A DNA stretch of 64,000 nucleotides from Laetmonice hystrix. Its lineage: Eukaryota. The notes below the pieces were generated by a model. The model saw nothing but the letters and a program-made list of their open reading frames with translations, was not told the origin of the DNA and searched no databases. The stretch covers positions 6,326,001 to 6,390,000 of the forward strand of contig OZ249436.1 in the NCBI GenBank assembly GCA_965235115.1. The letters are read 5' to 3'. Each line of letters begins with the position of its first letter. Position 1 is the stretch's first letter. The position numbers and the translations under genes were made by a program. Positions 1-64,000 of this stretch are shown here, piece by piece.

Positions 1-87
1 GCGGCTGCCACATAATTATGTGGTGGTCACTATGTAAAATATATACACACTGTGGCACCAACGGGCTTCCGTAGAATTGGGACAAAA

Positions 88-148
88 GGCCGGTTTATAG
101 TCTGATTTATGGTCGGCCGATGGTCGGTCGACGGACTATAAACCGGCC
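88..148. mobile_element. Tiny MITE-like relic, PIF/Harbinger-like terminal inverted repeats
   Basis: GGCCGGTTTATAGTC (88-102) and its reverse complement GACTATAAACCGGCC (134-148) flank a 31-nt core. TTA follows the right end. GGCC-starting TIRs with a TWA target are typical of Harbinger elements, but the family call is inference. Confidence 0.5.
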
Positions 149-869
149 TTAAGGCACGTGCCTTCTGGAACTCCATATAACCCAGGGAATACCTTACTCA
201 GATAACAGAAAGGACATTAACCAGTAATTTTTTTAATAGTTATTGCATAAGTCTAGACGTGAACACACACATTCATTGCATAAAGGTGGGGGCATGCCTG
301 AAATCCTGAAGGAGGGCATCCTTTACATTAATATCGGTCAATCTCAATCTCCTATGATAGGCAAGCAGGGGGCGCAATCCCTCCTAAACACCACACCCAT
401 AAGTTACTACTCCAAATGAGCACATTTACAGATGCACTCCAAATTGACAACCGAAAGGACGTGCAGCCAGAAAGGTGATGAAAAGATTTTCGAAGGTTTA
501 TCTGACCAGCAAAGAGAGGCCTCAATAAACGGTCTGGTGGATGTGGGGCGAGGGCTGGTAGGGCAGTAGAGAAAATACAAAGGCTTCGAAAAGGAACATG
601 AGGGGGTATTTGTTGAGAAAAATCGGACTTTCCTCTACATTATTATCATAACATACGGCAATGTACAATTCATGTGCAACCTTCTTGGATGGATGTATAC
701 TTAGGACCTGAACAAGCGAGGACAGAGACACACTCCGTCATGTCCGCAACCAAGGTTCTGCATATGTACTCCCAATGGGAGGACTTTGGCAACCAAGGAC
801 ACGGCAAAATGGGGACAATCAGGGCCCGTTGTTTTGTTGGGTGGGCAAGAGTATGAGTGAGTTGCATGA

Positions 870-1003
870 GTCTCTCTCTCTCTCTCTCTCTGTCTCTGTC
901 TCTCTCTGTCTCTGCCTCTGTCTCTCTCTCTCTGTCTCTGTCTCTCTGTCTCTCTGTCTCTCTCTCTCTCTCTCTCTCGCATGAGTCTCTCTCTCTCTCT
1001 CTC
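870..1003. repeat. (TC)n/(TCTG)n compound microsatellite
   Basis: Directly visible; it explains the SLSLS/RERER ORFs in the track. Confidence 0.95.
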
Positions 1004-2721
1004 TTAATAATGCTCTGTATTTTAGTAATTCTTTGTTGAAACCTAGTCTAAACTTATCTGGATCAGTGACACAGCTACCATGATACCTGCTGCTGTAACG
1101 AATCCCTCAGTTGGTCTTGGGTTGATCTTTCGAGGTCCGTACTGCAGTAATCCTCCCGCCATCATCGGTTTGACTTGACCTAGGCTACATCCGGGTAATT
1201 CCAGACTTCCGGTAACCGTGAGTCGGATATATAGTGTCCGTATATCTCATACACGAAACAGTTTTATCCATTACGTCTTTTACCTGCACTATTTAATATT
1301 TTATTCTAAATCTTGGTATGTGTATTGTCTATACAGTTACTGCCAGACGATATCATAATGCCATCTTTGTCGAGGTTAATGTCTCCACTTGGAGTGGGTC
1401 CTCGGTTTGTCAGTGTGTGCATCAAGAAAGCCTAAACAAAAGAACGTGTATTACTTTCCAAATGGGGACTATGACTAAAAACATTGAATTCCAAAGTGTG
1501 ACGAGGGTAATACGGATTCGGAGGTGGTAGAGTCCTAACAAAGTAAATCGAAAAATACTGTTGTCAAAATGAGCATAGAAACGGTTTCCTGTAAAGAACT
1601 GTCATACGGTTAAAGACAACGATTCTAGTTACATAATACATTATAACCTTTTTTTAAATTAAACGTTAAACCTGGCAGAACCAGAACAAGAACAGGTCAT
1701 AGCCCCAAAATGATATACCTGTATAATGTCTATTTGATGCAGCAGGATATGATAGCAAAAACGACTTACAGAAAACCGATATAGTGATTCCTAACATGCG
1801 CCTGACCTCAATTGACCTTGAAAGGTCAGCTCAATGTAAAATATAATGGTGTCAAAAGATTCCGTCACGTGACCGAAAAACTAATGGTGCCAGAGGGAAA
1901 AGCATATATAGGTATATATAAAGAGAAGAGTTATGGCTCACTGAACATATTGATGGCGTCACTGTGACGTCATGGGTCACGTGACCGAAAAAACAATGGT
2001 GCCAAATGGAAGAGCATAGTAACTTAGGCTCTATCTTCTATAGATTCTGAGTTATGGCCCTCTGAAAATATCGATGACGTCACACGTCAAATAATTAGAT
2101 CCGAGCTGAAAACAAAATGGCCTGCCCCATGAAAAATCCCTATTGTTGTGCCAAGTTTGAATGAAAATGGTATTCTTGTAACAGAGATATGCCTGTAAAT
2201 GTTATTTCACCGATATAACCGGCGGCCATCTTGGACGATATCAAAAAATTCTTTGACGTGCATCATGCCAGTATGGTAGGGTCTACCTGATTTGGGTGCT
2301 AAAAACACTTCCTAAAGACACGGGGAAAGTATAGCACCGACATAGGAGTCATGCCATGCTCAACGATGAAACAATTAAACGGGGTTTAAACTAGTCTCTT
2401 ATAATGGATTGCTTCAAAAAACAGGAAAGATTTCACTCGCAGACTACCGGGGGGGGGTGGAGGCCTATGAGTAAGTGTTAGTGCCTACACAACAAAAAAT
2501 ATGTTCCTAAATTATACCTTTATTATTATTACTATTCTCGGTGACCAGAAACATAGGTCTTTAAAATAGGCCAAAAAAAAGCGTTACCGGTAGGCCTACG
2601 TAATTTATGGACAGTCCCATATATGATATCAATAAGCCGAATAGTCATCGTTATACTGGGATTGCTAAAAAAAAATCTTATGGACACACCCTTGTGATTG
2701 GCACTTAGCCATGTAGCCGGC

Positions 2722-3287
2722 CCGGTGTAACGTTTTGAAATTCCCCCCTCCCGAATTCCCCCCAGGGAATTTCAAAACGTTTTGAAATTCCCTCCCAGGA
2801 ATTTGAAATCGTTTTCAAATTCCCGGGGAGGAATTTTAAAACCGTTTTCAGATTCATCCCCCCATTTTCAAATTCCCCCCTAGGATTCTGAAAATGTTTT
2901 CATTTTCCCTCACGAGAACGTGAAAAACGTTAATACGCGTTCCCTTTGGGAAAGGGTTAGGGCTAGGGTTAGGGTTAGGGTTAGGGTTAGGGTTAGGTTA
3001 GGGTGAAAATGAACGGTCAGTGAAATGAATGGAGAGAAACAAGCTGGCAACAGACATCTAGGCCTAGGACCTACCCCCTAGATGTGGTGAAATAAGAAGG
3101 GCAAAAAGGATCGACATTTAAAATTAGTCATAAAATAAGAAGGTAGGCCTATATTTTATTTATAAACGTAAAACATTTTAAAGTCCCTGGGGGAGGGAAA
3201 GTTAAATCGCGGGAGGAAATTTGAAAACGTTTTCAAGTTCCCGGGGGGGAACTTGAATGAGGGGGGAACTTGAAATCGTTACACCGG
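2722..3287. mobile_element. Non-autonomous TIR element (MITE) with an internal (TTAGGG)n tract
   Basis: Ends CCGGTGTAACG (2722-2732) and CGTTACACCGG (3277-3287). Subterminal motifs are mirrored (TTTTGAAATTCCCCC on the left, GGGGGGAACTTGAA on the right). A telomere-type repeat lies at about 2954-3003. Confidence 0.75.
2954..3003 (+). repeat. Interstitial (TTAGGG)n tract, about 8 units
   Basis: GGGTTAGGGCTAGGGTTAGGGTTAGGG... read directly. Confidence 0.9.
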
Positions 3288-5850
3288 CCGTGCCTGCCCC
3301 TCTGTTAATGCTTTTACCGGCCTGCAGAAGGCCCTACTGCGATTTCTTTTAAGATTACACACCTCCCAACCGAGGACACAGTCCCAATGGTAACTGCAGG
3401 GACCTGTGGCAACGAAAAATGTCTCAACTGCGAAAAATGTCCCTTTGTAAAACAAATTCGCAGCATATTATCTTCGCGAGTCAGTGGGCTTTGGAAAACA
3501 ATTCAGCCATACTGTCAAAGTTTAGCTGATGTGTCAGTCTATGGGGTTGAAATGTCTTCATTACTCCCCAAAAAACCAACCAACCAAAAAGACCAAAGAT
3601 GTCAGCATTACCATTGCATTTTCACATGATCTTATTAATAAAACAATCAATTAGAATTATATATTTGACTTCTTATTTTGAGGAATGATATTTTGGACAC
3701 TCTTTTGGTCACTTTTTCACACTATTTTCAACTTTCACCATTTGAAAACTTCCTTGTAATATTGGTGCAGCAGTTGCCATGGATACGCCACAACTTTTGA
3801 AAATAATGTGAAAAGGTGGTCCACAGGTGTCAAAAATAAATATATGTAAAGCTATGGATAGAAACCCCTGACTGAAACCTGGCTGCCTAAATTGACAACT
3901 ACAATCCTGTCCCTCCGTTACCGTTTGCAAATGCCCCTCCGTTACCATGACCACCTTCATTCAAAGCCCGCTGTAAAATGTCTGAGGGGTCCTATTGGCT
4001 TGAAATTTTATACATTCATAGTTGAATGATAATACCACCATATAAAACAGACACATAATCCTTATCATCCCAGGAACCGTGGATTATGTGTGTCCAGAAA
4101 ACATGTAAAAATTATATGTTAATTTTGCGTCCCTCCGTTACCGGGCTGTTTTTGGTGAATCTTACTCTCACAAAGGTGTATTACCCCAAACCTTTGACTT
4201 GAGTTTGTTGTCCAGGGTGAAGTATATCTAAAATCAGTCGTTTTCTAACTCAGTTTTACTTAGATTATGATTGGTAAAGTGAAATACAGTGATGTGGTTG
4301 CGGTATCGCAGTATGGACTGGCTGTGATAGATTATGTGAGAGCTCATTTCTCCGACGGCCGAATGAGGGTTATTTCTCTGTCTCTTTATCTCCTTTTCTG
4401 TGTAAAAATGGGGGGGGGGGGGGGGTCCTGGACCCACCCATCTGGATCCGCGCCTATAAACCTTGACTGAATCACATTTTGACCCGAGGCTGGGGTAGGC
4501 CAGGCTTCAGGATAAAAAAGGAAAGTTGAATTGAAAAAGGCTTCTAGCCTCAATACGGATGGCCTCAGTTTTGTGTTCTTTAGATGAGCCGTAGGTAGGG
4601 ATGATGTATTATTGACTTGGAAGTCCTCAGTTAGATAGAAGACATGCTGAACTCTTCACACACCTTCTAACCGAGGACCCACATCTGGCAGCCTATTGAA
4701 TTAAAAAATTAAAAGCAAATTAAATTCGACAAGAGTGCTTTTTTTAGTTTTTGTTAGACGTTTTAGAGAGGTCGTTCTATTGTTCAATTTCTGTCTAACT
4801 CATACGCTAGGTAGCCTATTATTGACTAGGTGTGACGCCACACCTTAGTAGGCCTAGGCCTATCATGTACACAAACAAAGGAATGAAAACGCCGAGTCCT
4901 CCTTGTCGGGGAAGACAGCCATATGTAGCCTACTATTTAGCCCTCGCTTGGTGTAATAACAGTTTGACACACTATACATTGACTCGCCAGGGGGCGCTGC
5001 TGGACTTAAGTCCTCATTTGATTGACGTACTTCTACGTCAGGGTTTATTACTGTCTTCAGGCACACGTTCCCACTTGCTATGCTGAAAATCAAGGTAATA
5101 AATAAAGCGTTTTTGGCTGTTTTTAATACTCAGATGACATCTATAGGGGTCACGGGTAGGCATACTGTTATTATAATTCCCATAAACCTAATAATAAAGG
5201 AGTCCCCAGTTGGAGGTTACAGGACTGAGTCTGGATTTGGCGGCGATTACAAGTAAGGGTGTGTGCGTGTGTGTGTGTCGGGATGTGTGCGTGTGTCTGG
5301 ATGGGGGCGGATATAGGCGGGGCGGAGAAGGGCCGGTGTGTGTGTGGGGGGGGGGGGGGCGGGGCGGGGGTAGGTTCTAATCCCAGACTGCCCCCGCCCC
5401 CCCCCCCCAAAAAAAAACCATGACGTCAGGTATATCAGTGGTGTGGGCTGGAGCTTGAGCACTGCATGATTCCACGGAGATTTTGGTTCCTTTTCACACA
5501 AACGTTATTATTTTCAAGACATCAAACTTGACGCCAGGACATGATCAAATATGTATAGTTTCATTTCATATCAAAGATTCTGTAAATGCCGAACAGAATA
5601 ATGTCACATCCTATTTCATAGCTCCTTCACGTCTCCAAGCCAGCACCATTAGAGTTTCGGGGGTGGGCCAGGGGGTTTGCACGTTGAGCAACATTGTTCG
5701 CCTAAATGAAGGGTAAACTGCTCCGAAATGATCAGTCAGTAGTCAGTGCAAATACCACTTTAAACCAGTTCCATGTTAAAACCAAGGACTCCATGGCCCG
5801 TATTCATAAAGCTACTTAAGACTAAGCAGACCGAATAAGTACCCACTTAA

Positions 5851-6083
5851 GGACAAGTGCTAGTGTGAGGCCAAAAATTTGTTTGAGACAGATTTTTGTT
5901 AAATTTTGCAGATAAACAGAGTATGTTGTCCTCTTTCAAAATTCAGCAAAGAAATGATACCTCACCGGCTTAGTTTTTTTGTTAGGAGCGTTTGAAGTTG
6001 GTATTTTCTTCATGTTAATGAATAGAGTTTGCAATTTTTTTTTTTACTTTTTTTTTGTCAGAACGGTGTTATGACAAATAGAA

Positions 6084-6126
<43 letters not shown>

Positions 6127-6253
6127 ATTTTGACTTTGAACAATTTTCACTGGCGTAAATGAGCAAAAAGTGAAAATGTTCAAAATCAAACTTTTTTTTT
6201 TTTTTTTTTTTTACCACTTCTATAACTTGGAGACCGTTATGACAAATAGAAAT

Positions 6254-6288
<35 letters not shown>

Positions 6289-6474
6289 CTAAACAGTAAT
6301 TAGTAATTAACATGACGAACATATCAATTTCAAACGCTCTTAACAAAAAAAGTAACCCGGTGAGGTATCATTTTTTTGCTGAATTTTGAAAGAGGACAAC
6401 ATACTGTGTTTATCTGCAAAATTTAAAAAAAATCTGTCTCAAACAAATTTTTGGCCTCACACTAGCACTTGTCC
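5851..6474. mobile_element. Foldback MITE with ~170-bp TIRs and TTAA on both sides (Kolobok-like or other TTAA-targeting DNA transposon)
   Basis: The left arm GGACAAGTGCTAGTGTGAGGCCAAAAATTTGTTTGAGACAG... is the near-perfect reverse complement of the right arm ...CTGTCTCAAACAAATTTTTGGCCTCACACTAGCACTTGTCC. TTAA lies at 5847-5850 and 6475-6478. The core is rich in A and T homopolymers. Confidence 0.85.
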
Positions 6475-9400
6475 TTAAATTAGGCACTCCGAATTAGTCG
6501 AATTCAATATGCTACTTATGTTGTGCAAACCACTTAAAATGACCCCTATATTTAAGACACCTCCGAGGCTGTCTTAAATATAGGCAGGTTGATCATCTCA
6601 CTGAAATTTTGTCATTGCTGGGGCATCCTCACCCAGTATTGACCTTGTCTTCTGTGAGAGAAGCTAAGGAGGCTAAGGTAGAGGGCCTCCGCCTGTAACA
6701 AAACAGTACAAAATTACTGTATTGTACATAATAAGAGAGGCAAAAATGAGCTATTGTATCGTATCCTGTCAATGTAGACGTTTCGCCTTGGACCATGCTG
6801 GGGTGATAAAGATTGTTAATCGTTGTTCTTGTACGGAATTGTATTATGTTGTGGTCGTTTTGCTGACATAAAACGTGCTTCATATTAATTTCGTTTTATG
6901 TACCGTTATTGTAACTCAGTAACCCTTTTAATATGAGGTTTATGGGGGATATTTCAAAAATATTAGAAACAAATGATAATTGACACAGCACAGTAAGACG
7001 TGAACACCCTGTCCGTGGCAGGTTGCCTAACCCAAGGAAATCGACCGAAACCACCAGGAAATATGACATAAGGGCCTTAGCAACCACTTGAGACGCTTCA
7101 CTCTGGTATAGGACACGCTCCACTGACTCCAATTTGGAATGTTTACCAACTGGCGTCCTTTATAGCAACCGACAAAATGGCGGCGAAACACCGACGTCGG
7201 GGAATAAATGAGCAAAAAACGAAATGAAAGTGACAATTGCAATAAAAATGAAATATCCATTTCACATGGGAGAATATGTAGCAGACATTTCGGGCAGATT
7301 GAGGGGCGTACACTTTGGCACAGAAGAGAAGATAGCCCAAGTTGCAGGAACCTTTACCCTACCTATTATTATATAGATTGTTCATTGGGTAGGCCTATAA
7401 ATGAACTTTGAACTTCCACATGTCCCTTTTATAACAAATAACGACCTTTGATATCTCGTCAGTAATTATTATATAACTCTTCAATGATGCGTCTCTTGGC
7501 ATTATAAACCTTTTCGCAGTAGAAGTGTAGATGTGAGACAGGCCAACACAGACATGGATATTTTAATTCTTGATATAAAGGAAAGACAACTTTTAAGGAT
7601 AATAGGTCGGAGTGATATGTCCTTTGTAATCAATGAATGTACATCTGTAAATCGTAATATCTATGTGAAGCATCGGATTTGATCTAATTGTAGCTGTGAA
7701 AGCCTTTGCGCCCTAGCTGGTATCAGATCTGGAGCTGCCCCCTAACTCTGAATATTCTCCGGCGCCCACGCTTGTCGGCCTCTATTGTGCGCTATACGGG
7801 AGTCAGGAATATTTTTTAACGTGTACGTGAGACATTTTCTACAAGGCTGAATGTCTGATATTGAGGTGAACAGCACTCTTCCAACACCCCCAATACATGT
7901 ATTACCTCACTTAGACCGAACAACTGTGCTGGCCAAAGCAAAGGTACGTGTGTCACTGTGAATTGTGTACATGGAAGCGGGCCCAGTGAATGACATAACA
8001 GACTTGGTACCTCCTTGACTTACAGGGAACGCCATCCACCCCCCCCCCCCCCCCCCACCACTCCGACTACGTATACGTGGATTACAGGTGGCGGCAGGCA
8101 AAGAGGAACACCAGGCGATAGGGCCAGTGGATATGTATGCAAAAACAATGATCAGTCAGTAGACTGTACACGTGTATTTGGGTGGGTGGGGGTGAGTTGG
8201 GAGGTGGGCAGTGCGGTGGAGTGGTGACATGAGCCACTCAAGGGAGTATGTGGTACGAAGAAACATATCTTCACACATCGACAATGGGACTGATATTCAA
8301 ACCATACTGTTTGAACCATCCGCAGTGGTAAATGTTCTCGCTCTGAAGAGGACGAACGTAAGTGAATGAATGAAATATCCCAAGGACATATAATATTTCG
8401 GTCAACGTTTTGCATTTTCTATGACCGGCCATTTACAGTGGACCACCGTTCATTGTTGATATAGGAAGACCGGAGTTCGCATGTGTGCATTTCCAACAGT
8501 TCAGTGAAGCATGAAATCCACCGCCCCTACGGACGAGGCAAATGAAATACATGAATATTAATTAAATCTGACCGATGCGCATGCGTGGCGGGAAAATGCG
8601 AACCAGTTTGGGCCGGCGTGCCAGTCGCCAGTCGACTACCTGGCATTCATAGAGAGAGAGGTCATAGGAGCACAGCTTTCCGTCATTGAAACCAATTCAA
8701 CTCAAACTGAACAAAGAACTCGACTGCTTGGCAAAAACCTCACTTGCGTTGGTAGCCACGGACAACTACACAGGCCATCAGAGGTAAGCAGACCTAAATT
8801 TTCTTTACGTAGGCTACACTGAAGTTATATGTCGAGGTAGGAAGTTGGCCAAAACATCCCACCAGCCAGTTATAGGCTGGTTGGATTTTGTCTATCTTTT
8901 CTTATTTCGATGATGATTGATTATATTCCGTAGCCTCGCTGTAAGGCGAGAGAAGTTTTACATTTACTTTTACATTTCTACTCTCATCACAGCGACGTGG
9001 ACACCTTGCGCATGCGTCGCGGAAACTAAGCCAGTTCGACCGGGGTTGAGTCGCAGTAGTCGGTTGCTACCTGGCATTCATAGAATGAGGTCGTAGGCTC
9101 GCAGCTTTCCGTCACTGAAACTAATTGAACTTCACCTGAACAAAAAAGTTCTTGAACGTACCTCAACTGGTAGCAAGGAAGAACAAAATAGGCCTTGAAA
9201 TCGGAGGTAGGTAGGCCGAAATTATCTTTAGAAATACATTCGGCCCAGGTCACTGCAAGGCTGGGACATGCCTTATGAAATGTAAGGTCCAATCTCAAAT
9301 GCCGTTTGGTTTAAATGAAAGAAATTATTTTATTTTAGGGACAGATTGTACATGACGGTTTTGTGACGGATTTATTTATTTTATTTATTTTTTAAATTTA

Positions 9401-11434
9401 TTTTTTCGTGTTTTTTTTTCATTTAAAAAATTCATATTTTTATCCACTTTTTTATTTACGTTATGCATTTATTTATTTCCATACAGCATAGGCCTACACT
9501 GCTGGTTTCCTGCATAATGAAGGTGAGTTTCTGATCGATCAGGTGCACACATTTGTGTATTATTGGAAGTTTGTGTCCTTGAAGAGCTCTTGCGAACCTG
9601 GCTATTCCTTATTTCAGTAATTTTAGAAACGTCTCAGTAAATCCTTTTATAGACCATGCGACCACTTTTGTTTTCAGTTGTCCATCTACCTGGAACCCGT
9701 CACGAAAGAGGGCAACTAACTGCCTTCCCTGCCTGCTGCCGCTGAGGGCATCTATTATACGATTATCCACAGAGATGAGCAAAGGTATGGACTAATTATA
9801 CACATCAGAAGGAATGAATGAAGTCAATTGATAAACCATGTTTCCCACACCTACAAAGGCTTTTTAAGATAGGACCACTATTATGAGCAAATTACGACTA
9901 CATAATAGGCTGGTTGGATGTTGGGGGTGTTTATTTATTTATTTTTTCTTATACTTTATTGTTTTTAAATTTTTATTTTTATTTATTTTTTTATTCACTT
10001 TTTTTATTTACTTTATGCATTTATTTATTTCCAGATAGCATAGGCCTACACTGCTGGTTTCATTCAAGCTTGGGCCACTGCAAAATGAAGGTGCACACAT
10101 TCGGGTATTATTCAAAGTTTGAAAAGCTATTATGAACAAGCTACTCCTTACTTCAGTAATTGTCAAATCATCTGAGTAATTCTCACATCAGTGCTCAGAT
10201 ATTTTCAGGAATGCAGGCCCCTATCAACAAATGGGCATAGGCTTCGTTTTTTGACAAATGATTTACGTGTGTATCATTTTAAATCATTTTATTAACCATC
10301 CAACCTTTCTTGTTTTCAGTTGTCCATCTACCTGGAACCCGTCTCGAAAAAGGGAAAATGATTGGTTGGTTGTTTAATTGCTTAGCTGGTTGGTTGATAG
10401 ATGGTGGGTAGATTGGGCGGTAAGTGGTCCAAACGCTAGGTTGACGTCACTGTACTGTGATGTATAAACAATTGTTAAACTATACCTTATTGCCAAGTCA
10501 GAATGTTCACACTGGCCGCTGTCTGGGTAACTGTCACGTCGTAATTTGTTGCATCACAGTCGGTGTTGGGTGATCAGCAGGCTTCAACTGTACTGCAGTG
10601 GCGGTGTTTGTCCTAACCCCCCACCCCCCCACCTTTCGTAGTCTGTCCTCACATGCTGCTGGTAAAAGTTGTTAGAATCGGGCAGTCACCTGTTCATACA
10701 GGTAAAACTGTTCATTGGCCATACAGACTAGGGGGGCAGTGTGTCCCAGAGAGGAGGGGCAATGTACGGGACTGTTCGGCAAGGGTTCCTCCTCGCTCCG
10801 ACAGCCGGCATCCTGTGCCAAAGATGCTTATAGATGTCACCAGTGGGTATTCGTGTGTTGTTTAGACGCCAGATCCGGTGGTCAGGGAAGAAGGTAGCTT
10901 GACTATGACATTAGTTCACCTTCAGCTTCTATGCCTTTTCGTGAACATTTCTGACAAAACAATTGCAGTGACCAAGTGAGCCAGGCCCCTGAGCTCCTTG
11001 GCCTCTCAGGTTCGTATTCCATTCGGACCTCGATGAGACAAAGTTTGTCAGTTACTTGCTGCCATAAAAACTGTTCCATTCAGGTTTCATTTAATATTTT
11101 AATGTTTACTCACCGTAAAAACTGTTGACCTCAATATGACAAGATCATTGTTGCTGAAACTGTTCCCTTCAGGTTTCATTTCATATTTTGAATATTTATC
11201 TCCCCAAATTCATCCGAGCTTCCTTGAGGTTGTCATTATGCAACTAGATGATGGCTAAAGGCTGACAAGTTGGAAAGCACGCCCTAAAACCTGCATAATC
11301 TGCAGAAAAGGTACGTGAATTCACATTTTTGACTTGATGATAGGCCTAACTTCATTGTTGGGGCATTATTAGGGCCTAGATTATAAATATTCATAGGTAG
11401 TTAGATGGGCTGGTTTTCCTGTTGGTTTTCAGGT

Positions 11435-11685
11435 AACTAGGCCGGTGGTCAGATGGGTGGTTGGGTCGGAGGGTGGACACACGTCAGGTGGCAGGCGGTC
11501 AGATGGTGGGCTGGTTGGTGGTAAGTTCGGGTCGGTGGGTGGGTGGCTGAGTGTGTGGTTGCGTGAGGCCAATCCCTGCATGCTTGTCTACCTGGCCAGC
11601 TCCCTGCCCTACGGCTGCTCTACCTTCCCAGGTGGCTGCCTGCTTAACTTCCCGTCTTCCCACTTATCTGCCTGCTTGCCTTGTT
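11435..11685. repeat. Degenerate bipartite microsatellite, (GGTN)n followed by (CCTG)n
   Basis: A G-rich tetramer block is followed by a CCTG-rich block. The same layout recurs at 14040-14570. Confidence 0.7.
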
Positions 11686-12326
11686 TAAGGTTTGGTTTGA
11701 TGATGGTTGAAGCAGTAGTACACATGTAAGCCTGCACAATCATGACTTGGTAATGCATGAAGGCACGTGTTTGGTGCCATCGGTTGGCCTATGGCTTATT
11801 AACCTGTATTCTTCAGATTGGTCATGTTGATCATAATATCCATTATTCAGATAACAAATGGATATTATCTGATAGTATAATCTTTTGTATGCTTGTTTTT
11901 TTCAGGCAAATTCTAGCCTTGTTAATCCTGAGAAAGTAACCGTGAGATCCAATACTAAGGTTTGACTTTTTACAAAATGTAAAGGGCATCTTAAGGGCTA
12001 GATTGTTGTTTAGATTTATTTAAGTTGTGTTTAAATTTAAGTTCCTCATGTTTTATGACCATGAACAGTGCAAACATAAGGTGTTCTTTGGCTTTCATAC
12101 ACTGCCACTGAAACAGGGCACCTGTTGATTTAATCTTTTCTTATTTTGATGATGATGATTCACGTGATGATGTTTAAATCGATGTGTATTACACAATTGT
12201 GTGTATCATAGTTTATTGTATAGCTTGTGATTTGTTTTTAAGTTTTGAATGTAAGTCTGAATGTGTTAGTGTAGGACTCTTTGAACGTGCAAAAAATAAG
12301 GTTCTTTGGCCTCTTCAAGGATTTCA

Positions 12327-12910
12327 AGGGTGCCAACGTGCTTCAGTTTAAACACAAAATCGCTGACAAAAACTGGTACATCAGTATAACAATATAAGAA
12401 CACAAACCAAAGGTGTCACCATGACTCGGGTTTAAACATGAAATCGCTAAAAAAAGAGTGAGTATAAAAATACAAACCACGGGTGCAACGCGCTCATGTT
12501 AAAACAGAAATCGCTGACAAAATCTGGTACATCACTATAATATTAACGACACAAACCAAGGGGTCACCATGACTCGGGTTTAAACATGAAATCGCTGAAA
12601 AAAAACGGAGAATGAGTATAAAAATACAAACCAAGGGTGCAACGTGCTCATGTTAAAACAGAAATCGCTGACAAAAACTGGTACATCGCTATAATATTAA
12701 CGACACAAACCAAGGGTGTCGACATGACTCTGGGTTAAACATGAGATCGCTGAATGAGTATAACAATAAAGACACAAGGCAAGGGTGCCAACATGCTTAG
12801 GTTTAAGCATGAAATCACTGACAAAAACTGGTGCATCGGTATAACAATAAAAAGGCACAAATCAAGTATGTCAACATGCTCAGGTTTAACACAAACCTCG
12901 GGTGCCAACG
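12327..12910 (+). repeat. Diverged ~70-80-bp minisatellite, about 8 units, with alternating subtypes
   Basis: CAAGGGTG(C/T)CAAC/ACC...TTAAAC...AAATCGCTGA...GTATAA recurs at about 12327, 12408, 12479, 12557, 12632, 12711, 12780 and 12862. Confidence 0.85.
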
Positions 12911-14039
12911 TGAAGAATAACCTCCAGGTTCAAATGTTTGAAAGAGTATGTGTTTTGTTCCTTTTGTGTGGGGTTGCCTTGAAACACTGCAGCAGATTTA
13001 GGGCTTGTATGAATGTTGAGTGGGTCGAGGTTTGGCCCATGTATGATAGTACATAACCAATAGGTCGATTTTCATTGATTTTGTATGTGATATTGATTTT
13101 CATTGATTTTGTATGTGATATTTTTTACATGCTTACCATTGTTCGGGGCCGTGTTTAAAAAAATGTATCAGTTTTGACTTATCACTAAGGTCTTTGTTTG
13201 GCTGTTACGTTAAGTTCCTAATTTTTTAAGTTGCTCATTTTATAATCAAAATATCTAAATTTGCTTGATATCTTGATTCCAACAGAGGTTATGAGATTAA
13301 CAAAAGTTGCCACAAAGGTCTTACAACCGGCAAAGGAATGACACAGGTGACACAAGAAATAACCGATGAAGAATTGGTACAATCGAGCAAAAATAATAGT
13401 ATATTGGGTGTGAACATATGGTACAGCACAGCAGCCAGGTGCTGTAGAATGAATATCAAAACAACAAAATGTAAAGAGTCAAACGCCGAAAGAAAGACAA
13501 CATAAATACTAAACTGACTTGGGGTAGGAAAAGAAGTATCTTCCACAAATAATATGATACTGTCACAAAAGAATGAGACTGTTGACAGGGTGATAAGTAT
13601 TAAACCGGTCTAACAAATTGCATGTCGTTTCTTATATAGGCCAATTGATATTATTTCGTTGCATGTTTATTATTGCTTGTTTTAATGTTATGATATTTTT
13701 TAAGTTTAATAATCTTGTATGATACTTGCATCAGTTACTGTGTATGACCATGTTGATTTGATATTTTCACATGCTGAGTTTATTGTTGTTTTAGTTTCAA
13801 TACCTTGTTTGATACTTATATGACTGTATTAGACATGTGTTGATATCCTGATAGATGAGTTCTAATGAAGTTTAAAACGTTCTGTGTGCTTGCTCTTATG
13901 TGATGTATGGTACCTTGATCAAATGCATACGATTTTGTATATATTTCCACATATTGATGGTTGTTTTGAGTTAATGTTTTTTTTCAGGTTATAAGATGCC
14001 GGTTGTCCATTCAGTAGAAGGTGTAGAAAAGATGGATGC

Positions 14040-14570
14040 TGGTGAGTCGGTGAGCTGGTAAATGGTTGGTCGGTTGCTCGGACGGTCGGATGGGTTGCTT
14101 TTCGGGTCGGTTTTCTGGTTTGTCGGGTGGATTGATGGGTTTCAGGGTGGGTGTGTGGTCAGATGGGTGGCCGGTTGGGCGGGTTGTCTGGTTGGGGGGG
14201 TGGTCCGCTGGGTACTCTGGTGGACATGTGGTAATGTGGGGTTTTGGGTGGGTGGGTGGGTGTGTGGAGCGGTGTGCCTAGGTGTGCCAATCTGCGTGCC
14301 GTCCTGCCTGGCCAATCCCCTGCTTTCCTACGTGCCTGCTTTCACTACCTGGCCGCCTGCCTGCCTGCCTTACCGCCTGCTTGACTGCCTGCCTGTCTGC
14401 GATCGTTCCTTCCTGCCTGTCTGTCTGCCTTACTACCTGTCTGCCTTCCTGCTCGGTAATCCGTGTGTCTGTCTGCCTGCTGGCCTGTCTTTCAGCTTGC
14501 CTGGCCGTCGGTATACCCTCTTGCTTGAATGTCTGCTGTTCACCTTAGTGCTTACCTTCCTGCCTGCTGC
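14040..14570. repeat. Degenerate bipartite microsatellite, (GGTN)n followed by (CCTG)n
   Basis: Directly visible; it produces the spurious G/W/V-rich and L/P/C-rich 194-aa ORF. Confidence 0.8.
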
Positions 14571-15009
14571 CCTTGAGGACACGATTATTCAAAGAGATGA
14601 GTGTTTGCTTTCAAGTAAAGTGGGTTGCAGTTTGACCTATGCATGATACTTGCATCGTTTACCTACACTGTTGATTCTTTCACTGTTTTTGGTTGTAGTA
14701 TTTTTATATGTTGAAGGTTGATTGTGTTCAGGTCCATGGTTTAGTTTAAGTTAAGCATATAAGTTAGGTTAAGTTATCGGTTAAACGTGAAACAAATAAC
14801 GACGTTTAAACAAGATATAACCTATAACGGCATCAGTCATGCCACAGACTTGCACTGAATGTGGTTGGTACAATGCACAGCTGCCAGGGGCTGCAGAATG
14901 AATATCAAAACAACAAAATGTGAGTCGAACACAAAAGGAAAATGACCAAGAAACACATCAATACTAAACTGACTGTGGATTTGTGAAAATGGTGTAGCCA
15001 TACTCTGGA

Positions 15010-18000
15010 GTTCCACAAACGATGAACAATGCTCAGGAGAATGCTACTCGAGGCAAACGGTCAAATGTATGATACGGTGTACTTGTATACGAGTCGCACA
15101 TGTATTAGGCATGTTTATGCTGGTTTGATATTTTCACACACTGGGGTTTAATTGGGTTGATTACGTATTTGTGTGCATTTGATTTCATTTATTTCCCTCA
15201 TTCTATTTATGTTTCCGATGTTTTGAATGCTGTAATGTTTGAATAAGATGTTTGTTATGCTGCTTTGTTCGAATGAGTTTGAAACGCCATGTAATATTGC
15301 ATTCCTTGAGCAAGGTATGTTGGTTTGCTTTCAAGTAGGCCTACTGCAGCAGATTGGGGCTGTGGATGTTGATGGAGTGGGTTGAGGTTGATTATTTCAT
15401 CGTTTTTATATACATGTTTTATTTGAAAGTTGATTGTGTCTCTGTTTGAAATATTGTTTAATGATTTTTGTCTTCTATGTTTGACGTTTCTTGCTTTGTA
15501 GTTTTCATGTTGTTGAAGTTATGTATAAGTTAGGTTCAGTTTAGTTAAGTTAGTTAAGTATAAAGGAGTGACTTCAAAAACTGATCATCGATAATACTTT
15601 GGCGAAACATCGAAAAATGAAATTCAAAGATGGTGACAGAGTAAAAAAAAAACACAAGAAAAAAAAACAACAAAAAAACGAGAAGACTCGTGCAGCAAAA
15701 TCTGAATGAGAGAGCAGGGTGTGAATATGACAGTTTAGACAAAGCACAACACGAATAACGACGTTTAAACAAGATATAAACCTATAAAGGCATCAGTAAT
15801 GCCACAACCTTATGCTGAATGTGGTTGGTATAATGCACAGCAGCCAGGTGCTGCAGAATCAATATCAAAACGGTTGAACAAAGACAAATTCATCAAGAAA
15901 GACAACATTAATACTAAACTGGTGAATATGGTACCCTATCGAATCATGGAGTTAGGTGTTGATTCGTAAAAAGCGGATATACATGCACACAAACTATGAA
16001 AAATGCTCAGGAGAATGATACTCCTGGCAAACGGTCATGTATGACACTTACATTTGAGTCGCCACTAGGTTGATATTTTCACACGCTGATGGGTGATTGT
16101 TTTGATGATTTTGGTGGGGCGATTGATTTCCCTGATTCTATTGATGTTTTCGATGTTTTGAATGTTCCACAAACGATGAACAATGCTCAGGAGAATGCTA
16201 CTCGAGGCAAACGGTCAAATGTATGATACGGTGTACTTGTATACGAGTCGCACATGTATTAGGCATGTTTATGCTGGTTTGATATTTTCACACACTGGGG
16301 TTTGATGGTTTGATTACGTATTTGTGTGCATTTGATTCATTTATTTCCCTCATTCTATTTATGTTTCCGATGTTTTGAATGCTGTAATGTTTGAATAAGA
16401 TGTTTGTTGTGGTTAATGTTTATGCTGCTTTGTTCGAATGAGTTTGAAACGCCATGTAATATTGCATTCCTTGAGCAAGGTATGTTGGTTTGCTTTCAAG
16501 TAGGCCTACTGCAGCAGATTGGGGCTGTGGATGTTGATGGAGTGGATTGAGGTTGATTATTTCATCGTTTTTATATACATGTTTTATTTGAAAGTTGATT
16601 GTGTCTCTGTTTGAAATATTGTCTAATGATTTTTGTCTTCTTTGTTTAACGTTTCTTGCTTTGTAGTTTTCATGTTGTTGAAGTTATGTATAAGTTAGGT
16701 TCAGTTTAGTTAAGTTAGTTAAGTATAAAGGAGTGACTTCAAAAACTGATCATCGATAATACTTTGGCGAAACATCGAAAATGAAATTCAAAGATGGTGA
16801 CAGAGTAAAAAAAAAACACAAGAAAAAAAACAACAAAAAAATGAGAAGACTCGTGCAGCAAAATCTTAATGAGAGAGCAGGGTGTGAATATGACAGTTCA
16901 GACAAAGCACAACACGAATAAAGACGTTTAAACAAGATATAAACCTATAAAGGCATCAGTAATGCCACAACCTTATGCTGAATGTGGTTGGTATAATGCA
17001 CAGCAGCCAGGTGCTGCAGAATCAATATCAAAACAGTTGAACAAAGACAAATTCATCAAGAAACACATTAATACTAAAGTGGTGAATATGGTACCCTATC
17101 GAATCATGGAGTGAGGTGTGGATTCGTAAAAAGCGGATATACATGCACACAAACTATGAAAAATGCTCAGGAGAATGATACTCCTGGCAAACGGTCATGT
17201 ATGACACTTACATTTGAGTCGCCACTAGGTTGATATTTTCACACGCTGATGGGTGATTGTTTTGATGATTTTGGTGGGGCGATTAATTTCCCTGATTCTA
17301 TTGATGTTTTCGATGTTTTGAATGTTCCACAAACGATGAACAATGCTCAGGAGAATGCTACTCGAGGCAAACGGTCAAATGTATGATACGGTGTACTTGT
17401 ATACGAGTCGCACATGTATTAGGCATGTTTATGCTGGTTTGATATTTTCACACACTGGGGTTTGAGTACGTATTTGTGTGCATTTGATTTCATTTATTTC
17501 CCTGATTCTATTTGTTTCCGATGCTTTGAATGCTGTAACGTTTTAATAAGATGTTTGTTGTGGTTAATGTTTATGCTGCTTATGTTCGAATGAGTTTGAA
17601 ACGCCATGTAATATTGCATTCCTTGAGCAAGGTATGTTGGTTTGCTTTCAAGTAGGCCTACTGCAGCAGATTGGGGCTGTGGATGTTGATGGAGTAGGTT
17701 GAGGTTGATTATTTCATTGTTTTTATATACATGTTTTATTTGAAAGTTGATTGTGTCTCTGTTTGAAATATTGTCTAATGATTTTTGTCTTCTATGTTTG
17801 ACGTTTCTTGCTTTGTAGTTTTCATGTTGAAGTTATGTATAAGTTAGGTTCAGTTTAGTTAAGTTAGTTAGGTATAAAGGAGTGACTTTAAAAACTGATC
17901 TTCGATAATACTTTGGTGAAACATGGAAAAGCGAAGGTGTTTAGTTCCCATCACATGGAGCCAATGTCACTGTCCATTTCGAAAATGAAATTCAAAGATA

Positions 18001-19695
18001 GTGACAGAGTAAAAAAAAACACGAGAAAAAAAACAAACGAGAAGACTCGTGCAGCAAAATCTGAATGAGAGAGCAGGGTGTGAATATGACAGTTCAGACA
18101 AAGCACAACACGAATAACGACGTTTAAACAAGATATAAACCTATAAAGGCATCAGTAATGCCACAACCTTATGCTGAATGTGGTTGGTATAATGCACAGC
18201 AGCCAGGTCCTGCAGAATCAATATCAAAACGGTTGAACAAAGACAAATTCATCAAGAAAGACAACATTAATACTAAACTGGTGAATATGGTACCCTATCG
18301 AATCATGGAGTTAGGTGTTGATTCGTAAAAAGCGGATATACATGCACACAAACTATGAAAAATGCTCAGGAGAATGATACTCCTGGCAAACGGTCATGTA
18401 TGACACTTACATTTGAGTCGCCACTAGGTTGATATTTTCACACGCTGATGGGTGATTGTTTTGATGATTTTGGTGGGGCGATTGATTTCCCTGATTCTAT
18501 TGATGTTTTCGATGTTTTGAATGTTCTACAAACGATGAACAATGCTCAGGAGAATGCTACTCGAGGCAAACGGTCAAATGTATGATACGGTGTACTTGTA
18601 TACGAGTCGCACATGTATTAGGCATGTTTATGCTGGTTTGATATTTTCACACACTGGGGTTTGATGGTTTGATTACGTATTTGTGTGCATTTGATTCATT
18701 TATTTCCCTCATTCTATTTATGTTTCCGATGTTTTGAATGCTGTAATGTTTGAATAAGATGTTTGTTGTGGTTAATGTTTATGCTGCTTTGTTCGAATGA
18801 GTTTGAAACGCCATGTAATATTGCATTCCTTGAGCAAGGTATGTTGGTTTGCTTTCAAGTAGGCCTACTGCAGCAGATTGGGGCTGTGGATGTTGATGGA
18901 GTGGGTTGAGGTTGATTATTTCATCGTTTTTATATACATGTTTTATTTGAAAGTTGATTGTGTCTCTGTTTGAAATATTGTCTAATGATTTTTGTCTTCT
19001 ATGTTTGACGTTTCTTGCTTTGTAATTTTCATGTTGTTGAAGTTATGTATAAGTTAGGTTCAGTTTAGTTAAGTTAGTTAAGTATAAAGGAGTGACTTCA
19101 AAAACTGATCATCGATAATACTTTGGCGAAACATCGAAAAATGAAATTCAAAGATGGTGACAGAGTAAAAAAAACACAAGAAAAAAAACAACAAAAAAAC
19201 GAGAAGACTCGTGCAGCAAAATCTGAATGAGAGAGCAGGGTGTGAATATATGACAGTTCAGACAAAGCACAACACGAATAACGACGTTTAAACAAGATAT
19301 AAACCTATAAAGGCATCAGTAATGCCACAACCTTATGCTGAATGTGGTTGGTATAATGCACAGCAGCCAGGTCCTGCAGAATCAATATCAAAACGGTTGA
19401 ACAAAGACAAATTCATCAAGAAAGACAACATTAATACTAAACTGGTGAATATGGTACCCTATCGAATCATGGAGTGAGGTGTGGATTCGTAAAAAGCGGA
19501 TATACATGCACACAAACTATGAAAAATGCTCAGGAGAATGATACTCCAGGCAAACGGTCATGTATGATACTTACATTTGAATCGCCACTAGGTTGATATT
19601 TTCACACGCTGATGGGTGACTGTTGGTGATTTTGGTGGGGCGATTGATTTTATTTATTTCCCTGATTCTATTGATGTTTCCGATGTTTTGAATGT
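15010..19695 (+). repeat. Four tandem copies of a ~1.15-1.20-kb unit
   Basis: The unit start GTTC(C/T)ACAAACGATGAACAATGCTCAGGAGAATGCTACTCGAGG occurs at 15010, 16164, 17324 and 18523. Units are highly similar with small indels; unit 3 has an extra ~40 bp near 17930-17975. Confidence 0.95.
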
Positions 19696-22293
19696 CTTAA
19701 TGTTTGAATGTCTTCTTGTTTGAATACAACGTTTGTGGGGTTTAATTTTTATGTTGCTTACCTTATACCTCACAGGGAACCTTTTCATTGTCAGCGGTAG
19801 TATTTTCATTATGTGGAAGGTTGATTTTGTCCATGATTGAAACACTATTTTACGTGGGTGGTCTTCGTTGTTTGGTCGTTTGTTTGATAATTTATGGTTT
19901 AATGGTTTAGTTTAAGCCGAGTAGAACTTAAGTTAACTAAGTTGGCTCAATTAATAAAGTGTCAATTGCTTGATGTCCTGGGGTTCTTCAGAGGTTATGA
20001 AATAGGCAAACGTTGATGGATGACACTGAGTTTATAGAAGTGACTTGAAAACTGATCCTTCAGTAAAACGTGATACATGGAAAAGCAATGGTGTTTATTT
20101 CCGTCGTATTCAGCCAATGTAGGAGTGTACATATGACAATGAATGATCATGGCAGTTGAGACAATGAAAAATGAAAACGGGTATAAAAAGCAAAACAGAA
20201 ATAATGACGTTCCACCAATACATAACCTAAAAAACGGCATCAGTGCTGCCTCAAACTTGCAATGAATGTGTTTGGTATTGATACCCAATGGCCAGGTTCT
20301 GCAGAACGAACAGTAACGAACGAACAGAAAATCGAGCAGACACGTGCAGAAAACAATCTGAAGGAGTGATCAGAGTGTGAATATGAATAATGACAAATTA
20401 AAACCGGCATAAAATGCACAACAGCAATAATGACGTTCAAACAAGATATTACTCTAAAAGCTGAATTTGTGCCAGGTGCTACAGAATGAATATCAAAACA
20501 CGAGAGAAAAAAGACCAAGGAAGTCCATAGAAAAACGCCAACACTAAACTGGCGTTGTCGGTGGATCGGATGGCTATGAGGGGAGGAGGAGGCCATAGTA
20601 ACAAAACTTGTTACTGAGTATTACATTATCTTATTAAATCACTGAAACTGCTGTTGAGGTTTGGCTGTGATTTGTGTTTCCAATGTTTTGCATTGATAAT
20701 TTAATACGTATTTACGAACGGATGTGAAGATAATATATTAAATTGATTAACTGAACAAGTAGTTTTAGTTGTAGTGTTGAAGACTGGGAGGTGCCACATG
20801 ACTACTTGCTGCAATATACGCCACATTCCGTCGGAGCAGCCATGCATGTCGTAGGTCATGAGGACTATCGCACACGAGGTGTGGACGGCGACCACTCTTT
20901 CAACCTAATCGTCAGATGGGAAACGCACAAGTCCGCTGTCTCGCAGACCTTCAGAAGAGAAACAGTTCAAGCCCACCGCCACCCCTTTTCCTTAAAATAT
21001 CATTTATTCGGACTTGTGCTGTCCATTGTCTGGATTTTACAGCTGCCTTTACGCTTTTCCAGGGTTTTACATGCATAAGTAGGATTTATCCCTGGTTTTT
21101 AGTGCGGAAGGTTGGCGCCTAACATTTGAGTCTGGGAAGAAATTACTTTAATAAAGAAATTAACAGGCTTTTTTACTGTTTGTTATTTGTACAGTATCAT
21201 CAAAACATAATAAAGGTTAGTTAAACGATGCCACCAAATTAAACAGGTTAGCAAGACGTAGCCGAGGGAAAGGCCGGGAGAAAAAAAAACATTGCAAAAA
21301 TGTCGCAACAACGCAAAAGAAAAGAATGTAAAGATTCAAACGTGGTCAAACGAAGGCCAATCGGTAAACCGGCAAGTTAATGGTAGTATGGAGACACTGC
21401 AGCAAAGGCTGCAGAATTTGAAAACAAATTGAAACAAATCTGTAAAATGGTCAGTCGATGTCACCAAAGTAAGACTACTGACGTGAAGTCATGGATCAAA
21501 TCCAGCTGGTGGCAGGGTAGTCGGTCGTCGGAACGTGTTCATTTCCTGATTACAATATTAAATCCGGTAGGCGGCAGATAAGCTCATATACCTCGTACTT
21601 ATTCCAGTAGTACGAAGAAGTCGGCAGTGAGCAGAAAAGATGCAAGGCTGCCTGGTTGTCTTGGAGTCGCGGCCAAGTTTTGCATCCTAAAAACGGTTTA
21701 AATGAACGACATCTACTGAGACAACAAGGCGGCAGACCCAGAACGAAAGAACATAATATCTGAATCGTCATTTAAATTATTTCATTTAGAAATCGAATTG
21801 CACCAATTTTAACCATATAATTTCTAGATTTCAATTCACGATTATAATACAAGGACTGTTCTAACGATGTAGACGCCGTGAAGATGGCCATCAAAGCCAA
21901 CATGGAGGAAAGGTACAATTACTCGTTACTTCAGATGTATTATATGCCTACGTTTTCCACGAAAATCTGTTTACACCTAAATGTACTTGTCTTTGAAAGA
22001 TCAATAAACCTATATGCCTAAAAACTGAATTCCGTCTTTTCCATGCAGGTTCTAGATCACATGGTTCAGGAAATATAGGCCTGGGTTAAATCACTCTTGT
22101 CCCCTACAATATTATCCCTATATTATTAATATAGGGATTATAAATTTAATAGGATACATGTAGAATTCGGGGAAGGCAGGAGGAACCAAGAGGCTCTTGG
22201 TATATAATCATGTGGGCGGCGACGATAAAAATGCCGCTAATAGCATACTGACAAAAATGGGGGGGGGGGCACGCTCACGATCACGCCCATTTG

Positions 22294-22519
22294 CTAAAAT
22301 GAACGCTTATATAGGATATCGCATGGGAACTTTGGTAAGGCGCTGGGGCGTATGGGTAACCAGTTAAAAATGAGCGTTAATATATATATCGCACGGGAAC
22401 TTAGCCTGGTCCCCTGCCCACCAGACGCATCCGCTATGTCTGGGGACCAGGCTAACGGGAACTTGGGTAAGGCGCTGAGGCCTATGGGTAATGAGGACAC
22501 GTAACGCTTGCCGAACTAG
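22294..22519 (+). mobile_element. Possible Helitron-like 3' terminus
   Basis: Direct repeats GGGAACTT(T/G)GGTAAGGCGCTG..GC.TATGGGTAA (about 22325 and 22457) are followed by an imperfect hairpin GGACACGTAACGCTTGCC and CTAG (22516-22519). The base after CTAG is G rather than the canonical T. Confidence 0.35.
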
Positions 22520-22992
22520 GCCTATTTTTTTAGAAGCCATGGCAGATTTCCACCTGACACCAGTCAAACTGGTGGTTAATATTTGGGTAATAATATATCC
22601 CCAAACAAACCCAGCATAGGTCTAAGTTTAAATACAGAAATATCACTATGCTTGTTACATAATATCTTATGCATACAAACACTAATTTGTGTCACCGGTG
22701 TAATAATCTACTAATGATTGAGGTGGCGCGCATGTGCATCCTTGGGCCGTAATTGTGCACGGCTCGAAGATTGGCAAAAGGACTCGAACGTGAGAAGGGG
22801 TGTGTGTGTGTGGGGGGGGGGGGTTACTCGATTTTTTTTATACGTTCAAAGTTATCCAAAAATAAAATCAGTTCTGTACCAAAACCAAGGAATATTCTAG
22901 AAAAATTAACCAAAACAATGAACAACTCATTTTTTTTACGTTTACTCAGCTTAACGTCGCTTTTTACGCGATTGTCTCTCAATCCTGGGTTT

Positions 22993-23197
22993 GTTAGGGG
23001 TCGTAGAGGACGGCGTAGGAGCTATGTTTGAATCGTTAGGGTTCGTAGAGGACGGCGTAGGAGCTATGTTTGAATCGTTAGGGGTCGTAGAGGACGGCGT
23101 AGGAGCTATGTTTGAATCGTTAGGGGTCGTAGAGGACGGCGTAGGAGCTATGTTTGAATCGTTAGGGGTCGTAGAGGACGGCGTAGGAGCTATGTTT
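22993..23197. repeat. 42-bp tandem repeat, about 4.9 copies, overlapping the stop codon of the minus-strand gene
   Basis: GTTAGGGGTCGTAGAGGACGGCGTAGGAGCTATGTTTGAATC at 22993, 23035, 23077, 23119 and 23161, with no spacers. Confidence 0.95.
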
Positions 23198-23548
23198 AAG
23201 ACACAGGAACTGGACGCCAGGTAAGGCGTCTCTATTGTTGTTTCCGTAGAGAAACCCGCCGACGGCCCTGGACAGGTCTGGTGCAGAGTCCCACACTGAC
23301 ACTTTACTTAGCATGCCTCTACTGTTCCAGATCTGGCCACCTTTGGTGCAGTTCATCACAAGGTCGCTTCGCACACAACTCACCCGTTCAAACAATCCAT
23401 CCGGCTTAGCGACTTTCTGTTTGTCGTAGAAGAAATCCCCGAGGGCTGCATAACCTAGGATCATTTTAAAAATACATAAAAAGATACGGTGGACGATAGG
23501 TTAAAATATATTCTCTGGAAACACCGGCTCAAGCCTTGCGTAAATCAT

Positions 23549-23596
<48 letters not shown>

Positions 23597-25138
23597 GACA
23601 GAAACAGACAGAGAGGCAGATAGAGAGAGACAGAGACAGACAGAAACCCAGAGACAGAGACAGAGGTTAACACATGTGATCTGGCGCCACATAATTTACT
23701 AGAAGCCGCCACTTAATCTCCTGGCAGACGCCACTTATTTCACGTGAGGTGATTGTTAAATGAAGTTGGAAATCTCCCCTTACCATTCGTACTGACAATA
23801 TATTCCACAGCTGTGACCCTTACCCTGGGGACACGCAGCCCGCCACAGAGATCCTTCAGCCATGGTCAATATGTCGTTTCGGCTATCCCAGATTAGGGCG
23901 AAGGCAGTCGGCGTCTTGAGCGCCGACGGGTTGACCGCCTTGAAGGCCATAAGGTCGGTCCCCAGGTTATCGTGGTTCCGCTGTCCTCGTTGTCCTAAAG
24001 TCTTCCAGTCGGGGGCGGGCCGGGCCGGCTCGTAGCATATAAAGTTGTCACTGAAGCCAGGATTTTGAAAAAGGTGTATGTGTGTGTGTGTGGGGGGGGG
24101 GGGGATTCAAGAAACCTATTGCCAAATGGGATGTCATACAGTCTGTCAACAGGTATACCGTATCTTTTTATCGCTTGTTTTTGATTGCATGTCTTTTGGA
24201 CGTCATTTGGACTTACCTGGCAGTACCGAATCTGTCCCACCAGGCCCTGACTCCATTTTTACCAGGCGGTGTGACAATGGCGACCAGCTCCGGTGTGGCA
24301 TGCTAAAAGATGACACCAAACGGCATCCGTTTTGACATAGCAACATCCAGAACTTGGTTCGACATGGACAAATATGACTTCGTCTACACAACAAAACATG
24401 GCCCAGCAGTGCCTTACGTGTCCCTTTCATAACGTACTCACAACAAAACATGGCCCAGCAGTGCCTTACGTGTCCCTTTCATAACGTACTCACAACAGAA
24501 CATGGCCCAGTCTTACGTGTCCCTTCATAACGTACTCACACCAGAACATGGCCCAGCAGTGCCTTACGCGTCCCTTTCATAACGTACTCACAACAGAACA
24601 TGGCCCAGCAGTGCCTTAATTACGTGTCCCTTTCATAACGTACTCGTCCTTTGTTGCACTCAGAGGGGAAATTACTCAATAGGAAAACAAGTACGCATTA
24701 AAGGTTTGAAACGTTTTAGATAATAAGAGTTAATATATTCATGATTGAACTCACGACACATGCCAAGGCGGTCAGCAAGCCAAAGGTTCCTATAAATGTT
24801 AAGTCCATTGCAAAACGTGTCGATTAATGCGAAGTTGTAGTTACTGTTCTAACAGGTATGCACGGTACTCTGCCAATAGCGACACGACTTAGTGGATTAT
24901 CTTAATATGTGTCGTGCACCAAACATTGTGGGAATATCTGCACGTGTTTGTTGTGATAACTGAAAAACGGAACAATGGGCCGAAGTTAACTTTGTCAATG
25001 TGACCATGGGTTAACTCACACACACCAGAGACTAATAGCCACAGTTCTGAAGACAACCCTGACCCCTGACACAATAGGAACCAGGCCGGAAGATATTATA
25101 ATTAAATAGAGACAGACTGTAAAGTCCAGTGCTACCAT
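23162..25138 (-). CDS. Small, probably secreted Vps62/DUF946-like repeat protein (~226 aa, spliced)
   Basis: Three phase-compatible GT-AG exons on the minus strand: 24302-24217 (HATPELVAIVTPPGKNGVRAWWDRFGTA), 24050-23824 (DNFICYEPARPAPDWKTLGQRG...ALKTPTAFALIWDSRNDILTMAEGSLWRAACPQ) and 23454-23162 (GYAALGDFF...RVSCVRSDLV...QIWNSRGMLSKVSVW...YDP*). The motifs LIWD..GSLWR..P.GYxALGD..CVRxDLV..IW..G..VSVW match the Vps62-like consensus as I know it. A tentative first exon 25138-25064 (MVALDFTVCLYLIIISSGLVPIVSG, signal-peptide-like, donor GTCAGG) is less certain. Confidence 0.75.
23528..23663. repeat. (GA)n/(GACA)n microsatellite inside an intron of the minus-strand gene
   Basis: Directly visible. 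Confidence 0.9.
24387..24645. repeat. ~52-bp minisatellite, 5 copies, intronic or upstream in the minus-strand gene
   Basis: CACAACA(A/G)AACATGGCCCAGCAGTGCCTTACGTGTCCCTTTCATAACGTACT repeats from 24387 and 24439 onward, with small indels. Confidence 0.95.
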
Positions 25139-26382
25139 TACCCCTGTTTTATTAGTTGAGAGGCCATATATAGCGCCCTTGTCCCCTGGTTCCAGTGCCT
25201 ATGTACAAAAACAAATAACACGCATGCATCAAAATAAACAGGATTTTCAAAAGGGGTTCCCCATGTCGCTATGAAATGTTTTATAATATAAAAGGGGGGT
25301 TCCGAAGTTTAGCTACTTCCGAGATGGCCATTAGGCCATGCTCCTCTAGGAAATTTAACAAAAAGATATCAAATAATGCAATCTCGGGACATCTTGTGTG
25401 GAAATATGAATGTTTCCTTTGGTTAAAATAATGCATTTTACACCCCCTTTTTACCAAAATGTCCACTGATCTTTATTATTGCAATCTGAGTTCGTCGTCA
25501 GTATTCCATATATCCCTTACGGCCAATCTGTAGGGAGTACTGTTGGTGTAGGTATTTCAGGCTGCTCAGCGGGGTAGTGTTGAGGAGCGGGGTACTAGTG
25601 TCACCTCAACCAAACCAGCACCTTCCTGGCACTGTACCCGAGGAATGTTGATCACACCGTAACGACCAACTGTCGCTGACTGGTTTATTATCACACTTGT
25701 TCTACATTGTGAACTAACGCAATCTTTTAATAGTCTGACTGGAGGTTGGAAAACGGAGCAAATCCGATTACTGACTGAACGGTTTGTGAAATGACCTGTA
25801 TGGCGGAACTGTCTTTAAGAAAACAGGACCATACAGGGGGAATGGTGGCTAAATTAAGTATTTATATTGGTTTGGATCGCCGTAGCTCATTAATGAGGAA
25901 GATATTAAAAAAGGATACTATTTCAGGAGTTGTACAACAGGTCTTACTACACTCCGGTTCATTCTAAGCTTTTAGTAGCCTAACTTAATCGTAAATTATA
26001 CCTTCTATCCCGTCCCAACATGTAACAAATTGCACCAGAAAGCCGAACTGAAACTCAACTATATAGAAATGAATTACTCTCAGTCGTCTCTTACATTTCT
26101 GCGCTCTCTCTGTCTCTGTCTCTGTCTGTCTCTATCTATCTCTGTCTCTGTCTCTGTCTCCCTCTGTCTCTCTCTGTCTCTCTCTCTGTCTCTCTCTATC
26201 TCTCTCTCTCTCTCTCTCTCTTACTATTGTTTATGTTTAGTGTTAAGTAGCTTTCTATGTGTAAAAGCTGTATGGGACTGAAGAAAATACTGAACTTGAT
26301 CTGGTCACATGGTAACGTAAATATTTACACGTTACTAAGTAATATGCAACAGGACTGCGTCTGCGCGAAATCCGATAATTGT

Positions 26383-26396
26383 GCTTATATATAAGC
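26383..26396 (+). promoter_or_regulatory. TATA box within the palindrome GCTTATATATAAGC, copy 1
   Basis: About 65 nt upstream of the ATG; identical in all four copies. Confidence 0.65.
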
Positions 26397-26455
26397 TGAC
26401 GGGAACTCATTACGACCAAAACGGCCTCCTCGTGTAGCACATCAACCAACTCGCT

Positions 26456-29400
26456 ATGAAGACGGCGCTACTCATTTCAGTCGTAGTACTTGGTGAGTTA
26501 CTCGATTATACATTGCTCTTTACACGTTTTCTGCGATCGGTACTATGATCTGCTGGCATATTCGCAAACTTTGCCACTTCTTGGGCTAGCAAGTCAAGCA
26601 CTCATTGATCATGAACTTAAAGGCAGTGTTGACTCTTATTTTAAGGCAGCATCAAGGAACGACCAACACGAATATCGTGTTGCGTTCAAGATAATGAGAG
26701 ATAGTGTAATTAGTGGTTGTCATCTCTTTCTCTTCCATATTTCAGCTGCTATAGGTGCTGCACTTTGCAGTACGACGACGGAGGATCCTATCACAAGACC
26801 TCCTAGAAATGAGACGTTTGGCAACGAGACCATGTTTAACTCCTCAATGTCCGGGAACGATACCAGGCCGTTCGGACGAGGACCCCCAAGGATTGGGGGA
26901 GGACCCCCAAGGATTGGAGGACTAAGCATCAGTAAGAGAGGCGTGGACATGAGGGCCCTCAAACAGATCGACGTGAGTTTTCAGCTTGAATTTTTCTGAG
27001 AGTAAAAAAGAATAATTATGTCAACTCTGAACGGACTGAAAAAAGGGAAAAATGAATTTCATTATTCACGCCTGCCCTTGTTATATCTTCGGAGATTTAC
27101 GTGGAATGAAGCCTTGCGACCACAGATGCGACCTTTGCCTTAAAGAAGACACAGTTTGAACACATTGCAAATGGTCTGAAACACCCTGTATACTAGCAAT
27201 GATAGCCCTACATCTCTCGTTTGATGTATTTCACAGCCAGCGACTTTGAGGGACTCTGTGAGAAGTATGTCAAGATCGGAGAAGGACGACTTATGTTTTG
27301 GTGTCATGAATGGAGGCGCAGACAAGAGAACAATGGACCTGTTAAAATCTCAAGGGGTCGACTGTGTCGGTGCTATGAGAAGAGACCCCTCGGTAAGTTT
27401 CATAGGATGTTACGTGCCTGCACAGTACTTTACCAAAGTGTAGGCCTACTAGTACAGTGCCCCTTCTGTTTACTAACAGAACGATGATTTACAACGTTGT
27501 CTGTATCTCTGCCACAGTTCAGGCCAAAGGGCGGCCAAGCCGTGCTGGCCTTCGACCAGATGAAGGCCGACAACCCTCCGTCCAGTTGGAACGATTCCGA
27601 CTGGGCCGTAGCCTTCAAACAGATGGGATCAGCTGTCAAGGCATCTGACATCCGCCAGATGGGACCTGACGTTATGAGGGCCCTGTAAGTGCTAATTTAC
27701 CTCCCAGACATATATATAACCTATGCAGAAATAATAAACACCATATAAAAATAAAAATGTTCACCAGGTTTACTGTAATTATCATGCCTATTCTGGATTC
27801 TTTACTTTAGAGTCTTGAGCGGGGATCTCCAGCAAGCCGATACCTTCAAACGTCCATCCGAGAGGCGGGCGCTCGAAACGCAACTGAGAGGTGCCTTTGG
27901 CGATCCTACAGCATGGAACAGCAGTACTTTGGCAGATATGGGTCCCCTTCTCGGTAAAATGGACACCAAGACCCTCAGATCTATCCCTAAAGCTCAGGTA
28001 ATTTTGGTTTTTATATCAGAAATCGTGTATCAGAAATCGTGTAATGAACGTGATACAATTAACGGTTTCTGTGCGAAGTTTCGCATAATTGTTGCCAAAG
28101 GCATCCAGCGATATCGAAGACGTCATTGACACATTGACATTGGTTGACACATGGGCATAAACCTGTTCGCTTAACTACATAGAAAAATGTTTATCGCACC
28201 CAGATGAGAGCCGCCGCATCCAGCCTGAGAGATCTCAAGTTTGATGATCCAGGCAAGAAGGCCGCCATGGGAAAACAGCTAATTGAAGGACTTGGAAAGA
28301 ACGCGGCAAATACATGGACCGCCGACGATGTCAAAAAGTAAGTGCTACAACGTACACTGCTGACATATTACGATCAGGATCACAGATTAAAGTCGCGTGT
28401 TTTGCTGCAAAGTGCTGCTCTTCTTAGCTTGACAAAGTTGGAAGTATTCATTGAGTCACATGTTACTATCCAATGAAAATTGTTATAATAACAACAAATT
28501 TAACCGTAACGGCTGCAGAAAGACTATCCCTTGCTCTCAACAATAGGCACTCCCCTTCCCATTAAAAGAAATCCTGGCTAGGCCTAGGGCCTGCTAGTTG
28601 TTCCCGATTGAACTGAAGCATTATTACCTGTGTCTGCAGTGCCGACCAGTTTATCCGGGGTAACCCAAGTGTCATCAGTCGGCTGAGCGACTCGTCCCTA
28701 ACCAGCGCCATGAGTGACCTTGGTGCCCGTGAGACAGACAAGAGAGGTGTAAGTATGGAGACTGACATCTTCAAAACAATGCCTGACCTTATGTCAGAGT
28801 GAAAGATTCATTTGAAATACTTGTTTCAATACCAGGTGTAGTAAGGTTACTATTCTTACTTGTTGACAGGCTGCTCAACTGGGCAAGCGGATCAAAGGCC
28901 TGCCCGGCTATTCGAACCCGGCACAGGTTGACTCCAGTAAGGTAGCAGAGATGGGCCAACTGATGCAAGGCATGGGTCGGGACTACCTCAGCCGACTGTC
29001 ATCCTCCGCCGTACAGGGCGCTATCAGTACCCTGGCGAACGTCTCCTTCCCACGAGGTGACGCCCGCGAGCTCATGGCAAAGATCAAGGGTGACGTGAGT
29101 ACAAAAATTGGCAGATCACTAGTTGGACAAGCTAACATCGATCCTGAACCCTACATTAATCGACCTCTGTTAAATATTCCGAACAGATATATAAGTTGAT
29201 GTTGCTTCCTTCACAGCCTGCAGCATACGACTCGTCTAAAATGAGGGAACTTGGCCACTTGGTGACCGGACTCGAACCTGAAGATCTAGACTCCGTACCA
29301 GCTTCAGCTTTGGTTGGCGCCATTGAGGATATTGCTGACAAGGACTTCGATGTCAGCCAGTGTCGTAGTATTGTCAGGAAGGTGGGTTTATATCCAACTT

Positions 29401-32400
29401 TGGGCTGTTAAATAAACCTCATACAGAGATAAACTTACTACGTAATTGAGGAGCATCTATTTCTACATTCCTACATAAATGATTAACAGAAATAATACTA
29501 AATGATAAAATGAACATATTATTCAAAGGTCAAACAAGCTGGTAGTGAGAACCTTGGTAGGATGGGAAAACTCATGAAGAAATGTATGACCCCTGATGAC
29601 CTTGACGCCGTGTCCATCGATGACTTGGGATTGAACTGCAGCTCCAGCACGGCTCCTTCCTTCACGCCAGACAAGGCCCAGGTAGAGTTTTACTTTCAGA
29701 CTCTGTCAATTTGCTATAAATGACCGAAACAGGAAATGTAGGCAGCGACGGATGAATGAATTTGTTAGGCTGGCAAACCGGGGGGGGGGGGGGTATACGC
29801 TTTATTTTATAACATCATCCTTATTGAATAGAGATACAAGCCTCCTTAGCCCCTCTGGATGTACAACTGCTCGGGCATGGCTGTCATATTCTTAACCCCG
29901 TTTTAAAACTCCGTATACCCTATATTAATCCTTACTCACATAACGTACAGGCCAAGAAACTGATGAAGAAACTCAAGGATATCTACGGCAATCCATCATC
30001 AAGCAACACCAATTACTCTTTAACCTGCCTGCAAAACTGGGGCAAGGTCGCCGCTCTCGGCATGGACGCCTCCGACTTTGAGGACCTTCCAGACAATGGT
30101 GACTTGGCATCTATCTTTGAGGCGCTCAGCGAATACGAGGACGAGATGGACGACACACAGGTACAAGTCCTTTTGTTAAACATTAACATTTCTTATAGGA
30201 TTTCTGTAAGGTTTTCCTGTCTTTGATTCTGCAACGTGAACCCCCTGCCACCCAGCTCGGCGTTCTTCATTCCACTATCTTCATAGAAGTGAAGGTAACA
30301 ATAATTTACCACCAAAAATTCCAGACTATGGCGTTGTCCACACGTGTCCGCGCTTACCTCGACATTGACAACAGCACTGCTGCCGCCGCCATCGACTCGT
30401 CCGTTGTCGAACAACTTGGTGTCTTCCTGAAACACTTCAAGTAAGCTTGATGACCCACCTATACACATAAACGAGGAAGTTTGTTTTCTGAAGAAAAGAA
30501 AAGTTGGATTAAGTGTTGATCTAGGCCTGCTGAATGGACTTCGAAATGGGTTTAATATGGAAGCGGTATACCTTCTCAGGTTATATGAAATGGAAGTCGT
30601 GACATCTGATCTCAATATTTTGTCTGTCTCATTACTTTACAGTACGAGTGACCTGGAGAGGTTCCCGTCAGCTGTTAGACCTGACGTTGGTCGTAAACTG
30701 GGAGAGGCCAACATGAACAGGCAGCCTAAGGCGGAGATTACTCGCCTCAAGAACTTTGCTTTGAAAAATATCGTAAGTGTCATTTTACTAGGAAACTTTA
30801 ATTGGCAACCTTATGTCTCGAGCTCTGTTTTTGGCATTTGTCAATGAAAAGTCAATCTACGGTTGCAGACATCTTTTTAGAAACATTGAATCCCATTTCC
30901 AATTATCCTTTTCCTCATTCAGCTTCGTGACGACACAAGCACCGTCACAGACCGTTCGTCTGCATCTGAACTTGACGATAATGATGTTCGTGACCTTGGA
31001 AACCTCTTCCGGGGCCTGGAAACCAGTGACATTAGCAAACTGAACGAATCGGCCATGGAGAGTAACATGGTGTCAATGAATGGCCAGATCCGGGACAGGC
31101 CTTCAATGGAGGCTGTATGGACACGAGTACAGGCCACTGATCCGTAAGTTGTTATAGAATCTCCATCCTGGAGGGTTTGACTTTACTCACAATAGATGCA
31201 CATTTTCTTTTTATTCTATGGAGGTATGTCCTTAAACATGAACAATAATGACACCTTCACTCCTTGGCACTCGGACACAACAAAACAACAAGATAATAAA
31301 TGGATAACTAAAACATGCGCTCACTTTTAAGAGCATGACTTTAATCATTGCTTGCTTCTATCTCTATGTCAGGACGTTCCTGAACAGCGCCGATAATGTA
31401 ATCACGAGTGCTGGTCTGGTAGGAGGAATGCCACAGGCCACTATCGACGCCACAGACAAGGTATTATAGCTGTGGTCTTCTACCTGTCAGTACAATACAG
31501 ATTATGGCAGTAATGATGACTTTCATAGTACCAAACTCGTCAACACTGGTCAGTTCTGTAACCATTACCGTCATTCCATTTACAGTCGGTTCTTGGCGAG
31601 GCACTCAGTGACGCTGCCGAAATGATGCAGCAACGTAAGGTGAACGATAGAGCACGTGACCAGGCAGGTTTTCGCGGTGAAATATCAGCGGCTGACAAGA
31701 CAAGCATGGGTGGGAGCAAATCGAGATTTGTCCTCAGGGCGTTTGAAGGATACCAGGCAGCTCAGACTACCAGCAGTAGGAGAAGGAGAAGGGCAACAAG
31801 TGAGTCAATGTTAATGGGTAACCTACTTCTATCATGATATCGTTTATCGTAAACCACCGTTAGTTCTACTTTTCTTCAAGAAATCTGGTCATGCAATATG
31901 AAGACTAGATTGCTAGGGTGGGATACTTTATCAGAGACGGTAAATCAGCGTTCTGAAACATTCGGACTCTATTGGCAAATGCATGTACGTGTACATGATT
32001 TCAAGTGACCTCTCGTTTGACCATGTGGTTCTTTACCCACAGCTGCCATCACTTGTTCGGACATTCAAGTGCTGGGTTCGAACGCTGTCCAACTGACCAC
32101 CTCTCAGCTGGACACGTTGACCTCGGCGGAGTTCACTGACTGTACCGAGACCCTGGGCGGAATCACAGACTGGAGCTCGGAACAACTCACATCACTCGCA
32201 ACAAAGGCTAAATCCGTAAGTTTCTATACTATGCCAGACTATGGTTAAGCGTTTAAAAGTCCGTAATAAGTCTGACCTCCTAATGCCCTAGTTTATATAA
32301 ACGAATTATATTTTAATATTTTTTTCTGGATGAACTAAAGAATTTGATTTTTTCCAGACATATGGGACACCATCGACGTGGACGTCGACAGAGATCAAGC

Positions 32401-34026
32401 TGTGTGGATCCGTCGTAGCTGGACTGTCTGTCTCTGAGATCGGAACCCTCAACTTAAACTCCTCCTCCGTCATGGCAGCCATAGGGGCCACCACGGCTTA
32501 CAGCTCAGCCCAGGTCCGTACTGATCGGCTGACACTTTGTTTGTTAACCATTGCTGGTTCATGTGTACCATTCGTACATTGCTTGTTGTTCAGTAATTAA
32601 TTCATTTTCTCCTGACTTGATTACAGTTGAAGACCGGGTTCGCTCGCTACCTGTCTGTGGCCAAGTCTGACACCGCCTCGTCAGTAACAGGGGACGAGCT
32701 CATGACTATGGGTAACTTCGCATGTGGTGCCGAGACCAGCCACATCAGTAGCTTCTCCACGTCCACTTACAGGTAGGTCTGGGGGACGGATCCCAACACG
32801 AAATGTCCTATTACAAATGTGAACTTAGCTCCTGGTCCAACAATCATGTACAACTGAATGACTGTACAGATAAGGTTCTGAGCCTGTAGTATAAGACTGA
32901 AAAAGACTGAGATCTACAATTAAAAGCAGAAGGATATAGAAGAGATATATAAAATGGAGAAGTGGCAAATCTAATTTGGCCTATATTATTTCCATTTATC
33001 ACAGCACTGCCGCAAGTAGTATCGGTGCCTTGACTACATGTGACAGTGGCCAGTTGTCGGGCTACGCCACGAAGGCCAAGGCCGTCTACGGGGCCACCTC
33101 TACCTGGGATTCCACTACCATCACCACAGTTGGAAGCGTCATTGGTACGTATAACAAGTCTGTCAAAGAAATATAAGATACTTATGAGACTTGTTCAAAG
33201 GCCTACATAGATCTAATCCTGTTCGAATCTACAACTCCCCCGACGATCTTACATTTTTATGGTGTGTTTTTCAGGAGGTCTCACCTCTTCTGAGTTGGCT
33301 GCCCTAACGTCTGCCCAGTTGGCGTCCGTATCAGCTACTTCCATCGCTCAGATCCCGCCAGCCACCTTCGCCGTAAGTTGACACATACCATTGTAATACC
33401 ATTATACCCTTATTGGTATGGTTATACGATGTCGATGTTGATAGTTATGTACACAAATGGTCACCGACCATTAAATGGTCACCGATGAGGATCGAACCAC
33501 CCCTAACCGGCTATACTCTTCCCTCCAGGGTCTGACGTCATCCCAGCTGGCTGGACTTTCAACGGCTCAGGCGAACTCTGTGACAGGCAACCAGCAGGCA
33601 GCCCTCAGTACGGTCCAGCTCAACAGTCTCTTCTCGGCAGGAGCCAGTCAGAAACCAGCCACGACAGGTCCCAACAGCGGGACGGGTGAGCATGCATTAT
33701 TACTTTACTCGATATATTTTAGTTTATACAGTTGTAAGTGGCAGTATTATAGTCATGGTATGTTATAGGTAAAGAAATATTCTGATATCAAGCCAAGTAT
33801 TGGTAAACAACAATACTCAGGAAGCCATAGTGCCAGAGAGTGTCTCACAACACAGTACTTTTTCATAAGGCCTCACGAGGCAGTAGGCCTACTGCAATGT
33901 TGAACTGAACGCGTGCCTGTAGGTCAGTGTATCAGATGTTCTCATGATTGCTTTGTTATTCTTCCAGCCACTGTACGATTCTCCGTCTTCATGGTTCTAC
34001 CCATCATCCTCCACAAGCTGCTGTAA
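26456..34026 (+). CDS. Otoancorin/mesothelin/stereocilin-family-like GPI-anchored glycoprotein, copy 1 (23 exons, 1155 aa)
   Basis: Exons 26456-26492, 26746-26972, 27237-27392, 27518-27684, 27811-27997, 28204-28337, 28640-28748, 28870-29094, 29217-29381, 29529-29681, 29951-30160, 30325-30440, 30643-30772, 30923-31143, 31373-31460, 31586-31799, 32043-32215, 32358-32513, 32627-32772, 33005-33144, 33275-33372, 33529-33685, 33968-34026. All introns are GT-AG with consistent phases, giving 3468 nt and no internal stop. The protein starts with signal peptide MKTALLISVVVLAAIGAALC. Repeats such as FGDPTAWNSSTLADMGPLL, YGTPSTWTSTEIKLCGSVVAGL and YGATSTWDSTTITTVGSVIGGL resemble the mesothelin YGPPSTWS motif. 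It ends NSGTATVRFSVFMVLPIILHKLL*. Confidence 0.85.
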
Positions 34027-34571
34027 ACCATGCCAGAGATGATCATTTCCGTTACGATCCGGATTCTAGCCATTATAATGGTCCCTTGCTCCACTTGGCG
34101 CGAGCAGTTTGACCAGTTATCATCCTGACAGCCTGCCTTGTATACCTGGAGATATCAACGATCATTGTACAACATCATTTAACATATACAATCATTGTAT
34201 TAAACACTGCTGTATATTATCCAGGATCAATGTACGAACTGTTGTAAGATTTCTAAATCAATGGAAGGTTCCCACAGTCTTTGTGCCAATTACTGTAAGG
34301 ATTCAAAAGTCAGTGCAAAACTTTGTTAGAGCTCCAAAGTAACTGCCCATGTGGCTGAAGATATTACCTATATATGTACTTATATATAATTTTACAACAT
34401 GCTTTTAGATCTACGCAACCAATCTTTGCGTTGGTCAGAAACCATGGTCTCAGGCCAGAAGCGTGCTCAACTTTGTTTTCTTGTTAATAGTCATATTCGC
34501 TCATGTCCATCAACTTGTAAGTTTCACCTTGACCTCAGTTGTGGCATTTATGTCTTTTAATTTGATATGAA

Positions 34572-34577
34572 AATAAA
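34572..34577 (+). terminator. Putative polyadenylation signal AATAAA, copy 1
   Basis: About 550 nt after the stop codon and followed by T-rich sequence; conserved in copies 2 and 3. Confidence 0.55.
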
Positions 34578-35604
34578 CATATTTTATATTTTAAACTACT
34601 TCGGTCCGGCATTGCAATTTTTGACATGCAGTTTTAAAAAGACATTAATTTTTAGACGTTTTGACCTATTTATCTGAAATTTGTTCCACAGGCCCCAAAT
34701 AACCAGTTGATATCATATGCAAAATATAATTATATTGGGATAAAAAATGATGAAGTTATATTCAAGATAAAAGTGTTCCAGGTTTTTTGGCTCACCCGAT
34801 AAATTACAGCTTACAGAAACATGCTACTCTTCTTTTTTTTCCTTCATCGATTTACCTCCCCCCCCCCCACACACACACACAGCGTTTTAGGCCTACTTCA
34901 CGATTGTCATGTCACCTTGGCTTCAATTCACATAGGGTTCCTTGGACTTTGATCTCTCTCTTCTATACTTTCCTGCAGCTTCTATTAAAACATTGGTCAG
35001 AGTTTACACTATGGGACGATGACTGTAATCGTAGGAGAATGTAGACAATAGGTCATCATGGTGTGATCAACATTTAAGTGATAGGGTGTGATATATATAA
35101 ACTTAGGTGCTTATTCGTTTGAGGTGTTAATCCGTTCACAGCCCCCCCCCCCCCCCCTCCAGCAGCCTGAAACAGGTCTCACCAAGGTTGAACGATACGG
35201 ACCACAGCTAAAAGAGATTGCAATATTAAAGACTGCATTACACATGAGACAGGGGTATTTTGTTCACGAACAAAAATCCGCTCGTGCGCGGTGATCAAAA
35301 CGCCGAACAATTACAATGTATTGTTCGTCGGTATTCGACATGTTTAATATTTCCGAACAAATGTTCGTCGTCTGCGGTGAACCAGGAATTTCTGTTAAAG
35401 GTTCCCGAATAATTCTCCGAGCGGATTTTTTGAATGTTCGCGAACATGTTCGTCGTCTGCGGTTTCCAAGTAGGCCTATAATCCGTATAGTTCGACATAA
35501 CTGTCATAATAAAAGTTCAACCTTTGTTATGCATGTAGGCTTATGGCGCTGGCCTCCCAGTGCCTCCCCACGCCCAATTAACCTCCTAGTAGTGAGTAGT
35601 TAAG

Positions 35605-35930
35605 AGACATTCGGAGGCGATCGGGAGGTACCTTCGCGTAGTGGAGCATACCTAGAACTGCTTCACTGTACTCCCGCTAGGGAGCCCCCTGGTGGCGGCG
35701 GATGGAGTGAGCCGTGTAACACTGACAGTGCTAGAGCATACCCCGCGGTGCGGGACCTGGGCGCGAAGGTCGTTTCCACAGCTCCCGAAGGTAGCAAAAG
35801 TGAGATCAAAAGTTTTTGATATTTTCCGCTCGCGAAGCCTCCACGCTCCCGAAGATCAGGTCAGCTGCTGATCATCACGTGATCATCGATTCGCCGTACG
35901 AAATTACAGTTCGCGGCGTGTGACCACGTG
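35605..35930. mobile_element. GC/CpG-rich spacer segment, possibly a DNA-transposon remnant (also at about 46005-46327 and 56702-57022)
   Basis: There is an abrupt GC rise with internal inverted motifs (CCTTCGCG/CGCGAAGG, GATCATCACGTGATCATC), ending in GTGTGACC. No paired TIR was found. Confidence 0.3.
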
Positions 35931-36292
35931 GGCACATGGACCAGGAAGCATTCCGACATTGCGCGTGGACGTAATAAATATATAACTGCATGTTCTTTCT
36001 TCAATTGTGACACTTACTTTTTTGGATTTTTTTTTTGTATAACTTCTTTTATCTTTCGCACATTTCTGTGGGTTTTTTTTTGGGGGGGGGGGGTTATGTT
36101 GTGTGCTTTCATTATTCCATTATCATTTCCTTTTGACCCACCACCAACTCCTGCTGTAGATCTCAATAAAAACCGCTATGTTATTAAAGAAACATCAAAC
36201 TCTTTTTTTATTTTTCAAAAATGGTAGTTACGAGGCATATAGCTATTTCCATTATTTTAAGGCCAGATTTCGGGGTTTACGCCTTGCCTTCG

Positions 36293-36295
<3 letters not shown>

Positions 36296-36370
<75 letters not shown>
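36296..36370. repeat. (GA)n microsatellite at the unit 1/2 junction
   Basis: Directly visible. Confidence 0.95.
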
Positions 36371-36375
<5 letters not shown>

Positions 36376-36788
36376 AAAGGATATTTCAGGAGTTGTACAA
36401 TAGGTTTTACTATACACTCTGGCTCACAGCCTAACTTAATTGTAAATTAGCACCTTCTATCCCGTCCCAACATGTAACAAATTGCACCAGAAAGCCGAGC
36501 TGAAATCCTACCATATAGAAATAAATTACTTTGAGTCGTCTCTTCAATTTCTGTTTTCTCTGCTCTCTCTCTATCTATCTCTCTCTCTCTCTCTCTCTGT
36601 ATGTCTGTCTGTGTGTGTGTGTGTGTCTCTCTTATTATTGTTTATGTTTAGTGTTAAGTAGCTTTCTATGTGTAAAAGCTGTATGGAAGAAAATGCTAAA
36701 CTTGATCTGGTCACATGGTAACGTAAATATTTTCATGTTACCAAGTAATATGCAACAAGAGTGCGTCTGCGCGAAATCCGATAATTGT

Positions 36789-36802
36789 GCTTATATATAA
36801 GC
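36789..36802 (+). promoter_or_regulatory. TATA box palindrome, copy 2
   Basis: GCTTATATATAAGC upstream of ATG 36862. Confidence 0.6.
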
Positions 36803-36861
36803 TGACGGGAACTCATTACGACCAAAACGGCCTTCTCGTGTAGCACATCAACCAACTCGCT

Positions 36862-39800
36862 ATGAAGACGGCGCTACTCATTTCAGTCGTAGTACTTGGT
36901 GAGTTACTCGATTATACATTGCTCTTTACACGTTTCCTACGATCGGTACTATGATCTGCTGGCATATTCGCAAACTTCGCCACTTCTTGGGCTAGCAAGT
37001 CAAGCACACATTAATCATGAACTTAAAGGCAGTGTTGACTCTCATTTTGATGCAGCATCAAGGAATGACCAACACGAATATCGTGTTGCGTTCAAGATAA
37101 TGAGAGATAGTGTAATTAGTGGTTGTCATCTCTTTCTCTTCCATATTTCAGCTGCTATAGGTGCTGCACTTTGCAGTACGACGACTGAGGATCCTATCAC
37201 AAGACCTCCTAGAAATGAGACGTTTGGCAACGAGACCATGTTTAACTCCTCAATGTCCGGGAACGATACCAGGCCGTTCGGACGAGGACCCCCAAGGATT
37301 GGGGGCGGACCCCCAAGGATCGGAGGACTAAGCATCAGTAAGAGAGGCGTGGACATGAGGGCCCTCAAACAGATCGACGTGAGTTTTTCAGTTTGAATTT
37401 TTCTGAGAGTAAAAAAGAATAATTATGTCAACTCAAAACGGGCTGAAAAAAAGGAAAAAGGAATTTCATTATTCACGCCTGCCCTTGTTATATCTTCGGA
37501 GATTTACGTGGAATAAGGTTTTGCGACCATAGATGCGACCTTTGCCTTAAAGAAGACACAGTTTGAACATATTGCAAATGGTCTGAAACACCCTGTATAC
37601 TAGCAATGATAGCCCTACATCTCTCGTTTGATGTATTTCACAGCCAGCGACTTTGAGGGACTCTGTGAGAAGTATGTCAAGATCGGAGAAGGACGACTTA
37701 TGTTTTGGTGTCATGAATGGAGGCGCAGACAAGAGAACAATGGACCTGTTAAAATCCCAAGGGGTCGACTGTGTCGGTGCTATGAGAAGAGACCCCTCGG
37801 TAAGTTTCATCTGATGTTACGTGCCTGCACAGTACTTTACCAAAGTGTAGGCCTACTAGTACAGTGTCCCTTCATGTTTACTAACCGAACGATGATTTAC
37901 AACGTTGTCTGTATCTCTGCCACAGTTCAGGCCAAAGGGCGGCCAAGCCGTGCTGGCCTTCGACCAGATGAAGGCCGACAACCCTCCGTCCAGTTGGAAC
38001 GATTCCGACTGGGCCGTAGCCTTCAAACAGATGGGATCAGCTGTCAAGGCATCTGACATCCGCCAGATGGGACCTGACGTTATGAGGGCCCTGTAAGTGC
38101 TAATTTACCTCCCAGACATATATATAACCTATGCAGAAATAATAAACACCATATAAAAATAAAAATGTTCACCAGGTTTACTGTAAATACCATGCCTATT
38201 CTGGATTCTTTACTTTAGAGTCTTGAGCGGGGATCTCCAGCAAGCTTCAAACGTCCATCCGAGAGGCGGGCGCTCGAAACGCAACTGAGAGGTGCCTTTG
38301 GCGATCCTACAGCATGGAACAGCAGTACTTTGGCAGATATGGGTCCCCTTCTCGGTAAAATGGACACCAAGACCCTCAGATCTATCCCTAAAGCTCAGGT
38401 AATTTTGGTTTTTATATTTAATAATTCGTCAGAAATCTTGTAATGAACGTGATACAATTAACGGTTTCTGTGCGAAGTTTCGCATAATTGTTGCCAAAGG
38501 CATCCAGCGATATCGAAGACGTCATTGACACATTGACATTGGTTGACACATGGGCATAAACCTGTTCGCTTAACTACATAGAAAAATGTTTATCGCACCC
38601 AGATGAGAGCCGCCGCATCCAGCCTGAGAGATCTCAAGTTTGATGATCCAGGCAAGAAGGCCGCCATGGGAAAACAGCTAATTGAAGGACTTGGAAAGAA
38701 CGCGGCAAATACATGGACCGCCGACGATGTCAAAAAGTAAGTGCTACAACGTACACTGCTGACATATTACGATCAGGATCACAGATTAAAGTCGCGTGTT
38801 TTGCTGCAAAGTGCTGCTCTTCTTAGCTTGACAAAGTTGGAAGTATTCATTGAGTCACATGTTACTATCCAATGAAAATTGTTATAATAACAACAAATTT
38901 AACCGTAACGGCTGCAGAAAGACTATCCCTTGCTCTCAACAATAGGCACTCCCCTTCCCATTAAAAGAAATCCTGGCTAGGCCTAGGGCCTGCTAGTTGT
39001 TCCCGATTGAACTGAAGCATTATTACCTGTGTCTGCAGTGCCGACCAGTTTATCCGGGGTAACCCAAGTGTCATCAGTCGGCTGAGCGACTCGTCCCTAA
39101 CCAGCGCCATGAGTGACCTTGGTGCCCGTGAGACAGACAAGAGAGGTGTAAGTATGGAGACTGACATCTTCAAAACAATGCCTGACCTTATGTCAGAGTG
39201 AAAGATTCATTTGAAATACTTGTTTCAATACCAGGTGTAGTAAGGTTACTATTCTTACTTGTTGACAGGCTGCTCAACTGGGCAAGCGGATCAAAGGCCT
39301 GCCCGGCTATTCGAACCCGGCACAGGTTGACTCCAGTAAGGTAGCAGAGATGGGCCAACTGATGCAAGGCATGGGTCGGGACTACCTCAGCCGACTGTCA
39401 TCCTCCGCCGTACAGGGCGCTATCAGTACCCTGGCGAACGTCTCCTTCCCACGAGGTGACGCCCGCGAGCTCATGGCAAAGATCAAGGGTGACGTGAGTA
39501 CAAAAATTGGCAGATCACTAGTTGGACAAGCTAACATCGATCCTGAACCCTACATTAATCGACCTCTGTTAAATATTCCGAACAGATATATAACTTGATG
39601 TTGCTTCCTTCACAGCCTGCAGCATACGACTCGTCTAAAATGAGGGAACTTGGCCACTTGGTGACCGGACTCGAACCTGAAGATCTAGACTCCGTACCAG
39701 CTTCAGCTTTGGTTGGCGCCATTGAGGATATTGCTGACAAGGACTTCGATGTCAGCCAGTGTCGTAGTATTGTCAGGAAGGTGGGTTTATATCCAACTTT

Positions 39801-42800
39801 GGGCTGTTAAATAAACCTCATACAGAGATAAACTTACTACGTAATTGAGGAGCATCTATTTCTACATTCCTACATAAATGATTAACAGAAATAATACTAA
39901 ATGATAAAATGAACATATTATTCAAAGGTCAAACAAGCTGGTAGTGAGAACCTTGGTAGGATGGGAAAACTCATGAAGAAATGTATGACCCCTGATGACC
40001 TTGACGCCGTGTCCATCGATGACTTGGGATTGAACTGCAGCTCCAGCACGGCTCCTTCCTTCACGCCAGACAAGGCCCAGGTAGAGTTTTACTTTCAGAC
40101 TCTGTCAATTTGCTATAAATGACCGAAACAGGAAATGTAGGCAGCGACGGATGAATGAATTTGTTAGGCTGGCAAACCGGGGGGGGGGGGTATACGCTTT
40201 ATTTTATAACATCATCCTTATTGAATAGAGATACAAGCCTCCTTAGCCCCTCTGGATGTACAACTGCTCGGGCATGGCTGTCATATTCTTAACCCCGTTT
40301 TAAAACTCCGTATACCCTATATTAATCCTTACTCACATAACGTACAGGCCAAGAAACTGATGAAGAAACTCAAGGATATCTACGGCAATCCATCATCAAG
40401 CAACACCAATTACTCTTTAACCTGCCTGCAAAACTGGGGCAAGGTCGCCGCTCTCGGCATGGACGCCTCCGACTTTGAGGACCTTCCAGACAATGGTGAC
40501 TTGGCATCTATCTTTGAGGCGCTCAGCGAATACGAGGACGAGATGGACGACACACAGGTACAAGTCCTTTTGTTAAACATTAACATTTCTTATAGGATTT
40601 CTGTAAGGTTTTCCTGTCTTTGATTCTGCAACGTGAACCCCCTGCCACCCAGCTCGGCGTTCTTCATTCCACTATCTTCATAGAAGTGAAGGTAACAATA
40701 ATTTACCACCAAAAATTCCAGACTATGGCGTTGTGCACACGTCTCCGCGCTTACCTCGACATTGACAACAGCACTGCTGCCGCCGCCATCGACTCGTCCG
40801 TTGTCGAACAACTTGGTGTCTTCCTGAAACACTTCAAGTAAGCTTGATGACCCACCTATACACATAAACGAGGAAGTTTGTTTTCTGAAGAAAAGAAAAG
40901 TTGGATTAAGTGTTGATCTAGGCCTGCTGAATGGACTTCGAAATGGGTTTAATATGGAAGCGGTATACCTTCTCAGGTTATATGAAATGGAAGTCGTGAC
41001 ATCTGATCTCAATATTTTGTCTGTCTCATTACTTTACAGTACGAGTGACCTGGAGAGGTTCCCGTCAGCTGTCAGACCTGACGTTGGTCGTAAACTGGGA
41101 GAGGCCAACATGAACAGGCAGCCTAAGGCGGAGATTACTCGCCTCAAGAACTTTGCTTTGAAAAATATCGTAAGTGTCATTTTACTAGGAAACTTTAATT
41201 GGCAACCTTATGTCTCGAGCTCTGTTTTTGGCATTTGTCAATGAAAAGTCAATCTACGGTTGCAGACATCTTTTTAGAAACATTGAATCCCATTTCCAAT
41301 TATCCTTTTCCTCATTCAGCTTCGTGACGACACAAGCACCGTCACAGACCGTTCGTCTGTATCTGAACTTGACGATAATGATGTTCGTGACCTTGGAAAC
41401 CTCTTCCGGGGCCTGGAAAGCAGTGACATTAGCAAACTGAACGAATCGGCCATGGAGAGTAACATGGTGTCAATGAATGGCCAGATCCGGGACAGGCCTT
41501 CAATGGAGGCTGTATGGACACGAGTACAGGCCACTGATCCGTAAGTTGTTATAGAATCTCCATCCTGGAGGGTTTGACTTTACTCACAATAGATGCACAT
41601 TTTCTTTTTATTCTATGGAGGTATGTCCTTAAACATGAACAATAATGACACCTTCACTCCTTGGCACTCGGACACAACAAAACAACAAGATAATAAATGG
41701 ATAACTAAAACATGCGCTCACTTTTAAGAGCATGACTTTAATCATTGCTTGCTTCTATCTCTATGTCAGGACGTTCCTGAACAGCGCCGATAATGTAATC
41801 ACGAGTGCTGGTCTGGTAGGAGGAATGCCACAGGCCACTATCGACGCCACAGACAAGGTATTATAGCTGTGGTCTTCTACCTGTCAGTACAATACAGATT
41901 ATGGCAGTAATGATGACTTTCATAGTACCAAACTCGTCAACACTGGTCAGTTCTGTAACCATTACCGTCATTCCATTTACAGTCGGTTCTTGGCGAGGCA
42001 CTCAGTGACGCTGCCGAAATGATGCAGCAACGTAAGGTGAACGATAGAGCACGTGACCAGGCAGGTTTTCGCGGTGAAATATCAGCGGCTGACAAGACAA
42101 GCATGGGTGGGAGCAAATCGAGATTTGTCCTCAGGGCGTTTGAAAGATACCAGGCAGCTCAGACTACCAGCAGTAGGAGAAGGAGAAGAGCAACAAGTGA
42201 GTCAATGTTAATGGGTAACCTACTTCTATCATGATATCGTTTATCGTAAACCACCGTTAGTTCTACTTTTCTTCAAGAAATCTGGTCATGCAATATGAAG
42301 ACTAGATTGCTAGGGTGGGATACTTTATCAGAGACGGTAAATCAGCGTTCTGAAACATTCGGACTCTATTGGCAAATGCATGTACGTGTACATGATTTCA
42401 AGTGACCTCTCGTTTGACCATGTGGTTCTTTACCCACAGCTGCCATCACTTGTTCGGACATTCAAGTGCTGGGTTCGAACGCTGTCCAACTGACCACCTC
42501 CCAGCTGGACACGTTGACCTCGGCGGAGTTCACTGACTGTACCGAGACCCTGGGCGGAATCACAGACTGGAGCTCGGAACAACTCACATCACTCGCAACA
42601 AAGGCTAAATCCGTAAGTTTCTATACTATGCCAGACTATGGTTAAGCGTTTAAAAGTCCGTAATAAGTCTGACCTCCTAATGCCCTAGTTTATATAAACG
42701 AATTATATTTTAATATTTTTTTCTGGATGAACTAAAGAATTTGATTTTTTCCAGACATATGGGACACCATCGACGTGGACGTCGACAGAGATCAAGCTGT

Positions 42801-44425
42801 GTGGATCCGTCGTAGCTGGACTGTCTGTCTCTGAGATCGGAACCCTCAACTTAAACTCCTCCTCCGTCATGGCAGCCATAGGGGCCACCACGGCTTACAG
42901 CTCAGCCCAGGTCCGTACTGATCGGCTGACACTTTGTTTGTTAACCATTGCTGGTTCATGTATACCATTCGTACATTGCTTGTTGTTCAGTAATTAATTC
43001 ATTTTCTCCTGACTTGATTACAGTTGAAGACCGGGTTCGCTCGCTACCTGTCTGTGGCCAAGTCTGACACCGCCTCGTCAGTAACAGGGGACGAGCTCAT
43101 GACTATGGGTAACTTCGCATGTGGTGCCGAGACCAGCCACATCAGTAGCTTCTCCACGTCCACTTACAGGTAGGTCTGGGGGACGGATCCCAACACGAAA
43201 TGTCCTATTACAAATGTGAACTTAGCTCCTGGTCCAACAATCATGTACAACTGAATGACTGTACAGATAAGGTTCTGAGCCTGTAGTATAAGACTGAAAA
43301 AGACTGAGATCTACAATTAAAAGCAGAAGGATATAGAAGAGATATATAAAATGGAGAAGTGGCAAATCTAATTTGGCCTATATTATTTCCATTTATCACA
43401 GCACTGCCGCAAGTAGTATCGGTGCCTTGACTACATGTGACAGTGGCCAGTTGTCGGGCTACGCCACGAAGGCCAAGGCCGTCTACGGGGCCACCTCCAC
43501 CTGGGATTCCACTACCATCACCACAGTTGGAAGCGTCATTGGTACGTATAACAAGTCTGTCAAAGAAATATAAGATACTTATGAGACTCGTTCAAAGGCC
43601 TCCATGTAGATCTAATCCTGTTAGAATCAACAACTCCCCCGACGATCTTACATTTTTATGGTGTGTTTTTCAGGAGGTCTCACCTCTTCTGAGTTGGCTG
43701 CCCTAACGTCTGCCCAGTTGGCGTCCGTATCAGCTACTTCCATCGCTCAGATCCCGCCAGCCACCTTCGCCGTAAGTTGACACATACCATTGTAATACCA
43801 TTATACCCTTATTGGTATGGTTATACGATGTCGATGTTGATAGTTATGTACACAAATGGTCACCGACCATTAAATGGTCACCGATGAGGATCGAACCACC
43901 CCTAACCGGCTATACTCTTCCCTCCAGGGTCTGACGTCATCCCAGCTGGCTGGACTTTCAACGGCTCAGGCTAACTCTGTGACAGGCAACCAGCAGGCAG
44001 CCCTCAGTACGGTCCAGCTCAACAGTCTCTTCTCGGCAGGAGCCAGTCAGAAACCAGCCACGACAGGTCCCAACAGCGGGACGGGTGAGCATGCATTATT
44101 ACTTTACTCGATATATTTTAGTTTATACAGTTGTAAGTGGCAGTATTATAGTCATGGTATGTTATAGGTAAAGAAATATTCTGATATCAAGCCAAGTATT
44201 GGTAAACAACAATACTCAGGAAGCCATATTGCCAGAGAGTGTCTCACAACACAGTACTTTTTCATAAGGCCTCACGAGGCAGTAGGCCTACTGCAATGTT
44301 GAACTGAACGCGTGCCTGTAGGTCAGTGTATCAGATGTTCTCATGATTGCTTTGTTATTCTTCCAGCCACTGTACGATTCTCCGTCTTCATGGTTCTACC
44401 CATCATCCTCCACAAGCTGCTGTAA
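36862..44425 (+). pseudogene. Otoancorin/mesothelin-like gene, copy 2, frameshifted in exon 5
   Basis: Same 23-exon layout, with the homologous stop at 44423-44425. Exon 5 reads CAAGCTTCAAA (38241-38251) against CAAGCCGATA(C/G)CTTCAAA in the other copies. This 7-nt deletion gives TGA at 38286-38288 and a ~218-aa product. Confidence 0.75.
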
Positions 44426-44970
44426 ACCATGCCAGAGATGATCATTTCCGTTACGATCCGGATTCTAGCCATTATAATGGTCCCTTGCTCCACTTGGCGC
44501 GAGCAGTTTGACCAGTTATCATCCTGACAGCCTGCCTTGTATACCTGGAGATATCAACGATCATTGTACAACATCATTTAACATATACAATCATTGTATT
44601 AAACACTGCTGTATATTATCCAGGATCAATGTACGAACTGTTGTAAGATTTCTAAATCAATGGAAGGTTCCCCCAGTCTTTGTGCCAATTACTGTAAGGA
44701 TTCAAAAGTCAGTGCAAAACTTTGTTAGAGCTCCAAAGTAACTGCCCATGTGGCTGAAGATATTACCTATATATGTACTTATATATAATTTTACAACATG
44801 CTTTTAGATCTACGCAACCAATCTTTGCGTTGGTCAGAAACCATGGTCTCAGGCCAGAAGCGTGCTCAACTTTGTTTTCTTGTTAATAGTCATATTCGCT
44901 CATGTCCATCAACTTGTAAGTTTCACCTTGACCTCAGTTGTGGCATTTATGTCTTTTAATTTGATATGAA

Positions 44971-44976
44971 AATAAA
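44971..44976 (+). terminator. Putative polyadenylation signal AATAAA, copy 2
   Basis: Homologous to the copy 1 site. Confidence 0.5.
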
Positions 44977-46687
44977 CATATTTTATATTTTAAACTACTT
45001 CGGTCCGGCATTGCAATTTTTGACATGCAGTTTTAAAAAGACATTAATTTTTAGACGTTTTGACCTATTTATCTGAAATTTGTTCCACAGGCCCCAAATA
45101 ACCAGTTGATATCATATGCAAAATATAATTATATTGGGATAAAAAATGATGAAGTTATATTCAAGATAAAAGTGTTCCAGGTTTTTTGGCTCACCCGATA
45201 AATTACAGCTTACAGAAACATGCTACTCTTCTTTTTTTTCCTTCATCGATTTACCTCCCCCCCCCCCCACACACACACAGCGTTTTAGGCCTACTTCACG
45301 ATTGTCATGTCACCTTGGCTTCAATTCACATAGGGTTCCTTGGACTTTGATCTCTCTCTTCTATACTTTCCTGCAGCTTCTATTAAAACATTGGTCAGAG
45401 TTTACACTATGGGACGATGACTGTAATCGTAGGAGAATGTAGACAATAGGTCATCATGGTGTGATCAACATTTAAGTGATAGGGTGTGATATATATAAAC
45501 TTAGGTGCTTATTCGTTTGAGGTGTTAATCCGTTCACAGCCCCCCCCCCCCCCCCTCCAGCAGCCTGAAACAGGTCTCACCAAGGTTGAACGATACGGAC
45601 CACAGCTAAAAGAGATTGCAATATTAAAGACTGCATTACACATGAGACAGGGGTATTTTGTTCACGAACAAAAATCCGCTCGTGCGCGGTGATCAAAACG
45701 CCGAACAATTACAATGTATTGTTCGTTGGTATTCGACATGTTTAATATTTCCGAACAAATGTTCGTCGTCTGCGGTGAACCAGGAATTTCTGTTAAAGGT
45801 TCCCGAATAATTCTCCGAGCGGATTTTTTGAATGTTCGCGAACATGTTCGTCGTCTGCGGTTTCCAAGTAGGCCTATAATCCGTATAGTTCGACATAACT
45901 GTCATAATAAAAGTTCAACCTTTGTTATGCATGTAGGCTTATGGCGCTGGCCTCCCAGTGCCTCCCCACGCCCAATTAACCTCCTAGTAGTGAGTAGTTA
46001 AGAGACATTCGGAGGCGATCGGGAGGTACCTTCGCGTAGTGGAGCATACCTAGAACTGCTTCACTGTACTCCCGCTAGGGAGCCCCCTGGTGGCGGCGGA
46101 TGGAGTGAGCCGTGTAACACTGACAGTGCTAGAGCATACCCCGCGGTGCGGGACCTGGGCGCGAAGGTCGTTTCCACAGCTCCCGAAGGTAGCAAAAGTG
46201 AGATCAAAAGTTTTTGATATTTTCCGCTCGCGAAGCCTCCACGCTCCCGAAGATCAGGTCAGCTGCTGATCATCACGTGATCATCGATTCGCCGTACGAA
46301 ATTACAGTTCGCGGCGTGTGACCACGTGGGCACATGGACCAGGAAGCATTCCGACATTGCGCGTGGACGTAATAAATATATAACTGCATGTTCTTTCTTC
46401 AATTGTGACACTTACTTTTTTGGATTTTTTTTTGTATAACTTCTTTTATCTTTCGCACATTTCTGTGGGTTTTTTTTGGGGGGGGGGGTTATGTTGTGTG
46501 CTTTCATTATTCCATTATCATTTCCTTTTGACCCACCACCAACTCCTGCTGTAGATCTCAATAAAAACCGCTATGTTATTAAAGAAACATCAAACTCTTT
46601 TTTTATTTTTCAAAAATGGTAGTTACGAGGCATATAGCTATTTCCATTATTTTAAGGCCAGATTTCGGGGTTTACGCCTTGCCTTCG

Positions 46688-46689
<2 letters not shown>

Positions 46690-46761
<72 letters not shown>
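46690..46761. repeat. (GA)n microsatellite at the unit 2/3 junction
   Basis: Directly visible. Confidence 0.95.
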
Positions 46762-46763
<2 letters not shown>

Positions 46764-47179
46764 TTTAAAAAGGATATTTCAGGAGTTGTACAATAGGTTT
46801 TACTATACACTCTGGCTCACAGCCTAACTTAATTGTAAATTAGCACCTTCTATCCCGTCCCAACATGTAACAAATTGCACCAGAAAGCCGAGCTGAAATC
46901 CTACCATATAGAAATAAATTACTTTGAGTCGTCTCTTCAATTTCTGTTTTCTCTGCTCTCTCTCTATCTATCTCTCTCTCTCTCTCTCTGTATGTCTGTC
47001 TGTGTGTGTGTGTGTCTCTCTCTTATTATTGTTTATGTTTAGTGTTAAGTAGCTTTCTATGTGTAAAAGCTGTATGGAAGAAAATGCTAAACTTGATCTG
47101 GTCACATGGTAACGTAAATATTTTCATGTTACCAAGTAATATGCAACAAGAGTGCGTCTGCGCGAAATCCGATAATTGT

Positions 47180-47193
47180 GCTTATATATAAGC
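47180..47193 (+). promoter_or_regulatory. TATA box palindrome, copy 3
   Basis: GCTTATATATAAGC upstream of ATG 47253. Confidence 0.6.
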
Positions 47194-47252
47194 TGACGGG
47201 AACTCATTACGACCAAAACGGCCTTCTCGTGTAGCACATCAACCAACTCGCT

Positions 47253-50200
47253 ATGAAGACGGCGCTACTCATTTCAGTCGTAGTACTTGGTGAGTTACTC
47301 GATTATACATTGCTCTTTACACGTTTCCTACGATCGGTACTATGATCTGCTGGCATATTCGCAAACTTTGCCACTTCTTGGGCTAGCAAGTCAAGCACAC
47401 ATTAATCATGAACTTAAAGGCAGTGTTGACTCTCATTTTGATGCAGCATCAAGGAATGACCAACACGAATATCGTGTTGCGTTCAAGATAATGAGAGATA
47501 GTGTAATTAGTGGTTGTCATCTCTTTCTCTTCCATATTTCAGCTGCTATAGGTGCTGCACTTTGCAGTACGACGACTGAGGATCCTATCACAAGACCTCC
47601 TAGAAATGAGACGTTTGGCAACGAGACCATGTTTAACTCCTCAATGTCCGGGAACGATACCAGGCCGTTCGGACGAGGACCCCCAAGGATTGGGGGCGGA
47701 CCCCCAAGGATCGGAGGACTAAGCATCAGTAAGAGAGGCGTGGACATGAGGGCCCTCAAACAGATCGACGTGAGTTTTCAGTTTGAATTTTTCTGAGAGT
47801 AAAAAAGAATAATTATGTCAACTCAAAACGGGCTGAAAAAAAGGAAAAAGGAATTTCATTATTCACGCCTGCCCTTGTTATATCTTCGGAGATTTACGTG
47901 GAATAAGGTTTTGCGACCATAGATGCGACCTTTGCCTTAAAGAAGACACAGTTTGAACATATTGCAAATGGTCTGAAACACCCTGTATACTAGCAATGAT
48001 AGCCCTACATCTCTCGTTTGATGTATTTCACAGCCAGCGACTTTGAGGGACTCTGTGAGAAGTATGTCAAGATCGGAGAAGGACGACTTATGTTTTGGTG
48101 TCATGAATGGAGGCGCAGACAAGAGAACAATGGACCTGTTAAAATCCCAAGGGGTCGACTGTGTCGGTGCTATGAGAAGAGACCCCTCGGTAAGTTTCAT
48201 CTGATGTTACGTGCCTGCACAGTACTTTACCAAAGTGTAGGCCTACTAGTACAGTGTCCCTTCATGTTTACTAACCGAACGATGATTTACAACGTTGTCT
48301 GTATCTCTGCCACAGTTCAGGCCAAAGGGCGGCCAAGCCGTGCTGGCCTTCGACCAGATGAAGGCCGACAACCCTCCGTCCAGTTGGAACGATTCCGACT
48401 GGGCCGTAGCCTTCAAACAGATGGGATCAGCTGTCAAGGCATCTGACATCCGCCAGATGGGACCTGACGTTATGAGGGCCCTGTAAGTGCTAATTTACCT
48501 CCCAGACATATATATAACCTATGCAGAAATAATAAACACCATATAAAAATAAAAATGTTCACCAGGTTTACTGTAAATACCATGCCTATTCTGGATTCTT
48601 TACTTTAGAGTCTTGAGCGGGGATCTCCAGCAAGCCGATAGCTTCAAACGTCCATCCGAGAGGCGGGCGCTCGAAACGCAACTGAGAGGTGCCTTTGGCG
48701 ATCCTACAGCATGGAACAGCAGTACTTTGGCAGATATGGGTCCCCTTCTCGGTAAAATGGACACCAAGACCCTCAGATCTATCCCTAAAGCTCAGGTAAT
48801 TTTGGTTTTTATATTTAATAATTCGTCAGAAATCGTGTAATGAACGTGATACAATTAACGGTTTCTGTGCGAAGTTTCGCATAATTGTTGCCAAAGGCAT
48901 CCAGCGATATCGAAGACGTCATTGACACATTGACATTGGTTGACACATGGGCATAAACCTGTTCGCTTAACTACATAGAAAAATGTTTATCGCACCCAGA
49001 TGAGAGCCGCCGCATCCAGCCTGAGAGATCTCAAGTTTGATGATCCAGGCAAGAAGGCCGCCATGGGAAAACAGCTAATTGAAGGACTTGGAAAGAACGC
49101 GGCAAATACCTGGACCGCCGACGATGTCAAAAAGTAAGTGCTACAACGTACACTGCTGACATATTACGATCAGGATCACAGATTACACTCGCGTGTTTTG
49201 CTGCAAAGTGCTGCTCTTCTTAGCTTGAAAAAGTTGGAAGTTAAAATTTAACCGTAACGGCTGCAGAAAGACTATCCCTTGCTCTCAACAATAGGCACTT
49301 CCCTTCCCATTAAAAGAAATCCTGTCCAGGCCTAGGGCCTGCTAGTTGTTCCTGATTGAACTGAAGCATTATTACCTGTGTGCCTGCAGTGCCGACCAGT
49401 TTATCCGGGGTAACCCAAGTGTCATCAGTCGGCTGAGCGACTCGTCCCTAACCAGCGCCATGAGTGACCTTGGTGCCCGTGAGACAGACAAGAGAGGTGT
49501 AAGTATGGAGACTGACATCTTCAAAACAATGCCTGACCTTATGTCAGAGTGAAAGATTCATTTGAAATACTTGTGTCAATACCAGGTGTAGTAAGGTAAC
49601 TATTCTTACTTGTTGACAGGCTGCTCAACTGGGCAAGCGGATCAAAGGCCTGCCCGGCTATTCGAACCCGGCACAGGTTGACTCCAGTAAGGTAGCAGAG
49701 ATGGGCCAACTGATGCAAGGCATGGGTCGGGACTACCTCAGCCGACTGTCATCCTCCGCCGTACAGGGCGCTATCAGTACCCTGGCGAACGTCTCCTTCC
49801 CACGAGGTGACGCCCGCGAGCTCATGGCAAAGATCAAGGGTGATGTGAGTACAACAATTGGCAGATCACTAGTTGGACAAGCTGACATCGATCCTGAACC
49901 CTACATTAATCGACCTCTGTTAAATATTCCGAACAGATATATAACTTGATGTTCCTTCCTTCACAGCCTGCAGCATACGACTCGTCTAAAATGAGGGAAC
50001 TTGGCCACTTGGTGACGGGACTCGAACCTGAAGATCTAGACTCCGTACCAGCTTCAGCTTTGATTGGCGCCATTGAGGATATTGCTGACAAGGACTTCGA
50101 TGTCAGCCAGTGTCGTAGTATTGTCAGGAAGGTGGGTTTATATCCAACTTTGGGCTGTTAAATAAACCTCATACAGAGATAAACTTAGTACGTAATTGAG

Positions 50201-53200
50201 GAGCACCTGTTTCTACATTTCTACATAAATGATTAACAGAAATAATACTAAATGACAAAATGAACATATTATTCAAAGGTCAAACAAGCTGGTAGTGAGA
50301 ACCTTGGTAGGATGGGAAAACTCATGAAGAAATGTATGACCCCTGATGACCTTGATGCCGAGTCTATCGATGACTTGGGATTGAACTGCAGCTCCAGCAC
50401 GGCTCCTTCCTTCACGCCAGACAAGGCCCAGGTAGAGTTTTGCTTTCAGACTCTGTCAATTTGTTATAAATGACCGAAACAGGAAATGTAGGCAGCGACG
50501 GATGAATGAATTTGTTAGGCTGGCAAACCGGGGGGGGGGGGGTATACGCTTTATTTTATAACATCATCCTTATTGAATAGAGATACCTCCTTAGCCCCTC
50601 TGGATGTACAACTGCTCGGGCATGGCTGTCATATTCCTAACCCCGTTTTAAAACTCCGTATACCCTACATTAATGAATCCTTACTCACATAACGTACAGG
50701 CCAAGAAACTGATGAAGAAACTCAAGGATATCTACGGCAATCCATCATCAAGCAACACCAATTACTCTTTAACCTGCCTGCAAAACTGGGGCAAGGTCGC
50801 CGCTCTCGGCATGGACGCCTCCGACTTTGAGGACCTTCCAGACAATGGCGACTTGGCATCTATCTTTGAGGCGCTCAGCGAATACGAGGACGAGATGGAC
50901 GACACGCAGGTACAAGTCCTTTTGATAAACAGTAACATTTCTTATATGATTTCTGTAAGTTTTTCCTGTCTTTGATTCTGCAACGTGAACCCCCTGCCAC
51001 ACAGCTCGGCATTCTTCATTCCACTATCTGCATAGAAGTGAAGGTAACAATAATTTACCACCAAAAATTCCAGACTATCGCGTTGTCCACACGTGTCCGC
51101 GCTTACCTCGACATTGACAACAGCACTGCTGCCGCCGCCATCGACTCGTCCGTTGTCGAACAACTTGGTGTCTTCCTGAAACACTTCAAGTAAGCTTGAT
51201 GACCCACCTATACACATAAACGAGGAAGTTTGTTTTCTGAAGAAAAGAAAAGTTGGATTAAGTGTTGATCTAGGCCTGCTGAATGGACTTCGAAATGGGT
51301 TTATTATCGAAGCGCTATACCTTCTCAGGTTATAAATATGAAATGGAAGTCGTGACATCTGATCTCTATATTTTGTCTGTCTCATTACTTTACAGTACGA
51401 GTGACCTGGAGAAGTTCCCGTCAGCTGTCAGACCTGATGTTGGTCGTAAACTGGGAGAGGCCAACATGAACAGGCAGCCTAAGGCGGAGATTACTCGCCT
51501 CAAGAACTTTGCTTTGAAAAATATCGTAAGTGTCATTTTACTAGGAAACTTTAAATGGCAACCTTATGTCTCGAGTTCTGTTTTTGGCATTTGTCAATGA
51601 AAAGTCAATCTACGGTTGCAGACATCTTTTTAGAAACATTGAATCCCATTTCCAATTATCCTTTTCCTCCTTCAGCTTCGTGACGACACAAGCACCGTCA
51701 CAGACCGTTCGTCTGTATCTGAACTTGACGATAATGATGTTCGTGACCTTGGAAACCTCTTCCGGGGCCTGGAAAGCAGTGACATTAGCAAACTGAACGA
51801 ATCGGCCATGGAGAGTAACATGGTGTCAATGAATGGCCAGATCCGGGACAGGCCTTCAATGGAGGCTGTATGGACACGAGTACAGGCCACTGATCCGTAA
51901 GTTGTTATAGAATCTCCATCCTGGAGGGTTTGACTTTACTCACAATAGATGCACATTTTCTTTTTATTCTATGGAGGTATGTCCTTAAACATGAACAATA
52001 ATGACACCTTCACTCCTTGGCACTCGGACGCAACAAAACAACAAAATATAAATGGATAACTAAAACATGCGCTCACTTTTAAGAGCATGACTTTAATCAT
52101 TGCTTGCTTCTATCTCTATGTCAGGACGTTCCTGAACAGCGCCGATAATGTAATCACGAGTGCTGGTCTGGTAGGAGGAATGCCACAGGCCACTATCGAC
52201 GCCACAGACAAGGTATTGTAGCTGTTTTCTTCTACCTGTCAGTACAATACAGATTATGGCAGTAATGATGACTTTCATAGTACCAAACTCGTCAACACTG
52301 GTCAGTTCTGTAATCATTACCGTCATTCCATTTACAGTCGGTTCTTGGCGAGGCACTCAGTGACGCTGCCGAAATGATGCAGCAGCGTAAGGTGAACGAT
52401 AGAGCACGTGACCAGGCAGGTTTTAGCGGGGAAATATCAGCGGCTGACAAGACAAGCATGGGTGGGAGTAAATCGAGATTTGTCCTCAGGGCGTTTGAAG
52501 GATACCAGGCAGCTCAGACTACCAGCAGTAGGAGGAGGAGAAGGGCAACAAGTGAGTCAATGTTAATGGGTAACCTACTTCTATCATGATATCGTTTCAA
52601 ATATAGAAACTAAACCACCGTTAGTTCTCCTTTCCTTCAAAAAATCTGGTCATGCAATATGAAGACTAGATTGCTGGGGTGGGATACTTTATCAAAGACG
52701 GTAAATCAGCGTTCTGAAATATTCTGACTCTGTTGGCAAATGCATGGACATGATTTCAAGTGACCTCTCGTTTGACCCACAGCTGCCATCACTTGCTCGG
52801 ACATTCAAGTGCTGGGTTCGAACGCTGTCCAACTGACCACCTCACAGTTGGACACGTTGACCTCGGCGGAGTACACTGACTGTACCGAGACCCTGGGCGG
52901 AATCACAGACTGGAGCTCGGAACAACTCACATCACTCGCAACAAAGGCTAAATCCGTAAGTTCCTATACTATGCCTATGGTTAAGAGTTTAAAAGTCCTC
53001 AATAAGTCTGAACTTCCAACGCCCTAGTTTATATAAACGAATTATATTTTGATCTTTTTTTCTGGATGAACTAAAGAATTTGATTTTTTTCCAGACATAT
53101 GGGACACCATCGACGTGGACGTCGACAGAGATCAAGCTGTGTGGATCCGTCGTAGCTGGACTGTCTGTCTCTGAGATCGGAACCCTCAACTTAAACTCCT

Positions 53201-55200
53201 CCTCCGTCATGGCAGCCATAGGGGCCACCACGGCTTACAGCTCAGCCCAGGTCCGTACTGATCGACTGACACTTTGTTTGTTAACCATTGCTGGTTCATG
53301 TGTACCATTCGTACATTGCTTGTTGTTCAGTAATTAATTCATTTTCTCCTGCCTTGATTACAGTTGAAGACCGGGTTCGCTCGCTACCTGTCTGTGGCCA
53401 AGTCTGACACCGCCTCGTCAGTAACAGGGGACGAGCTCATGACTATGGGTAACTTCGCATGTGGTGCCGAGACCAGCCACATCAGTAGCTTCTCCACGTC
53501 CACCTACAGGTAGGTCTGGGGGACGGATCCCAACACGAAATGTGAACTTAGGTCCTGGTCCAACTGAATGACTGTACAGATAAGGTTCTAAGCCTGTACT
53601 ATAAGACTGAAAAAGACGGAGATCTACAATTAAAAGCAGAAGGATATAGAAGAGATATATAAAATGGAGAAGTGGCAAATCTAATTTGGCCTACATTATT
53701 TCCATTTATCACAGCACTGCCGCAAGTAGTATCGGTGCCTTGACTACATGTGACAGTGGCCAGTTGTCGGGCTACGCCACGAAGGCCAAGGCCGTCTACG
53801 GGGCAACCTCCACCTGGGATTCCACTACCATCACCACAGTTGGAAGCGTCATTGGTACGTATAACAAGTCTGTCAAAGAAATATAAGATACTTATGAGAC
53901 TTGTTCAAAGGCCTACATAGATCTAATCCTGTTCGAATCTACAACTCCCCCGACGATCTTACATTATTACTCAAGTATGATGACATGATTCTTGAAACTC
54001 AAGTATGATGACATTCTTGAAACTCAGAACATTCAACATCTTGCCGTTAGACGTAATGAGATCTGTTTGAAATATTTTAACAAAATTAAGAACCCTGCAC
54101 ACAAACTTCATCATCTGTTGCCTCAACCTAGAAATGTACAATACTCCTTAAGAACCAGAAAAGAATACCCCCAAATACACGCCCGAACGAATAGATACAT
54201 GAACCCATTAATCCCATGGTGTTTACGCAACTGCCAGACATAATGTGTACCTTCTATTCTATTTTAAATCTAGTCTTGTCATGGTGCATCTTTTATTCTA
54301 GTATAGTTTTAATCTAGTCTTGTTATGGTTATTAATTTTTGTTTTATATGCAATTGTCTTATCTATTATATAATGTATAGTTAATCCAACCGTATAATGG
54401 TTGCCAATAAACATGATTCTTATCTTATCTACATTTTTATGGTGTGTTTTTCAGGAGGTCTCACCTCTTCTGAGTTGGCTGCCCTAACGTCTGCCCAGTT
54501 GGCGTCCGTATCAGCTACTTCCATCGCTCAGATCCCGCCAGCCACCTTCGCCGTAAGTTGACACATACCATTGTAATACCATTATACCCTTATTGGTATG
54601 GTTTACGATGTCGATGTTGATAGTTTTATGTACGCAACTATCCATATTAAATGGTCACCGATGAGGATTGAACCATCCCTAACCGGCTATACTCTTCCCT
54701 CCAGGGTCTGACGTCATCCCAGCTGGCTGGACTTTCAACGGCTCAGGCTAACTCTGTGACAGGCAACCAGCAGGCAGCCCTCAGTACGGTCCAGCTCAAC
54801 AGTCTCTTCTCGGCAGGAGCCAGTCAGAAACCAGCCACGACAGGTTCGAACAGCGGGACGGGTGAGCATTCATTATTACTTTACTCGATATATTTTAGTT
54901 TATACAGTTGTAAGTGGCAGTATTAGTCATGGTATGTTATAGGTAAAGAAATATTCTGATATCAAGCCAAGTATTGGTAAACAACAATACTCAGGAAGCC
55001 ATATTGCCAGAGAGTGTCTCACAACACAGTACTTTTTCATAAGGCCTCACGAGGCAGTAGGCCTACTGCAATGTTGAACTGAACGCGTGCCTGTAGGTCA
55101 GTGTATCAGATGTTCTCATGATTGCTTTGTTATTCTTCCAGCCACTGTACGATTCTCCATCTTCATGGTTCTACCCATCATCCTCCACAAGCTGCTGTAA
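47253..55200 (+). CDS. Otoancorin/mesothelin/stereocilin-family-like GPI-anchored glycoprotein, copy 3 (23 exons, apparently intact)
   Basis: ATG at 47253 and TAA at 55198-55200. Exons and splice sites are homologous to copy 1, and I saw only substitutions (e.g. ADTF>ADSF, DAVS>DAES, GFRG>GFSG, AEF>AEY, GPNS>GSNS). A LINE fragment lies in intron 20. Confidence 0.82.
53966..54429 (+). mobile_element. 5'-truncated non-LTR retrotransposon (CR1/L2-group-like): ORF2 C-terminus plus 3' UTR
   Basis: Absent from the same intron in copies 1 and 2. It encodes ...HKLHHLLP...YSLR...RTNRYMNPLIPW...* (stop at 54243), resembling the post-RT tail of CR1/L2-group ORF2. AATAAA and a (TTATC)-like tail lie at the 3' end, and TACATT flanks both sides (53960-53965, 54430-54435). 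Confidence 0.8.
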
Positions 55201-55746
55201 ACCATGCCAGAGATGATCATTTCCGTTACGATGCGGATTCTAGCTATTATAATGGTTCCTTGCTCCACTCGGCGCGAGCAGTTTGACCAGTTATCATCCT
55301 GACAGCCTGCCCCGTATACCTGGAGATATCAACGATCATTGTACAACATCATTTAACATATACAATCATTGTATTAAACACTGCTGTATATTATCCAGGA
55401 TCACTGTACGAACTGTTGTAAGATTTCTAAATCAATGGAAGGTTCCCACAGTCTTTGTGCCAATTACTGTAAGGATTCAAAAGTCAGTGCAAAACTTTGT
55501 TAGAGCTCCACAGTAACTGCCCATGTGGCTGAAGATATTACCTATATATGTACCTATATATAATTTTACAACATGCTTTAAGATCTTCGCAACCAATCTT
55601 TGCATTGGTCAGAAACCATGATCTCAGGCCAGAAGCGTGCTTAACTTTGTTTTCTTGTTAATAGTCATATTCGCTCATGTCCATCAACTTGTACAGTTTC
55701 ACCTTGATCTCAGTTGTGGCATTTATGTCTTTTAATTTGATATGAA

Positions 55747-55752
55747 AATAAA
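55747..55752 (+). terminator. Putative polyadenylation signal AATAAA, copy 3
   Basis: Homologous to the copy 1 site. Confidence 0.5.
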
Positions 55753-57389
55753 CATATTTTATATTTTAAACTACTTCGGTCCGGCATTGCAATTTTTGAC
55801 ATGCAGTTTTAAAAAGACATTCATTTTTAGACGTTTTGACCTATTTATCTGAAATTTGTTCCACAGCCCCGAATAACCAGTTGATATCATATGCAAAACA
55901 TAATTATGTTGGGATAATAAATGATGAAGTTATAGTCAAGATAAAAGTGATCCAGGTTTTTTGGCTCACCCGATAAATTACAGCTTACAGAAACATGCTA
56001 CTCTTCTTTTTTTTCCTTCATCGATTTACCTCCCCCCCCCCCCCCCCACACACACAGCGTTTTAGGCCTACTTCACGATTGTCATGTCACCTTGGCTTCA
56101 ATTCACATAGTAGAGGGTTCCTTGGACTTTGATCTCTCTCTTCTATACTTTCCTGCAGCTTCTATTAAAACATTGATCAGAGTTTACACTATGGGACGAT
56201 GACTGTAATCGTAGGAGAATGTAGACAATAGGTCATCATGGTGTGATCAACATTTAGGTGATAGGGTGTGATATATATAAACTTAGGTGCTTATTCGTTT
56301 GAGGTGTTAATCCGTTCACAGCCCCCCCCCCCCCCCCCCCTCCAGCAGCCTGAAACAGGTCTCACCAAGGTTGAACGATACGGACCACAGCTAAAAGAGA
56401 TTGCAATATTAAAGACTGCATCACACATGAGACAGGGGTATTTTGTTCACAAATGTTCGTCGTCTGCGCTGAACCAGGAATTTCTGTTAAAGGTTCCCGA
56501 ATAATTCTCCGAGCGGATTTTTTGAACAAATGTTCGCGAACATGTTCGTCGTCTGCGGTTTCCAAGTAGGCCTATAATCCGTATAGTTCGACATAACTGT
56601 CATAATAAAAGTTCAACCTTTGTTATGCATGTAGGCTTACGGCGCTGGCCTCCCAGTGCCTCCCCACGCCCAATTAACCTCCAAGTAGTGAGTAGTTAAG
56701 AGACATTCGGAGGCGATCGGGAGGTACCTTCGCGTAGTGGAGCATACCTAGAACTGCTTCACTGTACTCCCGCTAGGGAGCCCCCTGGTGGCGGCGGATG
56801 GAGTGAGCCGTGTAACACTGACAGTGCTAGAGCATACCCCGCGGTGCGGGACCTCAGCGCGAAGGTCGTTTCCACAGCTCCCGAAGGTAGCAAAAGTGAG
56901 ATCAAAAGTTTTTGATATTTTCCGCTCGCGAAGCCTCCACGCTCCCGAAGATCAGGTCAGCTGCTGATCATCACGTGATCATCGATTCGCCGTACGAAAC
57001 AGCTCGCGACGTGTGACCACGTGGGCACATGGACCAGGAAGCATTCCGACATTGCGCGTGGACGTAATAAATATATAACTGCATGTTCTTTCTTCAATTG
57101 TGACACTTACTTTTTTGGATTTTTTTTTGTATAACTTCTTTTATCTTTCTCACATTTCTGTGGGGTTTTTTTTGGGGGGGGGGGCGGGGGTTTATGTTGT
57201 GTGCTTTCATTATTCCATTATCATTTCCTTTTGACCCACCACCAACTCCTGCTGTAGATCTCAATAAAAACCGCTATGTTATTAAAGAAACATCAAACTC
57301 TTTTTTTATTTTTCAAAAATGGTAGTTACGAGGCATATAGCTATTTCCATTATTTTAAGGCCAGATTTCGGGGTTTACGCCTTGCCTTC

Positions 57390-57393
<4 letters not shown>

Positions 57394-57436
<43 letters not shown>

Positions 57437-57445
57437 GAGAGAGAT
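57394..57445. repeat. (GA)n microsatellite at the unit 3/4 junction
   Basis: Directly visible. Confidence 0.95.
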
Positions 57446-57645
57446 ATTTAAAAAGGATATTTCAGGAGTTGTACAATAGGTTTTACTATACACTCTGGCT
57501 CACAGCCTAACTTAATTGTAAATTAGCACCTTCTATCCCGTCCCAACATGTAACAAATTGCAGCAGAAAGCCAAGCTGAAATCCTACCATATAGAAATAA
57601 ATTACTTTGAGTCGTCTCTTCAATTTCTGTTTTCTCTGCTCTCTC

Positions 57646-57715
<70 letters not shown>

Positions 57716-57717
57716 CA

Positions 57718-57754
<37 letters not shown>

Positions 57755-57944
57755 GTATGTCTGTCTGTGTGTGTGTCTCTCTCTCTCTTATTATTGTTTA
57801 TGTTTAGTGTTAAGTAGCTTTCTATGTGTAAAAGCTGTATGGAAGAAAATGCTAAACTTGATCTGGTCACATGGTAACGTAAATATTTTCATGTTACCAA
57901 GTAATATGCAACAAGAGTGCGTCTGCGCGAAATCCGATAATTGT

Positions 57945-57958
57945 GCTTATATATAAGC
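57945..57958 (+). promoter_or_regulatory. TATA box palindrome, copy 4
   Basis: GCTTATATATAAGC upstream of ATG 58018. Confidence 0.6.
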
Positions 57959-58017
57959 TGACGGGAACTCATTACGACCAAAACGGCCTTCTCGTGTAGC
58001 ACATCAACCAACTCGCT

Positions 58018-61000
58018 ATGAAGACGGCGCTACTCATTTCAGTCGTAGTACTTGGTGAGTTACTCGATTATACATTGCTCTTTACACGTTTCCTACGATC
58101 GGTACTATGATCTGCTGGCATATTCGCAAACTTTGCCACTTCTTGGGCTAGCAAGTCAAGCACACATTAATCATGAACTTAAAGGCAGTGTTGACTCTTA
58201 TTTTGATGCAGCATCAAGGAATGACCAACACAAATATCGTGTTGCGTTCAAGGTAATGAGAGATAGTGTAATTAGTGGTTGTCATTTCTTTCTCTTCCAT
58301 ATTTCAGCTACTATAGGTGCTGCACTTTGCAGTACGACGACTGAGGATCCTATCACAAGACCTCCTAGAAATGAGACGTTTGGCAACGAGACCATGTTGA
58401 ACTCCTCAATGTCCGGGAACGATACCAGGCCGTTCGGACGAGGACCCCCAAGGATTAGGGGAGGACCCTCTAGGATTGGAGGACTAAGCATCAGCAAGAG
58501 AGGCGTGGACATGAGGGCCCTCAAACAGATCGACGTGAGTTTTCAGTTTGAATTTTTCTGAGAGCAAAAAAGAATAATTATGTCAACTCTGAACGGACTG
58601 AAAAAAAGGAAAAATGAATTTCATTATTCACGCCTGCCCTTGTTATATCTTCGGAGATTTACGTGGAATGAAGCTTTACGACCACAGATGCGAACTTTGC
58701 CTTAAAGAAGACACAGTTTGAACACATTGCAAATGGTCTGAAACACCCTGTATACTAGCAATGATAGCCCTACATCTCTCGTTTGATGTATTTCACAGCC
58801 AGCGACTTTGAGAGACTCTGTGAGAAGTATGTCAAGATCGGAGAAGGACGACTTATGTTTTGGTGTCATGAATGGAGGCGCAGACAAGAGAACAATGGAC
58901 CTGTTAAAATCTCAAGGTGTCGACTGTGTCGGTGCTATGAGAAGAGACCCCTCGGTAAGTTTCATCTGATGTTACGTGCCTGCACAGTACTTTACCAAAG
59001 TGTCGGCCTACTAGTACAGTGTCCCTTCTGTTTACTAACCGAACGATGATTTACAACGTTGTCTGTATCTCTGCCACAGTTCAGGCCAAAGGGCGGCCAA
59101 GCCGTGCTGGCCTTCGACCAGATGAAGGCCGACAACCCTCCGTCCAGTTGGAACGATTCCGACTGGGCCGTCGCCTTCAAACAGATGGGATCAGCTGTCA
59201 AGGCATCTGACATCCGCCAGATGGGACCTGACGTTATGAGGGCCCTGTAAGTGCTAATTTACCTGCCAGACATATGCAGAAACAATAAACACCGTTATAA
59301 AAATATATTGCTACGACATATACCTGTTCACCAGGTTTACTGTAAATATCATGCATATTCTGGATTCTTTACTTTAGAGTCTTGAGCGGGGATCTCCAGC
59401 AAGCCGATACCTTCAAACGTCCATCCGAGAGGCGGGCGCTCGAAACGCAACTGAGAGGTGCCTTTGGCGATCCTACAGCATGGAACAGCAGTACTTTGGC
59501 AGATATGGGTCCCCTTCTCGGTAAAATGGACACCAAGACCCTCAGATCTATCCCTAAAGCTCAGGTAATTTTGGTTTTTATATTTAATAATTCGTCAGAA
59601 ATCGTGTAATGAACGTGATACAATTAACGGTTTCTGTGCGAAGTTTCGCATAATTGTTGCCAAAGGCATCCAGCGATATCGAAGACGTCATTGACACATT
59701 GACATTGGTTGACACATGGGCATAAACCTGTTCGCTTAACTACATGTGAACATACATAATAGAAACATGTTTATATGCACTCAGATGAGAGCCGCCGCAT
59801 CCAGCCTGAGAGATCTCAAGTTTGATGATCCAGGCAAGAAGGCCGCCATGGGAAAACAGCTAATTGAAGGACTTGGAAAGAACGCGGCAAATACATGGAC
59901 CGCCGACGATGTTAAAAAGTAAGTGCTACAACGTACACTGCTGACATATTACGATCAGGATTACAGATTAAACTCGCGTGTTTTGCTGCAAAGTGCTGCT
60001 TTTCTTAGCTTGAAAAAGTTGGAAGCATTCACTGAGTCAAATGCTACGATACCCTGGAAATTGTTATAATAATAACAAATTTAACCGTAACGGCTGCAGA
60101 AAGACTATCCCTTGCCCTCAACAATAGGCACTCCCGTTCCCATTAAAAGAAATCCTGGCTAGGCCTAGGGCCTGCTAGTTGTTCCCGATTGAACTGAAGC
60201 ATTATTACCTGTGTGCCTGCAGTGCTGACCAGTTTATCCGGGGTAACCCAAGTGTCATCAGTCGGCTGAGCGACTCGTCCCTAACCAGCGCCATGAGTGA
60301 CCTTGGTGCCCGTGAGACAGACAAGAGAGGTGTAAGTATGGAGACTGACATCTTCAAAACAATGCCTGACCTTATGTCAGAGTGAAAGATTCATTTGAAA
60401 TACTTGTTTCAATACCAGGTGTAGTAAGGTTACTATTCTGACTTGTTGACAGGCTGCTCAACTGGGCAAGCGGATCAAAGGCCTGCCCGGCTATTCGAAC
60501 CCGGCACAGGTTGACTCCAGTAAGGTAGCAGAGATGGGCCAACTGATGCAAGGCATGGGTCGGGACTACCTCAGCCGACTGTCATCCTCCGCCGTGCAGG
60601 GCGCTATCAGTACCCTGGCAAACGTCTCCTTCCCACGAGGTGACGCCCGCGAGCTCATGGCAAAGATCAAGGGTGACGTGAGTACAACAATTGGCAGATC
60701 ACTAGTTGGACAAGCTCACATCGATCCTGAACCCTACATTAATCGACCTCTGTTAAATATTCCGAACAGATATATAACTTGATGTTCCTTCCTTCACAGC
60801 CTGCAGCATACGACTCGTCTAAAATGAGGGAACTTGGCCACTTGGTGACGGGACTCGAACCTGAAGATCTAGACTCCGTACCAGCTTCAGCTTTGGTTGG
60901 CGCCATTGAGGATATTGCTGACAAGGACTTCGATGTCAGCCAGTGTCGTAGTATTGTCAGGAAGGTGGGTTTATATCCAACTTTGGGCTGTTAAATAAAC

Positions 61001-64000
61001 CTCATACAGAGATAAACTTACTACGTAATTGAGGAGCACCTATTTCTACATTTCTACATAAATGATTAACAGAAATAATACTAAATGATAAAATGAACAT
61101 ATTATTCAAAGGTCAAACAAGCTGGTAGTGAGAACCTTGGTAGGATGGGAAAACTCATGAAGAAATGTATGACCCCTGATGACCTTGATGCCGTGTCCAT
61201 CGATGACTTGGGATTGAACTGCAGCTCCAGCACGGCTCCTTCCTTCACGCCAGACAAGGCCCAGGTAGAGTTTTGTTTTCAGACTCTTTCAATTTGTTAT
61301 AAATGACCGAAACAGGAAATGTAGGCAGCGACGGATGAATGAATTTGTTAGGCTGGCAAACCGGGGGGGGGGGGTATACGCTTTATTTTATAACATCATC
61401 CTTATTGAATAGAGATACAAGCCTCCTTAGCCTCTCTGGATGTACAACTGCTCGGGCATGGCTGTCATATTCTTAACACCGTTTTAAAACTCCGTATACC
61501 CTACATTAATGAATCCTTACTCACATAACGTACAGGCCAAGAAACTGATGAAGAAACTCAAGGATATCTACGGCAATCCATCATCAAGCAACACTAATTA
61601 CTCTTTAACCTGCCTGCAAAACTGGGGCAAGGTCGCCGCTCTCGGCATGGACGCCTCCGACTTTGAGGACCTTCCAGACAATGGTGACTTGGCATCTATC
61701 TTTGAGGCGCTCAGCGAATACGAGGACGAGATGGACGACACACAGGTACAAGTCCTTTTGATAAACAGTAACATTTCTTATATGATTTCTGTAAGTTTTG
61801 CCTGTCTTTGATTCTGCAACGTGAACCCCCTGCCACACAGCTCGGCCTTCTTCATTCCACTATCTTCATAGAAGTGAAGGTAACAATAATTTACCACCAA
61901 AAATTCCAGACTATGGCGTTGTCTACACGTGTCCGCGCTTACCTCGACATTGACAACAGCACTGCTGCCGCCGCCATCGACTCGTCCGTTGTCGAACAAC
62001 TTGGTGTCTTCCTGAAACACTTCAAGTAAGCTTGATGACCCACCTATACACATAAACGAGGAAGTTTGTTTTCTGAAGAAAAGAAAAGTTGGATTAAGTG
62101 TTGATCTAGGCCTGCTGAATGGACTTCGAAATGGGTTTATTATGGAAGCGCTATACCTTCTCAGGTTATAAATATGAAATGGAAGTCGTGACATCTGATC
62201 TCTATATTTTATCTGTCTCATTACTTTACAGTACGAGTGACCTGGAGAAGTTCCCGTCAGCTGTCAGACCTGATGTTGGTCGTAAACTGGGAGAGGCCAA
62301 CATGAACAGGCAGCCCAAGGCGGAGATTACTCGCCTCAAGAACTTTGCTTTGAAAAATATCGTAAGTGTCATTTTACTAGGAAACTTTAAATGGCAACCT
62401 TATGTCTCGAGCTCTGTTTTTGGCATTTGTCAATGAAAAGTCAATCTACAGTTGCAGACATCTTTTTAGAAACATTGAATCCCATTTCCAATTATCCTTT
62501 TCCTCATTCAGCTTCGGGACGACACAAGCACCGTCACAGATCGTTCGTCTGCATCTGAACTTGACGATAATGATGTTCGTGACCTTGGAAACCTCTTCCG
62601 GGGCCTGGAAAGCAGTGACATTAGCAAACTGAACGAATCGGCCATGGAGAGTAACATGGTGTCAATGAATGGCCAGATCCGGGACAGGCCTTCAATGGAG
62701 GCTGTATGGACACGAGTACAGGCCACTGATCCGTAAGTTGTTATAGAATCTCCATCCTGGAGGGTTTGACTTTACTCACAATAGATGCACATTTTCTTTT
62801 TATTCTATGGAGGTATGTCCTTAAACATGAACAATAATGACACCTTCACTCCTTGGCACTCGGACGCAACAAAACAACAAAATATAAATGGATAACTAAA
62901 ACATGCGCTCACTTTTAAGAGCATGACTTTAATCATTGCTTGCTTCTATCTCTATGTCAGGACGTTCCTGAACAGCGCCGATAATGTAATCACGAGTGCT
63001 GGTCTGGTAGGAGGAATGCCACAGGCCACTATCGACGCCACAGACAAGGTATTATAGCTGTTTTCTTCTACCTGTCAGTACAATACAGATTATGGCAGTA
63101 ATGATGACTTTCATAGTACCAAACTCGTCAACACTGGTCAGTTCTGTAACCATTACCGTCATTCCATTTACAGTCGGTTCTTGGCGAGGCACTCAGTGAC
63201 GCTGCCGAAATGATGCAGCAGCGTAAGGTGAACGATAGAGCACGTGACCAGGCAGGTTTTAGCGGTGAGATATCAGCGGCTGACAAGACAAGCATGGGTG
63301 GGAGTAAATCGAGATTTGTCCTCAGGGCGTTTGAAGGATACCAGGCAGCTCAGACTACCAGCAGTAGGAGAAGGAGAAGGGCAACAAGTGAGTCAATGTT
63401 AATGGGTAACCTACTTCTATCATGATATCGTTTCAAATATAGAAACTAAACCACCGTTAGTTCTACTTTCCTTTAAGAAATCTGGTCATGCAATATGAAG
63501 ACTAGTTTGCTGGGGTGGGATACTTTATCAAAGACGGTAAATCAGCGTTCTGAAATATTCTGACTCTGTTGGCAAATGCATGGACATGATTTCAAGTGAC
63601 CTCTCGTTGGCCCACAGCTGCCATCACTTGTTCGGACATTCAAGTGCTGGGTTCGAACGCTGTCCAACTGACCACCTCCCAGCTGGACACGTTGACCTCG
63701 GCGGAGTACACTGACTGTACCGAGACCCTGGGCGGAATCACAGACTGGAGCTCGGAACAACTCACATCGCTCGCAACAAAGGCTAAATCCGTAAGTTTCT
63801 ATACTATGCCAGACTATGGTTAAGCGTTTAAAAGTCCGTAATAAGTCTGACCTCCTAATGCCCTAGTTTATATAAACGAATTATATTTTAATACTTTTTT
63901 CTGGATGAACTAAAGAATTTGATTTTTTCCAGACATATGGGACACCATCGACGTGGACGTCGACAGAGATCAAGCTGTGTGGATCCGTCGTAGCTGGACT
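58018..64000 (+). CDS. Otoancorin/mesothelin/stereocilin-family-like glycoprotein, copy 4 (partial; exons 1-18, cut by the window end)
   Basis: ATG at 58018. Exons are homologous to copy 1, with intact splice sites as far as exon 18 (starts 63933). Exon 2 substitutions are AAIG>ATIG, TMFN>TMLN and IGGGPP>IRGGPS. Confidence 0.8.

Follow-up and report, generated by a model that had tools for sequence, protein, structure and literature searches.

A Predicted Stand-Alone, Secreted beta-Tripod of the Vps62 Family beside a Mesothelin/Stereocilin-Like Array in Laetmonice hystrix

The stretch of Laetmonice hystrix DNA analyzed here (64,000 nucleotides, hereafter the window) carries on its minus strand a gene whose product is a beta-tripod of the GNIP1Aa type, a fold shown by proxy from the predicted structure of its relative P0005. 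We favor, at a probability of roughly 0.55, an animal gene of four exons, present as a single copy, that encodes a secreted single-domain tripod of ~22 kDa serving as a soluble, non-catalytic recognition module. Secreted, non-enzymatic recognition is our best guess for its function. The label Vps62 here denotes a beta-tripod, not vacuolar sorting.

Gene structure and flanking elements

Exons A, B and C join stop-free into a core of 201 aa, and the elements of the gene are as follows.

24808–24755, minus strand: preferred coding exon 1 (putative), ATG and 18 codons, hydrophobic and signal-peptide-like, phase-0 donor GTC/GTGAGT
25138–25064, minus strand: exon 1 of an earlier sequence-only reading, 25 codons, hydrophobic, donor GGG/GTCAGG; possible, less favored
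24302–24217, minus strand: exon A, 86 nt, end of the signal peptide, mature N-terminus and first half of repeat 1
24050–23824, minus strand: exon B, 227 nt, remainder of repeat 1 and start of repeat 2
23454–23162, minus strand: exon C, 293 nt including the stop TAA, remainder of repeat 2, repeat 3 and three invariant Cys
24900–24907, minus strand: TATA-like TATTAA, 99 nt before ATG 24808 with no ATG between; candidate promoter only
24387–24645, no strand assigned: 52-nt tandem repeat, 5 copies, in intron 1 under either exon-1 model
22993–23197, minus strand: 42-nt tandem repeat, 4.9 copies at 98%, covering the last codons and the stop, with extra copies behind the stop

All borders of exons A, B and C carried AG/GT, their phases (2 and 1) matched, and the junctions 24217/24050 and 23824/23454 aligned gap-free to four full-length homologues. 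The sequence-only reading had joined three phase-matched minus-strand exons here and proved right, down to both junction coordinates. Its exon 1 with ATG 25138 was not confirmed. Exon 24808–24755 fits better and is the more likely coding exon 1, which puts the earlier start probably 330 nt off. With this preferred exon, the protein would have 219 aa, and the array ATG lies 1.65 kb away. With exon 25138–25064, a protein of 226 aa without internal stops results, and 1,318 nt separate ATG 25138 from the array start codon at 26456; the ~1.3 kb proposed earlier for the distance to the copy 1 ATG is correct, whereas the start codon itself is probably misplaced. With a generic donor matrix, the two candidates for exon 1 scored too closely to be told apart (0.2 vs –0.1). 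Three of 27 candidate first exons had a higher donor score and were dropped, as none is hydrophobic and all fall inside the 52-nt repeat. The gene looks intact, with four exons that are probably spliced as modeled. Contigs from three DNA runs of one sample continue across the introns. No AATAAA occurred within 1.6 kb of its stop, and an Rfam scan of positions 1–27000 gave no matches.

Family assignment, fold and relatives

PF06101 was the sole Pfam family matched by exons B and C. Exon B matched at E 7.6e-4 (18.4 bits, profile 56–131) and exon C, collinear with it, at E 6.1e-4 (18.7 bits, profile 142–225), while exon A had no Pfam match. The search against PF06101 that the sequence-only reading had suggested gave these collinear matches; with the exons scored separately and not as the spliced product, neither reached the Pfam Vps62 cut-off of 22.1 bits. 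Against a profile built from 28 homologues, the joined core reached 110.1 bits, compared with 6.2 for the best of 2,000 shuffles. Of the 201 core residues, this profile spans 15–194; TAA 23162 closes the frame. The heads of three W-led repeats align column by column with the homologues. Together with the PF06101 matches and the core score, this agrees with the earlier proposal of about three W-containing Vps62-like repeats. Pairwise BLAST detected likeness between repeats 2 and 3 (E 5.8e-4) but in neither of the other two pairs; exon B and exon C gave no alignment. A search with the homologue profile found no second tripod copy in the window.

A PDB search with exon B returned 6FBM as its sole match (E 0.091), and exon C alone matched none of the PDB sequences; the exon C profile matched 6FBM at E 7.3e-10. 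The model of P0005, which is 33% identical over 189 residues, had a pLDDT of 89.4. A comparison with 48,161 chains gave just two matches, 6FBM at Z 22.3 and pleurotolysin B at Z 13.8, and Foldseek aligned the model to 6FBM at E 3.5e-13 and TM 0.72. The top ESM Atlas scores (0.83 and 0.85) fell in Vps62 clusters and serve as leads only. A word-indexed search with exon C among proteins of 169–2,000 aa, a weak search, retained 0 of 99 candidates. A metagenome scan gave 7 loci from 199 stretches, of which the one inspected, L007, was dropped as a bacterial-looking chance match.

VPS13M and the vacuolar sorting proteins are cytosolic and combine Chorein-N with a repeating beta-groove lipid bridge; plant VPS13M tripods are cytosolic accessories of this bridge. 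The window protein, with 219–226 aa, a hydrophobic N-terminus and Vps62 as its only Pfam family, does not have this architecture. It shares Pfam family and repeat type with plant and fungal Vps62/DUF946 proteins, VPS13M included (PF06101, IPR009291), but comes from a stand-alone, signal-peptide-type animal gene; in the part of PMC10683392 consulted, ~5,000 of 6,000 InterPro members are plant or fungal. GNIP1Aa is described in the passages seen of PMC8624791, PMC7613979 and PMC10683392 as a Chromobacterium piscinae MACPF protein with a C-terminal beta-tripod (PDB 6FBM). The likeness lies in the fold, by proxy, in three W-led repeats and in the match of relative P0019 to 6FBM (E 2.1e-21). In contrast to GNIP1Aa, the window protein has neither a MACPF domain nor the tripod signature, and it has its own putative signal peptide, introns and extra conserved Cys. 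Pleurotolysin B (PDB 4OEJ, 9DO6) aligned with the P0005 model over 157 residues at that Z of 13.8 but at ~15% identity. Its C-terminal trefoil is joined to MACPF and rests on a dimer of PlyA, according to the passages seen of PMC4318580; no such partner is known here. A Collagen IV NC1 match of P0019 (E 2.6e-4) was unsupported by the fold searches.

The full-length relatives P0005, P0009 and P0016/P0019 consist of a hydrophobic N-terminus and a tripod only, are 32–36% identical to the window protein and score 46–66 bits against Pfam Vps62. The earlier claim of a stand-alone, secreted Vps62-repeat protein is supported for the window gene, whose product is probably secreted. Ten exon fragments (P0001–P0004, P0006–P0008, P0011, P0013, P0014) have the Cys pattern and an intron position in common with the window gene. 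Six fragments extend to where exon C begins, and in all six the homology breaks off at this site, with residues that fit a phase-1 acceptor. Full-length relatives and fragments resemble the window protein in length, architecture and Cys pattern at 30–53% identity. Three of 16 matches (P0010, P0012, P0015) were dropped as repetitive and apparently unrelated. In a tree of 32 rows, the window protein and the relatives with only signal peptide and tripod fell on one side of a branch with support 99/96, the window protein itself being a long branch (1.74). These features suggest a cysteine-bearing, apparently undescribed subfamily. Its members are probably animal, judging from intron-like breaks and signal peptides.

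The Cys, Trp and Pro invariants are kept in the window protein. The beta-tripod signature, D-x-G-S/T-G-x3-D as quoted in the passage seen of PMC8624791, had no strict match in the 201-aa core and is absent from all three repeats. Of 29 homologues, 25 carry at least 2 copies and 3 carry none. P0005 and P0009 have also lost it; P0016/P0019, unlike the window protein, keep 2 strict signatures. Since most homologues retain at least two copies where the window protein has none, their binding behavior need not carry over to it.

Proposed function and alternatives

The window protein probably loses a 20-residue signal peptide, and its conserved Cys would form disulfides. Its three pseudo-symmetric loop regions would recognize a protein or glycoconjugate on an exterior surface (mucus, epithelium or microbe), with a role in defense or surface coating. 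The diverged loops would imply that its ligand differs from that of microbial tripods. In both solved cases, GNIP1Aa and pleurotolysin B, the tripod or trefoil is the docking or targeting part, as far as the passages seen of PMC4318580, PMC8624791 and PMC10683392 describe it; for the beta-tripod in general, and for stand-alone tripods in particular, the parts consulted of the literature on the fold name no ligand. The head-to-head arrangement with the neighboring array would be an old neighborhood of two secretory-pathway genes in which the array was amplified without the tripod gene. The elements on that side are as follows.

26456–34026, plus strand: array copy 1, ~23 exons, signal peptide, GPI-signal-like C-terminus; some modeled acceptors unsure
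25900–26455, plus strand: upstream part of the amplified unit, with a TATA box in all four copies
25306–25572, no strand assigned: very-high-copy repeat bin between the start codons

Copy 1 has weak Pfam matches to Mesothelin and Stereocilin. A secreted-plus-anchored pair, in which the tripod shares regulatory DNA with this mesothelin/stereocilin-like GPI protein and binds it, appears unlikely. The start codons are divergent and 1.3–1.65 kb apart, both products look secretory, and pleurotolysin uses the fold to dock on a partner protein (passages seen of PMC4318580). However, the tripod gene lies outside the amplified unit, as the sequence-only reading had it, because the unit begins at ~25900. 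At least 4 copies of this unit were made with the tripod gene left out, so that a 1:1 dosage is broken. Each array copy has its own TATA region (91/95 to 100/100 identical over the last 200 aligned columns), the tripod gene has a separate TATA-like element, and the repeat bin between the two starts has a contig depth of 22,000–64,000 vs 32–235 in two neighboring bins (summed contig depth, three DNA runs, one sample). The close divergent starts behind the earlier idea of shared regulation stand; current evidence leans against an obligatory shared promoter. The pairing has no support beyond adjacency and may be mere neighborhood. A wider reading, also unlikely, is that free, disulfide-stabilized marine-invertebrate tripods with fast-changing loops would be soluble adaptors that dock on the GPI array protein, co-regulated through the shared intergenic region, or recruit a pore-former.

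Still less likely, the window protein would be the detached aiming subunit of a two-part pore-former, with the MACPF or aerolysin-type partner produced from a gene at another genomic location. In each of the two structural matches, the matched domain is an accessory of a MACPF pore-former. P0028, P0046, P0047 and P0061 carry the tripod beside aerolysin-type domains, and fusions of it to ETX/MTX2, aerolysin or Toxin_10-like parts occurred in 4 of the 8 longer or related proteins that were scanned. These fused relatives fall outside the clade of the window protein, though, and known systems have the tripod fused to the pore-former, not separate. The window chain contains no pore-forming domain, with Vps62 alone in Pfam and the homologue profile covering nearly the whole core. 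Among 73 stop-free stretches of positions 1–23000, a scan that misses short exons, none reached a Pfam cut-off or matched a pore-forming family. An earlier guess at a toxin-accessory-like role named the right fold, but the pore-forming domain is absent from the gene and from these stretches. An improbable alternative is that the protein cross-links instead of recognizing, as a structural or matrix component of secreted material (mucus, tube, cuticle, egg coat). Its small size, basic pI of 8.6, Trp and Cys residues, secreted-type character, single N-glycosylation sequon and lost signature loops would suit this role; the protein has, however, no low-complexity or repeat-expanded parts, is single copy and has a compact, binding-type fold. 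Least probable is a silent or decaying copy (a young pseudogene) or a product lacking a signal peptide, to which the long branch, the lost signature, the missing canonical poly(A) hexamer near the stop and the ambiguous exon 1 could point. Against decay, 201 codons stay open over two introns with good splice sites, the invariant residues are retained, P0005 and P0009 have lost the signature likewise, and the repeats are confined to introns or lie behind the stop.

In the literature consulted in part, work on the beta-tripod has so far dealt mainly with its part in aiming microbial pore-forming proteins, and only with the fold as a domain attached to bigger proteins. If the pairing were true, the window protein would be the first partner for invertebrate mesothelin/stereocilin-like proteins; without it, it is one more uncharacterized secreted protein. 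The adaptor reading, if true, would mean that a host employs a fold known for aiming microbial pore-formers. A stand-alone secreted animal tripod is a handy reagent for finding the ligand of the fold, and the label Vps62, where it appears in an invertebrate genome, should be taken to mean an extracellular binding module and not a vacuolar sorting protein.

Exon structure and fold family of the tripod gene

The sequence-only reading had proposed three minus-strand exons, A to C, for the tripod gene, and their coordinates were borne out, with AG/GT borders and junction phases 2 and 1.

Exon A, 24302-24217, minus strand: starts in phase 0; AG/GT borders; donor CAG/GTAAGT
Exon B, 24050-23824, minus strand: Pfam Vps62 match; AG/GT borders
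Exon C, 23454-23162, minus strand: Pfam Vps62 match; AG acceptor

The donors after exons A and B were CAG/GTAAGT and AGG/GTAAGG, and introns 2 and 3 measured 166 and 369 nt. Joining A+B+C by script gave a stop-free core of 201 aa. A profile built from 28 homologues scored it at 110.1 bits, and the highest of 2,000 shuffles reached 6.2. Both junctions aligned gap-free to four full-length homologues, and a six-frame profile scan of the window found solely exons B and C. Of the Pfam families, exons B and C each matched Vps62 alone, in adjacent profile parts and slightly below the curated cut-off. At 22993-23197, the last codons and stop are repeated head-to-tail 4.9 times (42 nt) as an exon-end minisatellite.

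Pfam "Vps62 domains" are described as beta-tripods, the name stemming from a spurious alignment error (PMC7613979). They have the recognition sequence D-x-G-S/T-G-x3-D and a target-recognition role (PMC8624791), the role in receptor recognition is restated, and some 6,000 InterPro members, mostly from plants and fungi, are counted, in PMC10683392, and two secreted fungal proteins resemble 6FBM (PMC12099005). The relative P0019 matched the GNIP1Aa C-terminal domain (6FBM) at E 2.1e-21, a profile of exon C with its fragments did so at E 7.3e-10, and a 6FBM chain was the sole PDB match of exon B at E up to 10 (E 0.091). The AlphaFold2 model of the relative P0005 (pLDDT 89.4) had a helix at its N-terminus (4-24) along with an all-beta domain. 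Only two of 48,161 chains reached Z 2 or more against it, 6FBM (22.3) and pleurotolysin B (13.8), and Foldseek agreed. With P0005 as proxy, the window protein is predicted to adopt the beta-tripod fold. The C-terminal trefoil of pleurotolysin B (PDB 4OEJ / 9DO6) is structurally near the beta-tripod at Z 13.8, a likeness not stated in the passages of the cited literature.

At least two strict signatures occurred in 25 of 29 homologues; none was found in any repeat of the window protein, nor in P0005, P0009 or P0022. Because the protein counts as a beta-tripod by its predicted fold yet fails the family signature, it was classed as a variant. The tripod gene is real, a variant within a known fold family, and its structure, family and loss of the signature were seen in the window protein itself. 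At 24046, contigs of all three DNA runs carried a plus-strand T>C difference, which accounts for roughly half the depth in X1 and X3. It turns core residue 31 from Asn into Asp, in the column where the repeat 1 signature has its last Asp, and is probably a natural allele.

Choice of the first exon

Between 26400 and 24330, 27 ATG-to-GT phase-0 exons were possible, two of them plausible by hydrophobicity and a usable donor: 25138-25064, as originally proposed, for a protein of 226 aa, and 24808-24755, for one of 219 aa. Their donors scored alike in a generic matrix. In array copy 1, GTRAG followed exon ends lacking AG in 14 of 15 donors and C stood at +3 in 1 of 22, in a set chosen by eye with the open frame checked and therefore leaning to consensus. 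The donor GTC/GTGAGT of the 24808 exon matches this local standard, and GGG/GTCAGG of the 25138 exon departs from it. A TATA-like hexamer lies 99 nt 5' of ATG 24808 with no intervening ATG; the closest such word to ATG 25138 is only 34 nt away. The 20-residue leader of the 24808 model is also closer to those of P0019 and P0009. From donor, TATA-like spacing and leader length we favour 24808-24755 over the earlier choice, with fair though not strong preference. Its ATG would lie 1,648 nt from that of array copy 1.

Relatives and subfamily

Searched without filters against 1.84 billion representatives, exon C returned 16 matches, three of which were discarded as unrelated repeats. Three of the others were near full-length (P0005, P0009, P0016) and ten were fragments of 92-150 aa, with a best identity of 53%. 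Full-length relatives carried a hydrophobic N-terminus and a single Vps62 domain (46-66 bits). The contigs of P0009 and P0019 are 1,206 and 1,066 nt long, which suggests transcripts; four fragments came from contigs of 0.14-5.1 Mb. In all six fragments reaching the exon C start, homology ended exactly there with residues compatible with a phase-1 acceptor, so far as protein letters tell, and the window gene and the fragments may have this intron in common. None of 20 proteins looked up was named.

The window protein shared a C-x8-C...C pattern with 13 of 47 proteins, and the pattern was absent from all 28 more distant ones (P0020-P0047). Three cysteines were invariant in an 11-row alignment of exon C, whose rows were retrieved with that exon and are biased accordingly. 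A tree was built from 32 full domains, leaving aside the ten fragments and the near-duplicate P0016. In it the window protein, on a long branch, fell with P0005, P0009 and P0019 on one side of a branch (support 99/96). Two signal-peptide-type proteins, P0046 and P0061 (JGI/Logan contigs of ~2.1-2.4 kb), combine fibronectin type II, two Vps62 and an aerolysin/ETX-like domain. They cluster with the stand-alone tripods P0039 and P0043 (support 100/99) as a second, separate eukaryote-looking lineage.

Titles and abstract openings found for Vps62, DUF946, GNIP1Aa and beta-tripod, largely outside subscription journals, mentioned no animal beta-tripod; animal members may already figure among the sequences listed by Zaitseva et al. 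2019. The literature search found no paper combining mesothelin, stereocilin, otoancorin and invertebrate.

Genomic neighbourhood and possible roles

Self-BLAST put the left edge of the ~10.4 kb amplified unit at about 25900, leaving the tripod gene outside it, as had been claimed. Positions 25900 to 64000 hold at least four array copies (ATG 26456, 36862, 47253 and 58018), 95-98% alike, of a gene of mesothelin/stereocilin-like GPI type. Copy 1 has ~23 exons, a signal peptide, a GPI-signal-like end and weak Pfam matches to Mesothelin (E 0.005) and Stereocilin (E 1e-4), both below cut-offs. Copy 3 alone has a ~460 nt insertion (53969-54430), in which the frame 53989-54243 resembles, by eye, the terminal part of a non-LTR retroelement ORF. 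Left of the tripod gene, all 73 stop-free stretches of at least 62 aa stayed below the Pfam cut-offs, and Rfam gave no match on 1-27000. A very high-copy repeat (20500-22900; summed depth up to ~20,000) lies immediately behind its 3' end and includes a weak CxC3/KDZ-transposase match (21387-21578, E 0.008). A tandem array at 15010-19700, with G-rich skew and without Pfam match, consists of about four units of 1.16-1.2 kb that are 93-96% alike.

The tripod protein had also been proposed as partner of the array protein. The adjacency of the two genes is probably older than the amplification, because, of the four upstream regions, that of copy 1 has diverged furthest, a pattern to be expected at the edge of an array. 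All four copies have the same TATA region, and the array promoter therefore moves independently of the tripod gene. The bin 25306-25572, between the two starts, holds a very high-copy repeat. Contig depth in X1 and X2 (three runs, one sample) was 53-68 over the tripod gene and 120-257 over the array, ~2-5 times as much, in line with one copy versus several, though depth itself gives no copy number. None of these results points to co-regulation or binding. The pairing is unsupported and partnership unlikely; distal enhancers may be shared.

In four relatives the tripod domain is accompanied by ETX/MTX2, aerolysin or Toxin_10-like parts, and the pleurotolysin B trefoil sits on a PlyA dimer (PMC4318580). 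That the window protein is a detached aiming subunit, its pore-former encoded elsewhere, seems slightly less probable than partnership. We consider a matrix protein rather doubtful, and a silent copy, for a gene with intact junctions and an open core, the least probable. We favour, at a probability of roughly 0.55, a secreted, disulfide-stabilised, non-catalytic binding protein that would act at an outer surface.
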